A stretch of 64,000 nt of DNA from IMG/VR virus record IMGVR_UViG_3300033144_003548. One strand, given 5' to 3'. The stretch comes from a virus. Positions 1-64,000 of the stretch are shown here, piece after piece. Positions within the stretch are counted from its first letter, which is position 1. Every line of letters begins with the position of its first letter. The translations under genes were made by a program, and so were the position numbers. A model generated the notes under the pieces. It did not search any database, had not been told where the DNA came from, and worked only from the letters and a program-made list of their open reading frames with translations.

Positions 1-230
1 TTCACGCCCTTTCGTGTTCTCAAAGCATTTACGAACCCATAAATACCGATACACACACCGATAGAATTAACCACTATTATAGCTGGAAGTGCTTGTAGTA
101 TACCATAAGTAAGGAATAAAATAGCTCCACCAAGCAATAATCCTTTTATAATTACCAGCCCCTTGAATGCCATAGCTCCGTAAATTAGAACACCAGCAAC
201 CACACCAATAGCTTCTATTAGCCAATTCAT
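1..230 (-). CDS. small membrane protein, YgjV/PQ-loop-like (runs off window edge)
   Basis: Manual translation MNWLIEAIGVVAGVLIYGAMAF...YGILQALPAIIVVNSIG; three hydrophobic segments; ATGA overlap with the upstream gene. Confidence 0.55.
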   Translation of the reverse strand, partial: MNWLIEAIGVVAGVLIYGAMAFKGLVIIKGLLLGGAILFLTYGILQALPAIIVVNSIGVCIGIYGFVNALRTRKGV

Positions 231-841
231 AACAGATCCATCTCCAGAGGCGGATTTACGTTTCTGTAGTATTCATCTACAATCGAAACGTTTGCAAATA
301 ATGTTTCTCGATTAAACTTTTTACCAAATCCTTCGTGTATATGACCAAAGATGTGTATTCTTGGTTTGACTTCTCTAACCCTATCTAAAAGAGTCTCTGA
401 ACCAGCCTCTCTACCGTTTACTGCTAAGTCTTGCATCCCTCTAGGTGGACCGTGTGTGATAAGGACATCTAATTTATCTGGTATATACCTCCACATCTCC
501 CCCAACTCGTTGTCGGGCTTCATAAAAGCCCAACTACCAAACACGGGTGTATAAGGAGATGCCCAAAAGTTAATACCATCAATTACAATTCCCTTATTAT
601 AAAGAACTGTAGCGTTCTTTAGCCACAATGAGGGTGGTCTTGATTGAAGAGCAAAATGAAAGTCGTGGTTACCAGGAGTAAATAGAATATGCTTGAAGTC
701 CAGTGTCCCTAACCACTCATCAAACTTTTCAACCTCGTCTACTTTCCCCATCATCGTAGCATCACCAGCGTGGATTAGAACATCACCTGCTGGCAGTTTG
801 GGAAAATGCCCGTGTGTATCAGCTATTGCTACTATTCTCAT
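227..841 (-). CDS. calcineurin-like metallophosphoesterase
   Basis: Motifs ADTHG, HAGD, GNHD, THGPP, GHIHE. Confidence 0.92.
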   Translation of the reverse strand: MRIVAIADTHGHFPKLPAGDVLIHAGDATMMGKVDEVEKFDEWLGTLDFKHILFTPGNHDFHFALQSRPPSLWLKNATVLYNKGIVIDGINFWASPYTPVFGSWAFMKPDNELGEMWRYIPDKLDVLITHGPPRGMQDLAVNGREAGSETLLDRVREVKPRIHIFGHIHEGFGKKFNRETLFANVSIVDEYYRNVNPPLEMDLL

Positions 842-965
842 TTTCTGCCTTTTCTATCCACTTCCTAAATGGGCAATCGTTACAGATCTTAGCACCACGT
901 TTCCTAACCGATTTGCAATTCTTATAAAAAACTTTACTCTTTTTAAGTTCTTTAAGTGTTATCAT
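819..965 (-). CDS. 48-aa Cys-containing hypothetical protein
   Basis: Manual translation MITLKELKKSKVFYKNCKSVRKRGAKICNDCPFRKWIE...; ATG lies 2 nt after the tRNA-Glu CCA. Confidence 0.5.
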   Translation of the reverse strand: MITLKELKKSKVFYKNCKSVRKRGAKICNDCPFRKWIEKAENENSSNS

Positions 966-967
966 TC

Positions 968-1043
968 TGGTAGGGTCAGACGGATTCGAACCGACATTCC
1001 CTGTTCGAGAGACAGGAATCCTTAACCATTAGATGATGACCCC
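968..1043 (-). tRNA. tRNA-Glu(CTC)
   Basis: Cloverleaf; anticodon arm CCTGT-CTCTCGA-ACAGG; GGTTCGAATCC; encoded CCA. Confidence 0.93.
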
Positions 1044-1047
1044 AACG

Positions 1048-1121
1048 TGGAAGCGAAGGGACTCGAACCCTTAATATCCGCTTTAAGAGAGCGGTGCTGT
1101 ATCCAGTTTAGCTACGCTTCC
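1048..1121 (-). tRNA. tRNA-Lys(CTT)
   Basis: Acceptor GGAAGCG/CGCTTCC; arm CCGCT-CTCTTAA-AGCGG; GGTTCGAGTCC; no encoded CCA. Confidence 0.9.
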
Positions 1122-1313
1122 TTTTTTACTCATTTCAATAAAGTTGGTGAGTTGAGTACTGCTGAAACCTGTACCTTTAAAATCACGGTTTGTGAAGCAT
1201 TTGAATCTTAGTTTGCAGCTATCACATTTGCTAGAGCCGCACTCAATAAAGATTCCCTGCCCATCACATTCGTAATAATCATCACATTGACCACCCATAA
1301 CCCAAAGTCTCAA
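1083..1313 (-). CDS. small Cys-rich protein (CxxCxxRFxC family)
   Basis: CDSCKLRFKCFT; 3' end overlaps tRNA-Lys. Confidence 0.6.
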   Translation of the reverse strand: MRLWVMGGQCDDYYECDGQGIFIECGSSKCDSCKLRFKCFTNRDFKGTGFSSTQLTNFIEMSKKGSVAKLDTAPLS

Positions 1314-1513
1314 AATTCAGCCAACCTTTTAACGTTAATCCCACGTTTTTTCAGCTTATCCATAACCTCGTTGGTTTTCATATTAATGCAATCATTGACT
1401 ATTATAGCACTTTCTGTGAAACATTTGAATCTATCTTTACACGTATCACAGTCAGTGTAATAGCACCAAAAAGCCTCGATGCTATCTTCCTTCTGTATAA
1501 CAACATACCTCAT
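1310..1513 (-). CDS. small Cys-rich protein (CxxCxxRFxC family)
   Basis: CDTCKDRFKCFT; RBS GAGG; coupled to neighbours. Confidence 0.65.
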   Translation of the reverse strand: MRYVVIQKEDSIEAFWCYYTDCDTCKDRFKCFTESAIIVNDCINMKTNEVMDKLKKRGINVKRLAEF

Positions 1514-1782
1514 TAGTCAAAATGGAAAGCTCTATGTTCAGCTAGTTGTTCCTCAAGATCGTGGTTGTAAGAATAAACTTCCATTACTTTCTGCATAGGT
1601 TTGCTATTCATTTCATCGTAGACTTCTCTAACATTTTCAGTCTTAGCCACCCACACAGGATAGTCATCATAATCAAAAGTGTCACAAACCACTAACATAT
1701 GAGAGCACCCACTAACACGAAATCCCATAAAGGTTGTCTCTCTATTGAGCCAATCTCTAATGTCTTGTTTCGTAGCCACCAT
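1513..1782 (-). CDS. conserved hypothetical phage protein
   Basis: Start trimmed to MVATKQ after AGGAGAG; HMLVVCDTFDYDDYPV motif. Confidence 0.7.
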   Translation of the reverse strand: MVATKQDIRDWLNRETTFMGFRVSGCSHMLVVCDTFDYDDYPVWVAKTENVREVYDEMNSKPMQKVMEVYSYNHDLEEQLAEHRAFHFD

Positions 1783-1794
1783 TTCTCTCCTTTC

Positions 1795-1873
1795 TGGTGG
1801 GAGTAGAGGGACTCGAACCCACAACAATCACCTTAAAAGGGTGCTGCTCTGCCTGCAATTGAGCTATACTCCC
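1795..1873 (-). tRNA. tRNA-Lys(TTT)
   Basis: Acceptor GGGAGTA/TACTCCC; loop CTTTTAA; GGTTCGAGTCC; CCA. Confidence 0.9.
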
Positions 1874-1881
1874 TTATTATA

Positions 1882-1910
1882 ATTATAACATATTGAAAAT
1901 GGTCTGTCAA
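1882..1910 (-). promoter_or_regulatory. sigma70-type promoter upstream of tRNA-Lys(TTT)
   Basis: TTGACA-17nt-TATAAT with TG extension. Confidence 0.8.
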
Positions 1911-1921
1911 GTGCTTTCTTC

Positions 1922-2009
1922 TGGCGGAAAGGGAGGGATTCGAACCCTCGGTGCTGTTACACACACAGACTTAGCAGATCTGCACAATAAGCCACTCTGA
2001 CACCTTTCC
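1922..2009 (-). tRNA. tRNA-Ser(GCT)
   Basis: Arm CAGAT-CTGCTAA-GTCTG; long variable arm; G discriminator plus CCA. Confidence 0.93.
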
Positions 2010-2012
2010 AAA

Positions 2013-2107
2013 AGCTAGGGCTGTTACTTTCCCACCACAATCTACACCATAAGGCGGTCAGGGAACGAACTCCCCACTGAAGTCGTCCAAGGACCCTTGC
2101 CCTAGCT
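2013..2107 (-). ncRNA. unassigned structured RNA candidate within the tRNA cluster
   Basis: 9-bp terminal stem AGCTAGGGC/GCCCTAGCT enclosing a GGGGAGTTCGTTCCC hairpin; no ORF. Confidence 0.4.
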
Positions 2108-2172
2108 GTTACAAAATGTCGGCATTTATTCACAAATGTTGACGTTTCGTAACAATAAAAAATCCCTACGCT

Positions 2173-2249
2173 TGGTAGGGACGACAGGATTTGAACCTGT
2201 AACCTTCGGTATATCAGACCGATGCTCAGCCAGATTGAGCTACGTCCCC
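2173..2249 (-). tRNA. tRNA-Ile(GAT)
   Basis: Arm TCGGT-CTGATAT-ACCGA; GGTTCAAATCC; CCA. Confidence 0.92.
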
Positions 2250-2405
2250 TTTTAGTTTATTTATCTTATCAAGCAAGTTCCTTTCCTTCCTAATCATCTC
2301 GGCAGCACACAACTCGCTACCGTAAGTGCCCCAGGCATAATTATGGAAGGATCGGAGTTCTCGATACTCCTTTTCTAATTTTTCCAATTGTTTCAATTTG
2401 TCCAT
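2226..2405 (-). CDS. 59-aa hypothetical protein between tRNAs
   Basis: Manual translation MDKLKQLEKLEKEYRELRSFHNYAWGTYGSELCAAEMIRKE...; starts 1 nt after tRNA-Val CCA and stops inside tRNA-Ile. Confidence 0.55.
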   Translation of the reverse strand: MDKLKQLEKLEKEYRELRSFHNYAWGTYGSELCAAEMIRKERNLLDKINKLKGDVAQSG

Positions 2406-2406
2406 A

Positions 2407-2484
2407 TGGTAGGGGTGACAGGGATCGAACCTGCATAGCTACTTGTTTGTAGGACAAGCGTTCCACCAATTGAACTACACCCCT
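2407..2484 (-). tRNA. tRNA-Val(TAC), atypical C33
   Basis: Acceptor AGGGGTG/CACCCCT; arm CTTGT-CCTACAA-ACAAG; GGTTCGATCCC; CCA. Confidence 0.88.
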
Positions 2485-2536
2485 ATTTTGATGAGGCTAT
2501 TTCCAACCCCAACCGAATTTTTTGCCCCAACCAAAA

Positions 2537-2818
2537 TTATTCTTCATCTTTCTCCCTCTTTGTGACCTTGATTCTACCCTCTTCTTCTGTCACATTATAA
2601 TCAGGTTCTTTTGGAATAACTCTGACCTTATACCTATCCTCTTTCTTAGGTCGTTTGTTGGGTGCAAACTCTCTAGTCATCTCTTTGCCAGTTTGATCTT
2701 TCATCGCTTCCACCTTCTTTGGTATCCATCTACCCTGATGGCATTGACCACATTGTTTCCCCAACCTCAGTGGAGAATAATCTGCGGTTTTGTGGCAATA
2801 CGTACACTGCATTTCCAT
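2537..2818 (-). CDS. hypothetical Zn-ribbon protein
   Basis: CTYC...CGQC. Confidence 0.6.
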   Translation of the reverse strand: MEMQCTYCHKTADYSPLRLGKQCGQCHQGRWIPKKVEAMKDQTGKEMTREFAPNKRPKKEDRYKVRVIPKEPDYNVTEEEGRIKVTKREKDEE

Positions 2819-3043
2819 TTATTTCTTCTCGTCTGCTTCTTTTACTTTAGCCAAAAAGTATTGTGTTTTGTCTTCATTACCGATAATGGTAACAACCTTC
2901 AATTCAGCAAAGGGTCTTTGCTCTTGAAGAAATCTTACCACACCAATCTCAGTATTAAGCTGTGTCTTGAAATGGTTTTTCATTCTTAGAATATAACCAT
3001 CTGGATGAAACTTCTCAGCTAATGTTCCACTAATTTCAAACAT
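2819..3043 (-). CDS. hypothetical protein
   Basis: ORF with strong RBS GGAGAGG in the gene string. Confidence 0.6.
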   Translation of the reverse strand: MFEISGTLAEKFHPDGYILRMKNHFKTQLNTEIGVVRFLQEQRPFAELKVVTIIGNEDKTQYFLAKVKEADEKK

Positions 3044-3053
3044 CTACCTCTCC

Positions 3054-3323
3054 TTAGTATACATCCCCATTTTCTCGGATTTTCATATCCTCATAGGGAG
3101 CTATTACTCTCCTATAAAATTCTCTGCCCACGCAATCTAATGTTCCCATTAGCCTTGCATATACGGCATATCCTCCACCACCATATAAGCTATTCGCTAT
3201 TTTTGTTATTGTATAATTGAAACACCCGTCCAGGTCGTTGTCCTTGATTTTCTTTAGAGCCTCTATTAGCTCTTCTACGTCTTTGTCGAGAACTCCCCGA
3301 TGCTCTCTTTTTATATACGGCAT
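3054..3323 (-). CDS. conserved phage hypothetical protein (MPYIK...EFYRR..PYED.KI..NGDV family)
   Basis: Recognisable N- and C-terminal motifs. Confidence 0.7.
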   Translation of the reverse strand: MPYIKREHRGVLDKDVEELIEALKKIKDNDLDGCFNYTITKIANSLYGGGGYAVYARLMGTLDCVGREFYRRVIAPYEDMKIRENGDVY

Positions 3324-3543
3324 CTTCCCTTCCTTGTTGTCTACTTTTTATTAACTTATCTCTCTTTTTCTTTGCTCGCTTCACAGAAGGTTTTACATAT
3401 GCTTCCCGCTCTTTTAGTTCCCTGAATAAACCAGAAGCCTGAACCATACGATTAAAACGAGAAAGCATAGAATCTAAATAAGCTGAACTCTCTGGATTTT
3501 TCCTATATAATTCTTCCTCAAATTTCGTTAACTTTACGTACAT
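3190..3543 (-). CDS. rpsU: ribosomal protein bS21 homolog
   Basis: LSRFNRMVQASGLFRELKEREAYVKPSVKRAKKK matches the bS21 core (F...V...G...ELK.RE.Y.KPS.KR). Confidence 0.82.
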   Translation of the reverse strand: MYVKLTKFEEELYRKNPESSAYLDSMLSRFNRMVQASGLFRELKEREAYVKPSVKRAKKKRDKLIKSRQQGREDAVYKKRASGSSRQRRRRANRGSKENQGQRPGRVFQLYNNKNSE

Positions 3544-3971
3544 TCAACAACTACGAATCTGTCATCCAAATACTTTTGACAGATAGGTTTTACCTCACTT
3601 TCCCAATCTCTTCTGCCGTTACCACAACCAGGCTTTGTGAGATAGAACTTACCGTGCTTTCGTGGATTATCTGCCCACTCGACAAGCTGCCGTAGTGAAC
3701 GTTCTATCAAATTTAGATCTGCTTGTTCTCTCCAATGGTGTTTGACTGGTAAGGTTATAATGTTATATTTATCAAAAACATAAACATTATTACCACCACT
3801 CAATTTTGCTCCTAATTCGTAGGGAAGTTGAGGAAACTTAACAGCAGCCTGCTTTGCTGTACCACGACCCATCACACAAGCACCATCTTTACGAATCGTA
3901 CCGTTGGTAGTAATTATAATCCACCGACCTAGTTTATGATAGTCCCAAAGATTACCTGTCTGCTCTATCAT
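3534..3971 (-). CDS. macro-domain (ADP-ribose binding/processing) protein
   Basis: ITTNG...VMGRG.AKQ...LPVKHHW...KPGCGNG.RDW pattern. Confidence 0.8.
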   Translation of the reverse strand: MIEQTGNLWDYHKLGRWIIITTNGTIRKDGACVMGRGTAKQAAVKFPQLPYELGAKLSGGNNVYVFDKYNIITLPVKHHWREQADLNLIERSLRQLVEWADNPRKHGKFYLTKPGCGNGRRDWESEVKPICQKYLDDRFVVVECT

Positions 3972-3972
3972 T

Positions 3973-4248
3973 TTACTCCCTTGTCATTTTAGTTCCGCAT
4001 TTAGGACAATCAACCTCATTACAAGGTTGATTTACAGTATGAGGAACTTTTACTCCGCAGCTAGGACATATGCAGTTTCCTGCTGGACCTGCACCAGGTT
4101 TATCACCCTGATTTCTGCCCCTACCTTGACTGAAAGAACCCACTCTAGGTTTACCAAACTGATCAATTCCGCCAAGAGCTTCCATTGTCACCATTTGTCT
4201 CCTGCCCATACCAAATGCTCTCCTAAACCACCTATTTCTATGTCTCAT
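3973..4248 (-). CDS. Gly/Arg-rich protein with C-terminal Zn-binding domain
   Basis: GAGPAGNCICPSCG..VPH....PC....CPKCGTKMTRE. Confidence 0.65.
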   Translation of the reverse strand: MRHRNRWFRRAFGMGRRQMVTMEALGGIDQFGKPRVGSFSQGRGRNQGDKPGAGPAGNCICPSCGVKVPHTVNQPCNEVDCPKCGTKMTRE

Positions 4249-4249
4249 T

Positions 4250-4447
4250 TTAGCCTCCAAGTTGTGATTGTAGTCTTCTTTGAACTGACTTGCTATCTGC
4301 GACTTCGATTTCGCCTTCTTCCATTAGTTCATTACAGATATTTACTACTACTCTCAAGTCAAGTCCCAACCTCTCGACTATATCAGAATAATAAAGGATT
4401 TCGCCCGTCTTAAAAAGTTCTTCTATTTTATCTTTAATAGCTCCCAA
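4250..4447 (-). CDS. small winged-helix protein
   Basis: YYSDIVERLGLDLRVVVNICNELMEEGEI. Confidence 0.6.
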   Translation of the reverse strand: MGAIKDKIEELFKTGEILYYSDIVERLGLDLRVVVNICNELMEEGEIEVADSKSVQRRLQSQLGG

Positions 4448-4821
4448 GTTACTTTGCCATCCTTTATTAAATCTCTAATTTGTCTTTGCAATTTTGTTGT
4501 CGTGCTTGAACCTTTCTTAACCTCAACGATTGTTATCTGTGTTGGATTCCCCTCTGACATCCCATCAAACACTATATAGTCAATCGGAGTTCCAATAAAC
4601 CTAGCATCACTCGGAGCGTGTTTCCATTCAGGGAAATGAGGAATCATTTGCTCAAATACTTGACCCTCTATTGATGCTTTACTTCTCTTTATTGCATCTG
4701 CTCTCGCCTCTTGCAGCAGCCGTTGCACATCCTTTTCTGTATTTTTTCTTTTAACAAGCTCTCTAATAAAAAGAATTGCAAAAATAAGTAACAGGACCGC
4801 AATGACTATGGTTTCAATCAT
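4423..4821 (-). CDS. Endonuc_Holl-type (Holliday-junction-resolvase-like) endonuclease with N-terminal TM helix
   Basis: GQVFEQ..P, RFIGTPIDYIVFDG, VEVKKG. Confidence 0.8.
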   Translation of the reverse strand: MIETIVIAVLLLIFAILFIRELVKRKNTEKDVQRLLQEARADAIKRSKASIEGQVFEQMIPHFPEWKHAPSDARFIGTPIDYIVFDGMSEGNPTQITIVEVKKGSSTTTKLQRQIRDLIKDGKVTWELLKIK

Positions 4822-4978
4822 TTTGACCTCTCAGGTATAAGCTCAACTATTTTCCGTAGCTCATCAATATACTGATCTTGGAACGGAAACAAACATTTGT
4901 AAACAGACAGATCACCAACACGTTTTCTAGCTTCTGCCTCCAGCATCCAAATACCCCATTCCAAATAAAGTTCAGCCA

Positions 4979-5188
4979 TTAACCCTTTGCTCCACGTGGT
5001 TGACTTGAAACGAATCCACTCTCTCTTAGCTTGAAGATGTGATCAATTGGATATTTGTCGACAACGTTGCCACCGATGTTTAAATCTAGATAACCTATGC
5101 AAAGCATATCCCCTTTCTGATAAACCGCATAAACCCCATCATAAGTGATAGCCGCATTTGACCTGTCAAACCAGATTTCTACTTTCAT
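4979..5188 (-). CDS. hypothetical protein
   Basis: ORF with RBS GGAG. Confidence 0.55.
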   Translation of the reverse strand: MKVEIWFDRSNAAITYDGVYAVYQKGDMLCIGYLDLNIGGNVVDKYPIDHIFKLRESGFVSSQPRGAKG

Positions 5189-5226
5189 TTCCTACTCCCA
5201 TAGAAATTTTGACTTACATTTAAGTC

Positions 5227-5781
5227 CTATACTTCATCCCCCCAAAAATCCCAACCTTCGGTGTACTCTGTATCATCCTTCAAACGAGCAAAAAGTTCTA
5301 TTCGTGGTAAATCACCCATTAAATCAACTATTTTCTTCCTCGTTATATCTGGTTTCTGAGAGTGCCTCCGTATTGGCTCATCTATAATTTGATGAACATT
5401 CTTATTTACCCGTTTAGGATTGCCCTTAGTTCCAAGTAAAATAACTTCAGCATTTGCTCTAGTCCAGTAGCCCATCCCCGTAAACCAGGTAGGTGCTTTC
5501 TTGTTTCTCTTTACCCACACAAAGGCAATTGTCTTATAAGAGAAACCCCAAGACTGCATTACCTCAAGAGCTTCGGGTATCATTGGACAAGTAGCCCACA
5601 GAAACAATGTACAATCCTTATCAACAATATTACCTACAGGAAGAGCTTTAATCTCCTCTAAAATCATAGTCCGATAATGACTATCGGCACTTCTTCCACA
5701 ACCAGTATCTCTATTCCAAACTCTAAATCGCCAAGGCGGATCGGCATACAGTATGTTATATCTTTTGTTCGGTAAGTCCAT
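5227..5781 (-). CDS. MT-A70 family N6-adenine methyltransferase
   Basis: YADPPW, LFLWAT, WGF.YKT..FVWVK, HSQKP, RIELFAR. Confidence 0.92.
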   Translation of the reverse strand: MDLPNKRYNILYADPPWRFRVWNRDTGCGRSADSHYRTMILEEIKALPVGNIVDKDCTLFLWATCPMIPEALEVMQSWGFSYKTIAFVWVKRNKKAPTWFTGMGYWTRANAEVILLGTKGNPKRVNKNVHQIIDEPIRRHSQKPDITRKKIVDLMGDLPRIELFARLKDDTEYTEGWDFWGDEV

Positions 5782-6049
5782 CCAAATATTCCTTTATGAC
5801 ATCTCCGTGACAAGGTTGTGGTTTACAGAAACATCCCAATTTCTTGTTCTTCAAACGAGAAACCATAAGCACAAACATCGGGTCTTCAAGTTTGCCCTTA
5901 AAGTAGCTTCTATATCTCTCTATCACTTCTTCTCTTGTACCGTCTTTGCCAATTACAAAAGGATTACCAAAAGGAGAACCACGTCCAATGTAAATATAAT
6001 TTTTGTCCTTACATTTGTAGATATTAACTACTTCCGTTCTGTTGCACAT
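5756..6049 (-). CDS. DUF4326-like protein
   Basis: YIGRGSPFGNPF...LGCFCKPQPCHGDV. Confidence 0.85.
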   Translation of the reverse strand: MCNRTEVVNIYKCKDKNYIYIGRGSPFGNPFVIGKDGTREEVIERYRSYFKGKLEDPMFVLMVSRLKNKKLGCFCKPQPCHGDVIKEYLDGLTEQKI

Positions 6050-6234
6050 ATAAATCTATCCTTACAATCCTTACAAAAATCGTAGAAACCACATCTATGA
6101 GGTTCGTCAATTACCTCACCACGACCACAAACCGTATATCTGATAAACTGCTTTTCGGTTTCACCGAAAGTAGTTACTTCGATTTCTTCCTTTGTACAAT
6201 TATAACACACTTTAAACTGACTGTCAAGCCCCAT
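6028..6234 (-). CDS. small Cys-rich protein (CxxCxxRFxC family)
   Basis: CKDCKDRFICAT. Confidence 0.6.
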   Translation of the reverse strand: MGLDSQFKVCYNCTKEEIEVTTFGETEKQFIRYTVCGRGEVIDEPHRCGFYDFCKDCKDRFICATERK

Positions 6235-8184
6235 TTAAACTAAGCCATCTTTAATCCTTTGAATTCGTGGTAAACACCAACGTTCCCTCCATTCTTCTAC
6301 TATTATATCAAATTCTTTATAGTTTGTCAAGTCCAATGTATCGGTCTCTTCTCTCAGGAACTCTCTGTAGTTCTTGGCAAGAGGAATGACGTAAACTCCT
6401 CTAAAGTTTTCGATACTTTGAACCTTCCAATACTTGGAAAGCTTTTGATACCCCTTCACCACTCCATACTTTTCTTTTATTGAACCATCTTCGTTATAGT
6501 AAATTTCGGAGTGCTTACCTTTGGTTTTCTTGAAATCCTCACGCATCTGCTGTTTAACTTCGAGTGGAACAAGAACAGAGGAATAACCTTTAGATGTACC
6601 TAGATAAATAAATCCATCTAATCTATTGTAGAGACTAGATTTACCGTAAAGAGAAGTTACAGTCATCATCGCTAACCGATGACCATATTTGTTTTCAAAA
6701 TAATCTTGAACCTCTTTACTTTTTGTGGATAGAGCACATAACTTACCTGCTAAATAATTACCAAATTCTGGTGTTGATATACAATGCTGCACATTCATCA
6801 GGTAATTGATTCTCTTGCCCTTCCACTTGTTTTGGTGTGTCCAACCTATAAATTTATCTCTGATGGGAATGGTCAAATCGCTAGCCAGCCCCACAATTCC
6901 AATAATAAATCCAGTTTCACGATCCCGAACTAAGTAATGAATCCTTCTACCAACTTCACCACTATTTCCGCACCAAACAGGTTTTCCATTTCTCCTCACC
7001 ATAATAATCTGATTGGGTACTGTTACGCAATATATCTTACCATCATAGTCTACCCAACTTCTTTTATCTTTATGTGAGTTAGGATTATATGTATTATAGG
7101 TAGGATTAAAAGTAACTATATACGCTTTATTTCCAACGCTATTGATATAGCTTCGTAATTTGGTATTATAACCAAGTTTAAGACATATTTCACTAATGTC
7201 ATCTGCTAATCTTTTAGATATAGTACTATACGTTCTCTCTCTACTACCATCATTCCTATCTCTATTACATCCATCTCCCAACATAGCAAAATCTAACAAT
7301 AGTCTTAATTGCTTTTTAGGTAATCCCTTTATACAGGTAGGAATGTACTTACTATCTCTTTTTCCTAGCTTATTAAAATAAGCTGCCCAAACTTTGTTAC
7401 CCAAAACGATTCTTCTACTCTTCGTAGACTTCTTCTGTAACGAATACTTAATACCAGCTTTATCTAGCACATCTAAAAATGTATCTAACTTATCACCAGT
7501 ATTTTGTGTAAAACAAACAGAATACTTTGTAGTATGACCTTCAGCCAGATAGAAACCAAGTATTGATACGAAGGTGTTAATATCTAATACGACATCATCA
7601 TAATGTTTACCTTTTGGGATATGATCAACTTTTGGTAGAGTAAAATAATCTATATGATTACCACACCAGTCAAATTTAGAAGTGTATCTAACACATCTAG
7701 TAGACTCATCAGCCCTAATCAAGTTAAAATCTAAATGCTTATCCCTACTTATAAATAAATTATGATTCGGAGTAACTAACAAATCTATGCTGCCACTTTG
7801 TTTAAACATCTTACCACTATAGTGCTCATTGACATAGTGTGTTGGTAGTTGATACTCCAGCTTATTAGTCTCTCTATTAAGCGTTGCCACCTTAACACTT
7901 GGTATTAAATCGCAAAATCGCATCCAACCAAGCTCAGTTAAAATGTCTGTTTCCTCGTCATAACAAAGGGGTGCAGATGAGACGGTAACACGACCGTACC
8001 ACCATAAATCATTCAAATCTTTAGTTTCACAAAACTCTATATATGGTTGAATCTTCTCTACATCAGGAACAATCGCTTGAACAGCTTCCCACTTCGGTCT
8101 AATTTGTCCCAAACGTTTTGCATTCTTATCAATGTACTGCTGCCTAGCCTCAAGCAGTCTTTCTCTCAACTCTTCCTTATCCAA
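6235..8184 (-). CDS. DUF4338/DruA-like protein, intein-containing
   Basis: Extein motifs SSAP..VGRRIHYLVRD..G.IIG, RD.FIGW, GKL, TSLYGKSSLYNRL, LGTSKG. Confidence 0.7.
   Translation of the reverse strand: MDKEELRERLLEARQQYIDKNAKRLGQIRPKWEAVQAIVPDVEKIQPYIEFCETKDLNDLWWYGRVTVSSAPLCYDEETDILTELGWMRFCDLIPSVKVATLNRETNKLEYQLPTHYVNEHYSGKMFKQSGSIDLLVTPNHNLFISRDKHLDFNLIRADESTRCVRYTSKFDWCGNHIDYFTLPKVDHIPKGKHYDDVVLDINTFVSILGFYLAEGHTTKYSVCFTQNTGDKLDTFLDVLDKAGIKYSLQKKSTKSRRIVLGNKVWAAYFNKLGKRDSKYIPTCIKGLPKKQLRLLLDFAMLGDGCNRDRNDGSRERTYSTISKRLADDISEICLKLGYNTKLRSYINSVGNKAYIVTFNPTYNTYNPNSHKDKRSWVDYDGKIYCVTVPNQIIMVRRNGKPVWCGNSGEVGRRIHYLVRDRETGFIIGIVGLASDLTIPIRDKFIGWTHQNKWKGKRINYLMNVQHCISTPEFGNYLAGKLCALSTKSKEVQDYFENKYGHRLAMMTVTSLYGKSSLYNRLDGFIYLGTSKGYSSVLVPLEVKQQMREDFKKTKGKHSEIYYNEDGSIKEKYGVVKGYQKLSKYWKVQSIENFRGVYVIPLAKNYREFLREETDTLDLTNYKEFDIIVEEWRERWCLPRIQRIKDGLV
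6964..7965 (-). mobile_element. intein (334 aa) with LAGLIDADG homing endonuclease
   Basis: N-terminal CYDEETDILTELGW, block B VTPNH, LGFYLAEG and AMLGDG motifs, C-terminal YCVTVPN..VRRNGK..WCGN/S. Confidence 0.92.
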
Positions 8185-8452
8185 GATATTTCTCCCTCTC
8201 CTCTGGTGGTAAATCAGAGGTCATACCAACCTTTATGTTGGGTTTACGCTTTCTACCAGTAATCCCTCTCGATTCAGTGGTATGAAACCCTGGACCTTTA
8301 TAATGAACATAAACACGACCAAAAATTTGGTGGAGTGCTTCTTTCCCACACTCAGGACATACTTTGGAAGGGCTATTCTTATGCTGACTAAACGTTTGCA
8401 TTACCTCTAAACAATGTCCACACTCTGCACACTTGTACTCATATACAGGCAT
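8177..8452 (-). CDS. FmdB-family zinc ribbon protein
   Basis: MPVYEYKCAECGH...CPECG...KGPGFHTT. Confidence 0.85.
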   Translation of the reverse strand: MPVYEYKCAECGHCLEVMQTFSQHKNSPSKVCPECGKEALHQIFGRVYVHYKGPGFHTTESRGITGRKRKPNIKVGMTSDLPPEEREKYLG

Positions 8453-8781
8453 CACTTCTTCCTTTTCGGAATTTTCTTTCGTGTATAACACTTGAATCTG
8501 AATTTGCAATCATCACAGGTTTCATATTTTTCGCACTCGAACAGAATTTCATAATCCCCCTTAATCTCTTGCCACTGTTTGCATCCCATCATATGCTCGA
8601 TGAGACATTCATAACAGAACCACCTATGACAGCCCCAACATTCACGTAAGTCAGTTATTCTATGACACCCTTGACACCATTTGGGCAAGTTAAAATCGGG
8701 AAATCTATCTCTGTTTCTAAACCCTATTCTATCTCTTGCAATTAAATTGTAAACCGCAAGATCACTAATTTCTACGTCCAT
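8452..8781 (-). CDS. Cys-rich protein (CxxCxxRFxC family)
   Basis: Several CxxC motifs plus CDDCKFRFKCYT. Confidence 0.6.
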   Translation of the reverse strand: MDVEISDLAVYNLIARDRIGFRNRDRFPDFNLPKWCQGCHRITDLRECWGCHRWFCYECLIEHMMGCKQWQEIKGDYEILFECEKYETCDDCKFRFKCYTRKKIPKRKK

Positions 8782-9347
8782 AGCTCCACAGAATCAATTT
8801 CATTACCCCAAGCATCCCAACCTTCCACCTTTTCTCTAGCAAAAAGTTCAATACGAGGCAAATCACCACACAACGATACTATTCTACTCCTTACCTCATT
8901 CGGTTTTGATGAGTGGATTCTTCTGTCTGGTATTGGTTCGTTCACAAATTGCAAGACGTAATGATTCTTGACGAGATGCCTCGTTCTTCCTCTTAACCCC
9001 AAAAAACATAACTCACAACTCCTTCTAGTGTAAGGAGTCAATGTCGTTCTGACCTTATTTTCATTGTGTAATGAACGCTTATTCCAAACGAAAGCAATAC
9101 CAGAATACTTAAATCCCCAAGCCTTCATAAACTCAGCAATACGGGGTATCCTGCTGTCAATAACCCACAAAAACAAGAAAGCATCGTCACCCACTATCGA
9201 TTTCACAGGTAATGACATTATCTCCTCATCTGTCATTACTCCATAAGGAACTTGTTTGCCCCCGCCAATCGAGCCAGCAGTTAATCCACCAAAAACATAC
9301 CCAGTATCCCAGGGGGGATCAGCGTAAATTATTTGGTACTTCAACAT
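8772..9347 (-). CDS. second MT-A70 family methyltransferase
   Basis: YADPPW, LFLWV, WGFKY, HSSKP, RIELFARE..GWDAWGNE. Confidence 0.9.
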   Translation of the reverse strand: MLKYQIIYADPPWDTGYVFGGLTAGSIGGGKQVPYGVMTDEEIMSLPVKSIVGDDAFLFLWVIDSRIPRIAEFMKAWGFKYSGIAFVWNKRSLHNENKVRTTLTPYTRRSCELCFLGLRGRTRHLVKNHYVLQFVNEPIPDRRIHSSKPNEVRSRIVSLCGDLPRIELFAREKVEGWDAWGNEIDSVELWT

Positions 9348-9350
9348 AAA

Positions 9351-9848
9351 TCAATCCCAAAGATGGAAGAACCAGCGTGTAAATAATCTCATTCTCTTCT
9401 TAAAGAGGTTCTGATCTTCTTTGGACATTTCTAGACTCTTATCTAGTGTCTTTTTCGTCAGCTTCTCCCCCCTCTCAAACCATTTGGGTTGAACCTTGTT
9501 TACGTAATCATCCTCACAAACTCTCTTAGCAGCTTCCCAACCCTCAATCATTTCTTCTAGAAGATCAATCCACTTGCCGTAAGTAGAGGCTTTGCCATAA
9601 CCTGGGTAACTGTGAGCATTCTCCTGCATATGCCTCAGCATCTCAGGGATAATTCTCGCTAAGTAATAGTCGATACCCCAAGTATCGCAATCCGCCCAAC
9701 CACGTTTTCCTCTCTGGAAAAACCATTTTACTTTCCTGAGATTGTAAGGAATGTCTAAAACAAACCTTCTTACAGGAAACCAAACTCTCTCAAACAACGT
9801 AAGTTTGCGAGATAGAATATCATCCAAAGATGTATACTCTTCACACAT
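9351..9848 (-). CDS. conserved hypothetical phage protein
   Basis: QRG.RGWAD.DTW.ID.YL...F..WF.HLWD pattern; RBS GGAGG. Confidence 0.7.
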   Translation of the reverse strand: MCEEYTSLDDILSRKLTLFERVWFPVRRFVLDIPYNLRKVKWFFQRGKRGWADCDTWGIDYYLARIIPEMLRHMQENAHSYPGYGKASTYGKWIDLLEEMIEGWEAAKRVCEDDYVNKVQPKWFERGEKLTKKTLDKSLEMSKEDQNLFKKRMRLFTRWFFHLWD

Positions 9849-9998
9849 ATTAACCTCCATTGGGATGAAACTTATCCCATTCGTTTCGTTACTTACGTCA
9901 TTCGAACCCCTCGTTAGCTGTAAATTTCATAGCCATTTCTTGATCCAATCTAATCGGCGACGGTAGATCACTGTCCAACGTCTAGCAAAGTATTTTCG

Positions 9999-10313
9999 CT
10001 AACTGTTCCAATAATAATTTTCGCCTAAAAGACCCGTGCCTTCTAGGTCTTCATCAGTCTCAATGATGTTTGCCCACTTGTCAATACAAGTGAAGTCGGG
10101 AAAATCTTTAGGATAGCGAGGCACTTCGTCCTCAACTATCTCTACTATCTTTCCACCAATAACTTTTGCAAAGCCACCTTCTCTCAGTAAGACAACGTAG
10201 CTGCTAGTGTCGGGGTCAAGATAAGGTACTTCATCCCCAACCTTTAAATCCCTCAATTCGTTATAGAAGCACTTAACTTGACTACCATTTGGTAATGAAT
10301 CATAAACTCCCAT
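9999..10313 (-). CDS. hypothetical protein
   Basis: MGVYD...QVKCF; RBS AGGAG. Confidence 0.65.
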   Translation of the reverse strand: MGVYDSLPNGSQVKCFYNELRDLKVGDEVPYLDPDTSSYVVLLREGGFAKVIGGKIVEIVEDEVPRYPKDFPDFTCIDKWANIIETDEDLEGTGLLGENYYWNS

Positions 10314-10329
10314 TAACTTCTCCTTTTTC

Positions 10330-10403
10330 TGGTAGCGGGGGTGAGGGTCGAACTCACGGAGAGTTGCTTATGAGACAACTTTGAATACCGATTCTCCACC
10401 GCT
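10330..10403 (-). tRNA. tRNA with CAT anticodon (Met or Ile2), atypical short D-arm
   Basis: Arm GTTGT-CTCATAA-GCAAC; T-arm GTGAG-TTCGACC-CTCAC; CCA; 4-nt D-loop; one acceptor-stem mismatch. Confidence 0.75.
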
Positions 10404-10583
10404 ATAATTTTCTATTGAATTACAATTTGCACAAAGACAACGATAATCTTCACTAATATACATCATCCACCAGTAAGGACATTCTGCCATTGGTATCTGA
10501 CATTTATCACAATTCCCTGGTTCGGGACATATTCTTGGGTCTGGTTCAGCCCACTTTAAGCAAGGTTTTTCCGCTTTCGTCAT
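10368..10583 (-). CDS. Cys-rich hypothetical protein
   Basis: ORF; 3' end overlaps the tRNA. Confidence 0.45.
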   Translation of the reverse strand: MTKAEKPCLKWAEPDPRICPEPGNCDKCQIPMAECPYWWMMYISEDYRCLCANCNSIENYSGGESVFKVVS

Positions 10584-10827
10584 TTCTCTCTAGAACAACA
10601 GAATAAATATTTCCCTTGCCAGACCTTGATTTAACCCTTGCTATATCCTTTGTCTCCTCAATAATCCTGTCGAGAATTTTTTGCCCTATTTCAATATGAC
10701 TTAACTCTCTACCACGAAAAATCACGCTAACTCTAACTTCATCTCTAGCTAGAAGTCTTTTAACGTTCTTTATCTTTATGAGTAGGTCGTGCTCTGCAAT
10801 TTTAGGTCTAATTCTAATCTCTTTCAA
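10546..10827 (-). CDS. infC: translation initiation factor IF3, C-terminal domain only
   Basis: KEIRIRPKIAEHDLLIKIK...VRVSVIFRGREL.H.E.G..IL. Confidence 0.85.
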   Translation of the reverse strand: MKEIRIRPKIAEHDLLIKIKNVKRLLARDEVRVSVIFRGRELSHIEIGQKILDRIIEETKDIARVKSRSGKGNIYSVVLERNDESGKTLLKVG

Positions 10828-10836
10828 TAATGACCT

Positions 10837-11067
10837 CTAATCCCACTGTGGGTCCCATCCATTCTTGCGTCTCCACCGCTCATACTCACCCCGTTTCTCG
10901 CAAGATGAGTGCCAATAACAAATCTCATCATTTGTATGAGCATCACACGTATTACACGGATTATGGTCTTGTATCAATTCATAGATGCGTTTACATTCAG
11001 GACAATCATCAATTGTTCCTGGATACCTAAGCTTATGCTTTCTGCACAACGATAATGTTCTTACCAT
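10837..11067 (-). CDS. Cys-rich hypothetical protein
   Basis: Start trimmed to MVRTLSLC, just 3' of tRNA-Gly. Confidence 0.55.
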   Translation of the reverse strand: MVRTLSLCRKHKLRYPGTIDDCPECKRIYELIQDHNPCNTCDAHTNDEICYWHSSCEKRGEYERWRRKNGWDPQWD

Positions 11068-11070
11068 ATG

Positions 11071-11144
11071 AGCGTCTGGAGAGATTTGGACTCTCACTTA
11101 CTGGTTGGAAGCCAGTCGTGCTAACCGTTAAACACTACAAACGC
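11071..11144 (-). tRNA. tRNA-Gly(TCC)
   Basis: Acceptor GCGTTTG/CAGACGC; arm ACTGG-CTTCCAA-CCAGT; T-loop variant TCCAAAT; U discriminator. Confidence 0.82.
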
Positions 11145-11149
11145 ATAGT

Positions 11150-11320
11150 GCCTACTGGTAAAGAGAAGAAAGTGAAGTCGTTAGAATTTAAAAAACACTA
11201 AAAGGCTAAACACGTTTACGTCCTTTTGTCTAGTCTCTTTACCGATGGACATCACAATGGACTAGATAACATCTGCCAAAGTAGTAACAACTATTTCACA
11301 ATCTAATCCCACCAGTAGGC
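11150..11320 (-). ncRNA. structured ncRNA directly downstream of the Ro60 gene (divergent Y-like candidate)
   Basis: 10-bp terminal stem GCCTACTGGT/ACCAGTAGGC; inner GTGAA..AGTTGTTA/TAACGACTTCAC; hairpins TCTAGTC/GACTAGA and AAAAGG/CCTTTT. Confidence 0.6.
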
Positions 11321-11338
11321 TATCAAGCAATCACCCGA

Positions 11339-12655
11339 TTAAAAACCACCTGTTTCGTAAGCTCTAATGTAATTCAAGACGGCTTCTGACCAACCATCAA
11401 TGTGAGTCCAGTTGCCGTAACCTACACCTCTCTGGTAAGAAGCAACATTTATCATATAACCCCTACCATTTGGTTTGCCAACTCTATCACTTGACTGCTC
11501 ATCAGTTATAACAAGTAGTCGGTCATAATTTGTGTTATTAACTGCGTTAACAGCACCACCTAGAGAAGTTCCGCCGTGAGGCTGAGAATTAATTATAGCA
11601 TCCCTCAATGCAAATCCGTGCCTTGCAGCAACTCTCTTTGCATTATTTGAGAATGTCCATATCTCAGCATCATCTGACATTTCTCTAGCCAGTATTGCCA
11701 GACCACAAGCAGCATCCATCGCAGTTAACTCTGACTTACCAGACAACCTTGAACCCATACTGCCAGACACATCCACCAACACCGTAGTTTTACCATCCAA
11801 CTTACCCTGACTTGCAACAGCCTTGAACATAGCCTTTTCTAGTTCAGTTTCCCACTGGGGTGCGTGGCTAGCTGCTGTAATAAATCTAAATGGTAAAACT
11901 CTGTCTACCTTCATATGGTCTAGAGCATCCTTCACCAACACCTCATCGACACCAGATTGGTGCATATTCCTCAAGTTACGAAGCAGAGCCATAGCTCCAA
12001 GCTTCCCATCTTTGATTAAACGCTCAAAAGTATCCTTCTTATCCTTACCAGCACTTAAATTAACTTCCCAAGTATCAGGTGCTGCCAAAGTCCCATCAAC
12101 CAATTGCTTCCAAGTATCCACCTGTTCTTTGCTTGTTGGTTTTGGGTGAGTAAGGAACAAAACATCTCTCAACTTAACTTCAGCATCTCTATTGTACTTG
12201 GCAAGCTCGTATTCATCAAACTTAGGAAAAGCTTCTGCCAAACCCTTCTTAACTTGTGCTGACAAGGGTTGCCTGCCGTCCTTCCAGTAAATCTTCAAAA
12301 ACTCGGCAGGCTCATCTGCACGTTGCATTATTCTTGCCAAAGTTTCCTTTACCAAGTGCTTGTGAGTATTGTGCTTAGCCATTTCACGCACAATTAGCAA
12401 AGGAACGTGACGCAGCTTCATTTGCTCCCTAGCTTCGATAGCTATCTCAGCCACCTTCTCTGGTTTTACTTTAGGCACAAGATCAGCTATTCTTTGAGCA
12501 ATATCCTTTCCACTCTCGTAGAAAGTGTTCTCCCAAAGCAAGCAAGCCATAACTGACCTTCTTAGCTCCAGCTCAGGACTTATCCTTCTTGCTGGACCTC
12601 CCTCGTGTGTGTAGATAGGAACTCTTGTTCTTGTTGCCGTGTTTGTTCTCACCAT
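11339..12655 (-). CDS. rsr: Ro60/TROVE domain RNA-binding protein
   Basis: THEGG, ELRRSV.ACLLWE..FYESG, QRADE, FDEY.LAKY, DTWEV.LS, MALLRNLRN, LPFRF; vWA MIDAS DVSGSM, ITDEQ. Confidence 0.95.
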   Translation of the reverse strand: MVRTNTATRTRVPIYTHEGGPARRISPELELRRSVMACLLWENTFYESGKDIAQRIADLVPKVKPEKVAEIAIEAREQMKLRHVPLLIVREMAKHNTHKHLVKETLARIMQRADEPAEFLKIYWKDGRQPLSAQVKKGLAEAFPKFDEYELAKYNRDAEVKLRDVLFLTHPKPTSKEQVDTWKQLVDGTLAAPDTWEVNLSAGKDKKDTFERLIKDGKLGAMALLRNLRNMHQSGVDEVLVKDALDHMKVDRVLPFRFITAASHAPQWETELEKAMFKAVASQGKLDGKTTVLVDVSGSMGSRLSGKSELTAMDAACGLAILAREMSDDAEIWTFSNNAKRVAARHGFALRDAIINSQPHGGTSLGGAVNAVNNTNYDRLLVITDEQSSDRVGKPNGRGYMINVASYQRGVGYGNWTHIDGWSEAVLNYIRAYETGGF

Positions 12656-12680
12656 ATCTAACTCCTTTCCTTTAATAAAA

Positions 12681-12797
12681 ATAAGGGGAACAAGCGACTA
12701 GAGTACGTTATCCCCAACTCACTCTCACTAAGGAGAGCCGTTGGAGTATACAAACTTCAAATTCTGTACGAAGTAACTCTTGTCTTCACCACCTTAT
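12681..12797 (-). ncRNA. Y-RNA-like unit 1
   Basis: ATAAGG-TGGTGAAGACAAGAGTTACTTCG...GTACTCTAGTCGCTTGTTCC-CCTTAT. Confidence 0.8.
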
Positions 12798-12804
12798 ACC
12801 GATA

Positions 12805-12887
12805 ACGGGGGACAAGCGACTAGGCTCTGTCAAAGCGTTTATTTTGTGAAAATAATCTTACGAAGAAATCCTAATCTTCACCACCGT
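12805..12887 (-). ncRNA. Y-RNA-like unit 2
   Basis: ACGG-TGGTGAAGATTAGGATTTCTTCG...CCTAGTCGCTTGTCCC-CCGT. Confidence 0.78.
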
Positions 12888-12898
12888 CAAATTCCGAT

Positions 12899-13026
12899 TT
12901 TGGTAGGGAACAGACGACCAGAGTACAAGGCTTTCGCCTTTTCGCTGGAGTCGAACCAGCAAAGATTGTTTTCAGACAATTTGTATTCCATACACGAAGT
13001 ATCTCTAATCTATCACCACTACCAAA
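12899..13026 (-). ncRNA. Y-RNA-like unit 3 (contains a T-arm)
   Basis: TTTGGTAG-TGGTGATAGATTAGAGATACTTCG...GCTGGTTCGACTCCAGC...GTACTCTGGTCGTCTGTTCC-CTACCAAA. Confidence 0.8.
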
Positions 13027-13028
13027 TT

Positions 13029-13235
13029 TTAACGTTCTACTCTTTGTATTTTAAAGAGATTATATTCATTCTTATCAAAACACCCATTGGGACACTTTGC
13101 ATAAACTAACCACAGATTCCGATTACCTTTTTCGGCATAAGCAAATGTCAAAGTAGCACCGCATCTATTGCAAGGATTCTGCTCAAGCACTTTCGAAACA
13201 ACATCTCCTAACTCTACCGCCAAAGGTCTTGTCAT
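13029..13235 (-). CDS. small Zn-finger protein inside the Y-RNA array
   Basis: MTRPLAVE...CNRCG...CPNGC; RBS GGAG. Confidence 0.6.
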   Translation of the reverse strand: MTRPLAVELGDVVSKVLEQNPCNRCGATLTFAYAEKGNRNLWLVYAKCPNGCFDKNEYNLFKIQRVER

Positions 13236-13248
13236 AATTCTCCAAATA

Positions 13249-13344
13249 AGTAGGGAACAAGCGACTCCAGCAAAGCAGCCACCCACAATGGGTGGTTTGT
13301 ATTCGAATTAGCAGTTCGATGCAACTGAAATCTTCACCACTACT
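13249..13344 (-). ncRNA. Y-RNA-like unit 4 (anticodon-like arm)
   Basis: AGTAG-TGGTGAAGATTTCAGTTGCATCG...TGCTGGAGTCGCTTGTTCC-CTACT. Confidence 0.8.
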
Positions 13345-13355
13345 ATATTTCCGAT

Positions 13356-13486
13356 GGATAGGGTACAAGCGAAAAGAGTACAATAAGCGTCCTATCTTAG
13401 ACGAACCCCACTCGGTGGGGTGTAGGATTCGATACCTACATTACTGCATCCACACTGCGAAGTAACTCTCCTCTTCGCCACTATCC
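13356..13486 (-). ncRNA. YrlA-type Y RNA unit 5 (permuted tRNA-like domain)
   Basis: GGATAG-TGGCGAAGAGGAGAGTTACTTCG...T-arm, loop-closed acceptor stem, D-arm...GTACTCTTTTCGCTTGTACC-CTATCC. Confidence 0.85.
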
Positions 13487-13502
13487 TGAGCTAGTTTCCT
13501 AG

Positions 13503-13784
13503 CTATGCCCAGTCCTTGTATTCCTCATCACTAATTCCAATGACATCGGCTTCTAGGTTAGTCCTAGAGATTGCTTGACCGAGCTTGGTATGCAACCTCG
13601 AATACTTCAAAATCTTCTGATGATTAGTCTCGAAATCGAAGTTTGGTTGCCAGTCCGCATCGGGGTGCTCCCCTCTACTTCCAAATGATCTATAAGACCA
13701 TCCGTGCTGTTGCTCTAGATTACGAAGATGGGAAATCTCCGCAGCTAATGCTTTCTGTGTTTGAAGTGCTGTTGCAATCTTCAT
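13503..13784 (-). CDS. helical protein, possibly DIP1984-like
   Basis: MKIATALQTQKAL..EI..L...L..AI.RTN pattern; first gene after the promoter. Confidence 0.5.
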   Translation of the reverse strand: MKIATALQTQKALAAEISHLRNLEQQHGWSYRSFGSRGEHPDADWQPNFDFETNHQKILKYSRLHTKLGQAISRTNLEADVIGISDEEYKDWA

Positions 13785-13810
13785 ATTTCTTTCTTCACCT
13801 TCCTGTCACT

Positions 13811-13844
13811 ATTATAGCACATTAAAACCTAATTGTCAAGCCCC
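13811..13844 (-). promoter_or_regulatory. sigma70 promoter driving the Ro60/Y-RNA operon
   Basis: GGGGC-TTGACA-17nt-(TG)TATAAT. Confidence 0.85.
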
Positions 13845-14041
13845 ATATGAGGCAAATTATAAGCTCTCTTTGGGTCTGGTTTACTCATCCGTATCTTTAT
13901 TACAAAGATAAACTCACGTCCACAAAAACCACACGTAACTTTATCTCCATCCTTGGGGTTAGGGTGCTGAAAAGAAGTCTTTCCACACGGACACTTGAAA
14001 CCTGTAGTAACAAATGACGTTACAGTTAAACTCTTATCCAT
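13829..14041 (-). CDS. Zn-ribbon protein, probably leaderless
   Basis: CPCG...CGFCG; ATG 8 nt after the -10 box. Confidence 0.6.
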   Translation of the reverse strand: MDKSLTVTSFVTTGFKCPCGKTSFQHPNPKDGDKVTCGFCGREFIFVIKIRMSKPDPKRAYNLPHMGLDN

Positions 14042-14049
14042 CTACTAAT

Positions 14050-14083
14050 ATTATAGCACAAAACGTTTTAATTGTCAAGCCCC
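14050..14083 (-). promoter_or_regulatory. sigma70 promoter (repeat family)
   Basis: GGGGC-TTGACA-17nt-(TG)TATAAT. Confidence 0.85.
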
Positions 14084-14343
14084 CCATCACTATCCAAGCA
14101 AGCTCCAGTCTCCCACGTACCATCGGGCTGAACCAATATAAATACTTCCTCATCACCCAAAGTAATGTCAAGACCACCACTAGAAAGAGGAGCAATAAAT
14201 AAACCATCAAGAAAATGTTTAGCTGTTTTGAGTGCTTCTTTTGTTATTGGATAACCACCACAGCTATCCCAATCCTTCTCAAGCTTTGCGAACTCTTTTA
14301 ATTCTTGTCTCAACAGCTTTCTTATTTCTTTACTATGCTTCAC
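14068..14343 (-). CDS. hypothetical protein, probably leaderless
   Basis: L.KDWDS.GG.PI...A...A..FL...P...GG motif; GTG 6 nt after the -10 box. Confidence 0.65.
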   Translation of the reverse strand: MKHSKEIRKLLRQELKEFAKLEKDWDSCGGYPITKEALKTAKHFLDGLFIAPLSSGGLDITLGDEEVFILVQPDGTWETGACLDSDGGLDN

Positions 14344-14349
14344 ATTATC

Positions 14350-14383
14350 ATTATAACATAAAGAGAACTAATTGTCAAGCCCC
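14350..14383 (-). promoter_or_regulatory. sigma70 promoter (repeat family)
   Basis: GGGGC-TTGACA-17nt-(TG)TATAAT. Confidence 0.85.
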
Positions 14384-14631
14384 TGCAAGTCAGCCTCAAC
14401 TGGTTGGGAAGTAAAGCATTGAAACCTGAACTGACAAGCTTCACAATACTCTCCCTTCTCCCTGCCACATATCAAGACGTTTACAAGGTCGAGAGGTTTT
14501 CTACACTCTGAACAAACCTTAAAATTTTTGTCCAGCATTAGACCAAATACTTCGTGTCTTTGCGTATAAATCGTAAAACCACAGTTCATACACCTTACGA
14601 AGATTTTCACTTCTTCAAGCACTCCGTACAA
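14368..14631 (-). CDS. Cys-rich protein (CxxCxxRFxC family)
   Basis: CEACQFRFQCFT. Confidence 0.6.
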   Translation of the reverse strand: MYGVLEEVKIFVRCMNCGFTIYTQRHEVFGLMLDKNFKVCSECRKPLDLVNVLICGREKGEYCEACQFRFQCFTSQPVEADLQGLDN

Positions 14632-14813
14632 ATATACTTAGCTGGTTTTACTTTTACCAGCTTACCATTCTTATCCTTTTCACGAATACGATGAAGCGTG
14701 AACTGAGTTTCACCACACTCAGAGCAACAAATAACCCTTTGCATAAATAGATTAAGCGTTAAGCTACTTGGATCTACATCCGTTTTTCTAACTTCTAACT
14801 TTTCTACTGGCAT
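14607..14813 (-). CDS. Zn-ribbon protein
   Basis: CSECG...CTEC; RBS GGAGAGG. Confidence 0.6.
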   Translation of the reverse strand: MPVEKLEVRKTDVDPSSLTLNLFMQRVICCSECGETQFTLHRIREKDKNGKLVKVKPAKYICTECLKK

Positions 14814-15540
14814 TTACTTCCTCTCCTTTTACAATAATATCTATCTTCCTAGCACAAACTTTATGATAACCTAATGGACACTTATCACAATCAGGATTCT
14901 GGTTAAAACACCAATCCCTACCGATATACCAAGCTGGTTTGTCTAGAGCACCTGGATACTTTGGATTTTCCTGTCTGGCAACCTCAATGATATGGTGTAT
15001 GTCATCATACTCTGCCAAACCTGAGCGTAAGAAAACTTGTCTAATATGTTTGTCATAAGAAACATCAATATCGTGCAAACTCACGCCAAGACCGCAATCT
15101 CTGACAAGAATATTAACAGCCATCGAAGCTTTCTTCTGACCAATTCCTTTGAATTGAACAAATCGGTCATAAATAGTTTTCGCAGACGCAGTATCGTTCC
15201 AAATATTTGCAGCATTTCCTTTATAGCTGTATGCCAATTTGTCTATTGCTGACACTACAAATTTTGCCATATTTCTCCAATATCTGCACCCAACTTCCTT
15301 CAAGTCCTCTGCGATTCCACTCTCACCGAGCTTATAAAGAGTCTTTCCCAAATCTCCCCAATCCCAATCCAATTTGCCAGGGATTGCCCAAACTTTCTCA
15401 GCCCTCATTCCCTGATCTAAAATTACGGCAATTAAATATCCATTTGGATTAGTTTTTGCGAGTTGAACACCGTCCCATTGATAATCATTACCCTCAAGTA
15501 ATGAACCAAATCCCAACAAATAAGCAGTTACTTCCTTCAT
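14788..15540 (-). CDS. HhH-GPD / endonuclease III-like DNA glycosylase with FeS motif
   Basis: FKGIGQKKASMAV, D.HIRQVF.R.GL, C......CDKCPL....C. Confidence 0.8.
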   Translation of the reverse strand: MKEVTAYLLGFGSLLEGNDYQWDGVQLAKTNPNGYLIAVILDQGMRAEKVWAIPGKLDWDWGDLGKTLYKLGESGIAEDLKEVGCRYWRNMAKFVVSAIDKLAYSYKGNAANIWNDTASAKTIYDRFVQFKGIGQKKASMAVNILVRDCGLGVSLHDIDVSYDKHIRQVFLRSGLAEYDDIHHIIEVARQENPKYPGALDKPAWYIGRDWCFNQNPDCDKCPLGYHKVCARKIDIIVKGEEVNASRKVRS

Positions 15541-15545
15541 TCTCC

Positions 15546-15683
15546 TCAACTTAATCTTACCCTTCCTTTTTCCTTTTTCTTGAATAGAAAAATACCTTTA
15601 CAATAATTGCACTTCTCTATCGTAATATTATCATCCTCATAAATAATACTCAACATATAGGAACAATCGGGACAACTTTTCAT
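15546..15683 (-). CDS. 45-aa Zn-ribbon protein
   Basis: Manual translation MKSCPDC...EKCNYCKGIF. Confidence 0.5.
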   Translation of the reverse strand: MKSCPDCSYMLSIIYEDDNITIEKCNYCKGIFLFKKKEKGRVRLS

Positions 15684-15928
15684 TGTATTATATGCTTATG
15701 CCAATGGTCTTTTATTTTCCTTTCATCTCTCAAGCTTCTATAGTTAGGAAATATCGTCCTAACTACCGCCTCTATCTTCCTAACTTCGTTCTCTGTAGGT
15801 TGCCTATGCTCGTTGAATACGACCATCGGAATCTTACAAGTAGAACAGTCTACAATTACACACAAACTGTTTGAATAATATTTTTGCGTAATAATTTTAC
15901 CATTTACTAACTTGCATAGCTCACACAT
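15680..15928 (-). CDS. HIT-like small protein
   Basis: MCELC N-terminus and HWHKH triad. Confidence 0.55.
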   Translation of the reverse strand: MCELCKLVNGKIITQKYYSNSLCVIVDCSTCKIPMVVFNEHRQPTENEVRKIEAVVRTIFPNYRSLRDERKIKDHWHKHIIQ

Positions 15929-16743
15929 TATACTCTAATAAATTTCTTGCCCTTTTTCAAGACAATCTCTATATTTCTCAGTTCCTTGCCCTGAAAATAT
16001 GCCACTGCGTGACCTTTCGTTAATATGGGAAGAGAGATTACAAACGTATTCAAATGGAATCTCAATTTATAGTGGTGAACGTGACCAAATATGTATATTC
16101 TAGGTACTAAGTAATTTAGTAACTCTTCCAAAGCTGGTTCACCCAACCCTTTAAATACTCCTGTAGGTGGCTGATGAGTAACTAAAATATCAACATCTTT
16201 CAAGTGGGACAGATAAAGTATTTCCCTGAAAGAGATATTTTTCGATGTATCTCTTAGAAAATTTCTACTCCTAATTATACCATTTAATCCAGCAATTGTT
16301 AGTCCTCTAATTTCCTGGTGTAAAGCTAAAGGCTCTAGACACTGCACATCATCGTGATTGCCCCTAACAAAGTATCCTTTATGTTTCCACTTATTCACAA
16401 TCTCAAGGTTGTGAAGGTTAGCCAGATCATCCTCAGTGGCAAAATCTCCAACAGAAATGAAGAAATCAAATGGTTCTTCAGCCAACAAGATTTGGTTTAA
16501 TCTATCAAAATGCCCGTGACAATCCCCTACGAGGATTACTTTATTCTTGAACAGTGCCTTCTTACAAATCTCGATGGCTTCCTCTATATTGGCAAACGCC
16601 CACTCCAAACACGGTCTACACAGAGTAATATAGTTATCCTCTATGTCTTCTCTATCGAATCGTGCAACTTCAAGATTATCAAATTTGTGACCACATCGTT
16701 TGCAAGTCCACCTATCCCTTTGTTTTATCTTCTCCAAGTCCAA
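15928..16743 (-). CDS. degenerate HNH-like domain fused to a metallophosphoesterase
   Basis: RDRWTCKRCG...NYITLCRPC, then GDCHG, VGD, GNHD, THQPP, GHVH. Confidence 0.8.
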   Translation of the reverse strand: MDLEKIKQRDRWTCKRCGHKFDNLEVARFDREDIEDNYITLCRPCLEWAFANIEEAIEICKKALFKNKVILVGDCHGHFDRLNQILLAEEPFDFFISVGDFATEDDLANLHNLEIVNKWKHKGYFVRGNHDDVQCLEPLALHQEIRGLTIAGLNGIIRSRNFLRDTSKNISFREILYLSHLKDVDILVTHQPPTGVFKGLGEPALEELLNYLVPRIYIFGHVHHYKLRFHLNTFVISLPILTKGHAVAYFQGKELRNIEIVLKKGKKFIRV

Positions 16744-17158
16744 TTATTTTCCCATCCTTTGTAATCTTAAAGTTAAATATACTTATATTGGAGTATTTAT
16801 TCCTGCCAAAATCCGTTATCTTTTTCCAGCAAAAGAACTCTTCCTCTGGTGTAAGTTTTCTACCTAATCTCGTTTCCACTGCTCTTAAAATTTTAGTATC
16901 TTGATATTCTGGACCTAAGTGATCTGCTATCTTCTGACACGCAGCATCTAAAACTCTTCCAATCTTTGATTTACTAAGACCTACTAACTCGCTTGCTGCA
17001 TTTAACGAGTACTGCTCTTTGGTTATTGCTAAGACTAATAACTCCACCTCTGATAATGCTCCACTCTCCGAAAGTTGGGAAATGGCTGAATCAATATCCA
17101 ATTTAACACTTTCCTCACAAAAATAATAAGTTCGGATAATCTCTTTTACTATGACCAT
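16712..17158 (-). CDS. HTH (sigma region-4-like) protein
   Basis: LSEVE..VL.....YSL...SELVGLSKSKI.R.L..AC.KI. Confidence 0.5.
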   Translation of the reverse strand: MVIVKEIIRTYYFCEESVKLDIDSAISQLSESGALSEVELLVLAITKEQYSLNAASELVGLSKSKIGRVLDAACQKIADHLGPEYQDTKILRAVETRLGRKLTPEEEFFCWKKITDFGRNKYSNISIFNFKITKDGKIIGLGEDKTKG

Positions 17159-17895
17159 TTATTCCATCTTCCAAATTGCTTCTCCTTACCTAAACAATGC
17201 TCAAGGAAATAGCAACGAGCACAATCCCTGTCCAAATTCCTCAAAAACACATTAGAATTAATCTTGGACTCGACTTTGTTTACTTCGTTAAGTAAAACAT
17301 CAAAATCATCTTCAGTTCTTGTCGTTACCAAATCCTTCATAGTACCTAAATGCCTCAACACCAATCCCTTCTCCCGCTCACCATAGACTTGCCTATAGAC
17401 GTAACTATAAATGGTGAACTGCAAGTCCAAATCCAGTTGGGTTTGGGTCGGTTTTACTCCAGTTTTTAAATCAACTACCATATCATCGTGAGTAATTTGA
17501 TCAAAAACCGCAACTACATTATACTGACCTAGCTTTATACCATCTTTCCTGCTAATGAAGTGCTCCACCTTCTTTGGTGGCGGAACATTCTTGATATACT
17601 TATCGTAATACTTGGTAACAAGTTTCTGACCTTCGTTCAGCTTATTTAAATAATCCTTTTCGTGCAAGAAAACTATATCTTTTCCAGAAGCTAATTGAAT
17701 CCACTCCTGCTTAAATACCTTAGCCATATCTTCCTTGCTTAAACCACTCTCATAAGCTAGTTTTATAGTCCTATGAACTGCTGTTCCATATATAGAGGCA
17801 GATGATTCTACTAAGGGAACTTTCTTCACATACCTCAAGTAGTACATATATTCACACGTCATTAAGGTGTGCAGCATTGTATACGAGATGTCCAT
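17149..17895 (-). CDS. PD-(D/E)XK exonuclease, Cas4/AddB-like
   Basis: ISYT..TC, GTAVH, FD...VVDLKTG, QF.IY, CARC.....C. Confidence 0.85.
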   Translation of the reverse strand: MDISYTMLHTLMTCEYMYYLRYVKKVPLVESSASIYGTAVHRTIKLAYESGLSKEDMAKVFKQEWIQLASGKDIVFLHEKDYLNKLNEGQKLVTKYYDKYIKNVPPPKKVEHFISRKDGIKLGQYNVVAVFDQITHDDMVVDLKTGVKPTQTQLDLDLQFTIYSYVYRQVYGEREKGLVLRHLGTMKDLVTTRTEDDFDVLLNEVNKVESKINSNVFLRNLDRDCARCYFLEHCLGKEKQFGRWNKWS

Positions 17896-17944
17896 TATGG
17901 GATCTCCTTATCTGCTAATGCTAGTAGCCTATCTTCCTCTACCA

Positions 17945-18322
17945 TTATTCGTCCTCTTCCTCTAGTAAGCTGCCACCACGACTACCAGTAACTTGGTGAT
18001 ATGAATCAGTCCTATAAAGCTCCTTGTTCGACTTCCACGCTTCAATTTTGCCATAAAGGATGGTAATTTCTCTTTTCTTACTTATAATCCTTGACATCAA
18101 ACCGTCAAGATACTTCTCATCCTTATCACTATTACCAATTACTTTAACATAGTCAACAGCCCTACTTTTATTAGAAATATCACTTGACAGGGCATCTTTT
18201 ACATTGTGAGCCTTTGCTTTTTCAAATTCCCACTCCAAATTTGCCAAGTCTGTCTTCACATCAGCTAACTCATTAGTCAGCTTAACATAGTCATCTATAT
18301 CTGGTCTAGTCGGTAATGCCAT
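17945..18322 (-). CDS. coiled-coil hypothetical protein
   Basis: ORF with RBS GGAG in the recombination block. Confidence 0.6.
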   Translation of the reverse strand: MALPTRPDIDDYVKLTNELADVKTDLANLEWEFEKAKAHNVKDALSSDISNKSRAVDYVKVIGNSDKDEKYLDGLMSRIISKKREITILYGKIEAWKSNKELYRTDSYHQVTGSRGGSLLEEEDE

Positions 18323-18515
18323 TAATAACTCCTTTTGCTTTCCTTCCTGCGTCTAGGTTATCTGGAACACTCTCAAAATACAAAAGCTTGAACGCATCCC
18401 AAAGAGTCAGTTCATCTGTATCTCTATTATACTTCTCGCAAAGATACCACAATCTCATACAAGACTCTGCCCAAGCATCATTAAGACTCATTGGATACTT
18501 CCTCATTCTCTTCAC
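18306..18515 (-). CDS. hypothetical protein
   Basis: ORF in the gene string; start uncertain. Confidence 0.5.
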   Translation of the reverse strand: MKRMRKYPMSLNDAWAESCMRLWYLCEKYNRDTDELTLWDAFKLLYFESVPDNLDAGRKAKGVINGITD

Positions 18516-19497
18516 TCGCTGGTATCTCCTTCTCTATTTCGATATTAGCACTTGTAGCTTTTTCGAAAAGCTCTTTTCTCAGGTCAGGACTCTCCTTCAA
18601 AAGCGTAGCAAATTTATCCATTCCTTGAGCTTTATGTTCACCGTAATTAAACCAAGAACCTCTCTTCTCTACAATTCCAACCTTCTCACAAGCAATAATT
18701 AAATCGGCATCAATATCAATACCTTTTGCGTGATGGATGAGCAAAGTAGCAACTCCATAAGGTATAACATCCCAATCTTTACCCTTATCTACGGTTACTC
18801 TAGTTTCTATAGATTGTTCCGCTCTATTCTCAGTTCCCCACATACTAAGTTTAATATCTGAAAAATATTGTAAAGCCATACCACCTTTGGGAGATTTTTT
18901 GCCTCCCCACTTACCAATTTCATACGAAAGCTGATTGACAGTAATAAAGATAGCTTCCTTACGTCTAATAGGTTGCTGAATCTTTCTTATAAAATCACTC
19001 ACTGCTCTAGCTTGCGTGCCAATGTTAAATCCCTTGTCCATATCCTCAGTTTTCTGCTTCTTCTCTAAGTCGGCTTTTGGTGTGGCTGCTGAAATAGAAT
19101 CCATCACAATAACTTTGGCATCATAATTCCTCACGGCTTCAATACAAAGATTGAACACTAGCTCGGCATAGTCTGCTGCCACAAGGTGGAAATTCTTTGC
19201 ATTAATGTCTACACCACAAGCTTCCGCATATTGTTCGCTGTATTTCTCAAGCGGGATTAACAGTGTGCTATATCCAGCTTTTACCGCTTGGGCTGTTATA
19301 TGGTACGCCAGTGTTGTTTTACCTGACTTTTCAGGTCCATATAACTGACTAATTGAACCACCTGGGATTCCGCCACCAAGAACTTTATCGAGTGTTAGAA
19401 TCCCTGTAGGTAATCTCCAAGTAACCCTACCAGGAGGAACATAAACACTATCATTTTTATTTACAAATGTGTCAATTAATTCTTTCGTATCTTTCAT
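18481..19497 (-). CDS. recA: RecA recombinase
   Basis: PTG...LD..LGGGIP, YGPEKSGKTT, VMDSI, NQL, GGMAL.YFS, GSWFNY. Confidence 0.93.
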   Translation of the reverse strand: MKDTKELIDTFVNKNDSVYVPPGRVTWRLPTGILTLDKVLGGGIPGGSISQLYGPEKSGKTTLAYHITAQAVKAGYSTLLIPLEKYSEQYAEACGVDINAKNFHLVAADYAELVFNLCIEAVRNYDAKVIVMDSISAATPKADLEKKQKTEDMDKGFNIGTQARAVSDFIRKIQQPIRRKEAIFITVNQLSYEIGKWGGKKSPKGGMALQYFSDIKLSMWGTENRAEQSIETRVTVDKGKDWDVIPYGVATLLIHHAKGIDIDADLIIACEKVGIVEKRGSWFNYGEHKAQGMDKFATLLKESPDLRKELFEKATSANIEIEKEIPASEENEEVSNES

Positions 19498-20072
19498 TAT
19501 TTTACCTCTTCCTCGGTAATAACATCCAGTTGGACTCCAGCCAACTCAAACAATTTTTCCGATAGCGGAAAGTTATATTGCCTCTTTGCAGGGTTATCTC
19601 CATCTTTGATTGGTTTATCACTGGAGTAACCACTACCACTCTTACCAAGACATACCACTCTCTTAATACCAGCTTGGATAATCTCTTTCGCACAATTGAT
19701 GCAAGGCGTACCACAATAGCAGTAGAGGGTAGTTCCTACAGTTGATATACCCATTCTGGCTGCTTGCATTATTGGGTTTATCTCGGCGTGTACGGCTACA
19801 CAATACTCCATCCCTTCACCACTAGGAAATCCCATTCTTTGTCTTGGACATTTATTTGAAACAAAACGGTCAGTATATTGCCCAGTGTCATCTCTGTAAT
19901 CACAGTGAGGAACATCTTTTGGAGGTCCATTATAACCAGTTCCTACCACGTGCTTACCCTTCACAAGAACAGCACCAATTTGCCTAGAAAGACATTTACT
20001 CATACCCATCCAGAGTTTTGCTTCTTTCATAAAATGCAAATCCCACTCATATTGACTTCTATGCTTTTCCAT
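19497..20072 (-). CDS. dCMP deaminase
   Basis: SKCLSRQIGAV, TGYNG, HAEIN, PCINCAKEIIQAGI. Confidence 0.92.
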   Translation of the reverse strand: MEKHRSQYEWDLHFMKEAKLWMGMSKCLSRQIGAVLVKGKHVVGTGYNGPPKDVPHCDYRDDTGQYTDRFVSNKCPRQRMGFPSGEGMEYCVAVHAEINPIMQAARMGISTVGTTLYCYCGTPCINCAKEIIQAGIKRVVCLGKSGSGYSSDKPIKDGDNPAKRQYNFPLSEKLFELAGVQLDVITEEEVK

Positions 20073-20074
20073 AC

Positions 20075-20416
20075 TTACCTTACCCCCTCATAAATTACTT
20101 CTATTCTTGAACTGGCACAAATAAACTTGTGTTTACAACTTTCGCATTTGTCTAAAAATCCTGGAGTATCAAATGCCCCGACTTTGCAGAGGTAGCGAGG
20201 CTCATCACTACCACACTCGCACCACATAGGGTCTGGTTTGTAGTCATACCCTGCGGGTGAAATCCCCGAAAATGGTATTACCATTCCTGATGAAAGCGGA
20301 ATATAACCACCAGTTTGAGGATTGCCATTTTTTACATATTTATAAATAACAGCTTTCCCACATTCTATACAACCTGCCACCACGCAAATAATTTCTTCTC
20401 TAGCTGCCGTTACCAT
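20075..20416 (-). CDS. Cys-rich protein (CxxCxxKFxC family)
   Basis: CESCKHKFICAS. Confidence 0.6.
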   Translation of the reverse strand: MVTAAREEIICVVAGCIECGKAVIYKYVKNGNPQTGGYIPLSSGMVIPFSGISPAGYDYKPDPMWCECGSDEPRYLCKVGAFDTPGFLDKCESCKHKFICASSRIEVIYEGVR

Positions 20417-20817
20417 TACCCTTTTTTCAAATTACTCATCTCTACGAAGCAATCTTCTCTCCATTGTAATTGCTTAACATAGGAATTGTAATCCATTCCT
20501 TTTAATGATTTCTTATAAGTTTGGAAATAAATCGCTAATTCCGCCTCTTGTCGCTTTACGAGAAGTAAAGGTAATACGTCCCTTAAAAACTTGACTGCAT
20601 CATTAGCCTTCAACTCCCAAGCATACTTTGTCTTATATGTAGCTTTCCGCTTATCTTTTACTTTACCAACAAAACCACCATAGAGTGTCTTACAGTTATC
20701 CAACACAGATTTATTGCTATTGGTTTAGTACCTAGTGTATAATCATAACAATCACCAAACTTACTACCACGTTTGCGAAATCTCTTATTTATTCTTATAC
20801 ACCATTCACCCCAAAAT
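20416..20817 (-). pseudogene. degenerate LAGLIDADG homing endonuclease remnant
   Basis: C-terminal YAW....A..FL....P.L.VK..EA motif; upstream out-of-frame FWGEWCIRINK (decayed FDGEGCI) preceded by a stop. Confidence 0.6.
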
Positions 20818-22777
20818 CAAGAGGCATCAGCCAAAGTTGTTGCCCGTTTTCGTTGTCTTCTACACCATCATCCTTAAACCAACAGTCCCTTATTTTAACG
20901 TCAACAAGAACGGGAACTTTCTTTAAAAATTTCTCACCCGCAAAAATCATTTTCCTCTTTACTAGCTTGGCAACTTCAATGGTATACTCATAAGGAACTT
21001 CAATACAAAGCTCATCGTGGATAGTATTCACCATCCTTGCAGAATACTGCCACAAAACTCTATCAAGATAAACCATTGAAGTCTTTGTCATATCAGCAGA
21101 AGTGCCTTGGATTGGGTGATTCCTACCAACTCGCTCATAAAAAGCTTTCATTTTTTTATAGTCTTCTGCTTTAGGATCTAAAGAAGGAAACCATCTAATC
21201 CTACCACCAATGGTTTTGCTACGACCCTCTTCAAAAGCTTTTGCTCCCTTTTCCTTTAACCACTGCATTAAGGTAGGGTATGTCTCCTCATATTTCTGCA
21301 AGTGTCCAGCAGCCTCATCAGAACTACATCCCAACCTCTCTGCCAACGTCTTAACACTCATCCCATAAATAAGCCCAAAGTTGATTGTCTTTGCAGCCCT
21401 TCTCAAGTCACCGCTAACATTTTCATAAGGAACACCATACATCTCCGCAGCAGTACCTCTATGAATATCTCCACGTGGATCATTAAGGATTCTCAACATA
21501 GTCTCATCACCACTCATCTCCGCAGCAATCCTAAGCTCTATCTGAGAGTAATCAGCGATAACAAACTTGTGACCAGGTTCTGGAATAAAGCAAGATCTCA
21601 AAATTTTTCCCTCATCACCTTTCTTCTGGATATTCTGCAAGTTTGGTTCTGAACTACTAAACCTGCCACTGTCAGTCCCATTCTGATTAAATTTAGCGTG
21701 AATCCTTCCATCCTCACGGATATGATCAATCAGGTTCTCACCGAAAGTTTTCTCAGTCTGCTTCAAACCACGATACTTAATGATGTTCTTAATAACTCCA
21801 GCTTTTGTAGAATCCCCTTTATACATTTCAGCAGCCACTTTCAAAGTAGCATTATTAGTCAACCCTGCTTTAGTCTTTTTATTTGCTTCTTCAAAACTAA
21901 TTCCAACTCTGCCACAAGAATCTACTAACTGCTGCCAGCTATCAAGATTAAGGACAGGCGGTGGTTTTTGTTTTGCGGTGTTAGCATAAGGTGTACCATC
22001 TTTTCTCAACCTTACTGGCTTAGGTGGTGGAGCAGGAGGATCTGGAAGAACCTGACGTATGTCGTTGCTAATTTTGAACAACTTCTTCTTCAATTCAGCA
22101 AGAGTTACTCTCCACTTCCCCGCATCCAGTTTTATACCAGCAAGCTCCATCTTTGCTACTGGAGCGATTAAAGCAAACTCTAACTCAGCAATCGCATTAA
22201 GATTTAGCTGATTTAGATACATCTGTTGCCTTCTCCTAATCCCTGGGAGCACTAGCACATCATCAGCAGCATATGCTAATTGTTTCTCTGTAAATTCCCC
22301 ATCATAAGGAAAATCGGCAAAGGTTATCGTTATACCTTTGTCTAGTTTGTAGTCTAGATATTTAACAGACAAATCGCCCAAAGATGTTCCGTCCTTACTT
22401 ACACCCACATTAAGCAAAAATTCCCCTATTTTGGTATCGTACATACCATTAATCTGTATGTTTCTAAGAACACTTAGAAGTTTGTAATCATAGTTACCAT
22501 TCTGGACTATTTTAATATACTTACCATCTTCCAGAATTTCTTTAAATGGATTTAAGTCAACTCTTCGGGCATCAATAACATAAGCTTTACCACCAACTTC
22601 AATTTGGAAAAGCAAGAGCTTCACACCTGGAACAAGAACATCTAGACCACCACTATTCTCTGTGTCTATTCCTAAATACTTTTCCTTTTTTGCGTCTGCT
22701 ATGATAAGTGGTACGCTCTTCTGGTCAGTTATATATTCATAATTGCCCAAACCTGTTGAACTCACTAGCGTTTGCAC
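20795..22777 (-). CDS. polA: DNA polymerase family A with 3'-5' exonuclease
   Basis: IDTE, YAADD, TDSGRFSSSEPNLQNI, ADYSQIELRI, R..AKTINFGLIYG, NHPIQGTSAD, IHDE; GTG start after GGAG-rich RBS. Confidence 0.95.
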   Translation of the reverse strand: MQTLVSSTGLGNYEYITDQKSVPLIIADAKKEKYLGIDTENSGGLDVLVPGVKLLLFQIEVGGKAYVIDARRVDLNPFKEILEDGKYIKIVQNGNYDYKLLSVLRNIQINGMYDTKIGEFLLNVGVSKDGTSLGDLSVKYLDYKLDKGITITFADFPYDGEFTEKQLAYAADDVLVLPGIRRRQQMYLNQLNLNAIAELEFALIAPVAKMELAGIKLDAGKWRVTLAELKKKLFKISNDIRQVLPDPPAPPPKPVRLRKDGTPYANTAKQKPPPVLNLDSWQQLVDSCGRVGISFEEANKKTKAGLTNNATLKVAAEMYKGDSTKAGVIKNIIKYRGLKQTEKTFGENLIDHIREDGRIHAKFNQNGTDSGRFSSSEPNLQNIQKKGDEGKILRSCFIPEPGHKFVIADYSQIELRIAAEMSGDETMLRILNDPRGDIHRGTAAEMYGVPYENVSGDLRRAAKTINFGLIYGMSVKTLAERLGCSSDEAAGHLQKYEETYPTLMQWLKEKGAKAFEEGRSKTIGGRIRWFPSLDPKAEDYKKMKAFYERVGRNHPIQGTSADMTKTSMVYLDRVLWQYSARMVNTIHDELCIEVPYEYTIEVAKLVKRKMIFAGEKFLKKVPVLVDVKIRDCWFKDDGVEDNENGQQLWLMPLDFGVNGV

Positions 22778-23204
22778 TCCACTTAATCTCCTCTCCACTT
22801 GCCATATGGTAAGTAACATTAACCATCTCAGAGTCTGTCCCATCAGTTATAGTAATATTATCTCCATAAACCCAAGTAGTATATGGTTGTGGTATTGGAC
22901 TACCTGTATCATAAGGCTGATATGGGACCCAAGGTTTTATATCTAATGGAAATGGAACATTACCATTACCATCTTTATCAGAACCACCAATTTCGATAGC
23001 AATTCTGTTCATTCTTAGTTTAATTTCGCTGGTAACTTCCTCAAGAGCTTGTTCTCTTGTCCGCCCTTTTGCCATTAATGCCTCAAATAGCCCCTGAAAA
23101 ATTGGGTCGGAAAATATTCTCTCCTGAGTAAAGCACTCGAACTTGTGAGGACACTGAGCACACAAACACTTCTCTTCTAACGCTTTACCCTTATGATGTT
23201 TCAT
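22737..23204 (-). CDS. hypothetical protein with CxxCxxKFxC motif
   Basis: CAQCPHKFECFT. Confidence 0.6.
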   Translation of the reverse strand: MKHHKGKALEEKCLCAQCPHKFECFTQERIFSDPIFQGLFEALMAKGRTREQALEEVTSEIKLRMNRIAIEIGGSDKDGNGNVPFPLDIKPWVPYQPYDTGSPIPQPYTTWVYGDNITITDGTDSEMVNVTYHMASGEEIKWSANASEFNRFGQL

Positions 23205-23207
23205 TAT

Positions 23208-23603
23208 TTACCCCGTTTCAACCCCTGTTGAAAGTATCTTTCTCAACTCGCTAAGATCATCTAATTCTTTTGGAAGGATACCAAGTTCTACTCTATGCTC
23301 TGTTTCAATAAGAGCAAGAGCATTCCACGCAACTGCTGCCAAATGATCTTCATCACTACTCCCACCTAGATAAGCATATGCGTGTCTTATCGCAGAATCT
23401 AGATACCTGGCAAATGGTTGACCCTTCTCCCAATTCCTGTCACCGTACTTATCAGCACCATTTTCATAATGTTGTGCTAATCTTTTTAAAGCGTAGGGTG
23501 GAATCAAGTCAAATCTCCCCTTGCCTTTGTTAGTGTCTCTTTTACTCCCAGTATTAAATTCCTGGCGTTCACCACTATCTTTAACTTCATTAAATTGTTT
23601 CAC
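23208..23603 (-). CDS. dATP/dGTP diphosphohydrolase-like protein (DUF5664)
   Basis: GKGRFDLIPP, GADKYGDRNWEKG, DSAIRH, DEDHLAA..WN. Confidence 0.85.
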   Translation of the reverse strand: MKQFNEVKDSGERQEFNTGSKRDTNKGKGRFDLIPPYALKRLAQHYENGADKYGDRNWEKGQPFARYLDSAIRHAYAYLGGSSDEDHLAAVAWNALALIETEHRVELGILPKELDDLSELRKILSTGVETG

Positions 23604-24027
23604 CTTTCCTCTCCTTTTTATACTTCTTAGTACAAGCTTGTGCTAAATCATTTGCTCTTTTATTATCCCAACGACTTATATTCTTTAGCTCTACCTTAAA
23701 AGGAGCTATACTGATTAACTCGTGTACCTTTTGTTTAAGCTCTCTAAGATGAGGAAAATTAATCTTCCATCCTTGAGTAATCTGACTGTAGACAATTCTA
23801 CTGTCGGTATATACAACGCAATCTCTTCTTGCGACATTCAATACAATCAGTCGTTTCAGAGCTTCAATGACAGCCTTATATTCAGCTTCATTGTTGGTAA
23901 TATTATCACCTAGATATTGTTCAGCTTCCTCAAATAATTTGCCATCTAGGTAAATAACAATACCAACTCCACCAATTCCTGGATTCGCTCTAACAGACCC
24001 ATCTACCCACACTTCAAACATCCTCAT
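23590..24027 (-). CDS. rnhA: ribonuclease HI
   Basis: VDGS..NPG.GG.G, TNNEAEY.A, TDS, N.RAN.LA. Confidence 0.9.
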   Translation of the reverse strand: MRMFEVWVDGSVRANPGIGGVGIVIYLDGKLFEEAEQYLGDNITNNEAEYKAVIEALKRLIVLNVARRDCVVYTDSRIVYSQITQGWKINFPHLRELKQKVHELISIAPFKVELKNISRWDNKRANDLAQACTKKYKKERKGETI

Positions 24028-24352
24028 TCTCCTCGACCAAGTTTGGTAGAAATACTGCTCTAATGCCTATCCTTGGATCTTCCCCCTTCTCAATCTTGAC
24101 GACAACAGATTGAATACCACGAAGAGGTTCATCATTTATAAAAACTTTAGTGTTGCTAAATTCTCCATCTCCAATCATCTTGTAAATGCCTAGTAAGACT
24201 ACCCTAGAGAGTGAACCTATATCCTCATCAACCTCTACCACAGAACCGCCCTCATCAATACGGATAGTACACTTATTCCATCTCTCGATTAGTACCTCAT
24301 CTTTCCAAATTTTGGTGTGTTGCCAACTACCATCTCCCTCGATTCTAAACAT
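24014..24352 (-). CDS. hypothetical protein with internal duplication
   Basis: Two I.GDG...TK...D.. repeats. Confidence 0.6.
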   Translation of the reverse strand: MFRIEGDGSWQHTKIWKDEVLIERWNKCTIRIDEGGSVVEVDEDIGSLSRVVLLGIYKMIGDGEFSNTKVFINDEPLRGIQSVVVKIEKGEDPRIGIRAVFLPNLVEENEDV

Positions 24353-25397
24353 CTAGTGTATATCCTCCTATTGGATTCCAATTAGCTTTGTAAATAGGTG
24401 AACCAAATGTATATTCTCTAGTTAAGTTCATATCAGTTAAACCATCTTTTTGAACCACAACTACATATCCATTTGTTTGTGGTTTAGAATAAAACCCCTG
24501 GACTGCATAATCAGGAACGTAACACAAACAGCCAGTCTCCATAATTTTACAATGACCACCTCTATAAGTCGAACCGAGCATATGAGTATGAGATTGAATT
24601 ATGCAATGATAATTCTTTAAATCCAATACCTCTTTCCACTCTTGGATTAGTTGATAAACATTGACTGCTGCCTTCAAATCAACCTTAGAAAAAGTTTCTG
24701 CGTGTGTAAAGATTGTATCGTTTATTTGCAAAATGGGGGTCTTACAAACTACCACTCTTTCGAAAGGTTTTGCCAACTTACTCATCAAGTCACCATCCAT
24801 CAAGAATAGCAAAGAAGGGTGGAGTTTCTTCATCAACTCCTTAGCAATACGTTTCTGATGATTCCCCGCAAGTACTAACGTAAGAGGAAACGTCTCATTC
24901 ATAAACTCAAAATATCTTAGAACATAATCAATTTCTAGCTCCAAAGGAACACTTAGATTCTTATTAAACCTAGATATTGAATAGCAATCTGCCACCTCTA
25001 CCGTAACTGCTAAGTCTGCTGACCGATTTCTGTTTACCGCAGTCTGAATTTGGTCATCTACCTGAAATGGAATATGCAAGTCACCCAGGTGCAGTATTTT
25101 CAAACGCTCTTTTAGCAATTCAACATACGGACCTTCAAACTCGAAAATCTTTGGAACTTCCTCACCTTTGATTATTTCTTCATACTTCGAAAAGTATGGC
25201 ATTTCTGGACGAGGTTTATCAATTAAAGCTGTCTGTTCTTCTAATCTATTTAACTTATTGTGAACAGCATCCCTCGTAAAAATTTCATTAAATTCATCGC
25301 TCATCAACTTAGCGATTTGGTTTTCGCTGTACTCTTCTGGATCATTAGCCAGTTCTGATAAGCGATTTACTTTCTCTGGTGTCCAATCTATACTCAT
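24345..25397 (-). CDS. metallophosphoesterase with N-terminal HTH-like segment
   Basis: GDLHIP, GNHQ, THA, SHTH, ETGCLC. Confidence 0.8.
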   Translation of the reverse strand: MSIDWTPEKVNRLSELANDPEEYSENQIAKLMSDEFNEIFTRDAVHNKLNRLEEQTALIDKPRPEMPYFSKYEEIIKGEEVPKIFEFEGPYVELLKERLKILHLGDLHIPFQVDDQIQTAVNRNRSADLAVTVEVADCYSISRFNKNLSVPLELEIDYVLRYFEFMNETFPLTLVLAGNHQKRIAKELMKKLHPSLLFLMDGDLMSKLAKPFERVVVCKTPILQINDTIFTHAETFSKVDLKAAVNVYQLIQEWKEVLDLKNYHCIIQSHTHMLGSTYRGGHCKIMETGCLCYVPDYAVQGFYSKPQTNGYVVVVQKDGLTDMNLTREYTFGSPIYKANWNPIGGYTLDV

Positions 25398-25909
25398 ATA
25401 AACTCCTTCAATATTTCTAACGAATTGTCTACTTGAGTTTCATCAATGAACAGAATACGCCAACCATAATCCGAAAAGTAAGCCGACCTTTCTGCTTTCC
25501 AAGTATCCAAATCTCTACTACCTAAATTCTTAAAATACCTATAATAAATATCAATAGCAATCTGCTCGCTGCTATGAATAAAGTCAGGATTCTTAGTTCC
25601 TAACATAAATGAGCCATCCCCAACAAAGACAAACGGTAAGTTATTGTCTGTAATTATTTTCTGGAGTTTACTTTCTAAAGAGGTAGGTATCCTTCTGTGC
25701 AGAATCTTCCTAATACGCTCTTTGGTAAAAACCTCTCCCTTATGAGAATCACTCATTTTCTTCCTAGTCGCATCACTCCAACTCTTACCAGTATTCCAGG
25801 GTAAAGTTCCTTTCTTAGACTCGCTAATCTTTTGCTTACTCTCCTCAGAATGATGTTTACCTAGAAAATTTTTATGCTTGTTCGTTCTTAGATATACTCC
25901 CTTCGGCAT
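25394..25909 (-). CDS. NUMOD3-containing putative homing endonuclease
   Basis: GKHHSEESKQKISES, PWNTGK, KKMSDSHKG; C-terminal PT.LE...PDF nuclease-like domain. Confidence 0.75.
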   Translation of the reverse strand: MPKGVYLRTNKHKNFLGKHHSEESKQKISESKKGTLPWNTGKSWSDATRKKMSDSHKGEVFTKERIRKILHRRIPTSLESKLQKIITDNNLPFVFVGDGSFMLGTKNPDFIHSSEQIAIDIYYRYFKNLGSRDLDTWKAERSAYFSDYGWRILFIDETQVDNSLEILKEFI

Positions 25910-26111
25910 TTTCTCTGTGTTTATAAACTCTATTTGTTTGCCTTGGGCACTTTCTCCACATCTCAGGATTTATAGCCCGACATTTTTTTGACATACGATT
26001 ATCGCAGGGTTTCAAATTAGCATTAAAACAATTAACTGCTACCCTAGTATAGTAGTCAGGAATTTCTTCCTCTGTAAATAAGTTATAGAATCTATTTGAT
26101 TTCAAGTACAA
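25872..26111 (-). CDS. hypothetical protein (possibly interrupted)
   Basis: TTG-start ORF; in-frame upstream ATG separated by a TAA. Confidence 0.35.
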   Translation of the reverse strand: MYLKSNRFYNLFTEEEIPDYYTRVAVNCFNANLKPCDNRMSKKCRAINPEMWRKCPRQTNRVYKHRENAEGSISKNEQA

Positions 26112-26149
26112 TCCACCGTCAATCGCAAACTTTTAGATCGAAGAAACTC

Positions 26150-26797
26150 TCATAATCTAGCTACCATCCTTCCTACTTCCCATTGATGGTCATATAGATG
26201 AAGTCCTTTGCTTACTGCAATCAATTCCCCATCCTCAACACCAATGTCCTTAGCCATCATTTCTTTCATAAGTTGGATCGCTGCCAAATTAGCGGGGAAT
26301 CCTCCCCACAAATCCCAAGAACGGAAATAAACTACATAGTGCAACTTCCCGTATCTTACCCTAGTATCTACCAACTTTAAGCAGGGTGGGTCTGGTAAGT
26401 AAATAGAATTCTGATCACCAATAGTCATTGTTGCTTGGTTGGTGTTAAAACCATCTTCTTGATACATTTTACATATTTCAAAGAATTGAGGTTCAACATA
26501 CTCACCATACGTATACTGTTCGTTTGGTTTTTTAGTATTAACCATCAAGTAAGACATATACTCCTTTTCAATATAGTCCATTGAAGTTGGGGCGGGGATT
26601 CCTTCTGGTGTTGTTGGAACAAGTGGTCTTGTTCCAGGATGCTTTATTTGGCATACTATGAGATCAAACTCTTTTCTCTTGCCACCAGCGTGACTCCCTC
26701 TGTCTATCGTATATTCATAGCCGTGCTCAAGAACTTCCTTAATGCACCGCCACCACGCCTCATCTAGATCTCTTACCTCTAGAACGGTTATTTCCAC
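26150..26797 (-). CDS. thyA: thymidylate synthase (short type)
   Basis: YTYG, PPCL, FRSWDLWGGFPAN, GLHLY. Confidence 0.88.
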   Translation of the reverse strand: MEITVLEVRDLDEAWWRCIKEVLEHGYEYTIDRGSHAGGKRKEFDLIVCQIKHPGTRPLVPTTPEGIPAPTSMDYIEKEYMSYLMVNTKKPNEQYTYGEYVEPQFFEICKMYQEDGFNTNQATMTIGDQNSIYLPDPPCLKLVDTRVRYGKLHYVVYFRSWDLWGGFPANLAAIQLMKEMMAKDIGVEDGELIAVSKGLHLYDHQWEVGRMVARL

Positions 26798-26892
26798 GTT
26801 TTCGCTCTCTCCTCGCTTCCTTTAATTTCCAGCCATCTTTGGAAACTCTTCTTAGTTCCCTATCTAACCCAGGGATTTCGTAACCATATTCA

Positions 26893-27342
26893 TCAATTAG
26901 ACTTGCCCTTTTTAGACTTCGCCTGCTCATTTTTTAACTCTTGCAACTCCAAATAAACGTTCTCCATTTGTCGTATGATTTCTTTCATAGTCGAAAATGG
27001 AATCACAACAAACTTGCTCATTCCGTTTTCTGCTGTGAATTTAAATTTCATTGCCCAGGCTGGAAGAAGATCAGCAGCCTTAGTTTGAGCAATATGTTTA
27101 TCGAACCACTCACGGTGAATGGTCATATACTTCTGGTTTTCTTTACTGCTTGTACCATAACCGTGCTTACACTCGATAGAAATTATATCCCTCATCCAAG
27201 GAAAATTCCACTGAACATCCCCCACAAGAACGGCGTGCCCAGTTATAGTACCTACCGCTCCAGATTTATATAATCGCTTACCATACTCACCACCAAGAGC
27301 TTCTGTCTCTTTCTCAAAGGCATATCCTTTACGCTTTCCCAT
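26893..27342 (-). CDS. Holliday junction resolvase (Hjc-like)
   Basis: KRKGYAFEKE, SGA, GDV, IECK. Confidence 0.7.
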   Translation of the reverse strand: MGKRKGYAFEKETEALGGEYGKRLYKSGAVGTITGHAVLVGDVQWNFPWMRDIISIECKHGYGTSSKENQKYMTIHREWFDKHIAQTKAADLLPAWAMKFKFTAENGMSKFVVIPFSTMKEIIRQMENVYLELQELKNEQAKSKKGKSN

Positions 27343-28927
27343 AATTCTCGTCAAACTCCTTTACCTTTTGCATCACACTTTGTTCTGTAACCTCATCACC
27401 TGTAATGAAGCTCTCAAAATCGTTCACGTCATCAGATGGTGGTGGTTCAGCTTCCGTAAATTTCAAAATATCTTCGTGGAAATTAAGTTTAATCGCTTCG
27501 GTAGTTGGACCTGATCTGTGCTTATCTATTCTATACCAAGCTTCCCTTCTCTCAGTTATGTTTATCGTGCTCTTACGGTGAAGCAAAATAACCGTGTCCG
27601 CAAAGTTCTCTAAATTTCCACTCTCTTTCAAATCTTCTTTAGTAGGTTCTGCACCTGCTTTATCGCTACGCCTTAGCTGACTAACCAGTATCATAGCGAT
27701 GTTATTATCTTTCGCAAAAGAAGATAGCTTGTCCATTGCGTCATCTATCTCTCTTCTGATGTTATCACCATAGAATCTTAGCTTCTGCAAATAATCTATT
27801 ACCACCACATCAACTGGTTGACTCAGCATATGCCTTCTAATACTACCAAGTATATAATTAGCAGATTGAGATCCTCTATCCTCGATGTATAAACCGTCAG
27901 GATAACTGTTCAAAACAGACACTTGGAAAGCGTGAATCTTTTCTACATCTACCTCACGGATTACGGCTTTCTTCCAATCATCTATAGAAATCCCAGTATT
28001 AGAGCACACAATCCTATCAATATACTCCTCTTTATCAAGCTCTGGAGTATATAAAAGAATCCGCAAACCATTTTGTAGCATTACAGTTATCATATTCCCT
28101 ACAAAAATACTTTTTCCAATGCCTGTTCTAGCAGCAACAATTGTTGTCCTTTTCTTGGCTATGGCACGATACTTATCCAACCAATAAAAGCCAGTTTTAA
28201 TTCCAACATACTTCTCAGGGTGTGCTAATCTGTCTTCGTATCTGACATATGCTTCTGGAAGAAGGCTACCAATACTAACAAGCCCGTGCTTATTTAATGA
28301 AGTATCGGCAACAATAGCCTGTAGTTGAGAAACTGCGTCCACTATTTTGAGATCATTAAACCCAGGTAACGATACCAATTTTCGTGCTTCTTCTTTTATT
28401 TTGGATAGTCTCCACTTCTCCCATACAATGTTTACATAACCCTCTGTAGTTTTTATGTCCGTTGATATTGGAGAAGCAATTATCTGAGTTAGTGCAGGTA
28501 CACCACCAATAAAATCGAGCAAAGTTTGTCCATTATTAAGAATCTTCTTCTCACACGCATCCACCACAAAGTCAAAATTGCAAGTTCCCTGAGTCAACCT
28601 TACGTTAAGAACTACAGGATAAAGAAGTCTACATTTACGCTTCAAAAAGTGCTCTTCACGCAGACCGCTTTGAGCTATGAACTGAGCAGCATCTTCATCC
28701 TGCATAAAAATACCAATAAGGGATTCCTCGGCATTCTCCACAGGAATCTTTACTTCTTCCTCGGTCTCAACAACATCCTGAATTTTTGTTACTTCTGGCG
28801 GAGCACTATCATCTATAACTTCCTCACCACTGGGCATAGGAGGGGTATCCTCTCTCTCTGGTGGTGGACGAAACTCAGAAGCTCCACCTAAAGGATGAAG
28901 TATTTTATTCTCTTTATCTTCTGCCAT
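27329..28927 (-). CDS. dnaB: replicative DNA helicase, DnaB-like
   Basis: AARTGIGKS, VVIDYLQ, VSQLRR, DLKESGNLE.FAD, K.R.GPT. Confidence 0.92.
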   Translation of the reverse strand: MAEDKENKILHPLGGASEFRPPPEREDTPPMPSGEEVIDDSAPPEVTKIQDVVETEEEVKIPVENAEESLIGIFMQDEDAAQFIAQSGLREEHFLKRKCRLLYPVVLNVRLTQGTCNFDFVVDACEKKILNNGQTLLDFIGGVPALTQIIASPISTDIKTTEGYVNIVWEKWRLSKIKEEARKLVSLPGFNDLKIVDAVSQLQAIVADTSLNKHGLVSIGSLLPEAYVRYEDRLAHPEKYVGIKTGFYWLDKYRAIAKKRTTIVAARTGIGKSIFVGNMITVMLQNGLRILLYTPELDKEEYIDRIVCSNTGISIDDWKKAVIREVDVEKIHAFQVSVLNSYPDGLYIEDRGSQSANYILGSIRRHMLSQPVDVVVIDYLQKLRFYGDNIRREIDDAMDKLSSFAKDNNIAMILVSQLRRSDKAGAEPTKEDLKESGNLENFADTVILLHRKSTINITERREAWYRIDKHRSGPTTEAIKLNFHEDILKFTEAEPPPSDDVNDFESFITGDEVTEQSVMQKVKEFDENYGKA

Positions 28928-29909
28928 ATCCCTTCCTCTCTTGTAACCACAGCCATCTGTCAGCATCCATCGCCCCTCTGATACAATTCTCAAAGGACTT
29001 CACGCCATTACTTATAATCAAGGAATCAATATCCATCTTCTCTTGTTTAGAAGTTTTATAAAGAACAGCCACTTTAAGCTGTGGAATTTCTTTCTTTAGC
29101 ATCTTAGCCATTAAATAAGCAGGGGAACGCAACCCCGAAATTTTATCGTTATCGGCAGCTAGAATGACTTCCTTATTCTTAAAAACCTCTGACCACCCAC
29201 TACTCCAACCAAAAATACCAGGAGTGGCAACCACTGGAAATCCGTATTGAATAGCTACAAGAGCCTTAAATTCTCCCTCTGTAATGATAATTGTTCCCTC
29301 TTTTTCTATAATATCGTGATTAAACAAAAAGTTTGCCCCCCTTGCTTCGTGATTGCCAGACAGGCTGATATAAGTAGGTGTATTCTTTTTGTAAGCAAAA
29401 ACTGAGTCTAATATTCTTCCTCTCAAATCTACAACCTCGCCCTGATAAGTATACGGGATAACAATTCTATTCGATAGAATAGGATAACTTTGATAAATCA
29501 CACCAGAATCTTCTGCAACTTTGTTTGTATAATCATCATAAAAATCAGTTCCACAAAAACCTAGTCTGAACCTATCAATCGTTTCCTGTGTTAGCCCTCT
29601 TGTCTTTAAGTAATCAACTGCTTCTGGAAATAAATCAGCGTGATACTTATCAGCAAGACTTGCGTATAACTTCCTGATTTCAGGAATATCAAGCTTTGGT
29701 TCTTCTACCTCCTGAACCTCATACCCCTCTTCGGGTGTTATGATACCCTTAGCAGGACAATGCCAACATCTCCACCTTAATTTTGCTGTATTGAAATTGG
29801 CATCTCGACAACCACAAACGGGACAAACTCCAAGTATTTCATTCTCTTTACGTGAACGAATTTTCAAATCGTCCACAACTTTCATACTTATGTTCACTCT
29901 AGCTTCCAT
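28914..29909 (-). CDS. dnaG: DNA primase (Zn finger plus TOPRIM)
   Basis: CPVCG...CWHC, YLKTRGL...F.LGF, TEGEFKA, ADND, DID. Confidence 0.88.
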   Translation of the reverse strand: MEARVNISMKVVDDLKIRSRKENEILGVCPVCGCRDANFNTAKLRWRCWHCPAKGIITPEEGYEVQEVEEPKLDIPEIRKLYASLADKYHADLFPEAVDYLKTRGLTQETIDRFRLGFCGTDFYDDYTNKVAEDSGVIYQSYPILSNRIVIPYTYQGEVVDLRGRILDSVFAYKKNTPTYISLSGNHEARGANFLFNHDIIEKEGTIIITEGEFKALVAIQYGFPVVATPGIFGWSSGWSEVFKNKEVILAADNDKISGLRSPAYLMAKMLKKEIPQLKVAVLYKTSKQEKMDIDSLIISNGVKSFENCIRGAMDADRWLWLQERKGYGRR

Positions 29910-30417
29910 TCCTTCCCTTTTTCTGACAGCTAGTACAGACGCCAGTAACGTTATCAATCCTTATTTGCTTACCACAGAACCTGCAAGCTGGAGGCTTCTT
30001 GAAGTTAAAAGGATCATACTTTTGGGCATAATCCAATGTAGCTATCTTACCCTTCTTCCTTTTCTTTGGTGGTTCTCTATGCCAAGTGGGATCTTGCTTG
30101 AACCGAGCCAGTTCGGTATTCAAGACAACTCTAGTAAGGTAGGCAAGTGCCTGATACTTGTCTTTACGCTCAAGATCAGGCAATGCCAGCATAGAAATAC
30201 AAGCCTCAAAAACTGTGGGAACATCCGTTAGCTGTATGAGCCTGAGAATCTCGTCTTTACTTACGTGCAAATGCAATAACGCACTAACACATCTTTGTAA
30301 CTTGATGAGTAATTGCTTTTTGCTCTCTTTTGGTAGTGAATTCCAATCTTGATTACCTTCTAACTGCCCCCTCCACCAACGGATTAATTTGTCACTGTCC
30401 TCGATGTTTGCAGTCAT
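29899..30417 (-). CDS. hypothetical protein with C-terminal Zn finger
   Basis: CRFCG...CTSC. Confidence 0.6.
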   Translation of the reverse strand: MTANIEDSDKLIRWWRGQLEGNQDWNSLPKESKKQLLIKLQRCVSALLHLHVSKDEILRLIQLTDVPTVFEACISMLALPDLERKDKYQALAYLTRVVLNTELARFKQDPTWHREPPKKRKKGKIATLDYAQKYDPFNFKKPPACRFCGKQIRIDNVTGVCTSCQKKGRNGS

Positions 30418-31181
30418 TAGTCATCTTTCTTTTTAAATACTGAATAAAAGTCCTCTCCATCCAATATCCTTTGGATATTAGCGACATCCATTGGTTTCAC
30501 AATCTCTTTAATATTGTACAACTTTTCCTGCCAATTTTCACCAAGAATCTCATCCAGATTTAGCTCAGTTGGTGGTTTAGGAACACAAATCGTAGATGTT
30601 TGATCACCACTTCCTCTGGTATCTAATTTGATGTCATAAGAGTTAATGTCACCAAACTCATCCTCAAAAGCGATGAACTGCTCTGCAATTCTAATCCCTT
30701 TCTGGAAAATCTGAATTTTGTTTCTAGGTCCTGATTCTACATCCACCAAGGATGCACCACAATCAGGATTTGAACACTCCTCTGGAAATCCAGCCTTGGT
30801 TTCGTAGTAATCTGCTCCGCAATTTGGACAGGTAACTACGGGAGTTCTATCAAGAACGTTGAATGTGTAAACCTTACGTGAATTCAAAAGATTCTTAGGT
30901 TTCTCTTCCTTCGCTCTCAATTGCTTGTTCCAATCACAAATTGGACATACATCCCTTCCTGGGCAAATAAAAGACATCCCCTTACCTGCGTTTGCATTAG
31001 GGAATGCCACGTGTTTCTTGGGCACAAAATGTGACCAACTTATTACTGGAACTGAATCCAAAATCCTGATTACTGTTGTGTGTTCTGGAGTTAACTTTAT
31101 AAAATCTGATCCTGTCGAAACTCTTTCCCGTTTTTCCCTTGGTTTGGTACTCTCCTTAATCGCTTCACTAAATTCGCTCAT
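30417..31181 (-). CDS. single-stranded DNA-binding protein (gp32-like)
   Basis: FIKL......IRIL, H....C....CPIC, NVLDR; first gene of the replication block. Confidence 0.7.
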   Translation of the reverse strand: MSEFSEAIKESTKPREKRERVSTGSDFIKLTPEHTTVIRILDSVPVISWSHFVPKKHVAFPNANAGKGMSFICPGRDVCPICDWNKQLRAKEEKPKNLLNSRKVYTFNVLDRTPVVTCPNCGADYYETKAGFPEECSNPDCGASLVDVESGPRNKIQIFQKGIRIAEQFIAFEDEFGDINSYDIKLDTRGSGDQTSTICVPKPPTELNLDEILGENWQEKLYNIKEIVKPMDVANIQRILDGEDFYSVFKKKDD

Positions 31182-31201
31182 TTAAAACTCCTTTTTCTTT
31201 T

Positions 31202-31504
31202 ATTGTAGCATACAACGAGGCAATTGTCAAGCCCCACAACTTCTTACTACTTTCATCATTCTACTAATATTATAGCATATTAACAGGCAATTGTCAAGCC
31301 CTTAAAGGACGTAATAGGTATCCATTAAGAACCACCCCTGAAAATTCGGCTACTCTTAAAAATATTCTCGCCCCAAAAAAGCTTCATCTTCAAACTTATA
31401 CTCCATCATAGGAGAAAAATTATCTGCTTGCATTAATTCAAGAAGATTACTTACCTTTCTTATTCCTCTACTGCCATTATACCAATACGAGAGTTGTCAA
31501 GCCC
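31202..31504 (-). promoter_or_regulatory. tandem promoter cluster upstream of the replication genes
   Basis: GGGCTTGACA-17-TACAAT (31202-31230); GGGCTTGACA-17-TATAAT (31269-31297); third copy with 13-nt spacer (31476-31500). Confidence 0.8.
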
Positions 31505-31724
31505 TTTTAGCAAAAAACAACCCAACAATTTAGGCAAAAATCTGTTCTTCCCCAAATGATATTACTTTTCAAATAAAATATAGCACCGAATGCTTCATCC
31601 TCTAGTATTTGGATAAAATTTCTTTGTCGTTGGGTCATAAATATACGCTACAGCAACTTTGTGGGATGTAGAATCTGAAGGGATGGGAACTTCATTTATG
31701 TTATCATCTCTAAACTTCAACATC

Positions 31725-32372
31725 TTAATCAACACTATTTACTTTTTTAATATTTTCCAAAGGAACACCTTTGAACTTCGCAATGTCCGCTATTGAAACA
31801 GTGCTCAATTTAGCAATATGGGCAGGTCCTTCAGGTGGTTCTGGGGGTGCGTATTCGTAATCAATTGAAAGTTCGGCGTAATCACTACCTGAGTCAAAGG
31901 AGTGAAAATCCCTCAATCTCTCACTTGTAGGGTCGTTTTCAAACACTATTGCTAGTGCATTACCACTTGCCCAACCAGCTTGGTCAATAACCTCCTGAAT
32001 AATGTTAGCAATATCAGGACTATAATAAAAATTATTTTCTGTCCAATCTTCGGGGTCCCAAGCCACTGACTGACTACCACGAGTCCTAGTTTTAAGGTCA
32101 TCAAGTGAAGCCCACGTTGCAGGATTCGCTTCAGCAACCCCTTTAATTGTGATGTTAGTAAGACCACTCCTAGTAAGACTTGCCTTAACTTTTATTGTTG
32201 CCGCACTAATTGTTGAACCCTTGGGGATAGTGACATTGACAAATCTAATCCCCGCATACCTAGCATATACCCAAAAACCAAATTGAAGAATATCTGCCGT
32301 AGGGTAGTAGTTAGTTGAGTATCCATACACATCATCTGTTGATTGACCTGGGTATACTTTCACGTTACTCAT
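31725..32372 (-). CDS. tail-associated beta-rich protein
   Basis: GIRF.NV.IP.G.TI..A, SPDI..IIQEV....GWASGN; end of the tail module. Confidence 0.55.
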   Translation of the reverse strand: MSNVKVYPGQSTDDVYGYSTNYYPTADILQFGFWVYARYAGIRFVNVTIPKGSTISAATIKVKASLTRSGLTNITIKGVAEANPATWASLDDLKTRTRGSQSVAWDPEDWTENNFYYSPDIANIIQEVIDQAGWASGNALAIVFENDPTSERLRDFHSFDSGSDYAELSIDYEYAPPEPPEGPAHIAKLSTVSIADIAKFKGVPLENIKKVNSVD

Positions 32373-32373
32373 C

Positions 32374-33258
32374 TTACTTCCTCTCTATAACAGTTGTATC
32401 AGGTTTGAACCAAACAATATTTGCAGCGTGTGCCCAACCTGCTTTAACAACAAACTCTCCAGATACGCTAGGTATACTCTCAGTCAAGTCACCGCTAGTT
32501 GTTGCCAACCAAAGACCACTAGAAGTATCCCAATTCCAATCATCATCCCTAATGAAACCTAATGTTAGCAAAGTTATAGAACCATCTTCAATGCCAGAAG
32601 CTACTACCAACGCCAAATGACCAGCAACTTGTTCTTCCACCGTAGCTATCGTTCTCTTCCACCTACCATCACTTGCATAATAAACGGACTCACCAAATGC
32701 TAATGTTTCACCAGCAATTCCACTACAAACAAGTCCTGAATAGTCATGGTCAGAAGTTAGCTCAGACTCAATATTTATTGTTTTAGCAAATTCGAGACCA
32801 GTTTCTCCTGCATTAACAGTAACAATTTTCTTTGCTGAACCAGTGTAGCTAGAAGGAGTATCGGTCAGTTCGGTAAATTGGTTAACTTCAGATGTGGCTC
32901 CAGAGATTACAACAATTTGCCCTTCCTCTGTTACGCTAACCGTACCTTTTCCTGATATGGTAACAGCACCAATTAGTTCATTTATCGTATCAACATCAGT
33001 CTGACCAGATATTGTAATTACTTGACCAACAACCGAAACAACCACTTCACCCGCACCAGAAATAGTGATTGCACCGAACAAGTCATTCAGAGTATCAACT
33101 CCGACACTCTCACCACCGACAAAGATGCCTCCAGAGGTTGTTCCATCTCCCATATACAACCTTTTAAGGTCTGTAGCCCATACTGGTTCACCCTGTTCAG
33201 GAACAATAACCTCAATTTGAGGACGTGTTCCCCTTCTAAAATATATCTTTGTTGCCAT
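32374..33258 (-). CDS. tail fibre/spike protein
   Basis: N-terminal I.FRRG.....GEP....D...L..GDG motif; VDT.N...G..TISG repeats. Confidence 0.7.
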   Translation of the reverse strand: MATKIYFRRGTRPQIEVIVPEQGEPVWATDLKRLYMGDGTTSGGIFVGGESVGVDTLNDLFGAITISGAGEVVVSVVGQVITISGQTDVDTINELIGAVTISGKGTVSVTEEGQIVVISGATSEVNQFTELTDTPSSYTGSAKKIVTVNAGETGLEFAKTINIESELTSDHDYSGLVCSGIAGETLAFGESVYYASDGRWKRTIATVEEQVAGHLALVVASGIEDGSITLLTLGFIRDDDWNWDTSSGLWLATTSGDLTESIPSVSGEFVVKAGWAHAANIVWFKPDTTVIERK

Positions 33259-33260
33259 CT

Positions 33261-34409
33261 TTATCCACCTCTAATAAAATCCGTCCATATTATGCTAAGT
33301 CCAACACAAGCGGGGTTACTCAACGCATCACCTGTTGGAGTTATAGCCATTAGCTCCAAAGTAACACAATCACCAGGGTCAATCTCTGAGGATGGTATTA
33401 TCACCACATCAGTACAATATGCTACCTGTTCTGTAGTAGACGATGATTCATAAACATCCTCAACGGTTAATATTGACTCCCCTGAGTTAACATTTTCGTT
33501 TACGCCGTTTATAACAAGATACTTTACCTGCCACTTTACACGCTTACCTGAATCATCTGACCCTGTTGAACTCCGTGTCCAATGAATACGCATCGAAATA
33601 TCCTTACCAACAACCCAATTATCTGGTATATGAAATTTATAATAAGCTTTGTCATTGTCAACTGTAAATTCGAGTGCCGAACAAATACCATAAATATCTA
33701 CAGCGGGGGGTGAAGTGGGGTTTTTACCAAGACCATCAGCAGAAACTAGCAAATGCTCAGTAGTTATTTGTGGTGTTCCATCAAGAATGTCGTTCATAGT
33801 AGCAGAACCACCATCAGCCGCAGTCCTGTCTACTTCTACCGCACCAGAATATGTTTCATCAATACCCCCACCATCATAGTAATCAACTGGACGCCACTCC
33901 AAACCAGCCTCATCGTCTCTAATTGTTGGAACTTGGGTATATCTATTCCAATAACTACTTGGGGTATCATTTAAGTCAAGAAATGTTAGTGCTCCAATTA
34001 TAGCAAATAATTCGTGTAAAGCAGCTTCAACATCATCTTTAGTAAAATCTCCCTGTGGGTCGTAAACACCAATCAAACTTGCACCGTAACCACTGGCGGT
34101 AGAACCCAATCCAGATGAAGTGGGAACAACAGCTTCTCCTTCATCCGCTAATTTAACAACACCAAGTTCAGTTGTTGTTGCTACTTTGACCTTGCTTCCC
34201 TCAATTTGGGCATTAGGATTTATGTGACGGTTATAAACCGCTCCGTCAGCAATTGGGTCATCGGGGGAAGATGCAGTACCAGAGATAGTACCAACACCAA
34301 CTTTAGAATAATCAATCTTTCCGTCAGTTACATAAGGAAATTGGCGCTTCTTTATTTCTCTAATAACCCAATCTACTATTTGTTTTGCTTCTTGTCTAGT
34401 AATTGACAT
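33261..34409 (-). CDS. tail fibre-like protein
   Basis: ATTTELGVVKLA, GASLIGV.D....F....VEAAL.EL, FLDL.DTPSSY fibre motifs. Confidence 0.65.
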   Translation of the reverse strand: MSITRQEAKQIVDWVIREIKKRQFPYVTDGKIDYSKVGVGTISGTASSPDDPIADGAVYNRHINPNAQIEGSKVKVATTTELGVVKLADEGEAVVPTSSGLGSTASGYGASLIGVYDPQGDFTKDDVEAALHELFAIIGALTFLDLNDTPSSYWNRYTQVPTIRDDEAGLEWRPVDYYDGGGIDETYSGAVEVDRTAADGGSATMNDILDGTPQITTEHLLVSADGLGKNPTSPPAVDIYGICSALEFTVDNDKAYYKFHIPDNWVVGKDISMRIHWTRSSTGSDDSGKRVKWQVKYLVINGVNENVNSGESILTVEDVYESSSTTEQVAYCTDVVIIPSSEIDPGDCVTLELMAITPTGDALSNPACVGLSIIWTDFIRGG

Positions 34410-36628
34410 TAAAAAATTACCCCTCTAATAGATGGGATATATTTATAAGTTGCATCTACAGCAGTAAACGTTTCACCAGTGCAAGGAATTTTGTCACCAG
34501 AAGCTTTCACAGCTTGCTCATTACTTACAAATCCATAGTCAGCGGCTATCGTCCCCGTTGAAGCATAAACACCAATAAAATCACCAATTTGTATGTCTAT
34601 ATTAGCAGTTATTCGGTGGTAACCTGCACTAAGACTTCCAACAACCACATACGCTCGTGTCGAATATGTAGAACCACCAGCACTGTAGAAGGTAGCAATT
34701 TTAACATCTGTCATGTCATATTTGACATATACATCCACGTAATTTAGCTTCCCGCCCTTTGTTGCGGGGTAAGCTTTGTTAATTAAAGTATTAGCACAAC
34801 TTATTGCCGTATATCTATCCACTGGTGCTGAACCCACAACACCTATATTCTTACCTCTATCATAAACCTCAAGGAAGATTTGGTCACACCTGCATACACC
34901 AGAGGCAACGTCCCCAACAGCAGGAGCTTGTAAATCTATTCCAGCTATTAAAGCGTTAACTCCACTAATAGTCCAAGGTTCGCTAGTGTAAGGGTCTAAG
35001 CAACAAGCACCAAGAAGATAGGTCTCAGTATCACTAAATTCCAAACGTGGGGTGCTGTATTGACTGCCACCACTCTTTAAGAACTGTTGAGCTTCAGCAA
35101 GGTCACCACCTGTACATTTACGAAATACAGGTTTAGGAGTCCAGTCATGGCTGTGAACTATCACAGTTTGACCACCTTTCGCACCTATTGTACGCTGCCT
35201 TCTAACTTCTCCACCCGACCTCAAGTCATTACCTTGTGAGTTATATGGTATCACCTCATTATACGGCGTACCTGTAATTACATTCCATACCCCAAAAGGT
35301 CCTTGTGATGGGTAATCCCAAACCTCACAACACCAAAAACGACCATCCTGTGTTGCATCGTTAAACAAGAAATATCCACCATTAAGACCAGTTGCGGTGT
35401 GTTGCGTGTAGGTATCAGTAGCTATCTCATAACTCCAATATTTACTCTGAACAGCACTGGAAAACCATACTTTACCATTGGCTACATCAAAGTAAGCGGC
35501 TCGTCCACGTGCAGTAGACCCTGTACTATTGCTATATTCTGTCCATGTATCAGTTGAAATGGTGTACTTTAAAACTTTACTAACACCACCAACACCAGTA
35601 CAAACCGCCCAAATTGTATTACTATCTTCGAAGCAGATGGCTTCCACTTGCTGACCATAAGGAGCGGCAGATGATACACTTTCCCACGCATCAGTAGTCT
35701 TGTTATAGATGCGGATATGGTTTGATTGTCCCCAATAAATCTTGTTACCCCTGGTTACAAAAGCACAGTGTCCTGGGTAAAAGGAATACTTGTTCGCTTT
35801 CTTAGTATAAGTACCAGATATTAGATTATATTTGTAGAAATTAGCATCTTCACCACCAAGATAAACGTCATTGTTATCGTCAATAGTCGAGAAGAACGTA
35901 ACAACCCTGTTCCAACTGTAACCAAACGGTGCATCTGGACAAGTTACCCACTCGGAGATAGCTCCACCTGTAGCACCTATCCAAGATTTTAGTCTAACCT
36001 CGGCTACTCCGTTTAAAGCCCCTATAGGAACATTCTCCATGTTAAAGAAAGCATATCCAGAACCAAACACCATTCTTTGGATATACGTAGCATCCTTCAA
36101 ATGTACTCTATACCAAAGGTCTCCTGTTGGACTAGCAACAAGTCCAGAGTAAGCATAATCAGCTTCAGTTAAAAGAAGTAACCCACTAATAGATGGTGTT
36201 CTAACTTCGGCAAGATAATTACCTCCAAGAGCCACATCAGTTACAGGTTCATCCAACAATTCCATAACCGAATTACCCCAACTAATAGTCTTATATAATT
36301 TTTGGTCAGTACCAACTACTGCTACAGCCGAATCCATGTCCACATCTATTTGAGTAACGACACCTGATATTGACACACCTTGCTTATAAGTAAAAACTTC
36401 TCCAGATGCCCCTGAGAAAGTATAAAGAATACCATCAGCACCGATTACTGAATTCCGCTCATCCGCAATATCAAAACCAATATCCTCGGCAGAGCTTGGT
36501 ACTCCTGACATCGGATACCAAGTTGTACCGAAATCAGAGCTTCTAAAACCATACCCTCCTTCAAATATAGCTTGAATTTCGTCACCACGAACAAACATTC
36601 CTTTAAACTTATGTTGTGTCATTACCAA
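34409..36628 (-). CDS. tail tip / receptor-binding protein with beta-propeller repeats
   Basis: Asp-box SSDFGTTW; Kelch-like Y...TD.W repeats. Confidence 0.6.
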   Translation of the reverse strand: MVMTQHKFKGMFVRGDEIQAIFEGGYGFRSSDFGTTWYPMSGVPSSAEDIGFDIADERNSVIGADGILYTFSGASGEVFTYKQGVSISGVVTQIDVDMDSAVAVVGTDQKLYKTISWGNSVMELLDEPVTDVALGGNYLAEVRTPSISGLLLLTEADYAYSGLVASPTGDLWYRVHLKDATYIQRMVFGSGYAFFNMENVPIGALNGVAEVRLKSWIGATGGAISEWVTCPDAPFGYSWNRVVTFFSTIDDNNDVYLGGEDANFYKYNLISGTYTKKANKYSFYPGHCAFVTRGNKIYWGQSNHIRIYNKTTDAWESVSSAAPYGQQVEAICFEDSNTIWAVCTGVGGVSKVLKYTISTDTWTEYSNSTGSTARGRAAYFDVANGKVWFSSAVQSKYWSYEIATDTYTQHTATGLNGGYFLFNDATQDGRFWCCEVWDYPSQGPFGVWNVITGTPYNEVIPYNSQGNDLRSGGEVRRQRTIGAKGGQTVIVHSHDWTPKPVFRKCTGGDLAEAQQFLKSGGSQYSTPRLEFSDTETYLLGACCLDPYTSEPWTISGVNALIAGIDLQAPAVGDVASGVCRCDQIFLEVYDRGKNIGVVGSAPVDRYTAISCANTLINKAYPATKGGKLNYVDVYVKYDMTDVKIATFYSAGGSTYSTRAYVVVGSLSAGYHRITANIDIQIGDFIGVYASTGTIAADYGFVSNEQAVKASGDKIPCTGETFTAVDATYKYIPSIRGVIF

Positions 36629-37824
36629 TCACCACTCTTAGCTAATATCCAGTTTTCGCCACCATCCATTGTTGTGTAAATATCAGTTTCTGTCGCTACA
36701 ACCACTTTATTAGAGTTCATTTCGCTTCCTCTTATTTCGACTACTTTAACACCAAAAGCCTTCACCTTATCCCAAGTAGCGAAAGAGTCTGTAGTCTTAT
36801 ATACATCTCCACTATCAGTACCAAACCACGCAGTAGCTTCTTCGGGATAATCCAACAGATTCTTTATATAATCAATATAAACAGCAGTTATTGCCGAATC
36901 AACTTCAAATATCTTATTCCAAAAACCTCCACCGCTCCAAACATACCATAGACCTCCGATTGAAGTTCCAGCAATGGCAGATTTTGCTTTGACATCTGCT
37001 GTAACACAATTGACTACTCCAGAGGCAGGATATGGGGTGCTACCGCTAACAGTTGTGTATGGTTCACCAGGCTCTTCTTGGTCTTCTTCAGGGGGTATCA
37101 CTGAATAAGAAATTTTCAACCAAGGAGTAACATGATTATAATCCTCTGGATGGTTTGGAGGAAGATTGTTGCTCCAATATGTTGTCATAGCACCTTGGAA
37201 TGTGATTTCTAACAACTGATTAGTGTCTGATGGACGATGGTCATAGTCCCAACCAATCGGAGCTTTGTGTGTTAATTGTAACCTAATTCCCAACCAACCC
37301 CAACCACTTGCTATAACAGTTTGAATAGCAGTTGTTATATCTAAACCATCCATCCAGTAAGGTCCATAGGTATTATAATCAGTCTGTATGCCTGCAACAG
37401 TATCAAATGTACCAATCTCTGTCCACCCTGCTGACCCTTCATCATCCTCATCAAGTGTCGCCCAAGGAAAATCGTTTGCATTATACGAACTCTTATAATA
37501 AGCTTTAAGAGACATTTGCGTAGTGTCAGGAACTTGGACATTAAGAATCGACCCCACCATAACGTATAAAGTAGCACTATCAAGAGTCACTCCACTCAAA
37601 GTTGGTACTTGTAACTTAAAATAAGAATGACTATAATAAGACTCGTAGTGGTCTGAAATAACGTCCAAAGGGAATGACCACTCTTTCACGCATTCAAATC
37701 CCGCATAGTAGAATTGGTTCTCTAAGCGAGTTTCATCAACGCTACCATCAGAGTTCTTTGATATTATTCGACCACCTGCAAGATTATTTCTTGGGGGGTC
37801 AATCCACCAATCACTTGTTGCCAT
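36622..37824 (-). CDS. tail tip protein with Asp-box repeats
   Basis: TTDSFATW, TMDGGENW. Confidence 0.55.
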   Translation of the reverse strand: MATSDWWIDPPRNNLAGGRIISKNSDGSVDETRLENQFYYAGFECVKEWSFPLDVISDHYESYYSHSYFKLQVPTLSGVTLDSATLYVMVGSILNVQVPDTTQMSLKAYYKSSYNANDFPWATLDEDDEGSAGWTEIGTFDTVAGIQTDYNTYGPYWMDGLDITTAIQTVIASGWGWLGIRLQLTHKAPIGWDYDHRPSDTNQLLEITFQGAMTTYWSNNLPPNHPEDYNHVTPWLKISYSVIPPEEDQEEPGEPYTTVSGSTPYPASGVVNCVTADVKAKSAIAGTSIGGLWYVWSGGGFWNKIFEVDSAITAVYIDYIKNLLDYPEEATAWFGTDSGDVYKTTDSFATWDKVKAFGVKVVEIRGSEMNSNKVVVATETDIYTTMDGGENWILAKSGDW

Positions 37825-37833
37825 TATAAACCT

Positions 37834-39450
37834 CTAATACAAATGCCGTTCTACCCATGTCATACCACCATCATCCGTAGTCCAAACAGAACTACCAGAA
37901 GCGACATAAATTGTCTTCCACTCCATTTGTTGCCCAAATTCTATTGGAATTACTCTCGTTAGAGAATGACTTAATGGTGGGTCTCCCTTATCAGTAACCG
38001 TTAAAGTTACTGGTAAACTAAAAATACCACCAGATACCACATAGGAATTTGCTATGCCAGTCGCATTATCATACCCCGAACAAACCCATAAATAAGATAA
38101 GTCTTCTACAGGACCATTTGGGTCATAAGATGCCGCAGCATTTACGTAAACTTCACCCACAAACGAACCATCAGACAAAACTTCGGTTTCTATCCTATAA
38201 TCAAACAATGCTACAGGAGAGACATTTTCTATTGGTGGTGAACCAGGAACTTCTGCTCCTGCTCCTCCAACAAGGTTCAATATCATAGTCCACTCACCCG
38301 CAGCAAATCTGCTAGAATAATCATATAAAACATAACTAACATTCACCGCAGTTGCATAAGGGTCATATATACCTATCGTCTGTCCAATTCCGATTCTAGG
38401 GTCACCTTCTATAGTAGCAGTAGCAGTATGTCTCAACCTATTCAAATCACTGTAGACTCTCTGAGCTACAGTTGTAACCAATTCCTGCGTATCGAGCAAG
38501 TAAGACCTAATCTCTGTCCGCCTATACCTTGGTGGGTTAGGAACATACTCCGATTCACCTGCAACAGTAGATATTAAATCTCCATAACCAATTACAGTCA
38601 CCCAATTTCTCAAATCATCGTCTGTCCTACTTTCTACACTAATTAAATTACCTGGAGTAACTACTGTAAACTTTTCACTGTCGTAAGTTTCCTTTTGACT
38701 TCTATAGTACACTGATGCCGTTTCACCAGCAATCATCCTAACTTCCTTGCACTGGACTTGACCTACGGGGTCTGCCCAAATACGGTAACCAATCAAGTCA
38801 CAAATTCTGTTAATAGCTTCCATCGCAGATTCATAAACAAATACTGCTACAGCATTATTACCAATGACTATTGCTCCAGAAGCAGGATAATCCACAAAAT
38901 CTAGTTGTTGCCTACTTTCTGGTATCCCACTTTCAGTTAATAATGTACTTATAATCTTTTTTGCCGTTCTGTCAGCAGGTGCTTGCCCACCCATTGGGTT
39001 ACCATATTGGTCTAATTCATCATCAACCAAATCTTTGAAATAGACTTTCCTATTAGTTTGAGTTAAGTAGTTATCTTGGGCAAGCTTCAACATGTCACGA
39101 CATTCTAATCTTTGAAGCTGTGGTGGGTTAGTAAACTCAGCTTGGTCAACAAAGCCAAAGAAGGTTGTCCGAAGGGTTGATGTTTTATTCCAACCTTGTT
39201 CAACTTTGACTCTATCCATTGGTTCAAATCGAACAGGGTCGCCATTTAAATCAAGTGGAGTCTTAATTACCAAAGTACAAGTAGAGCTACCTTGGTCAAA
39301 CCCATAGTTTATATCACAGCTTATAACTTCGGGGTAATAGTTGTGCCCCTCAGCATCAACACCAGGAATATCATCTTCAAGAAACCTAGTGAGAGTTACC
39401 CTAATTAAAGGTGTTTTTACTCTTTTAGCATACTCCTCAGCAATACCCAT
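37834..39450 (-). CDS. baseplate hub/Tal-like protein with PKD domain
   Basis: FFGFVD, LECRDM, GDPRI.IG; PKD motifs A..SYDP.G...SY.W and VTLTVTD. Confidence 0.7.
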   Translation of the reverse strand: MGIAEEYAKRVKTPLIRVTLTRFLEDDIPGVDAEGHNYYPEVISCDINYGFDQGSSTCTLVIKTPLDLNGDPVRFEPMDRVKVEQGWNKTSTLRTTFFGFVDQAEFTNPPQLQRLECRDMLKLAQDNYLTQTNRKVYFKDLVDDELDQYGNPMGGQAPADRTAKKIISTLLTESGIPESRQQLDFVDYPASGAIVIGNNAVAVFVYESAMEAINRICDLIGYRIWADPVGQVQCKEVRMIAGETASVYYRSQKETYDSEKFTVVTPGNLISVESRTDDDLRNWVTVIGYGDLISTVAGESEYVPNPPRYRRTEIRSYLLDTQELVTTVAQRVYSDLNRLRHTATATIEGDPRIGIGQTIGIYDPYATAVNVSYVLYDYSSRFAAGEWTMILNLVGGAGAEVPGSPPIENVSPVALFDYRIETEVLSDGSFVGEVYVNAAASYDPNGPVEDLSYLWVCSGYDNATGIANSYVVSGGIFSLPVTLTVTDKGDPPLSHSLTRVIPIEFGQQMEWKTIYVASGSSVWTTDDGGMTWVERHLY

Positions 39451-39451
39451 A

Positions 39452-39859
39452 TTAACCCATCCTAATAAGTGTCATTTCAACATCATATGTATCTTCACCA
39501 GAACTAGGGAAAGTGCCAATAGTAGGTCGAACTGCGGCAACAAAAGCAGCCACAAAACAACCAAATTGGGGGGTTGTTGGATATAAATGGTCTCTGCAAT
39601 TATTAACTATCTGCTTGCGTAAAAAGAAATTCTGTAACGTTCGCATCATTGTACCAGTAACCGCAGTAAAACGCAGAGTTCTCCTCGCACCTCTAAAACC
39701 ATCAACCTGAATAGAAGGCACACTTGCTCCAATAACATCTAATTCAGTCATTCGGGGTTCATATCGCCAATAACTGTCCCCACCATAACGGTCTGGATTC
39801 CTTGGGAACGTGTAGTCATATGTTCCACCAATGTCAAATCTCCATCTAGTTACTTCCAT
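39452..39859 (-). CDS. distal tail protein-like
   Basis: Position after the tape measure; Y.F..NP motif. Confidence 0.5.
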   Translation of the reverse strand: MEVTRWRFDIGGTYDYTFPRNPDRYGGDSYWRYEPRMTELDVIGASVPSIQVDGFRGARRTLRFTAVTGTMMRTLQNFFLRKQIVNNCRDHLYPTTPQFGCFVAAFVAAVRPTIGTFPSSGEDTYDVEMTLIRMG

Positions 39860-39860
39860 T

Positions 39861-42800
39861 TTATCTCCTCACGCTTACACCAAGTGAACTAACACCACTG
39901 TAATTTGACCTAGCAACTCTAGCAAATTCCTCTCCATCCCCTTCACCTCTCTTTTTAGTAAATAATTCCCTAAGACTAGCAATTTCTTGTTTTAATCCCA
40001 CAATACCAAGATTAATACTTGACAAATACTGCTGTGATGCCGCAAGAACCCTATATGAATTGTTCAAGATTGAATTAGTTCCTGCTAGGGTATCGCCTGA
40101 CATAACAACCTCTCTTCTATGTAGGAAGTAAGGTCCAGCCTCTTTAATTGTGCCACCACCCTGCATACCTCTGTTCTTTGCCAAAAACTCCATCCAAAGT
40201 TCCCACAAACTTCCCTGAGCAGGACCGAACTCGGTTGCTTCTGTAGTCTTCATAGCCCAATACCTGCTAGGTCTTGTATACCAACCAGGTAAGTTATACT
40301 CAGCTTCAAGAGCCTCAGCAGTATTCTTTTCAATATTCCTCAATTCGACAAGCATAGCTTGCCATACTTCAGGACGTGCTTCAAATGTTTCGTAAAATCC
40401 TCTGACCACACCTTCCTCATCCCTAATAAATGCGTGATAAATTTCCTTCTGAGAGTCAAGATACCTACCAAACATTGTCTCATAACGAGTTAATAAATCC
40501 TGAATTCTACCAAGTCCAGCACCACCTGCCTCAAAGAACTCTAAACGACCTGGTTCAACATATTGACTCATATATTTTAGTCGTTCTTCGCCAACAGCTA
40601 AAGCAGTATTATATTGGTTCTGGAAGTTAACTAAATCTTGAGTAGCTTCTTTGCCATCAGCAAGAGTTTGTACAATCTTATTGAGAATGTTCAAAGCTTC
40701 ATCAGCAGCCAACGTGGCATCCTCTGTAGTCACACCCCAAGCTTCGTAGAAGGGTTCTAAGGAAGCAGCACCTGCTGCTACCGCTTTCTGTATATCAGAC
40801 CAATATTTCCATTGATCAGTAATATTCTGAAGAGTAGCTTCAGTTCCACCCAACTCTGCCTTCAAGAGTTTTGTTGCTGCTGCTCTAGTTTTCTCAGCAT
40901 CAGCTATCTTTTGTTCCATACTTACGGCTGTGCTTAAAGCTTCAACAAGAGGACCGTAAGCTTCGGGTGCTAATTCAACAAAATCTTCATAGCTTGGATA
41001 TAGTGCCCTAAACTGTTCAGCCAAATCAGGTAAATATCTCTCAAGCTGTGCCACCATTCTTGAATACGTAATAGGAGCAGATGATGCCAAGCTAAGAAGC
41101 TCTTCTCTCTCATCAGACGTTAGTTCAAGAGTCCTCTCCTTGATCTCTTCTATACGCTTTTCCGCAGCTTCTTGTAAACCAAGCTCTTTTCTTACCTCTT
41201 CAGCCCTCAAAGCAAGTTCGTCATAAACAGTTAGTTGGGTTTCAGCCGCCTCAGTAGCTTTCCTCTGAGCTTCTTCCATTCGAGGAATCATTTCACGCTG
41301 AACTTCCATTTGAGGCTCTTGGAATAGACTTGCCCACCAACGAGCTATAGCAGCACCTTGTATAGCTTCCCCCATACCAGGACCGTAACCATACTCACCC
41401 ATCATCACATCTTCCAATCCTTTGATATACTCCTCACGTCTGCTCAAAAGATCCTTCTCTTGCTGAATAACCTTGTCATACATATCCTCTTGATCCTTCA
41501 TCAAATCCTCAAGAGGAATGATAACAGTATCACTCAAATCAAGTTGTTCCCTCATTCTACCAAGAGACGAAGCGATTTCGTCAGGTAGATCTTTCATCCA
41601 CTTCTCCCTCTCCCTAGCAACTCTTTCTTCAAAGGACATAGAAGCTTGTTCAATAAGTTTAGCTATACCGCCACCAATCACAGAGCCGATAGCTAGACCA
41701 GCAGGACCTAAGAAGAAACCACCTACGGCAGCCCCAAGAGCACCGCCAATACCTGACCAATCAGAATCATATAACTCACGCATAATCATCCCGCCAGCAG
41801 CAGTACCGAATGCCAAGCCAAGTCCACGCATAGGTGTTAATAGAGTTCTCTGTAATTGAGTACCAAGGTTACTCCAAGCAGTTCTGGCAACCTCTCCTCT
41901 AGTTAAAGTAGTAGCCATCATTGGCAAGAATTGACCACCCCTGTAGAACTGACCAGTTGGAGCAGTCCATCCACCAACAGGAGCTTGGAACTGCCCCCTC
42001 GCTGTTATGGCTGCTGCTCCTAACCCTGCGGGTCTTACAACTTGCCCAACACCAGGAGCAACACCTGCTAAGGCAGTCAAGTTTCTAAGACCACCAAGGG
42101 GTCTAGCCAGAGTAACCAACCAACCAATCAAGTTAAGTTTGGTTATAGCTACCGCAGCTAATTTCAGAGCAACAAAGGCAACCGCCAGTTCAGCAACAAG
42201 TTTGATAGTCTTGCCAAGAGGTTCATTCAAATCAGCGAACCAAGAGAACACACCTGCTAATCTTTGGAAGTGCTCAGTCAGGTCAGAAATAATACCAGAC
42301 TTATCACCAAGAGCGTACCAGAATTTGTTCTGTGCAGCAGTAAATTGATCCCAAGCATTTGTCAAAGTATTAACAATTCTCTCGTTAGCATTAAGAGCTT
42401 CACCGTGTGCCCCTGCTGATGTATTAGCTGCCCTGATAGCATTAGTCCAGTTTTTAAGCAAAGCCACGAACTGAGCATACCTTCTCTGACCAGCACCAGC
42501 AGCCTTAGCAATTTGTAGGATTTGATCTTCGTCCAAAGCACCAGTTACTACCATAGAAGATAGCTCATTCATAATGTCCCAAAATGACCTAAACTCACCA
42601 GTCGCATCTCTAACAGCAACACCGAATCTACGCATAGTTGCGATAGAACCAGGGTTATACAAAGTAGCCATCAAAGCTCTGATAGCATTACCAACTTCAA
42701 CAGGACCCAAGGTAACAGCTTCACTTAGGGCTGTGATAATACCATTAACCTGGTCAACATTCAAGCCTGCTGATGCAGCAGCACTTGACATAATAGCAAA

Positions 42801-43532
42801 ACCTTGCGATAGATCATTAACAGACACGGCAGCGTTCTTAGCTACAGCCACCCACTTGTCAAGCAATACAATACCTTGATCGAGTTCCATACCAGTCTGT
42901 CTCAAAGAACCAACCAAAATATCAATAGCTTGATCGAATTGCATACCAGCTACGTTACCAAGGATAGCAGCGTCTCTCAACATCAACTGTGCTGTTGCAG
43001 TTCTTTGAGCTTGGTCTTCATATTGAGCAGTAGCTCTCAAAGCCAGATCCATACCTCTTAGAGTTTGCTCAATAGGCATACCCATACGGATAGCAACATC
43101 AGCAGTTAAGTCAAAGAATTTGTATAGACTAGCACCAAACGTTGAAGTTGTGATACCAATTCTCTCCAGCGTAACTTCTAAGTCTTTCCAAAGCTGGAGA
43201 ACTTCTTGCATCTTACGAACTGTACCAATAACAAGCGTAGTTGCTGCTATCCACAACCCAACCTTCAAAACAGCGTTAGCAATGGCTTCACCAACGCCCT
43301 GAAAGCTCAGGTCTTGGACGTGCAGAGTTCTGCTTAAACTCTGAGAACCTCTTTTGGCACGATCTATCTCATCAGTGAATCTGCTTAGTTGCTGGTTATA
43401 CTTATCAGCACTCAAAGCACCCGCAGCATACTCACGATGTAAACCAGCCACAGCCTGTTGTGCTGCCCTGATTTCTTTAGCTTGTAAATATTTTGATTCT
43501 TCGGCTAGTAACCACTCTTTAAACCCTGGCAT
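39861..43532 (-). CDS. tail tape measure protein
   Basis: 1223 aa, helical and Ala-rich; TP901-type core (DL..GF......A..AG......G, VGNAIR); follows the chaperones. Confidence 0.9.
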   Translation of the reverse strand: MPGFKEWLLAEESKYLQAKEIRAAQQAVAGLHREYAAGALSADKYNQQLSRFTDEIDRAKRGSQSLSRTLHVQDLSFQGVGEAIANAVLKVGLWIAATTLVIGTVRKMQEVLQLWKDLEVTLERIGITTSTFGASLYKFFDLTADVAIRMGMPIEQTLRGMDLALRATAQYEDQAQRTATAQLMLRDAAILGNVAGMQFDQAIDILVGSLRQTGMELDQGIVLLDKWVAVAKNAAVSVNDLSQGFAIMSSAAASAGLNVDQVNGIITALSEAVTLGPVEVGNAIRALMATLYNPGSIATMRRFGVAVRDATGEFRSFWDIMNELSSMVVTGALDEDQILQIAKAAGAGQRRYAQFVALLKNWTNAIRAANTSAGAHGEALNANERIVNTLTNAWDQFTAAQNKFWYALGDKSGIISDLTEHFQRLAGVFSWFADLNEPLGKTIKLVAELAVAFVALKLAAVAITKLNLIGWLVTLARPLGGLRNLTALAGVAPGVGQVVRPAGLGAAAITARGQFQAPVGGWTAPTGQFYRGGQFLPMMATTLTRGEVARTAWSNLGTQLQRTLLTPMRGLGLAFGTAAGGMIMRELYDSDWSGIGGALGAAVGGFFLGPAGLAIGSVIGGGIAKLIEQASMSFEERVAREREKWMKDLPDEIASSLGRMREQLDLSDTVIIPLEDLMKDQEDMYDKVIQQEKDLLSRREEYIKGLEDVMMGEYGYGPGMGEAIQGAAIARWWASLFQEPQMEVQREMIPRMEEAQRKATEAAETQLTVYDELALRAEEVRKELGLQEAAEKRIEEIKERTLELTSDEREELLSLASSAPITYSRMVAQLERYLPDLAEQFRALYPSYEDFVELAPEAYGPLVEALSTAVSMEQKIADAEKTRAAATKLLKAELGGTEATLQNITDQWKYWSDIQKAVAAGAASLEPFYEAWGVTTEDATLAADEALNILNKIVQTLADGKEATQDLVNFQNQYNTALAVGEERLKYMSQYVEPGRLEFFEAGGAGLGRIQDLLTRYETMFGRYLDSQKEIYHAFIRDEEGVVRGFYETFEARPEVWQAMLVELRNIEKNTAEALEAEYNLPGWYTRPSRYWAMKTTEATEFGPAQGSLWELWMEFLAKNRGMQGGGTIKEAGPYFLHRREVVMSGDTLAGTNSILNNSYRVLAASQQYLSSINLGIVGLKQEIASLRELFTKKRGEGDGEEFARVARSNYSGVSSLGVSVRR

Positions 43533-43804
43533 TATTGTTCTACCTCATTCTCATCCCAAGCCATATTGAACTCAGTTTGAGCATTATCTCCATAAACTCT
43601 CTCAAACCACTCCTCAAGCTCCTTAGCATCGTCCCAAATTGACTCTGGAGGACGCTTCTCCTTTGGTAGTTCCATCCAGCTATCAATTTGCATCCTCTTC
43701 CTTATTAAATACGAAAAAGTGTAAGGAAGAACATTTACATCCTCAAACAGTTCATCAAACTTGATTTTGCTGTTCTGGACAACGTGCCACATACCAGCAA
43801 ACAC
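43532..43804 (-). CDS. tail assembly chaperone, frameshift extension (gpT-like)
   Basis: In the -1 frame of the upstream chaperone; ELPKEKRPP..IW. Confidence 0.75.
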   Translation of the reverse strand: MFAGMWHVVQNSKIKFDELFEDVNVLPYTFSYLIRKRMQIDSWMELPKEKRPPESIWDDAKELEEWFERVYGDNAQTEFNMAWDENEVEQ

Positions 43805-43815
43805 GTTGTCCCTAC

Positions 43816-44517
43816 TTAGTTTTTTAATTGTTCACCTGTTAATTCTAACTTGAGATAAGCATCTGTCAGTTGTCTTTTCAGATTAGGTGAAGCATTCCTA
43901 AACTCATCAAAATCAGTAAAAACCCTATCCTTGAACTTTGGATCGCTATATGTTCCAGCAAAAATACAATAATCTCTAAAAGCCGTGCCGAACTCTTCTA
44001 AACATCTGTAATTGATGGAAGAATCAACAAAAATCTTTCTAATCTCTTCAATAGGAAGCTTCTCTAATTCAGCTTTACGTTCATTAGATTTCTCCTCCAT
44101 CTTCCCTCTTAATTTGTCAGCTTTCTCTTTAGCAGCCTCTTCCTCAGCTTCTTGCTGTTTCTCTCTATCTTCAAGTGTAGGATTATCAGGTAATTTTATA
44201 TCAAAGACAGAATCACCTAAATCCGCAACCGCAGCATCCCTAAAATTAGCCATTTCCGCAAGTAGGATGCCAAATATCAAATCTTGCTTTTCTCTTTCTT
44301 CCAGATCCAAGAACAGCGATTGATGGTCAATACTTTCTTTATCTCTTAGACGCTTTCTAAGTTTTCTACTTGCTAATAGACCATACTGTTGAGCTTGATT
44401 ATAGTCAAGATCGCCGACCAACCTGACATACATTGTCTCGGTTGTGTTACCCTCTCTATCTTTTATTTCTACTTTTGTGTTCCACTTAAATAGGTTTGCT
44501 AAATCCTTAGTTGCCAT
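43816..44517 (-). CDS. tail assembly chaperone (gpG-like)
   Basis: Between tail tube and tape measure; ends LKN* on slippery AAAAAAC. Confidence 0.75.
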   Translation of the reverse strand: MATKDLANLFKWNTKVEIKDREGNTTETMYVRLVGDLDYNQAQQYGLLASRKLRKRLRDKESIDHQSLFLDLEEREKQDLIFGILLAEMANFRDAAVADLGDSVFDIKLPDNPTLEDREKQQEAEEEAAKEKADKLRGKMEEKSNERKAELEKLPIEEIRKIFVDSSINYRCLEEFGTAFRDYCIFAGTYSDPKFKDRVFTDFDEFRNASPNLKRQLTDAYLKLELTGEQLKN

Positions 44518-44558
44518 TTTCTTACTCTCCTTCCCTCTTTCTTTTTTCCTCTTCAAAA

Positions 44559-44608
44559 TAAAAAGGGGAGTCCAACACAAGAAAAATATCTTGCTTAAAG
44601 ACTCCCCT
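44559..44608 (-). terminator. probable intrinsic terminator after the major tail gene
   Basis: AGGGGAGTC/GACTCCCCT stem followed by a T-run on the minus strand. Confidence 0.6.
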
Positions 44609-44668
44609 AATAAATCGTTGTACGATTTCCCTTACTATCTTATGTAAGCAATTGAACCTTATTCTATT

Positions 44669-45838
44669 TTATGCTACCGCACCGCTATATACAACGCACT
44701 GAGCATCATCAGACATAAATGAGAATGTAGCTGTCAATTGACCACCAACATTTGAAGTTGTACCATCTGACGTAATTCTCATCTTAGGAACTCTGATTGT
44801 CTTCAATACTGTAGCGTTATCTGCGGGATCTTTGATAATAACGTCTAGTTGAAGTGTTCTCTCCTCATATTCGTTTACACCAAACTCACCATAACCATCC
44901 GCATCGTTAATGCTGCCAGTAGTTAGTAATGACACAATCTCGTTGTCGGTATCCATAACTGTAATATCACCTGTTATATCGGGTGGGTCAACAACGTAAC
45001 CAACAACCGAGGTATTACCCATTTCCATAATTTTAGTGTTAGGGAACGTACCTCTGATCGTAACACTCTGAACCCTGTACATATGATTTGCACCAATCTC
45101 AACAGGAATATTCTTACCACGAATAGCAGCAGGAACTGTAGCATCTGAAATATTGCTCCAAGTAAGCACACCACTCTGAGTGTGATACACAGCAAGAGCC
45201 ATTTCAGTTGTCGCACCACTGACTGTAACTGTTTGACCAGAAACACTGTAACCAGTTCCCTCTTCTAACCAGTCACCATCAACAATCATACTGATAAGCT
45301 TATTACCATTCTTCAGTGCGTTTGGTGCATAGGTTAGAGATAGTTGACCAGCAACAAGGTTACCTGAATCAACAACCACATCATTCGCAAAATATCTCTT
45401 CTCACTTCCAGCCAGACTGTACTCTTCCGTACTTTCACCATCTACTGAGTAGGTTAATGTGAAATCAGTAACTCTCATATATTTTGCGTGAATGCACTTC
45501 AAATGCTCATTAACATCAGCTTCTTTGACATATGCAATCATATCGCAGAATTTAAGCATATTAACATCTACACCACCAGCAGGGAAAGAATCTGGATCAT
45601 AACCAGTCATAAATGAAAATATCTTGTGAGATACATCAAAAGCTTGGAATGTAGCAGTCACCTCTGGAACATCTGTTACGATACCTGCGTGACCTGGATT
45701 ACCAAGCTCGTTAATCGTAGTGCTAGGTAAGTTTGCAGGTATATCCAACCTTTGTACACGGTGAGCAAAGAAATCACCAGAAGGTCCAACAATTCTTAAT
45801 TTAGTATCTTTATAAGGCACAGCCACTCTTTTAGTCAT
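44669..45838 (-). CDS. major tail tube protein
   Basis: Two tube-like halves (RVQ.....ELGN / RVQSV....EMGN); synteny. Confidence 0.7.
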   Translation of the reverse strand: MTKRVAVPYKDTKLRIVGPSGDFFAHRVQRLDIPANLPSTTINELGNPGHAGIVTDVPEVTATFQAFDVSHKIFSFMTGYDPDSFPAGGVDVNMLKFCDMIAYVKEADVNEHLKCIHAKYMRVTDFTLTYSVDGESTEEYSLAGSEKRYFANDVVVDSGNLVAGQLSLTYAPNALKNGNKLISMIVDGDWLEEGTGYSVSGQTVTVSGATTEMALAVYHTQSGVLTWSNISDATVPAAIRGKNIPVEIGANHMYRVQSVTIRGTFPNTKIMEMGNTSVVGYVVDPPDITGDITVMDTDNEIVSLLTTGSINDADGYGEFGVNEYEERTLQLDVIIKDPADNATVLKTIRVPKMRITSDGTTSNVGGQLTATFSFMSDDAQCVVYSGAVA

Positions 45839-46259
45839 CTCTTCTACCTCTCTTATTCAACATTTTTACTTTGTCGTAAATTTCAAACTCCCTATTAGAA
45901 TAAGATGAACCACGTTTGTGCCACTGATTTTGTTTACTTAATCTAAGATCAATAAACTCAGTTAATAGCGTGGCTTGCTCCTTCTTGCTTGGTAAATAAC
46001 CAACAATATTAGTTAAGAGATGCCTGACATCATCAAAATCATTACATCTCCAAAAGTGTAGTGGTTTGTTAGAACGTTTACCATTGGTTTTATTAGTATA
46101 AACACCACCCACACCAACCAACTCACAGAAGGTATTTACAATGCTGCGATCAGTATTAAAAAATTTTATGCAGGGTTGAAGTAATTTACCATTTTTAACA
46201 AACCCTATGCTTCCTTCTAACGAAATACACCAAGCAATCAATTGCCAATCTTTATTCAT
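45831..46259 (-). CDS. free-standing LAGLIDADG homing endonuclease
   Basis: LIAWCISLEGSI, NTD, G.G.V, YL.SKKEQA. Confidence 0.75.
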   Translation of the reverse strand: MNKDWQLIAWCISLEGSIGFVKNGKLLQPCIKFFNTDRSIVNTFCELVGVGGVYTNKTNGKRSNKPLHFWRCNDFDDVRHLLTNIVGYLPSKKEQATLLTEFIDLRLSKQNQWHKRGSSYSNREFEIYDKVKMLNKRGRRDD

Positions 46260-46398
46260 AATAAACCACCTCTCAAATATCCTTGTAACCAATTCTCCTT
46301 GCTACCTTCTAAATCCTTTCCTTTATGTGAATCCGTAATCTCTTTACCCCCAACCTTGAGAGGCTAATCCCTTATTTTTATTTTATCCTTACCGTTCC

Positions 46399-46884
46399 TT
46401 ACGTAGCCTGCGTAGTCACAGTACTAAAAGTAATGGTAGTCCTCCAAAACTTTCTTTCCGATAATGATGGAAATGCGTAAGTAGGACGCATACTCCTGTC
46501 CTCTACGCTTGCCCACTCAATAATTCTAAGATCTGCTCCAGATTTTGCTTTACCATCCTCTCTAAAACCAACAGAGTAGTCTCTTATAGGAATAGATTTA
46601 TCCAACGCCTGAAATATAATATCAGACAGTTCATCTCTCTGAGCATCATTGTCAGCAAAGACATCTATAGCCCACGTACGTCTGAACCAGCTTGAACCAA
46701 GTTCACCACCGTCATCTACGGTCTGGCTGTGTTCTACCGACACGCAAGGTACTTCAAGTGTATTGTTCTCTACTTCGGTGTATGGATAGCTATCTACAAC
46801 TCTCTTAACCTTATCCCCAACCAGGTCCTTTATAAAGAAATAAACACTAAAATCTTCTTGTCTAAATTTTCCTATGACTACCAT
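46399..46884 (-). CDS. tail terminator/completion protein
   Basis: P.VSVE, ELGS, IDVFA....QRDELS; synteny. Confidence 0.65.
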   Translation of the reverse strand: MVVIGKFRQEDFSVYFFIKDLVGDKVKRVVDSYPYTEVENNTLEVPCVSVEHSQTVDDGGELGSSWFRRTWAIDVFADNDAQRDELSDIIFQALDKSIPIRDYSVGFREDGKAKSGADLRIIEWASVEDRSMRPTYAFPSLSERKFWRTTITFSTVTTQAT

Positions 46885-46904
46885 ATCCTCACCTTCTTAA
46901 TTTG

Positions 46905-47132
46905 CTACGCAAAAATTAATACTAAAATTATTGAGACAAGTGTAGATATAAGACAACCAACAAATGTCCAAACAGCCTTATTTATTGATTTCTTCAGACT
47001 TTCAAAACCGTTGAACATAAGCATACCAAAGCAAGCAAGGACAACTTCCTTGTCGTCACAGCCTTCAATTCCATAGTTCGCTATTTTTTCGCAAGCCTCC
47101 TCGACTCTAGATCTTAGAATTTCGTGATTCAT
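46905..47132 (-). CDS. small protein with C-terminal TM helix
   Basis: Hydrophobic C-terminus. Confidence 0.55.
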   Translation of the reverse strand: MNHEILRSRVEEACEKIANYGIEGCDDKEVVLACFGMLMFNGFESLKKSINKAVWTFVGCLISTLVSIILVLIFA

Positions 47133-47142
47133 AATGTAACTC

Positions 47143-48009
47143 CTATCGTGGCAACCAACCGCTCCACCTTCTAATTACCGTTCCTGTCACGTCTAATATG
47201 AAACCTCTCCCAGTTAGACGACCAAGCCTATCAATTGCCGTTGTTCCTGAAATAGCAAAGACAATTGTTCCAGTGGGTGAAGTCCATACGTGCCCCGCAA
47301 ATAATTGCCCTCTATAGCTAACTGTAGTAGCTTGATAACCTGCGAACAAAGATGATGGTCTAGCAACTAATGCTCTTACCACCGATAAAGTTCTTAGGTA
47401 TGCAGCCTTCATCTCTCTATTATAGACCACCTTAAAAGCAAGAAGAGTTCGTTTAGGTCCATTTCTAGGATAAGCAGCAGGACCATTTCCATTCTCAATA
47501 AGCTCCCAAAAAGGGGCTTTGGTTTCCGCAAGCATTATACTTGTTCTCGCACCTACAATTTCTTCATATTTCTTACTTGTACCAGCTAACCAAGAATTGT
47601 AGATACCGATCCACCCTTGAAGCGTACCACCTGGATGAACCATTTTTTGGATTCTTTGCAGATCACCAATATCACCCAAAGCATCTAAATCCACAAATTT
47701 AGCTTGAATCAAACCTTTGCTGTCCCACTCGAAACCTATATTTCTAGGTTGAGATAGTGCTGTATCCATCACGGTAAAATACGCAGGAAACCTACTATAC
47801 TCATCAATTTCAGCCATATCTTTTCTATAAGCTTCTTTCAAATATTGGTTAAGTCTCTCTGCGGTGGTTATGGCTTGCGTCTCAATTATAGCGGTAACCT
47901 CTGGTAATAGCTGATAGTAAATCACACCGCTTAAAGGGGTTACACCTAATTGAGCCAAGACACCAACAGGATGAAAGGTAGGTATTCTATGCGTAAATGT
48001 CCTTATCAT
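47143..48009 (-). CDS. neck/tail-completion-region protein
   Basis: APFWELIENG motif; synteny. Confidence 0.5.
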   Translation of the reverse strand: MIRTFTHRIPTFHPVGVLAQLGVTPLSGVIYYQLLPEVTAIIETQAITTAERLNQYLKEAYRKDMAEIDEYSRFPAYFTVMDTALSQPRNIGFEWDSKGLIQAKFVDLDALGDIGDLQRIQKMVHPGGTLQGWIGIYNSWLAGTSKKYEEIVGARTSIMLAETKAPFWELIENGNGPAAYPRNGPKRTLLAFKVVYNREMKAAYLRTLSVVRALVARPSSLFAGYQATTVSYRGQLFAGHVWTSPTGTIVFAISGTTAIDRLGRLTGRGFILDVTGTVIRRWSGWLPR

Positions 48010-48230
48010 TCGTCCTTAATACCTTCTACATCAATGCCTATAACAGTGAAGACGCTCCTTGTGAATCCATTCATATTATCAAGAAATATTTTTCTTATTT
48101 TACTAAAGGAGTCACCCTTTCCCATCTCTTCCTCTAAATCGTTAAGAGCTATTGCACAATAACGCTTTTTCCTTTTATTTATTAGCTTAACGATTTCGAT
48201 TTCTGGTAATCCTTCCAATTCCTTACTCAT
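48006..48230 (-). CDS. hypothetical protein
   Basis: IRKIFLDNMN.F.R motif. Confidence 0.6.
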   Translation of the reverse strand: MSKELEGLPEIEIVKLINKRKKRYCAIALNDLEEEMGKGDSFSKIRKIFLDNMNGFTRSVFTVIGIDVEGIKDE

Positions 48231-48232
48231 AA

Positions 48233-48685
48233 TTACTCCTTACCAACTTCTCTACAAACAAATCTAATACGATCTCTTGTAGGTACTCCTCTCTTAATTG
48301 TTCTAAAAATTTCCAGTTTTCTACTATCCACTCTGACTTCTTTTATCTTAACTATTTGAGTCTCTGAAAGAGAGTCTATACCAATAGTTATAAAACAATC
48401 ACCAGTCAGAGTCTCACCAGCGATCCCAAAATCCGATTCATCACCAGTACGCCACCTAACGTGAGCAAGGACTCCAGACTCAACATCCTGAGTGATCCAA
48501 TACTGACCAGAACAAATAGGACAAAATTGATCCAAACTAAGCTCATTTACACTATCATATAAATCAGCACCACTGCACACAGGGCAAGCAGTTTCAACAC
48601 CCTGTATAACAAACGTTACGGTCTGTCCGATAGCGTCTCTGATAGCATCCTTCGTGCTTTTAGTGGTTGGGAACTGTATCGTCAT
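48233..48685 (-). CDS. head closure/adaptor-like protein
   Basis: CPVC...CPIC.G; synteny. Confidence 0.55.
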   Translation of the reverse strand: MTIQFPTTKSTKDAIRDAIGQTVTFVIQGVETACPVCSGADLYDSVNELSLDQFCPICSGQYWITQDVESGVLAHVRWRTGDESDFGIAGETLTGDCFITIGIDSLSETQIVKIKEVRVDSRKLEIFRTIKRGVPTRDRIRFVCREVGKE

Positions 48686-49961
48686 CTTTCTTCACTGTCT
48701 CCTCTTTCGTTACCTCACCAGCGTTAGCTTCTATTCTTACAGGTTCTTCCTCAGTATACTTCTTAGATAATGATTTATCACCATTCTGTAGCATATCCTG
48801 AATAACTTTGTCAAATTGATTCGCAATATAAGCCCAAGTAAACCGCTCTTGCTGAACATATTCATAAGCCTTCTTAGCCAGTTCCTTAGTCTTGTCTCTA
48901 TTCTGATACAAGTCTTCTAGTATATCAGCCAAATGCTCGACATTAATTACACCACCCTCGGTATTAATACCACCAGTGAGAACTTCCCATTCTTGGATCT
49001 CAATAAGAGGAGCGATACCTTCCCATAACTCCTTACAAGCTGAATGATTTGGAACAACTTGAGCTACTCCACAAGCTGCACTCTCAAATGGACTTAGACC
49101 AAAACCCTCTCCCATAGAAGTCATTACGTGAACATCAGCCACATTGTAGATCTTGCATAACGAGCTAAGAGAAACTCCGTGAGCAGGGGTAAAGTTAGTT
49201 TGGTCTGTAATTAAGAACCTATCATCTATTCCCCATCTCTGAGCAAGATCGACGAGATTCCAACCAACATCCTTTAGGCTTCCGTGATAATAAAATGAGA
49301 TATTCTTTCTATCCTCTGGAGACTTACGGCTCAACCATAGCTGCATAGCTTTTAGGAATAAATCAAGCCTTTTTCTAGGTTGATTTCTATTAATATTTTG
49401 AACTACAAACGCATCGGGTGGGACATTCGCAAGAAACTTTCTAGCATCTTCCATCGGATAAAACTCATCAGTATCAACACCGTGACCTATAATATCAACA
49501 TTAATTCCTTCGTGTGCTGCTTGTATTCCATCCTTTGCAAAGTTAGTATAAGTACCAACTCTAGCATTAACTCTGGTTAGATTATTAATCCAGTTGCTAT
49601 GTACTGGTAGAGCATCAACAGGTGAATAAGTAAAAATCCTATTGTTTTCTGGAATAAATTTTACATACTCCGCAACAATCCATAAATCATTATTTATAAT
49701 TATGATATGAGGTTGCTCTTTGGCTACCAATTCCTCTACTCGATTAAAACCATAAATGTTCCCCTTCGCCCTGGCTGGATATATTCTAAACATCCCTTCA
49801 TAACGATGCGGATCACCTATAGGATGGTTAATGCCCAAAATTGACACATCATACCTATCGGTCTGAAATAAACCTTCCAGAACTCCTTGTGAAACCCTTC
49901 CAAAACCAGTAGAGACAGCAGGACTATCACCAATCCATAAAACTTTTATCTTTCCGTTCAT
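48660..49961 (-). CDS. GT4-family glycosyltransferase
   Basis: WIGDSP..TGFGRV, HGVD...F.P, NRNQPRKR, YNVADV....S.GEGFGL...E..ACG. Confidence 0.9.
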   Translation of the reverse strand: MNGKIKVLWIGDSPAVSTGFGRVSQGVLEGLFQTDRYDVSILGINHPIGDPHRYEGMFRIYPARAKGNIYGFNRVEELVAKEQPHIIIINNDLWIVAEYVKFIPENNRIFTYSPVDALPVHSNWINNLTRVNARVGTYTNFAKDGIQAAHEGINVDIIGHGVDTDEFYPMEDARKFLANVPPDAFVVQNINRNQPRKRLDLFLKAMQLWLSRKSPEDRKNISFYYHGSLKDVGWNLVDLAQRWGIDDRFLITDQTNFTPAHGVSLSSLCKIYNVADVHVMTSMGEGFGLSPFESAACGVAQVVPNHSACKELWEGIAPLIEIQEWEVLTGGINTEGGVINVEHLADILEDLYQNRDKTKELAKKAYEYVQQERFTWAYIANQFDKVIQDMLQNGDKSLSKKYTEEEPVRIEANAGEVTKEETVKKDDDTVPNH

Positions 49962-49971
49962 AACCTCTCCT

Positions 49972-50673
49972 TTACCAAGCTGTCCTTTTTGCACCTACCA
50001 TTTTAGGTACATTAATTATCTCATCATTATCCTTCACCAGCACAACAGCATAACAAGAATTGCCGTGAAATTTCATTGGAACTGCACTAAAACCGTGCCC
50101 AAAATGTCTCATAGGTTTGCTATACTTAAAGTAAAATTTTGCAGTTTCGTGAAGGTGACCAGAATAAATAGCTCTCAAGTTATCCCTCAAAAGCTCGTGC
50201 TTATTTTCCACAGGTCTAGACCAAAATGGGTGGTGCGAGAACATAATATGATACCCTTCACCCTTCATTCTGGCTTTCAACCATTGATATTGCTGCGGAT
50301 CTTCAGCAGCCATAACATCTGCCCAACCTACAGCAAACCTGTGCCTCATAAAAGAAGTGTCAAGAAACTCTAAATGATACCCACCAAGGTTTAGTGTCTT
50401 GTATCTATCACCAAAGTTATCACTCCAATGGTCACTACCATCATAATCACCAGGTAGAACTACAACCTTATGACGTATTTTATTAATGGTTTTTGTCGCC
50501 AAATCAATTGTTTCTTTGTCGGGAGTGTGAGCTATATCGCCAGTTGCAATAACCAAATCAACCGCTTCTTGGTTAATTGGATCTACCATAGGTTCAAGCA
50601 AATTCCTGTGTTTAGTAATGTGCAAGTCCGAAATCTGGATAAACCTTAAAACGAACCTTTCCTTTGTTTCCAT
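49972..50673 (-). CDS. metallophosphoesterase
   Basis: SDLH, TGD, PGDYD (GNHD variant), SHHP, SGHLH. Confidence 0.8.
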   Translation of the reverse strand: METKERFVLRFIQISDLHITKHRNLLEPMVDPINQEAVDLVIATGDIAHTPDKETIDLATKTINKIRHKVVVLPGDYDGSDHWSDNFGDRYKTLNLGGYHLEFLDTSFMRHRFAVGWADVMAAEDPQQYQWLKARMKGEGYHIMFSHHPFWSRPVENKHELLRDNLRAIYSGHLHETAKFYFKYSKPMRHFGHGFSAVPMKFHGNSCYAVVLVKDNDEIINVPKMVGAKRTAW

Positions 50674-50688
50674 ATCCTCTCCTTTATT

Positions 50689-50717
50689 ATTATACCATTT
50701 TTTAATTTAATTGTCAA
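50689..50717 (-). promoter_or_regulatory. sigma70 promoter inside the structural module
   Basis: TTGACA-17nt-(TG)TATAAT. Confidence 0.75.
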
Positions 50718-50880
50718 TATATATAAAGTATACGGTAATAAGCACACGGCTCAGCACCTTAAACTATCATCAAGTATTAAATATTCATTAGTAGGTGATA
50801 GAAACTTTCCAGCACCAAGCGCCAATTGCGGGGGAGGGAAGCCACAAATCAGACCTCTCCTCCCCACAACCTGCACTATA

Positions 50881-51378
50881 TTATATCGTCTGAACCTGAA
50901 CGCCACCAATCTCCGCCTTACTTGGGCTTGTTGGTGAACCCTCAAGCTTCGTAATAACTTCCTTCAGGTAGTCAATAGTTCTTACTTGTTTGTTTTCTTC
51001 TTGAGCAATCTCCAGCAATCTTATAACTGGAACAGGTGAAGTAAACTTATCAACTCTAGGCTTCATCTTGCTCAAAGGTTTCTTTAACAAATCTCTCAGG
51101 TAACCATCGCTAACCGCATTAGTTTCATCGAGAGACAAAGTGTGCTCCGAAATCTCGATTAAATACCCTTGCACGATTGCTGACTTATTATTCTTTTTGA
51201 AATACTTTTCAGCTTCTCCATCGGTAAGCTCAATAGTCATCGCATCAACGTCAGCATTTGGATCATTCGGGTCACCTTTCAGTAAAAACTCTTCTGGATC
51301 TCCCTTCTTATTAAGAATTCTGCCACCTACAGATCCTCTGATGGCTTTTCTCCAAAATTTAGGATAACTGTCTTCCAT
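50881..51378 (-). CDS. hypothetical protein downstream of the capsid gene
   Basis: ORF with RBS AGGAG. Confidence 0.6.
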   Translation of the reverse strand: MEDSYPKFWRKAIRGSVGGRILNKKGDPEEFLLKGDPNDPNADVDAMTIELTDGEAEKYFKKNNKSAIVQGYLIEISEHTLSLDETNAVSDGYLRDLLKKPLSKMKPRVDKFTSPVPVIRLLEIAQEENKQVRTIDYLKEVITKLEGSPTSPSKAEIGGVQVQTI

Positions 51379-51486
51379 TTTAAACTCCTTTGTGTTTTTT
51401 ATACTAAGCTTCTGAACCTCTCTCCCGCCTAGTTAGGATTATTCGAGGGGAGGGAATTTAGCCCTCCCCATTTACATCAGCTTCGA

Positions 51487-52416
51487 TTAAGGCTTGTCCA
51501 GTCTGATTACAGCCACGTTCTCCATCCTGTCGAACATCAAACCAAATTGCTGGTAGATTCTGATGTGCCAAGTTGGAGGTGCTGTGCTCATATCAGTCCA
51601 CTGATCTTCTCTTGTGTCCCCATAAGTGATGAACTCACCGCACTCGTCACCTACCACGACAACCATATTGTCCTTGATAAGTGGAGTTCTGTCATATGGA
51701 TTATCATAGACTTGCTCCAAAGCGATGAAGTTAGCACCATAGTAAACACCAAACCAACCTGTTCTCCTGATCTCTTCAAGTGCTGAAGGAACAGGAATAG
51801 CAGCAGTAGGTGTAGCGATTTCTGTTGCTGTAGGTAGTCTGTAGCCAGCAAACTTTGTGATAGGAGCTAAGGCTGTTCTTCTGCCAACCACTGCCCTTAC
51901 TGCTCCAGCAGTATCAGCTATATAATCAATAGAATCTTCCAATGTGCTCCTAGTAATAGGACCTGTCACATAGTAGAAGTTATTACTATCGTTTATAGTA
52001 GCTAGGGTGTACATAGCATTCAATACCTTTGTTACATAGAAGTCAGAAAGCTTGGCTGTCATTTCCCTACGGATGTCATCGACAGTACCAATTTCTCCAG
52101 ACTCCACCTCCCACTCATTGTGGGAAACTTCTGCATATGCCTGATCCAAGTTGTAATTAACAACTTCTTTCACAGTGATCTGGCTAGATAGAGTTGTCTG
52201 ACCAGGAACTAACTGCCTGACCTCGATACCTCTACGCACTTTCTTTACCAGAGCATCACCAGGGTTAAGTGCTCTTGTATTCAAGAACATACCCACAATG
52301 TCCTGAGTAACGTGCTTAGGATCGATGTATTCGACAATCAATTCAGCCAGCGTATCTCTTGCAGCCTTGTTCTTAGCAATTTCCGCATAAGCTGTCTTAA
52401 ATTTCTCTAATTCCAT
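51487..52416 (-). CDS. major capsid protein
   Basis: 309 aa, after scaffold and decoration genes; GWFGVYYGA, C-terminal QQFG....E.V.V typical of HK97-fold capsids. Confidence 0.75.
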   Translation of the reverse strand: MELEKFKTAYAEIAKNKAARDTLAELIVEYIDPKHVTQDIVGMFLNTRALNPGDALVKKVRRGIEVRQLVPGQTTLSSQITVKEVVNYNLDQAYAEVSHNEWEVESGEIGTVDDIRREMTAKLSDFYVTKVLNAMYTLATINDSNNFYYVTGPITRSTLEDSIDYIADTAGAVRAVVGRRTALAPITKFAGYRLPTATEIATPTAAIPVPSALEEIRRTGWFGVYYGANFIALEQVYDNPYDRTPLIKDNMVVVVGDECGEFITYGDTREDQWTDMSTAPPTWHIRIYQQFGLMFDRMENVAVIRLDKP

Positions 52417-52477
52417 CTTTACTCCATTATTGGGGAGGGAGACTATCCCTCCCCGCCTACTCTATTTTTTTCAAAGG

Positions 52478-53029
52478 TTATCCAGTTTTGATAGTTAGTT
52501 CGCCCTTTGTGCTGTTAAACTCAAATACGATACCAACCTGTCCACCAGTTCCCTTATACCATTTACCACCAGACTTAACACTGATTCCATCACCCACATC
52601 AAATGAAGAGCCAGTGTAACAGCCAGATGTAACAGTGTAGATGCCATCATCATAAGCCAGCATCAACGCACCAGATAGAATTGTCTGCTCAGGACTCTTT
52701 AATCTAGGTGCAACCATTCTCAACTTTACGTCAGCAGGAAGATTCTCCTGTCCCTCTGGATACTCTCTCAAGGTATAAGGCTGAGATGTAGTATTACCAG
52801 TCTCATCAAGAGTTGGTAGAGACTCGTAAATAGGAGGTTTCTCATTGTAAACCCTGAACGCAGCTACGAAATGAGCAGCAGTATCATCATCGGCAGTAGG
52901 AAGTTGAGCACCCTGAACCACATCAGGGCTTGATTTGCCCGTAGCAGGAACAAGCTTCACAGCAAGCCCCGCCTGTATATCTTCCTGTGCAACGCAAGGA
53001 ATTGCTGTTCCTTGTAATTTAATTTCCAT
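52478..53029 (-). CDS. capsid decoration/cement protein
   Basis: Between scaffold and major capsid gene; beta-rich. Confidence 0.55.
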   Translation of the reverse strand: MEIKLQGTAIPCVAQEDIQAGLAVKLVPATGKSSPDVVQGAQLPTADDDTAAHFVAAFRVYNEKPPIYESLPTLDETGNTTSQPYTLREYPEGQENLPADVKLRMVAPRLKSPEQTILSGALMLAYDDGIYTVTSGCYTGSSFDVGDGISVKSGGKWYKGTGGQVGIVFEFNSTKGELTIKTG

Positions 53030-53052
53030 TATTTCTTACTCCTCTTAACAGT

Positions 53053-53994
53053 TTATTTTCTGTCCTTCTTCATCTCGTTCAGACCTTCCCTCACAGTTTC
53101 CACTGCATCAGAATCGTCTTCGCTAGAAATCTGAGGAACTTTTATGCTTGCTGAAGCCTTTGCTCCTTTCTTTAATTCACCCATCTTTGAAATTGTTACT
53201 TTCAAGACCTCTTCAGACATATTAAGCCAGTAATCAGCCTCAGCCTCAACATCAGCCTCGATGCCAGCTTCCTCTAATTGAGTTTTAATAGTCTTCAGCC
53301 TCTCCGCTTTTTCAGCAGCCTCTTCGGTATCGCTCTTGAACTTTCTCAAAGCCTCAAGCTCTTCCTTTTGATCGTTTAGCTCTTTTGTTAAGTCATCAAC
53401 TTGTGATGCTTTCTCTTCCAGAGCAGTCTTGTCAGCTTCTAATGTCTCTTTCTCTCTCTCTAAAGTTTCATTAGTAGCCTTAACAGTCTTCAACTCTGAC
53501 TCTAGAGCCTCAATCTTCTCTTTATCTTCCATATTTTCCTCCTCTGAACTATCAGATTCTAGAACGATGCTATCGCAACGCTCTCCCATCGTCTCGCTAT
53601 CATAGTATTCCACAAATGCTTGCGCCCAATCGAACTCATCTGACTCACCAACCTGAAGGTCCAGATTATAATGCCTTTTAGCGTAGCTCTTGATCCTTGA
53701 TTCAACGCTCTTGAACTTCTTACCTAAAATGGCTTTATTGTCAGCGTGATGGACATATCTCCAAGCAGCTAGGCATCTTGATTTTGTGTCTAATGGGTAT
53801 CTATAACACTCTGGATCACCATAGTCCGATTTGTTCTTTGGATACCCTTTTGGCGGACTCTTATGACAAAGCTGTTCCCTGCCCTGAGCAAACTCAGAAG
53901 GTTCTGTTTCTGCTTGAGAAGGAACACCAGCAACAAGAATCTGCCTAATAGCTTTCAATTGAGGAGTAGGTACATCTTTCAAATCAATATTCAT
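53053..53994 (-). CDS. scaffolding protein (N-terminal YPLDT..R..AAW.Y domain plus acidic coiled coil)
   Basis: Long E/K-rich coiled coil; synteny. Confidence 0.65.
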   Translation of the reverse strand: MNIDLKDVPTPQLKAIRQILVAGVPSQAETEPSEFAQGREQLCHKSPPKGYPKNKSDYGDPECYRYPLDTKSRCLAAWRYVHHADNKAILGKKFKSVESRIKSYAKRHYNLDLQVGESDEFDWAQAFVEYYDSETMGERCDSIVLESDSSEEENMEDKEKIEALESELKTVKATNETLEREKETLEADKTALEEKASQVDDLTKELNDQKEELEALRKFKSDTEEAAEKAERLKTIKTQLEEAGIEADVEAEADYWLNMSEEVLKVTISKMGELKKGAKASASIKVPQISSEDDSDAVETVREGLNEMKKDRK

Positions 53995-53996
53995 TT

Positions 53997-54584
53997 TTAT
54001 TTCACTCCAACAATTTGTTTTCTTCTCTTTAGCTCATCATCAATGGCTTTAATCATATCGAATGAACTAATAGAAACTAACGGTGTTCTACCCTCATAAG
54101 CAGGTGACTTGACCGCCGTTATTGCTTTAGTAGTAGTTCCAACTAACCACTCTACATCATCTTCCATTGAAGAGTCTTTGTATCTAATTTCCCACGAAAA
54201 GTTAACTGCCCTACCTTCGGATGTTTCTTTTTTGAAGAATTCAACAACATCAGGGAACTCATCATTATACAATGCACCAATAGCCACTACTTTATTTCCC
54301 TCTTGCTGACCCTCTTTCAAAACACCGATTTGAACAGCACCAGCGTGTCCTTGAACATCCGCCTCTTCAGGTTCATAATTTGCCTTAATAGGCATATATG
54401 ACATAGATTTGATCAGATTTGGAAACTCGTCTTGTCTTATGCCCTGGTTATTAGCATTAGGTTGATCATCAGCAAAAACGAGCTTGATCCAGGTTAGAAG
54501 AGGATTCTTATACTCGTCTGGAATTCCAGCCTCTGCCAAATTTTCAACAAATGCCAATGTCGTATTAAATGTTGCTTCTTTCAT
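53997..54584 (-). CDS. prohead protease-like protein
   Basis: PNAN, GH....IG, FSWEI, V.SPAY..RT. Confidence 0.65.
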   Translation of the reverse strand: MKEATFNTTLAFVENLAEAGIPDEYKNPLLTWIKLVFADDQPNANNQGIRQDEFPNLIKSMSYMPIKANYEPEEADVQGHAGAVQIGVLKEGQQEGNKVVAIGALYNDEFPDVVEFFKKETSEGRAVNFSWEIRYKDSSMEDDVEWLVGTTTKAITAVKSPAYEGRTPLVSISSFDMIKAIDDELKRRKQIVGVK

Positions 54585-54585
54585 A

Positions 54586-55074
54586 TTATTCCCACTCCCT
54601 CGGATTTGTATCCCATCCATACAGTCTACCGTATTTTGGTCGTGCCAGTTTCTTACCTGGTAATAACATATCTAATTCTCTAACATCATCTTCCAATGTA
54701 GAACTTCTTTGTCGTGCCGATTCAATATTAGAATAAGCGATCTCCTCATCCCGCCAACTAGCAACGTCACCCGATTCGGAAAATTTCTTTCCACTTTTTA
54801 TCATTACAGACGCTTGCAATACTATTGGTCGTCTATCTCTGTGTTGAATTACTGGTGGTGAAGACCAATCAAATGTTACGTTAGGATTCCTGTGAACCAC
54901 ACCTTCATTATCCACATAATACATATCATCCCACCTACGCATCAACGCAGCTACCGCTTCCCTCAAGACCATATGAAGATACTCGTCAGAAAATGTCGGA
55001 GTTGGGTCATTGTCTCCGATCTGAACTCTTAGAGGTATGATTAATTCTTCTAAATTGGATGTCTTAAATGCCAT
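54586..55074 (-). CDS. head-tail adaptor-like protein
   Basis: LRVQIGD.....FSDE.L motif. Confidence 0.6.
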   Translation of the reverse strand: MAFKTSNLEELIIPLRVQIGDNDPTPTFSDEYLHMVLREAVAALMRRWDDMYYVDNEGVVHRNPNVTFDWSSPPVIQHRDRRPIVLQASVMIKSGKKFSESGDVASWRDEEIAYSNIESARQRSSTLEDDVRELDMLLPGKKLARPKYGRLYGWDTNPREWE

Positions 55075-55140
55075 TTTCACCACCAAAATTATACTTAGAA
55101 ATGTGTCCTACAAATTTCTGACTACCTATGTCCTTCGCTA

Positions 55141-55407
55141 TCAAATTGTCTCCTTAACTTCCACCACCTGTCTTGAGGTAAATGTTTCTTGACCGACTAC
55201 GTAATCAAAATCAATTACATATACACCGATCTCATCAGGTTGCCACAAGCAATGCACAGTTTGATCTTGAACTCCACCAACACCACTGGCAACAACGCTC
55301 TCATCTTCCGTGTCATAGATTGTATATGTAACACCAGATATAGTCAAAGGAGCACTGCTAACAACTGCGTATGCGTATCTCTTTTCTCCGATAGTCCAAG
55401 GTTTCAT
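55141..55407 (-). CDS. small Ig-like virion protein
   Basis: All-beta pattern, G.Y.I.F.Y.VG.E. Confidence 0.5.
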   Translation of the reverse strand: MKPWTIGEKRYAYAVVSSAPLTISGVTYTIYDTEDESVVASGVGGVQDQTVHCLWQPDEIGVYVIDFDYVVGQETFTSRQVVEVKETI

Positions 55408-55574
55408 TAGTCCTCTATTTCCTCCACATTCTTATATTACACTTCCCCAAGAGGCACTCTATAAGTACCGTCTAACTTATCAATAGGCATTTACGCCCTC
55501 TACTATATATATTACCATTTTTTGGGCGTTTCTTCCCAAATAACGGCTAGGTTAATTTTAACGAAACTTCTAAA

Positions 55575-56720
55575 CTAAGAAATAAAAGATAATCTACCAG
55601 AATTTGCCCTAACCAAAGTCTTATATACCTTATTCGCTACAACCTTCCAAGAGAATTTATCACGCATACTTTGCTCTAGTGCTTCGTTGCCTCTTAAAGC
55701 TAGAAACTCTCTGTCTTTATACAACAACTCTAACTTATCAGCAAGACTATCCTCACTGATAACTCCACCAATAAAAGACGTTCCTGCTAAATACTCCTCA
55801 CGAGCTATGTCTATAAACTCCGCTCCCTGAGTCCATATATCCTTTAAATTGCCGTGTGGTGGGCAGAGGACTGGAACAGCACAAGCAGCACCTTCGATTA
55901 AGGATAAACCAAAGCCCTCCCCAAGAGAAGTATTAACATTCACATCCATTATATTGTAGAGCATATTAATCTTCTCAAAATCCAAAGGTGAGCCACTTAG
56001 TATGGTCTTATCGGAGATATTAAAATCCTTAACAAGAGTTGGAAGATCGTAAGCTATATCCTTGTTTGTTGCGTGAATCAAACATTTTACATCGTTCTTA
56101 CCCTTAGCAAACTTGGCGAAACCCGATAAGAACAAATCTAGTCTCTTTCTATATGTATTGGTATTGTTATTGCCAACAACAAAAAGCCCCTCTACACCTA
56201 AGCTGGCTTTGGCATCAGGAATCTTAAAGAAGACAGAAGGAGCAACACCGTGATAAATAGCTGTAACATCAAGGTTAGGGTTTATCTCTTCAACCTTCTT
56301 CTTAGAGTAGTCGGTATAAGTCATAACTGATTCGATACCATATCTAGAGAATTCCAACATCCTACCAGCATCAATAGGTAAGAGATTAACAGGAAACAGA
56401 GGAACAATTCGTGGTGGTGATGCTAAATCATTTAATAGCGTTCCCAAATACTTTTCGATTATGTGGTCATCATTGAACAGCACAACTACATCAGGAGTTT
56501 CTTCCTTTATAACAGTAGATAAATAATCAAAGGAATACATATCACCTAGTGCAGTCTGTGCTGGATAGATATAGTATGGATAAGGATGTCTCTTCCTACC
56601 ATCATATCTAATACCGTACACTATTAATTCACACTTTGTATAGAGTTCATTACATATGTTGTGCGTAACTATACTAAATCCTGAATTTACGATAGCATCA
56701 CCAACCCACAAAACCTTCAT
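55575..56720 (-). CDS. GT4-family glycosyltransferase
   Basis: WVGDA...SGF..V, HGV, N.N..RKRLDL, YNIMDV..NTS.GEGFGL..IE.AAC. Confidence 0.9.
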   Translation of the reverse strand: MKVLWVGDAIVNSGFSIVTHNICNELYTKCELIVYGIRYDGRKRHPYPYYIYPAQTALGDMYSFDYLSTVIKEETPDVVVLFNDDHIIEKYLGTLLNDLASPPRIVPLFPVNLLPIDAGRMLEFSRYGIESVMTYTDYSKKKVEEINPNLDVTAIYHGVAPSVFFKIPDAKASLGVEGLFVVGNNNTNTYRKRLDLFLSGFAKFAKGKNDVKCLIHATNKDIAYDLPTLVKDFNISDKTILSGSPLDFEKINMLYNIMDVNVNTSLGEGFGLSLIEGAACAVPVLCPPHGNLKDIWTQGAEFIDIAREEYLAGTSFIGGVISEDSLADKLELLYKDREFLALRGNEALEQSMRDKFSWKVVANKVYKTLVRANSGRLSFIS

Positions 56721-56731
56721 AATTCCTCTCC

Positions 56732-57250
56732 TTATATCGTGTTAGGACCCCAGGTAATTCTCCTATGTTGAGGTGACCTCTTAATATTAGGAACTTTGGT
56801 AACTATTTCTCTCTCTTCCGATTCACCTTTAACGGGTTCGTATACAGTCACACGCTTCACCTCAACTGCTGAATCCCAATCAACGGTCACGTCATCGCCA
56901 GACATTGACCAGTTAACTTTATACATCTTTGCTCCCTTTTCAACAATGATATAATCATCAAAAACGTCTGCAACCCAAGGTCCCGTAGGTGGTGATTCAA
57001 CGATCTGAGATGGACCCATAATAGCCTCACGAATCTTCTTTTCAAGCTCCCAAAGCTCTTCTCTCATACTAAGCTCAGCATCCTCTTCCTCACTCTTTTT
57101 CACTTTCCAATTATTCTTTTTTAACTGAGCCTTGCAAATAGCAATTGCACGACTCTCTGGATATTTAGGGTTAGATTCCATTACAGACTCTACACACCTC
57201 TCCATCCATCTAGTCTGCTCAGGCTTTTCATTAGGTATTCCATATGGCAT
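56732..57250 (-). CDS. head-associated hypothetical protein
   Basis: MPY....ERCV..VM......A.AIC N-terminus; Y.V..S..GD.V. Confidence 0.55.
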   Translation of the reverse strand: MPYGIPNEKPEQTRWMERCVESVMESNPKYPESRAIAICKAQLKKNNWKVKKSEEEDAELSMREELWELEKKIREAIMGPSQIVESPPTGPWVADVFDDYIIVEKGAKMYKVNWSMSGDDVTVDWDSAVEVKRVTVYEPVKGESEEREIVTKVPNIKRSPQHRRITWGPNTI

Positions 57251-57253
57251 TTT

Positions 57254-57358
57254 TTACTCATCCTCCCTAAAGATTAAAGGGGTAAATTCGGTGCATCCAC
57301 ATTCGCACTCTTCTACCTCATCACTAACAACTCTGTGGCATTCATTACATACTTTCAT
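57254..57358 (-). CDS. 34-aa Zn-ribbon peptide
   Basis: Manual translation MKVCNECHRVVSDEVEECECGCTEFTP...; ATGA coupling. Confidence 0.5.
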   Translation of the reverse strand: MKVCNECHRVVSDEVEECECGCTEFTPLIFREDE

Positions 57359-57936
57359 CTCAGTATCAAACAAACTCTACGATTGTCATCAACCAAATCT
57401 TTCCTTGCCACTTCAAACCCATCTAGAAGATAATTCAGTGTTTCATCGTTATAAACACGCATCCAATTATCTCCCCACCTAGATTTATCCGCTCTCCAAT
57501 TACCGTAAGGAATGGTAACAAACATAAAACCACTATCAGTCAGAAGCTCTCTACTAGCAATTAAAGCTTGCCTATCACCCCCCTCGTCAATCCAAGTATT
57601 ATGATAAGCCTTCAAACCGATGTGTTCAAGACTAGACATAAAAATAATGTCATCAAACTTTACATCAAACGAATAATCTCTAATGTCACCGATAACGAAG
57701 TTATACTTTTTATCAGAAAAGTCACCCCAACAAGATCTCTCATTTATATCTATACCCCAAACCGTTTCATAATAGCTAACTAAGAAGTCAGCCAATCTAC
57801 TCTCCTGACAACCGACATCAAGAACACACCCCTTATATCTTATATTTTCTAAAATCCACCTAAGCTCTGGAACAGTCCCCGCATTAAAATTGCCTTTTAT
57901 TGGGTATTTAGCCACAAGCTCAGAATATTTATCCAT
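57355..57936 (-). CDS. class I SAM-dependent methyltransferase
   Basis: VLDVGC, GID, GDI, FD....SSLEHIGL, TIPYG. Confidence 0.85.
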   Translation of the reverse strand: MDKYSELVAKYPIKGNFNAGTVPELRWILENIRYKGCVLDVGCQESRLADFLVSYYETVWGIDINERSCWGDFSDKKYNFVIGDIRDYSFDVKFDDIIFMSSLEHIGLKAYHNTWIDEGGDRQALIASRELLTDSGFMFVTIPYGNWRADKSRWGDNWMRVYNDETLNYLLDGFEVARKDLVDDNRRVCLILR

Positions 57937-58669
57937 TCTTTCTCCAAAACAGAGAAGCTGACGTGAAGTTCACTGGTCTGGACGGAAAGTGCGTCCTGCC
58001 CCTCAGATACTCTGGTTCTAAATTTTTTGGGTTACTGCTTTGATAAGTATTCACTGGTTCTACTACAAGTAAACCAACCTCTTTCTCGATAATCTCCAGT
58101 ACATTGTTATCAAAGTACAGGATGTTACCAAATTTAATAATCTCATTAGTAGGTTCTAAATTCCACTCTGTAGTCATCCCACAAACACCACCAACTTTAA
58201 GAGTTCTTTTTATCTCTTTGAAGCACTGTAGAATATCTGGTAGCTCACCTATGTGCTCTACCGATGATGAACTCCAAATTACATCAAAAGTATTGTCCTC
58301 GAATTCGATGTGCTTCATATCCATTGGCATAACAGTCAATCTGGCTCTATCATAGGGAATTTTATTAAACCTATAAATTTGTTCTGGTGTATAGTTGTGC
58401 TTCCCCCAAAACTTACTGGGATAATAGGCTATATCAGTGGCATAAACGTGACCAAAATAATTAGCAAGCAAGAAAATAAGTGGTTCTCTCAAACAACCCA
58501 GTCCTAAAGCAATCTTCTCGTTACCAAAGCACCTCAATCTCTTAAAACCATAGCTTAATATGAAATTCTCCCAACTTTTCCTACGAACCCCAAACGTTGC
58601 AAATTCTCTAACTTCATTAAACTCTGGTGAAGAGAAATCATCGTAATCAAAAACTTTATTTAGGTTCAT
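57929..58669 (-). CDS. class I SAM-dependent methyltransferase
   Basis: RKSWE, LGLGC, ATD, MDM..I.FEDNTFD..WSSSSVEH, LKVGG. Confidence 0.85.
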   Translation of the reverse strand: MNLNKVFDYDDFSSPEFNEVREFATFGVRRKSWENFILSYGFKRLRCFGNEKIALGLGCLREPLIFLLANYFGHVYATDIAYYPSKFWGKHNYTPEQIYRFNKIPYDRARLTVMPMDMKHIEFEDNTFDVIWSSSSVEHIGELPDILQCFKEIKRTLKVGGVCGMTTEWNLEPTNEIIKFGNILYFDNNVLEIIEKEVGLLVVEPVNTYQSSNPKNLEPEYLRGRTHFPSRPVNFTSASLFWRKNG

Positions 58670-59981
58670 TTAATCCGCTCTCTAATACTTCCAGTACCTT
58701 AGCTATGCTACTATCACTTATAACACTGGGTGGTTTTATTTTGAGAACATTACCTAGTCCAGCGTGCTTATCACAACCAAACACGACACCACCTTTGTAG
58801 ATACCATAGTCAATAACTTTCTGCACCTTCTCTGGATATGGTTCTTTGGTATCTGGATTTTTAACTAGCTCAACACCAATAAGCAATCCTTCCTGTCTAA
58901 TATCACCAATTATAGGATACTTCTCTTGAAGCTTAATGAGTTCGGATTCAAATATTTTACCTTTCTCATCAGCTTGCTCACATATCTTCTCTTCCTCTAT
59001 GATTTTTAGGGCTTCTATACCAGCAACCATACTTAATGGGAAACTAGCAAATGTAAATGTTTGATCACCACCCCTAAAATCGAACTCATCTCCGTATAGT
59101 GTAGCTGCAAGAGGAAATCCTCCACCCAGTGCTTTACCAACTGTCATAATATCTGGTTTAAACCCATAGTAATCTGCTGCAAACAGCGAACTCAACTTAC
59201 CAAAGGCGGTTTGCATCTCGTCTGCAACCATAATAACACTATACTTATCACACAACCCACGCAACAACCTGTGATATTCGTACGGAAATGTTATTTGCCC
59301 ACCATTACCTTGAATGGGTTCATATATAATAGCACTTGGTCTCTTTTTTGAAAATATCCTCTCAGTTTCTTCTAAGCATTCGTAACTACAGCTACCTCTA
59401 GATTTACCAAATTTACACCTGTAGCAATAAGGACTTGGTAATCTTACAACCTCAGTTTTTAAAACATCAAATTCTGGTTTTTCCTTATAATCCCAACTCA
59501 ACGAACCAGTTGCTAAACTCCTCCCGCAAAACCCAGTATCAAGAACCGCTATCGGTGATTTAGGGTACTTTATTAGAATTAGCTTTATTGCTCCCTCAAC
59601 TGCAAGAGAACCGTGCAGACAGAAATTTACTTTGGTTAAATTGTCTGGTACGATATTAATTAACTTATAAGCTAACTCTAATTTAGGAATTGTATAATAA
59701 CTGGGACGGATGTGAACAAGTCCGCTATCCATTGTCTTCTTGACCGCTTCTATAACTCTAGGATGACTATGCCCAATTGTAGCCGTCCAGCCTTGGGAGC
59801 AACAATCAACATACGAATCTCCCCACTCGTCATATATAAACTCTCTTTCTGCACGAGCAATAACAAAGAACCTATCTAAGTCACCAGCACTGGCAACACC
59901 CAATCTCTTTTTAGGCTCTTTAAGAATTTCTAAGTCTATCGCTTTATTCCTGCCAATTTGGTGAAAATCTATCGTAGTCAT
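58656..59981 (-). CDS. class III PLP-dependent aminotransferase
   Basis: GHSHP, GS.AVE.AIK, EPIQGNGG, DEMQTAFG, DIMTVGKALGGG. Confidence 0.92.
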   Translation of the reverse strand: MTTIDFHQIGRNKAIDLEILKEPKKRLGVASAGDLDRFFVIARAEREFIYDEWGDSYVDCCSQGWTATIGHSHPRVIEAVKKTMDSGLVHIRPSYYTIPKLELAYKLINIVPDNLTKVNFCLHGSLAVEGAIKLILIKYPKSPIAVLDTGFCGRSLATGSLSWDYKEKPEFDVLKTEVVRLPSPYCYRCKFGKSRGSCSYECLEETERIFSKKRPSAIIYEPIQGNGGQITFPYEYHRLLRGLCDKYSVIMVADEMQTAFGKLSSLFAADYYGFKPDIMTVGKALGGGFPLAATLYGDEFDFRGGDQTFTFASFPLSMVAGIEALKIIEEEKICEQADEKGKIFESELIKLQEKYPIIGDIRQEGLLIGVELVKNPDTKEPYPEKVQKVIDYGIYKGGVVFGCDKHAGLGNVLKIKPPSVISDSSIAKVLEVLESGLNEPK

Positions 59982-61038
59982 ATCTCTTCTCCATAGCAGG
60001 TGCTCTGGTAATTTCCATACCAAACCTGCGATAAAAGTCTTCTTTCCCAGGGTCAGCAATCAAGAATACTTTGATTGGGTTAAGCATCTCAGCTTTCCTG
60101 AACAACTCCTTGACAATAGTAGTTCCTACCCCAATACCTTGATAGGCAGGTCTTACCATAACATCCCAAATAGCAACTGCATAAGCACCATCTGTAAAAT
60201 ATCTTCCAGAACCAATAACCCTACCATTTCTCCTCACCACTGCAAAGGTGGAATTTTTAATGATGGTGCTGTCTCTTTCAAGATTACGCATACTCAGATG
60301 TAAACCACCAAACTCCCCCATATCCTTATAAAGAGAATTAAGCTCCTTTAGAGTGATACTATCACCAAGCTCCAGTTCGGGTGCGTCAAACATTTTCTTT
60401 GCTTGTTCATACTCCTCTGGAGTATCTATTTCCATCCAGTCATACCTAACAAATTCTGGTATTGCGTGAAAGGAACTAATGTGCTTACGAACTATGGACA
60501 CCAACTCCTCTTTTTCCACATTGTTAAGTTGTTTTGCCAGCCTTCTCACAAACTCTGGAGGATAAACTGCCAGTCCAAGCATCACACAGTAATCATATTC
60601 ACGACCAATATCAGTAATTCTATTATTGAAGTCTACTTTTATACCAAGCTCACCTGGACTCCAATGGTGCTTTAGGTTGTCAACAAAATATTGGAACTTC
60701 GGTTGAATGTCAAAGTAGATACGGTAATCTAACATTAGATCACCATCCACGCAGATAACAAAGTCCTCAGTTCCACATTTATCTAAGGCTAATTTGAAAC
60801 TATAAGCATTTCCTGTAGTCTCAAATCTATCGTTACGAACATACTCTACTGAATCTCCAAAATCGGGGAGCATCTCACTTTTGTAGCCAGTGACCACATA
60901 AACTTTATCAACCCCAATATCCCTTAGACCAGTAATCTTATGTTCTAGTATTGTCTTACCATCTAATTTTAGCAGTGATTTGGGGAAATCAATTCCCATT
61001 CGTGAACCCTTACCTGCTGCTAATATTATTGCTTTCAT
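59944..61038 (-). CDS. LicC/PntC-like cytidylyltransferase fused to a GNAT acetyltransferase
   Basis: ILAAG.GSR, PKSL, VTGYK, DGD, W.EIDT; C-terminal DVMVRPAYQGIGVG, FY.RFG. Confidence 0.88.
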   Translation of the reverse strand: MKAIILAAGKGSRMGIDFPKSLLKLDGKTILEHKITGLRDIGVDKVYVVTGYKSEMLPDFGDSVEYVRNDRFETTGNAYSFKLALDKCGTEDFVICVDGDLMLDYRIYFDIQPKFQYFVDNLKHHWSPGELGIKVDFNNRITDIGREYDYCVMLGLAVYPPEFVRRLAKQLNNVEKEELVSIVRKHISSFHAIPEFVRYDWMEIDTPEEYEQAKKMFDAPELELGDSITLKELNSLYKDMGEFGGLHLSMRNLERDSTIIKNSTFAVVRRNGRVIGSGRYFTDGAYAVAIWDVMVRPAYQGIGVGTTIVKELFRKAEMLNPIKVFLIADPGKEDFYRRFGMEITRAPAMEKRYDYDRFSPNWQE

Positions 61039-61675
61039 TATCTAACCTCATTACATAAACTCTATCCCACACCATATCAACTAATCTCTTCGCTTTAAGA
61101 CTATCACTAATCTTCTGTTGAAGCAGACTGTCCACAGGTGCTAATAGTTTTATCCACTCCTCACGTGGTCGAAGATTTATATGAGTAGGATCACTTTTTC
61201 CTCGACCAATCGTTAGAACTGCCTTGCTAGTCCCAATTCTCCTAATTTCTCTGATTGCTTGCTCGGTAAGTTCGGGTGGCAAATGTTCCATTACTTCCAA
61301 GCAAACTACCAAATCAAAAGTGCTATCATCAAATCTTGATAAGTCGGTCATAGAACCTTCAATTATCAAATCACGAACTGGTGATTCACGGATCATAAAA
61401 TCAGCTATCTCTACACCGATAATGTCTATATCAAGTTGTTTAAATCTCTCTACATCAAACCCTATGCCACACCCTAATGAAATAGCTTTTTTAGGTTTGC
61501 CATAGAACTCCACAATAGTATCAACTATTTTATGATTGTATGGTCTATATCTGTTGAAGTAGCTTTTCTTAGTAAACGTCCCTCCTCCACCACCTACACC
61601 CTTCGCCCCCCAATAAGCATACTCCTCATTAGCTACCACAGAGTACTTGTCAGTATCTACACCAAACTTATCCAC
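61010..61675 (-). CDS. class I SAM-dependent methyltransferase
   Basis: LGCGIG, GVEI, GS...L..FDD..FDLV...EVMEHL. Confidence 0.85.
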   Translation of the reverse strand: MDKFGVDTDKYSVVANEEYAYWGAKGVGGGGGTFTKKSYFNRYRPYNHKIVDTIVEFYGKPKKAISLGCGIGFDVERFKQLDIDIIGVEIADFMIRESPVRDLIIEGSMTDLSRFDDSTFDLVVCLEVMEHLPPELTEQAIREIRRIGTSKAVLTIGRGKSDPTHINLRPREEWIKLLAPVDSLLQQKISDSLKAKRLVDMVWDRVYVMRLDNESNNISSR

Positions 61676-62612
61676 AAATTTCCTCTATCTTATCAACTAT
61701 CTTTTGCGTTGACTTACCATCACAATATCCAAGAGCTTTCTCTACCCAATATTCTCTTCTCCCTTTATACTTGTCTGAGTTGGCTAAACTACTCTCTACT
61801 GCTTGTTTAAGACCCGACAAATCGTCACGAGAAACTATCTCACCGAGATCAAGACTTTCAGTCATATTTTCTTTAGCTATCTTCAAGTAACTAGGATATT
61901 GAGGATTATCAATTAACACAATTGGTTTATCAAGAAGAGCAAACTCAAAAACCAGACTAGAAACATCTCCTATAAGCAAATCACAACCCAAGAGATAGTC
62001 AAACTTCCTATCATAATTAGACGCAACCTTCAAATGATATTCATATTTGTTCTTATAACTACACATTTCGTGAGGCATAAAAATTACATTACAATTAGGA
62101 AGCGATTTCACAATGTCCATAAGCTTATCGGCATTGCCAGGTGGTTGAGATGTGTTACTTTTGGTATAGGTAGGAGCAAACAAGATCAGAGGTTTATTAT
62201 CTGCTATCCCGTGACACCTCTTGACAAACTCCTTAAATTCGTGTTGTTTACTCTTATTGTTTATGTAGTAATCTGCCTTGGACCACCCTAAACCAAGAAT
62301 ATTGCCACGCAAGTTATCTTCAAAAAACTTGCTCGGAACAATTACGTAATCCCATTCAGGGTACTCTTGTGCCCAGTTCTTTATGAATGAGACTCCGTGA
62401 AAAATGAGAAAAGAAGGCTTAATAGGAGGTTTTTTGCAAATCCAACTTCCAGTTTGACACCCCAAACTACCTCTAACATTCTTGTCTATATTGTAACTAC
62501 TTGCTTTACCAGCTATAACCACCCAACCTCGCTTCCTCAACTCATCTTCAATAGGACTAAGAACTAGATCGTACTGAGTAAAGTCACGGATTATCTGGAA
62601 CTTCTTCTCCAT
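61668..62612 (-). CDS. CDP-glycerol glycerophosphotransferase (TagB/TagF)-like protein
   Basis: FHG, LG.SKAD, ILFAPTY, PH, DLLIGD.SS..FEFALLDKPIV, DGKSTQKI. Confidence 0.85.
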   Translation of the reverse strand: MEKKFQIIRDFTQYDLVLSPIEDELRKRGWVVIAGKASSYNIDKNVRGSLGCQTGSWICKKPPIKPSFLIFHGVSFIKNWAQEYPEWDYVIVPSKFFEDNLRGNILGLGWSKADYYINNKSKQHEFKEFVKRCHGIADNKPLILFAPTYTKSNTSQPPGNADKLMDIVKSLPNCNVIFMPHEMCSYKNKYEYHLKVASNYDRKFDYLLGCDLLIGDVSSLVFEFALLDKPIVLIDNPQYPSYLKIAKENMTESLDLGEIVSRDDLSGLKQAVESSLANSDKYKGRREYWVEKALGYCDGKSTQKIVDKIEEICG

Positions 62613-63951
62613 CCCTTTCACTCCTACCAAAACCACCACCAGGTGAAGAGAATGGAACGAATGGAGCTTCACGGATATTCTTCTCCTTGTAGTCCTGATC
62701 TTCCTTAGCAATTCTCTCCATCTCAGTAGCTTGATCAATACCTTGCAATTGGAGTCTAGTCCTCCTTGACATAGAACCCTCTCTATACAAATCCCTTGTA
62801 ATAATATTCAGGTCAACTAAACTGTATAATCTCATTGGTGTAAAGGCTGGAACAGGGGCATTCTTAAAACTATTCTTCTCCTTTATCTCATCGTATAGAT
62901 CCACAGTCCAAGCAAGAAGTTTAGACCTAATCGCCTCAAGAGTAGCGATAGGTGAAAAAGTAGCAATGTCAGAACCACCCTCAACGTTTGACCTTAAAGT
63001 TTCACCAGTAATTAGTGTACGAGGAAAGCCAAAACCAGCAATAATGTCATCATCAACTGTACTGTACTTCTCTCTGTTCAGCATAGCTGCGGTATCAGGA
63101 GCTACCCACTCAATAGTTAGAGTGTGGTTAGCAAAAAGCTGGAAAACCTTCTCAACCTGACCCTTTGCAGTTCTATAGTTCATTTGACTCTTAATGTAAT
63201 CAAAATCTTTGTCGTCTGTCACAGGAAAATCATCACTACCAAGTTTTATCAATTGGATAGCAGCGATAACTCTCGCTGCAATAGAATAATCCATTTTCCT
63301 CAAATTTCTCTTGTGCATCAAAGCCTCTAAAGCGTTTGTCATATATGGAATAGGATATGGATCTTCTGGCAAACATCTTGACAGAATCGGTCTTACGTTC
63401 TCCAAAAGGATTTCGACCTTAGTTCCTCTTTGATTCTGAATCGCTTTAACAAATTCAGGGTAATTGTCTACAAAGGCTTGATACGTTTCCTTATCTACAG
63501 ACCCGTCTGGTCTTTTCCCTTTGTTCTTGATGAACTGAACAGTCTCTGAACTAACCTGAACATAATAATCTTTTCTGTTTGGAATAGGAGACGATTTAAC
63601 TGTTATAGTAGCGGGGTCTCTAAACCAAATATTATCGGGGACCCAAACCCTCGTTCTTGAATTTAGAAGAGGAGTCAACTTTGCACCACTAACTCTTGCC
63701 CACTCATAATGAGGCACAACTAGACCAGATAGCAGATATTCCAAGCAAACGTTTCTGTAGAATTCTTCAAGCATACTATGTAAAGACTCATAAACGGCAA
63801 ACTCTTCGTCAGTACATTGAGCTTTTTGATTCATTAAAGGAGAAATCGCAAAGTCTACCATTTTGTTTGTCACAGTACCAGCAATTGGGTCGTGCTTATA
63901 AAAGAAACGACACATCTTGATTAAATCCTTATATTTCTTTGGTAGTTCCAT
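62584..63951 (-). CDS. portal protein
   Basis: CRFFY..DPI, EYLLSG, LIKLG, EKY..V..DI..G.G; first gene of the head module. Confidence 0.75.
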   Translation of the reverse strand: MELPKKYKDLIKMCRFFYKHDPIAGTVTNKMVDFAISPLMNQKAQCTDEEFAVYESLHSMLEEFYRNVCLEYLLSGLVVPHYEWARVSGAKLTPLLNSRTRVWVPDNIWFRDPATITVKSSPIPNRKDYYVQVSSETVQFIKNKGKRPDGSVDKETYQAFVDNYPEFVKAIQNQRGTKVEILLENVRPILSRCLPEDPYPIPYMTNALEALMHKRNLRKMDYSIAARVIAAIQLIKLGSDDFPVTDDKDFDYIKSQMNYRTAKGQVEKVFQLFANHTLTIEWVAPDTAAMLNREKYSTVDDDIIAGFGFPRTLITGETLRSNVEGGSDIATFSPIATLEAIRSKLLAWTVDLYDEIKEKNSFKNAPVPAFTPMRLYSLVDLNIITRDLYREGSMSRRTRLQLQGIDQATEMERIAKEDQDYKEKNIREAPFVPFSSPGGGFGRSERDGEEVPDNP

Positions 63952-64000
63952 ATAATCAACAACACTACCAAAGACAGTGCCTGTCTGATTAGGATCATCA

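What the first reader, a model, noticed from the sequence alone, without database searches (positions are those of the whole stretch)
11150..13844. Phage Ro60 operon with a tandem array of five modular Y-like RNAs (constant scaffold, variable payload)
Seen: directly upstream of a Ro60/TROVE gene, under one consensus promoter, lie five non-coding units (13356-13486, 13249-13344, 12899-13026, 12805-12887, 12681-12797). All follow the approximate pattern stem-GTGGYGAAGA-stem2-TTACTTCG...stem2'-GCTTGTTCC-stem'. The terminal stems covary (GGATAG/CTATCC, AGTAG/CTACT, TTTGGTAG/CTACCAAA, ACGG/CCGT, ATAAGG/CCTTAT). The inner stems also covary (GAGGAGAG/CTCTTTTC, GATTTCAG/CTGGAGTC, GATTAGAG/CTCTGGTC, GATTAGG/CCTAGTC). 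The enclosed sequences are unrelated to one another and fold differently. Known: bacterial Ro60 (Rsr) binds Y RNAs through a stem with a GNCGAA(N)G motif, the rest of the RNA is the effector/tether module, and the characterised loci I know carry about two Y RNAs. Inference: one protein is loaded with a repertoire of interchangeable RNA modules, a multi-specificity RNP that may tether different host enzymes or decoy host tRNA-targeting defences. No rtcB gene is present in this window.
Basis: partly seen in the sequence, partly recalled or inferred. Interest (0 to 1): 0.93.

Follow-up and report, generated by a model that had tools for sequence, protein, structure and literature searches.

The report
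Phage Ro60 gene with five Y RNAs
An uncultured phage encodes the ring-shaped RNA-binding protein Ro60 preceded by five small partner "Y RNA" genes that share one docking stem but carry different bodies; the RNAs look real, but rows of up to eight such RNAs sit beside Ro60 genes of many phages and soil bacteria, so this is a good new example and not a new kind of system.

Summary
On the minus strand, behind a perfect extended -10 promoter, lie a 93-aa ORF, five structured units, a 68-aa ORF between units 2 and 3, and a 438-aa Ro60 gene. The Ro60 call rests on the TROVE and vWA/MIDAS domains and on a model that matches solved Ro60 rings.

The five units share one frame: outer stem, UGGYGAAG, inner stem, UUACUUC, body, inner stem, CGCUUGUNCC, outer stem. 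Both stems covary. A model built from these five alone found 37 more units beside Ro60 genes in 15 viral contigs, all on the Ro60 strand.

The handle matches the published bacterial Y RNA motif. Unit 1 is a degenerate YrlA-type tRNA mimic, unit 3 carries a T arm, and the others are hairpins.

The novelty claim fails. Caulobacter phage CcrColossus has 8 units, Xylella phage Usme 5, Brevundimonas phages 5-6, and metagenome and Acidobacteriota contigs up to 7. None is annotated as a Y RNA. I found no paper describing such arrays, but this scan has already followed up several on other DNA.

Function is inferred: Ro60-Y RNA particles that engage host RNA enzymes such as PNPase. Expression and binding are untested.

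The parts
13811..13839 (-). Consensus sigma-70 promoter with extended -10 (TTGACA, 17 nt, TGcTATAAT)
   Evidence: 12/12 match. It is one of eight perfect copies in the window, all on the minus strand.
13503..13784 (-). orf93, the first gene of the unit; no known family
   Evidence: ORF. No Pfam or PHROG hit. It is 77% identical to an ORF at the same place in the closest relative L024 and is absent from the other loci.
13356..13486 (-). Y RNA unit 1 (131 nt): handle GGCGAAG / GCUUGUACC. The body has the YrlA order: T-like arm, stem-loop, D-like arm. It is degenerate (8-nt T loop, D loop without GG).
   Evidence: Its ortholog V1 in L024 has canonical T and D arms. No Rfam YrlA hit.
13249..13344 (-). 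Y RNA unit 2 (96 nt): handle GGUGAAG. The body is a 5-bp hairpin with loop CUGCUAA plus a 7-bp hairpin.
   Evidence: Ortholog V2 in L024.
13029..13235 (-). orf68, a small Cys-rich ORF (CxxC ... CxxxC) lying between units 2 and 3
   Evidence: ORF with a GGAGA ribosome-binding site. No family hit. Absent from L024.
12899..13026 (-). Y RNA unit 3 (128 nt): handle GGUGAUAG / GUCUGUUCC. The body has small hairpins, a canonical T arm (GCUGG-UUCGACU-CCAGC) and a GAAA-tetraloop hairpin.
   Evidence: z -5.0; tRNA model 15.5 bits. Ortholog V3 in L024 has the same layout.
12805..12887 (-). Y RNA unit 4 (83 nt): handle GGUGAAG / GCUUGUCCC, with a single A/U-rich hairpin as body
   Evidence: No counterpart in L024.
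12681..12797 (-). Y RNA unit 5 (117 nt): handle GGUGAAG / GCUUGUUCC, with two hairpins as body
   Evidence: Ortholog V4 in L024 has an identical outer stem, AUAAGG/CCUUAU.
11339..12655 (-). Ro60 / Rsr ortholog (438 aa): TROVE HEAT-repeat ring plus a vWA domain with the MIDAS residues DxSxS..T..D
11150..11320 (-). Conserved structured RNA between the Ro60 stop codon and tRNA-Gly. It is closed by a 10-bp stem and is not a Y RNA handle.
   Evidence: Fold z -3.7. Conserved in L024 with compensatory changes in the closing stem. Not matched by the Y RNA model.
11070..11144 (-). tRNA-Gly(UCC), co-oriented, at the end of the unit

Best explanation
This is a phage Ro60 (Rsr) operon that encodes the ring protein together with five of its own Y RNAs.

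What the sequence shows: each RNA closes with a unit-specific outer stem. It then presents the same bulged handle, 5' UGGYGAAG opposite 3' CGCUUGUNCC. A covarying 7-8 bp inner stem follows, then a nearly invariant single-stranded UUACUUC. The top of each RNA carries a different body.

What is inferred:
- The handle docks on the outer face of the Ro60 ring, as in solved and tested Ro60-Y RNA pairs, so the phage makes up to five different Ro60 particles.
- The five RNAs and two small ORFs are transcribed as one precursor from the promoter at 13839 and are cut apart by host or phage RNases. Mycobacterium smegmatis YrlA and YrlB are made from one precursor in this way.
- By analogy with Deinococcus and Salmonella Rsr-Y RNA-PNPase and with Thermus phage phiLo Ro60-Yrl-PNPase, the particles engage host RNA-processing enzymes, with PNPase first in line. 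This would reshape RNA decay or quality control during infection, possibly as counter-defence.
- The different bodies (one YrlA-type tRNA mimic, one T-arm unit, three hairpin units) would set partner or substrate preference.
For: - Ro60 identity.
- Shared frame and covariation within the window.
- Independent support: a model built only from the five units found 37 further units in 15 viral contigs chosen only for a Ro60 homolog. All are on the Ro60 strand and mostly directly upstream of it.
- The refined model found 218 units in 80 metagenome loci, 33 in GenBank phages and 26 in bacterial MAG contigs. All are co-oriented with Ro60.
- On 131 units, outer and inner stem pairs use 4-6 pair types each. 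Overall 86.9% of cells are paired, against 41-48% when partners are slid.
- The handle equals the published motif GNCGAAN0-1G and the Rfam YrlA consensus GGCGAAuG...aCUUGuCGcc.
- Unit sizes of 83-131 nt fit the stated 80-130 nt range for Y RNAs.
- Unit 1 and its ortholog have the YrlA order T arm, stem, D arm.
- Processing of two Y RNAs from one precursor upstream of rsr is documented.
- Phage Ro60 binding phage Y-like RNAs and host PNPase is documented for phiLo. A Ro60-like phage protein that counters the Ppl defence is reported for Bas63.
Against: - There is no expression, processing or binding evidence for this locus.
- No unit matches Rfam YrlA (RF02553) even at E 10.
- Four of five units have U where the published motif has C. 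In phiLo, C-to-U at that position lowered affinity about threefold. However, U is the majority state in this clade at 72%.
- Pairs inside the handle are poorly supported, with 17-44% of cells unpaired, so the exact bulge geometry is unknown.
- Host and partner enzymes are unknown. The PNPase link is by analogy only.
Confidence: 0.82

Rival explanations
1. The array is a decoy or adaptor repertoire. The bodies imitate parts of tRNAs (anticodon arms, T arms) to absorb or redirect host tRNA-directed defence nucleases or modification enzymes. Ro60 would serve mainly as a protective chassis.
For: U2 shows a 5-bp stem with a 7-nt loop, CUGCUAA, identical to the anticodon loop of the phage's own tRNA-Ser(GCU). 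U3 has a canonical T arm and U1 a tRNA-like core. Sixteen of 36 non-T 7-nt loops in 131 family units fit the pattern U at position 2 and purine at position 6. The arrays often sit among phage tRNA genes.
Against: The U2 hairpin is not kept in its ortholog V2. UGCUA(A) recurs as an apical-loop motif right after UACUUC in 12-13 of 122 units, so it looks like a family motif and not an anticodon copy. The anticodon-like loops of U3 and U5 have 6 or 8 nt, not 7. No known anticodon nuclease target is implicated.
Confidence: 0.1
2. The units are cis-acting leader elements of the Ro60 mRNA, for example sites of autoregulation by Ro60, and not free-standing RNAs.
For: They lie in the same transcript upstream of Ro60. 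A weak handle-like match spans the Ro60 start codon at 12660..12612 (11.6 bits, E 0.044).
Against: In relatives the same units lie downstream of Ro60 (L007, L014, L020, L021, L030, L031) or 1-3.5 kb upstream behind other genes (L013, L045). This does not fit a leader role. The start-codon element folds no better than shuffles. Known Y RNAs from such loci are stable free RNAs.
Confidence: 0.05
3. The units are decayed tRNA-derived repeats or other selfish repeats with no function tied to Ro60.
For: Some bodies carry tRNA pieces. GenBank annotators called two such units tRNA genes in CcrColossus and Gurke.
Against: The handle is conserved and compensatory changes abound across about 130 units. 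The units are strictly co-oriented and linked with Ro60 in about 100 loci from unrelated phages and bacteria. No copies lie elsewhere in the 64-kb window.
Confidence: 0.03

Closest known systems
Bacterial Rsr (Ro60) with YrlA and YrlB Y RNAs (Salmonella Typhimurium, Mycobacterium smegmatis; Chen et al. 2014, PMC4201824; Rfam RF02553)
   Same: The Y RNAs are encoded next to Ro60 on its strand. Two Y RNAs are processed from one precursor upstream of rsr in M. smegmatis. There is a 5' motif GNCGAAN0-1G with a 3' CUUGU partner. One RNA has a permuted tRNA-like domain (T arm, stem, D arm) and the others are plainer hairpins with pyrimidine-rich loops.
   Different: There are five units where two have been characterised. 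Four of five have GGUGAAG (U for C). No unit reaches any score with RF02553. UUACUUC is nearly invariant in every unit. Small protein genes sit inside the transcript. No rtcBA genes are in the window.
Thermus phage phiLo Ro60 with Yrl1 and Yrl2 (NAR 2025, PMC12135203; PDB 9KOP, 9L5Y)
   Same: This is the closest solved protein: E 9e-32, TM 0.74, with the MIDAS residues conserved. The phage Ro60 has Y-like RNAs directly upstream carrying a CGAA-type motif. Binding to Ro60 and to host PNPase was shown there.
   Different: Protein identity is only about 26% and there are two RNAs, not five. Nothing has been tested for the present phage.
Caulobacter phage CcrColossus gp139 (TROVE) locus and relatives (Xylella phage Usme; Brevundimonas phages Gurke and Kabachok)
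   Same: Ro60 is 51-54% identical. The same handle model finds 8, 5, 6 and 5 co-oriented units directly upstream, a mix of T+D, T-only and hairpin bodies.
   Different: Those arrays are as long or longer. Three of their units reach 30-42 bits with Rfam YrlA, still below the cut-off of 69. In GenBank they are unannotated or called tRNA.
Deinococcus radiodurans Rsr with Yrn1 and Yrn2 and PNPase (RYPER complex)
   Same: The ring fold is the same (2NVO, TM 0.70). Several small RNAs are encoded upstream of rsr. This is the model for how a Y RNA tethers Ro60 to an exoribonuclease.
   Different: No sequence-level hit to the protein by phmmer. The tether function is assumed here, not shown.
Metazoan Ro60 with Y RNAs (2-4 per vertebrate species)
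   Same: A ring protein with several paralogous Y RNAs that share a bulged Ro-binding stem (GGUCCGA type) and differ in their loops. The fold matches at TM 0.62-0.68.
   Different: Those genes are dispersed and transcribed by RNA polymerase III, with La binding and no tRNA-like module.

Membership tests
Ro60 / Rsr (TROVE + vWA ring protein) | TROVE domain | tested here: met
   Pfam PF05731 scores 64.9 bits against a cut-off of 23. PHROG 850, RNA-binding protein, 1e-52.
Ro60 / Rsr (TROVE + vWA ring protein) | C-terminal vWA domain with a MIDAS metal site (DxSxS ... T ... D) | tested here: met
   VWA_2 scores 27.4 bits (cut-off 27). vWA_Ro60 scores 26.6, just under its cut-off of 27.7. DVSGSM, GGT and TDEQ align with D322, S324, T391 and D416 of phiLo Ro60 and are invariant or nearly so in 17 homologs.
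Ro60 / Rsr (TROVE + vWA ring protein) | HEAT-repeat ring fold like the solved Ro60 structures | tested here: met
   The model has pLDDT 86.3 and pTM 0.79. The 13 best PDB matches are all Ro60: 9KOP TM 0.74, 2NVO 0.70, 1YVP and human Ro60 0.62-0.68.
Bacterial/phage Y RNA (Rsr-bound, YrlA/YrlB class in the sense of Chen et al. 2014) | Length 80-130 nt, with the 5' and 3' ends pairing into a long stem | tested here: met
   The units are 83-131 nt. Outer and inner stems are supported by compensatory changes among the five and among 131 homologs.
Bacterial/phage Y RNA (Rsr-bound, YrlA/YrlB class in the sense of Chen et al. 2014) | GNCGAAN0-1G motif near the 5' end | tested here: inconclusive
   U1 has GGCGAAG, an exact match. 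U2, U4 and U5 have GGUGAAG and U3 has GGUGAUAG. In this Ro60 clade the position is U in 72% of 131 units.
Bacterial/phage Y RNA (Rsr-bound, YrlA/YrlB class in the sense of Chen et al. 2014) | Encoded within 4 kb of Ro60 on the same strand | tested here: met
   All five units lie within 830 nt upstream of the Ro60 start on its strand. The same holds for every family hit below E 1e-3.
Bacterial/phage Y RNA (Rsr-bound, YrlA/YrlB class in the sense of Chen et al. 2014) | Physical binding to Ro60, with stability that depends on it | not testable with these tools
   This needs gel shifts, pull-down or Northern blots.
YrlA proper (Rfam RF02553) | Score at or above the Rfam gathering threshold of 69 bits | tested here: not met
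   No RF02553 match at E up to 10 on 12650-13520 or 11000-14100. As a control, the model does detect CcrColossus units at 42.3, 30.5 and 29.9 bits.
YrlA proper (Rfam RF02553) | tRNA-like domain with conserved T and D arms in the order T, acceptor-like stem, D | tested here: inconclusive
   U1 has the right order but an 8-nt T loop (UAUCGAAU) and a D loop without the GG pair. Its ortholog in L024 has canonical arms.

The most novel reading that the evidence does not exclude
The array could be a programmable set of tRNA-part mimics mounted on one Ro60 chassis. Each body (anticodon-arm-like loop, T arm, YrlA core) would capture or deflect a different host tRNA-directed enzyme or defence nuclease. 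Rapid turnover of the bodies between related phages (U4 gained or lost; U2 and U3 loops changed relative to L024) would then reflect an arms race. The nearly invariant UUACUUC would be the common effector-binding site.
Probability: 0.1. Interest if true: 0.8.

Novelty: new member of a known kind. Interest (0 to 1): 0.4.

Why it matters
Ro60-Y RNA particles are well studied in animals because of lupus and Sjogren autoimmunity, and in three bacteria. Their role in phages is only starting to be tested: phiLo binds host PNPase, and Bas63 gp130 counters the Ppl defence.

This locus adds a clean, compact example with five differently bodied Y RNAs under one strong promoter. The comparison shows that such arrays are the rule beside this Ro60 clade (2-8 units). 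It also shows that a UACUUC motif is more conserved than the Ro-binding motif itself, and that Rfam and genome annotations miss nearly all of these RNAs.

That makes a family-wide covariance model and a defined set of constructs available for testing what the different bodies recruit. The single window is not surprising to a specialist. The family pattern is the useful part.

Tried and rejected
- **Rfam.** No Y RNA or YrlA hit in the window at the gathering threshold or at E 10. RF02553 exists but reaches only sub-threshold scores on CcrColossus and none at gathering threshold on 15 viral loci.
- **A sixth unit downstream of Ro60.** The 5' half of 11320..11150 resembles handle plus inner stem, and an internal piece resembles a 3' handle. 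The Y RNA model does not match it. In L024 the conserved element lacks UGGUG. I rejected it as a Y RNA and kept it as a separate conserved structured RNA.
- **A handle mimic over the Ro60 start codon.** 12660..12612 scores 11.6 bits, E 0.044. It folds no better than shuffles, so it is probably chance.
- **orf93 as a conserved protein partner.** It is found only in L024.
- **AUCGG trailer as a family processing signal.** It is significant in this phage but absent in relatives.
- **Anticodon mimicry.** See the first rival explanation; the evidence is mixed.
- **Locating the source contig.** Exact searches of IMG/VR found nothing, no genome is held for the window, and no GenBank phage is close: Ro60 is at most 54% identical and DNA polymerase at most 33%.
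- **Reviews and supplements.** The 2020 Annual Review on bacterial Ro60 and the supplement of Chen et al. 2014 are not held. I could not check whether they list several units per phage.
Full report
**What is there**

Everything lies on the minus strand. The order is:
- a perfect extended -10 promoter, TTGACA-17-TGcTATAAT, at 13839..13811;
- a 93-aa ORF at 13784..13503;
- unit U1 at 13486..13356 and U2 at 13344..13249;
- a 68-aa Cys-rich ORF at 13235..13029 with a GGAGA ribosome-binding site;
- U3 at 13026..12899, U4 at 12887..12805 and U5 at 12797..12681;
- a 438-aa gene at 12655..11339;
- about 190 nt of structured non-coding sequence;
- tRNA-Gly(UCC) at 11144..11070.

The promoter is one of eight perfect copies in the window, all on this strand. 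Apart from a hairpin inside U1, no terminator-like site lies between it and the tRNA. Spacers between units are only 7-11 nt.

**The protein is Ro60**

- Pfam TROVE scores 64.9 bits against a cut-off of 23, with VWA_2 at 27.4. PHROG 850 gives 1e-52.
- The only solved relatives found by sequence are the two entries for Thermus phage phiLo Ro60, E 9e-32 over residues 15-436. The MIDAS residues align.
- A model built on 17 homologs (pLDDT 86, pTM 0.79) has Ro60 structures as its 13 best PDB matches. These are phiLo at TM 0.74, Deinococcus Rsr at 0.70, and Xenopus and human Ro60 at 0.62-0.68.

**The five units are real and share one frame**

The frame is: outer stem (4-8 bp, different in each unit), U-GG-Y-G-AAG, inner stem (7-8 bp beginning GA), UUACUUC, body, inner stem, C-GCUUG-UN-CC, outer stem.

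Of 21 proposed pairs, 95% of cells are standard pairs and ten pairs show changes on both sides. None of 500 shuffles reaches this, and sliding the partners gives 34-53%.

**Independent support from other genomes**

The strongest evidence comes from elsewhere. A covariance model built from these five sequences alone (R1) was run on 15 IMG/VR contigs. Those contigs were chosen only because they encode a Ro60 that is 45-64% identical. The model found 37 further units. Every one is on the Ro60 strand and nearly all are directly next to the gene.

A second model built from 40 units (R2) found:
- 2-4 units in each of those loci;
- 218 units in 80 metagenome loci;
- 33 in eight GenBank phage loci;
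- 26 in six bacterial MAG contigs from Acidobacteriota and Planctomycetales.

All are co-oriented with Ro60. On the 131 best units the stem positions use 4-6 pair types each. Overall 86.9% of cells are paired, against 41-48% when partners are slid, and 702 cells carry changes on both sides against 211 in shuffles. This alignment is fitted to the model, which favours the structure, but the margin is very large.

The pairs I drew inside the handle and the three pairs just above the inner stem are weakly supported. The handle is therefore best described as a sequence-conserved internal loop or bulged helix.

**What kind of RNA**

The handle is the known bacterial Y RNA handle. Chen et al. 2014 define GNCGAAN0-1G near the 5' end as the likely Rsr recognition motif, related to GGUCCGA of vertebrate Y RNAs. 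The Rfam YrlA consensus reads GGCGAAuG ... aCUUGuCGcc.

Here U1 has GGCGAAG, U2, U4 and U5 have GGUGAAG, and U3 has GGUGAUAG. All five have CUUGU or UCUGU on the 3' side. In this Ro60 clade, U at the variable position is the majority state at 72%.

The family consensus also shows that UACUUC, directly after the inner stem, is the most conserved part of the RNA at 93-100% per position. It overlaps the YUAY noted for YrlA.

Family unit lengths are bimodal, about 60-80 nt and about 120-140 nt. By simple motif matching, 31 of 131 have both T and D arms, which is the YrlA layout. A further 21 have a T arm only and 77 have neither. Nearly every array has at least one T+D unit.

In the window:
- U1 has the YrlA order (T-like arm, stem-loop, D-like arm) but is degenerate. 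It has an 8-nt T loop and a D loop without GG. This explains why Rfam YrlA gives no hit, whereas three CcrColossus units reach 30-42 bits.
- U3 has a canonical T arm preceded by two small hairpins and followed by a GAAA-tetraloop hairpin. It scores 15.5 bits with the tRNA model.
- U2, U4 and U5 carry hairpins only.

**Orthology with the closest relative**

The closest relative is L024, whose Ro60 is 72-73% identical. It has four units in the same order. By similarity, shared quirks and identical outer stems they match U1, U2, U3 and U5. It also has the orf93 homolog at 77% aa identity.

U4 and orf68 are absent there. The body layouts are kept: T+D in V1; T arm plus tetraloop hairpin in V3, with UUCG replacing GAAA. 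The body sequences diverge much faster than the handle.

**Is five unusual? No**

With the same model:
- Caulobacter phage CcrColossus has 8 units upstream of its TROVE gene;
- Brevundimonas phages Gurke and Kabachok have 6 and 5;
- Xylella phage Usme has 5;
- Microcystis phage Mvi-JY20 and crAss-like cr106_1 have 2 each, downstream of the gene.

Metagenome loci have 1-7, many on truncated contigs. Seven occur in L042/L097. Five occur in L029, L035, L041, L045, L077, L090, L093 and L101. Bacterial MAG contigs have up to 7.

None of these is annotated as a Y RNA. Two are annotated as tRNA genes.

In the searchable literature I found YrlA in 254 bacteria and 22 phages, at least two Y RNAs in each characterised bacterium, two Yrl RNAs in phiLo, and three abundant RNAs upstream of an Rsr-like gene in Listeria phage CKA15. 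I found no description of arrays of five to eight. I could not read the 2020 Annual Review or the 2014 supplement.

This scan has already followed up the same arrangement on other DNA, with 4, 6, 7, 8 and 9 units, and reached the same conclusion. My counts above were made independently.

**How it most likely works**

Shown by sequence: a Ro60 ring protein and five RNAs that share its cognate handle, behind one strong promoter.

Inferred from established cases:
- each RNA binds one Ro60 through the handle;
- the RNAs are released from a common precursor, as for M. smegmatis YrlA and YrlB;
- the particles engage host RNA enzymes.

The documented precedents are Rsr-Y RNA-PNPase in Deinococcus and Salmonella and phiLo Ro60-Yrl-host PNPase, which attenuates PNPase. 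A Ro60-like protein of phage Bas63 counters the Ppl defence.

The invariant single-stranded UACUUC is a natural candidate for the shared effector contact, and the bodies for specificity. That step is speculation.

The arrays frequently adjoin phage tRNA clusters, and here a tRNA-Gly follows. This fits a role in tRNA or ncRNA handling. No RtcB is present among the 19 ORFs of 338 aa or more.

**The bolder reading: tRNA-part decoys**

This is not excluded but is weak.
- U2's loop CUGCUAA equals the anticodon loop of the phage's tRNA-Ser(GCU). However, the hairpin is not kept in the ortholog.
- UGCUA(A) recurs after UACUUC in 12-13 of 122 units, followed by GAAAA in the short ones. That makes it a family loop motif.

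**Verdict**

The identification as a Ro60-Y RNA operon is well supported. The claim of an exceptional copy number is not. The function is untested. This is a new member of a known kind, and it is useful mainly as part of a family-wide pattern that the databases miss.

Noticed in passing
window 11150-11320 (minus strand); L024 about 3333-3497: A structured RNA of about 170 nt lies between the Ro60 stop codon and tRNA-Gly. It is closed by a 10-bp stem (GCCUACUGGU / ACCAGUAGGC) and folds at z -3.7. It is conserved in the closest relative, with a core of about 100 nt at about 90% identity and compensatory changes in the closing stem. It is not a Y RNA handle and has no Rfam match. It could be a further Ro60-associated RNA or a tRNA-Gly leader.
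   Followed up: partly
window 13355, 12898, 12803, 11339, 11246 (minus strand): AUCGG follows units 1, 3 and 4 within 0-1 nt. It also follows the Ro60 stop codon (UAAUCGG) and occurs inside the downstream element. The minus strand has only 42 copies in 64 kb. It is not seen after units in relatives or after this phage's tRNAs. It may be a phage-specific processing or 3'-end signal.
   Followed up: partly
window 12612-12660 (minus strand): A stem UAGAUA/UAUCUA flanked by UGGUG and GUUCC spans the Ro60 start codon. It gives a weak match to the Y RNA model (11.6 bits, E 0.044) but its fold energy is no better than shuffles. It is probably chance; autoregulation is a remote possibility.
   Followed up: partly
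window 13029-13235 (minus strand): A 68-aa ORF with CxxC ... CxxxC and its own ribosome-binding site sits inside the Y RNA array. It ends 2 nt before unit 3. It has no family match and is absent from the closest relative, as is unit 4.
   Followed up: partly
alignment A3 (131 units from about 85 loci): In the whole family, UACUUC directly after the inner stem is 93-100% conserved, more than the Ro-binding motif. Short units of about 65 nt have an apical loop of the form UACUUC-N-(U)GCUA/GGCA-UGAAAA.
   Followed up: partly
L017 3173-3240 (CcrColossus) and L023 3811-3885 (Brevundimonas phage Gurke): GenBank tRNA annotations (tRNA-Gln and tRNA-Ser) fall inside units that carry the Y RNA handle, so they are probably YrlA-type Y RNAs and not tRNAs.
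   Followed up: partly
window 6235-8184 (minus strand): A 649-aa ORF combines a DruA (Druantia) domain match (80 bits) with a LAGLIDADG-like domain, possibly an intein or homing-endonuclease insertion. Two MT-A70 methyltransferase genes lie nearby at 5227-5781 and 8772-9347.
   Followed up: no
window 1910, 6227, 6330, 13839, 14078, 14378, 31297, 50717 (minus strand): There are eight perfect TTGACA-17-TGnTATAAT promoters, all on the minus strand and none on the plus strand. Three of them stand in a row, each before a small ORF just upstream of the Y RNA operon.
   Followed up: no

What the first reader, a model, noticed from the sequence alone, without database searches (positions are those of the whole stretch)
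12805..13344. Anticodon-like stem-loops and a T-arm displayed as payloads inside Y-like RNAs
Seen: unit 4 contains TCGAA-CTGCTAA-TTCGA, a 5-bp stem with a 7-nt loop identical to the anticodon loop of this phage's tRNA-Ser(GCT) at 1922-2009. Unit 2 contains TTATT-TTCACAA-AATAA, an anticodon-arm geometry with CAC (Val). Unit 3 has ATTGT-CTGAAA-ACAAT (Phe-like loop, imperfect geometry), then a canonical T-arm GCTGG-TTCGACT-CCAGC and a GAAA tetraloop. Known: YrlA mimics the tRNA elbow but has no anticodon loop, and several anti-phage effectors cut anticodon loops. Inference: these could be Ro-protected decoys for anticodon nucleases, or bait for synthetases or modification enzymes.
Basis: partly seen in the sequence, partly recalled or inferred. 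Interest (0 to 1): 0.8.

Follow-up and report, generated by a model that had tools for sequence, protein, structure and literature searches.

The report
Anticodon-like hairpin in phage Y RNAs
A phage carries five small Y RNA genes in front of its Ro60 gene, and the anticodon-like hairpin in one of them is a recurrent part of this RNA family that looks like a tRNA anticodon arm, not a custom decoy of this phage.

Summary
The described motifs are all present. The stretch holds three (U2-U4) of five tandem Y RNA genes (12680-13486, minus strand) upstream of a phage Ro60 gene. A covariance model built only from relatives finds exactly these five in the window.

- **U3:** the T-arm is a standard feature of bacterial and phage Y RNAs.
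- **U4:** the hairpin is not a variable payload. It sits where the family's scaffold-proximal 'V' hairpin sits.
- **U2:** the hairpin has no homolog and is predicted to zip to a triloop.

Across about 400 related units the V hairpin prefers a 7-nt loop with C32, U33, three variable bases, A37 and A38 (44 such loops against 0.6 in shuffles). CUGCUAA is the commonest loop among the model-defined units. In long units a 4-5-nt linker and a T-arm follow, as in tRNA positions 27-65.

The identity with this phage's tRNA-Ser loop is therefore a family trait. V 'anticodons' do not track the tRNAs encoded nearby.

The nearest relatives of U4 lack the hairpin. The decoy idea remains untested; I put it at about 15%.

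Verdict: a known kind (phage Ro60 with Y RNAs), with one feature I did not find described in the held literature. The earlier notes of this scan that I saw concern this same genome only.

The parts
11339..12655 (-). Ro60 ortholog (TROVE + vWA), 438 aa
   Evidence: Pfam TROVE E 1e-17, VWA_2, vWA_Ro60; PHROG 850 RNA-binding protein E 1.2e-52
12680..12797 (-). Y RNA unit U1
   Evidence: Model R1 58 bits, E 1.2e-13; homologs in L016, L096, L098
12802..12889 (-). Y RNA unit U2 (short; no homolog found in syntenic relatives)
   Evidence: R1 43.8 bits, E 9.7e-10
12839..12855 (-). U2 hairpin, all A-U stem, nominal 7-nt loop with CAC
   Evidence: Sequence; predicted to zip to a 3-nt loop
12900..13024 (-). 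Y RNA unit U3 with a tRNA-like module
   Evidence: R1 46 bits, E 2.5e-10; fold z -4.39; weak tRNA match of 15.5 bits, below the 29-bit cut-off
12965..12980 (-). U3 hairpin, 5-bp stem and 6-nt loop, 4 nt upstream of the T-arm (V / 'anticodon arm' position)
   Evidence: L016 homolog has a 5-bp stem and 7-nt loop here
12944..12960 (-). U3 T-arm (5-bp stem, 7-nt UUCGA-type loop)
   Evidence: Pair probabilities 1.0; conserved in the L016 and L098 homologs
12927..12940 (-). U3 GAAA-capped hairpin after the T-arm (position of the acceptor-like stem-loop)
   Evidence: L016 homolog has a UUCG-capped hairpin here
13029..13235 (-). Small Cys-rich (zinc-ribbon-like) ORF, 68 aa, inside the Y RNA array
   Evidence: No Pfam or PHROG hit; 56% and 48% identical syntenic ORFs in L097 and L098
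13247..13345 (-). Y RNA unit U4
   Evidence: R1 49.5 bits, E 2.7e-11; fold z -2.99; U4-type homologs in L016 and L098
13303..13319 (-). U4 scaffold-proximal hairpin: 5-bp stem, 7-nt loop CUGCUAA
   Evidence: same loop at the same offset in relatives; stem covaries
13355..13486 (-). Y RNA unit U5, degenerate YrlA type (T-arm, acceptor-like hairpin, D-like hairpin in that order)
   Evidence: R1 43.9 bits, E 9.4e-10; sequence read; L016 has a classic YrlA at the same array position
13811..13839 (-). Consensus sigma-70-type promoter, the nearest one upstream of the array
   Evidence: 12 of 12 hexamer matches with TG extension. No good promoter inside the array; the one terminator-like match, at 13403-13388 inside U5, overlaps its D-like hairpin
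1922..2009 (-). tRNA-Ser(GCU), whose anticodon loop equals the U4 loop
   Evidence: ARAGORN, Rfam 48.3 bits, sequence

Best explanation
The stretch is part of a tandem array of five Y RNA genes (U1-U5). The array is probably transcribed together with the downstream phage Ro60 gene. Each unit has the family's constant scaffold: a terminal stem, an internal loop carrying the GG(U/C)GAAG motif (the presumed Ro60 contact), and a second stem. A variable distal part follows.

What each feature is:
- The T-arm in U3, and the T / acceptor-like / D order in U5, are the known tRNA-like modules of bacterial and phage Y RNAs.
- The U4 hairpin occupies the position of the first hairpin after the scaffold, which Chen et al. 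called 'V'. Its stem differs from the family's UUACUUC-based stem, and its two nearest orthologs lack the hairpin, so whether it is inherited or regained is open.
- The U3 hairpin is the same kind of element, placed 4 nt before a T-arm but not next to the scaffold.
- The U2 hairpin is most likely a lineage-specific chance hairpin.

Across the family the V hairpin has the signature of a tRNA anticodon arm: a 4-5-bp stem and a 7-nt loop with C32, U33, three variable bases, A37 and A38. In the long units a 4-5-nt linker and a T-arm follow, in the same order and spacing as tRNA positions 27-65.

I infer that the V hairpin descends from a tRNA anticodon arm and is kept as part of the tRNA-like surface that the Ro60-Y RNA particle shows to tRNA-binding partners. 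Which partner it binds, if any, is unknown.
For: Shown:
- Ro60 gene identified.
- Scaffold structure: all 16 pairs show compensatory changes in 45 independent units.
- The model built from relatives finds exactly five hits in the 64-kb window, all here, E 1e-9 to 1e-13.
- The same model gives 260 hits in 95 related loci, all on the Ro60 strand. It also finds arrays of 5 and 8 units in two cultured phages.
- The motif CUG(C/U)UAA is ten times denser inside units than outside. 17 of 18 copies lie at offset 28-31 of the unit, and 15 of 18 have at least 4 flanking pairs.
- Proximal hairpins peak at a 7-nt loop: 61 against 10.1 +/- 2.9 in shuffles. Profile: C32 75%, U33 82%, A37 67%, A38 74%.
- With model-defined units only: 23 of 36 seven-nt loops fit Y-U-NNN-R-N, and GCU is the commonest triplet.
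- The hairpin stem covaries.
- 10 of 34 distinct V loops equal a natural tRNA anticodon loop of the same data set, against 3.67 +/- 1.49 for column-permuted loops (0 of 2000 reach 10). The V-to-T gap is 4-5 nt in 29 of 32.
- ARAGORN and GenBank annotators call 'tRNAs' inside Y units, using V as the anticodon arm.

From the literature:
- T, AS, D and V arms of YrlA, and the 5-bp/6-nt 'anticodon arm' of Yrn1 (PMC4201824).
- A phage Ro60 binds upstream Y-like RNAs and host PNPase in vitro (PMC12135203).
Against: - Only about 10-15% of units carry the anticodon-like hairpin, and many stems have 4 rather than 5 pairs.
- The two nearest U4-type relatives lack it: L016 has a shortened segment, and L098 has a 5-bp stem with a 4-nt loop.
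- The U4 stem does not use the family's usual UUACUUC strand, so homology rests on position and on the loop.
- The bacterial units were found with a heuristic, not with the model, and include some double counts.
- The hairpins used for the covariation count were chosen for pairing, which biases it.
- No expression, Ro60-binding or structure-probing data exist for this phage.
Confidence: 0.7

Rival explanations
1. One reading: the anticodon-like hairpins are functional mimics held on Ro60. They would act as decoys or competitive inhibitors for host anticodon nucleases, or as bait for modification enzymes or synthetases.
For: - The loop signature is conserved, and the loops resemble natural anticodon loops beyond per-position composition.
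- Identical stems in related bacterial YrlA units carry different triplets, which could reflect selection on the triplet.
- Hughes et al. 2020 raised competitive inhibition of an anticodon nuclease by YrlA (PMC7790460).
- The setting is a phage that also carries 8 tRNAs.
Against: - V triplets do not match the tRNAs encoded in the same locus more than chance (2 of 13 against 2.71).
- The triplets are dominated by GCU and GUU rather than spread over many targets.
- Most units lack the hairpin, and the closest U4 orthologs have lost it or never had it.
- I did not look for, and did not see, a link to any defence or nuclease gene.
- Variable triplets are equally expected if positions 34-36 are simply unconstrained.
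Confidence: 0.15
2. Chance: the hairpins in U2, U3 and U4 are ordinary distal hairpins of fast-evolving Y RNAs, and their likeness to anticodon arms is coincidence.
For: - U2 has no homolog and zips shut.
- Distal payload hairpins other than T-arms show only weak enrichment of anticodon-like loops (6 against 0.94, one of them a T-loop variant).
- The nearest orthologs of U4 differ at this hairpin.
Against: - For U4, the same 7-nt loop at the same offset occurs in at least 8 independent units.
- The family-wide loop profile is far outside the shuffles.
- For U3, the hairpin, short linker and T-arm arrangement recurs in L016.
Confidence: 0.08
3. Processing signals: the tRNA-like pieces (T-arm, anticodon-like arm) mainly recruit tRNA-processing nucleases such as RNase P or RNase Z. 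These would cut the long transcript into single Y RNAs and the Ro60 and small-ORF mRNAs.
For: - One strong promoter lies upstream, with no convincing terminator inside the array; the single consensus match overlaps U5's D-like hairpin.
- M. smegmatis YrlA and YrlB come from one precursor, and that YrlA is cut by RNase P (PMC4201824).
- Elsewhere in this window tRNAs punctuate the genes.
Against: - Only U3 and U5 have T-arms.
- U3's candidate acceptor-like pairing is only 3-4 bp, far short of the 7-bp stem with a free 3' end that Chen et al. tie to RNase P cleavage.
- The anticodon arm is not a known determinant for RNase P or RNase Z (my own knowledge).
Confidence: 0.07

Closest known systems
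YrlA-class bacterial and phage Y RNAs (Chen et al. 2014, PMC4201824; structure in bioRxiv 10.1101/312249)
   Same: - Encoded next to Ro60 on the same strand.
- 5' motif of the GNCGAA(N)G type.
- Conserved YUAY before a 'V' stem-loop.
- T-arm, closed acceptor-like hairpin and D-arm (U5, and many units in relatives).
- 22 phages were already listed by Chen et al.
   Different: - Most units here have U instead of C in the motif (GGUGAAG).
- Only U5 keeps the full T / AS / D order, and in degenerate form.
- The papers call V 'less conserved' and liken it to a variable arm. They state that YrlA lacks an anticodon loop. They do not mention the anticodon-loop signature found here.
Deinococcus radiodurans Yrn1 (Chen et al. 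2014)
   Same: U3 has the arrangement described for Yrn1: a D-like hairpin, an 'anticodon arm' with a 5-bp stem and a 6-nt loop, then a T-arm, in native tRNA order.
   Different: - I did not compare the sequences directly, because no Yrn1 sequence was at hand.
- U3 has an extra GAAA-capped hairpin after the T-arm.
- The Ro60-binding helix of Yrn1 is said to be closer to the metazoan type.
Thermus phage phiLo Ro60 with Yrl1 and Yrl2 (NAR 2025, PMC12135203)
   Same: - Phage Ro60 gene with Y-like RNA genes directly upstream.
- Stem, bulge, stem layout with a CGAA-type motif.
- Shown there to bind the phage Ro60 and host PNPase in vitro.
   Different: - Two units there, five here.
- That paper's text does not use the terms 'tRNA-like', 'YrlA' or 'anticodon'.
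- phiLo was not among the listed tblastn hits.
tRNA anticodon stem-loop
   Same: - 7-nt loop with C32, U33 and A37/A38, and in U4 a 5-bp stem.
- The U4 loop equals the loop of tRNA-Ser(GCU).
- In long units, a 4-5-nt linker and T-arm follow, as in tRNA.
   Different: - No cloverleaf: ARAGORN calls none in the array and Rfam stays below its threshold.
- Family stems are often 4 bp.
- No acceptor end, so it cannot be charged.

Membership tests
Bacterial/phage Y RNA (YrlA/YrlB/Yrn class) | Encoded within a few kb of a Ro60 (TROVE) gene, on the same strand | tested here: met
   The units lie 25-830 nt upstream of the Ro60 start on the minus strand. All 260 hits in relatives are on the Ro60 strand.
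Bacterial/phage Y RNA (YrlA/YrlB/Yrn class) | 5' motif GNCGAA(N0-1)G in an internal loop closed by a 5'-3' terminal stem | tested here: met
   U5 has the exact motif. U1, U2 and U4 have the U-for-C variant, and U3 a further variant. The terminal stem and second stem covary at 16 of 16 pairs.
Bacterial/phage Y RNA (YrlA/YrlB/Yrn class) | Bound and stabilised by Ro60 | not testable with these tools
   Needs EMSA or immunoprecipitation. No sequencing run was listed.
YrlA subtype (circularly permuted tRNA mimic) | T-arm, closed acceptor-like hairpin and D-arm, in that order | tested here: inconclusive
   U5 has the order, but with an 8-nt T-loop and a weak D-like hairpin. U3 has only a T-arm plus a capped hairpin. 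U1, U2 and U4 have none. Rfam reported no Y RNA family match, even for classic-looking units in relatives.
tRNA gene | Cloverleaf with acceptor stem, scored by ARAGORN or Rfam RF00005 | tested here: not met
   ARAGORN makes no call in 12680-13486. The best Rfam tRNA score is 15.5 bits in U3, against a 29-bit cut-off.
Anticodon stem-loop mimic | 5-bp stem, 7-nt loop, U33 and purine 37, kept across homologs | tested here: inconclusive
   Met in U4 itself and at family level at the same position. Not met in the two nearest U4 orthologs. Many family stems have 4 pairs.
Anticodon stem-loop mimic | Recognised by an enzyme that reads anticodon loops (nuclease, modification enzyme) | not testable with these tools
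   Needs biochemical assays.

The most novel reading that the evidence does not exclude
Many Ro60-associated Y RNAs of bacteria and phages carry a true anticodon stem-loop: the 'V' hairpin, followed by a normal variable loop and T-arm. On this reading the Ro60-binding helix is inserted at tRNA position 26, rather than replacing the anticodon arm. The 'anticodon' changes quickly on a constant stem while obeying natural loop rules. Ro60-Y RNA particles would then present near-complete tRNA mimics that titrate or sense enzymes acting on anticodon loops, for example anticodon nucleases in conflicts between phages and hosts.
Probability: 0.15. Interest if true: 0.8.

Novelty: new variant of a known kind. 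Interest (0 to 1): 0.55.

Why it matters
Phage Ro60 with Y RNAs is known, so the locus itself is an ordinary new member.

What may be new is that the poorly regarded 'V' hairpin of these RNAs carries the statistical signature of an anticodon loop, and is followed by a tRNA-like linker and T-arm. If that holds, the current picture of YrlA as a tRNA mimic without an anticodon loop needs revising for most family members. It would also give a concrete handle on the long-open question of what the tRNA-like part of bacterial Y RNAs binds.

There is a practical warning for annotation as well. tRNA finders call false tRNAs inside Y RNA arrays, for example the 'tRNA-Thr' of Xanthomonas phage 10KY502B and the 'tRNA-Gln' of Caulobacter phage CcrColossus.

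Tried and rejected
- **Rfam:** no Y RNA family match at E up to 10 in the window, nor at gathering score in relatives with classic-looking units. Rfam is therefore silent on this family, and that is not evidence against it.
- **DNA similarity:** blastn of the array against phage records found nothing. An exact search for the U4 hairpin in viral contigs found nothing.
- **Whole genome:** none is held. The window's own Ro60 is not on record in the contig index.
- **Sequencing runs:** none was listed, and no RNA holder was listed.
- **Loose regex scans** for units were too unspecific and were replaced by the covariance model.
- **First payload census** started after the conserved UUACUUC strand, so it cut the proximal hairpin and understated the signal. 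Searches corrected this.
- **Sense versus antisense control** for the loop pattern was uninformative, because the commonest loop fits both readings.
- **'V loop copies a tRNA of the same phage':** rejected.
- **'The U4 hairpin is a captured piece of the tRNA-Ser gene':** rejected, because the stems differ.
- **Review by Sim et al. 2020:** not held.

Full report
**1. What is at the site**

All genes in this part of the window read on the minus strand. The ORF at 11339-12655 is a Ro60 ortholog: TROVE E 1e-17 plus vWA domains, and PHROG 850 'RNA-binding protein' E 1.2e-52.

The neighbouring genes mark a phage replication and early region:
- DNA polymerase A
- RecA
- dCMP deaminase
- PD-(D/E)XK nuclease
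- metallophosphatase
- two MT-A70 methylases

The window also holds eight tRNA genes.

Upstream of Ro60 lie five units that share their 5' and 3' ends. A 68-aa ORF sits between the fourth and third unit. The nearest strong promoter is at 13839-13811. No good promoter lies inside the array. The one terminator-like match (13403-13388, in U5) overlaps its D-like hairpin, so co-transcription with Ro60 is likely but not shown.

**2. The units are Y RNAs**

I collected 95 related loci through the Ro60 protein. I aligned 45 short units from them, none from the window.
- The consensus fold has a 6+2-bp terminal stem, an internal loop with GG(U/C)GAAG, and an 8-bp second stem.
- All 16 pairs show compensatory changes.

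The covariance model built from this alignment gave these results:
- In the 64-kb window it finds exactly five hits: 12680-12797, 12802-12889, 12900-13024, 13247-13345 and 13355-13486. E-values run from 1e-13 to 1e-9.
- In the 95 loci it finds 260 hits, every one on the Ro60 strand, in arrays of 2 to 7.
- Xanthomonas phage 10KY502B has five units.
- Caulobacter phage CcrColossus has eight.
- crAss001 has one, downstream of Ro60.

Phage Ro60 with upstream Y-like RNAs is established:
- Chen et al. 2014 list 22 phages (PMC4201824).
- Thermus phage phiLo Ro60 binds two such RNAs and host PNPase in vitro (PMC12135203).

**3. Checking the observation**

The three described hairpins, the T-arm and the GAAA hairpin are all present. 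The U4 loop equals the anticodon loop of the window's tRNA-Ser(GCU), but the stems differ.

Predicted pairing:
- The U4 hairpin forms with an open loop (0.82-1.0).
- The U3 hairpins form.
- The U2 loop closes to three bases.

**4. T-arm and U3**

T-arms are the hallmark of YrlA, Yrn1 and M. smegmatis YrlB. In related units, 59 of the 92 five-bp/7-nt hairpins are T-loops.

Chen et al. describe D. radiodurans Yrn1 as having an 'anticodon arm' with a 5-bp stem and a 6-nt loop before the T-arm. That is the U3 layout. The U3-type unit of the closest array (L016, Ro60 72% identical) keeps three features:
- a hairpin with a 5-bp stem and a 7-nt loop
- a 3-nt linker
- the T-arm and a capped hairpin

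The L098 homolog keeps only the T-arm.

**5. U4: not a payload**

My first census skipped the strand UUACUUC and saw little. Folding whole units then showed the loop CUGCUAA, or close variants, again and again directly after that strand.

An unbiased count gives the following:
- CUG(C/U)UAA occurs 18 times in 20.6 kb of units (0.87 per kb), against 0.083 per kb outside.
- 17 of the 18 lie at offset 28-31 of the unit.
- 15 of the 18 have at least four flanking pairs.

U4 carries the loop at offset 31. This hairpin is what Chen et al. call the V stem-loop, which begins after the conserved YUAY.

I then anchored on the conserved strand without assuming any loop sequence, using 405 non-redundant units:
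- 186 have a proximal hairpin.
- Loop length peaks at 7 nt: 61, against 10.1 +/- 2.9 in shuffles.
- The profile is C32 75%, U33 82%, positions 34-36 variable, A37 67%, A38 74%.
- 44 loops fit Y-U-NNN-R-N, against 0.62 +/- 0.74.
- 27 fit CU...AA, against 0.06.

With model-defined units only (219 clusters at about 80% identity), 36 loops have 7 nt and 23 fit the pattern. GCU is the commonest triplet. The stem covaries, although I chose those hairpins for pairing.

**6. Likeness to real anticodon arms**

I removed ARAGORN calls that overlap Y units and compared V loops with natural tRNA loops from the same loci:
- 10 of 34 distinct V loops equal a natural anticodon loop.
- Loops with permuted columns give 3.67 +/- 1.49, and none of 2000 permutations reaches 10.

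Two further observations fit:
- In T-arm units the gap from V to the T stem is 4-5 nt in 29 of 32, often AGGUC-like. This is the ordinary tRNA variable loop.
- ARAGORN and the GenBank annotators read V as an anticodon arm and call false tRNAs inside units.

In related Acidobacteria, one constant stem carries many different triplets, and G37 follows G36 in the few cases seen. The numbers are small and the unit finder there was heuristic.

The secondary structure is the same as in Chen's model. What is open is which helix, V or the scaffold stem, takes the anticodon-arm place in three dimensions. The only solved YrlA lacks V.

**7. Limits**

- Only 10-15% of units have the hairpin.
- Many stems have four pairs.
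- The two nearest U4-type units lack it. U4 may therefore have kept it or regained it.
- U2 has no homolog. At its place in the array L016 has a small acceptor-plus-T-arm element instead.

**8. Function**

V triplets do not match the tRNAs encoded in the same locus (2 of 13, against 2.71 expected). The match with this phage's tRNA-Ser is therefore a family trait.

The decoy idea has a printed precursor for YrlA (PMC7790460), but nothing here tests it.

My reading is as follows. These are Ro60-binding Y RNAs whose tRNA-derived parts, including an anticodon-arm relic, form a tRNA-like surface for partners that are still unknown. I put active mimicry of the anticodon loop at about 0.3, and decoy action against nucleases at about 0.15.

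**9. Novelty**

None of the 37 papers in the held library that contain 'YrlA' has a title or abstract on this topic. The key ones I read (PMC4201824, bioRxiv 10.1101/312249, PMC7790460, PMC12135203) do not describe an anticodon-like V loop. The main review was not available. I therefore rate the finding as a new variant of a known kind.

Noticed in passing
window 13029-13235 (-): A 68-aa Cys-rich, zinc-ribbon-like ORF sits inside the Y RNA array, just upstream of the U3-type unit. Syntenic ORFs in L097 and L098 are 56% and 48% identical. It has no Pfam or PHROG family.
   Followed up: partly
window 11145-11338 (-): The 194-nt non-coding stretch between Ro60 and tRNA-Gly folds well (z -3.7) with a long closing stem. 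Pieces of it recall the Y scaffold, but the Y RNA model does not hit it.
   Followed up: partly
window 2407-2484 (-): The phage tRNA-Val(UAC) is predicted to have C instead of the near-universal U at position 33 of the anticodon loop.
   Followed up: no
window 2014-2106 (-): Between tRNA-Ile and tRNA-Ser lies an approximately 93-nt element closed by a 9-bp stem, with a T-arm-like hairpin inside. Its fold is not better than shuffles (z -1.2).
   Followed up: partly
L016 about 1815-1860: In the closest related array, the place of U2 is taken by a mini tRNA-like element that has only a 7-bp acceptor-like stem and a T-arm.
   Followed up: no
L184 2322-2389 and L183 1673-1740: The annotated 'tRNA-Thr' of Xanthomonas phage 10KY502B and 'tRNA-Gln' of Caulobacter phage CcrColossus lie inside Y RNA units and are probably false tRNA calls.
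   Followed up: partly
window 6235-8184 (-): A 649-aa protein combines a DruA (Druantia) domain match with a LAGLIDADG-like domain, in a phage genome.
   Followed up: no
L110, L117, L125 (Acidobacteria): In several bacterial loci the Ro60 gene lies near a cluster made mostly of class II tRNAs (Leu, Ser, Tyr).
   Followed up: no
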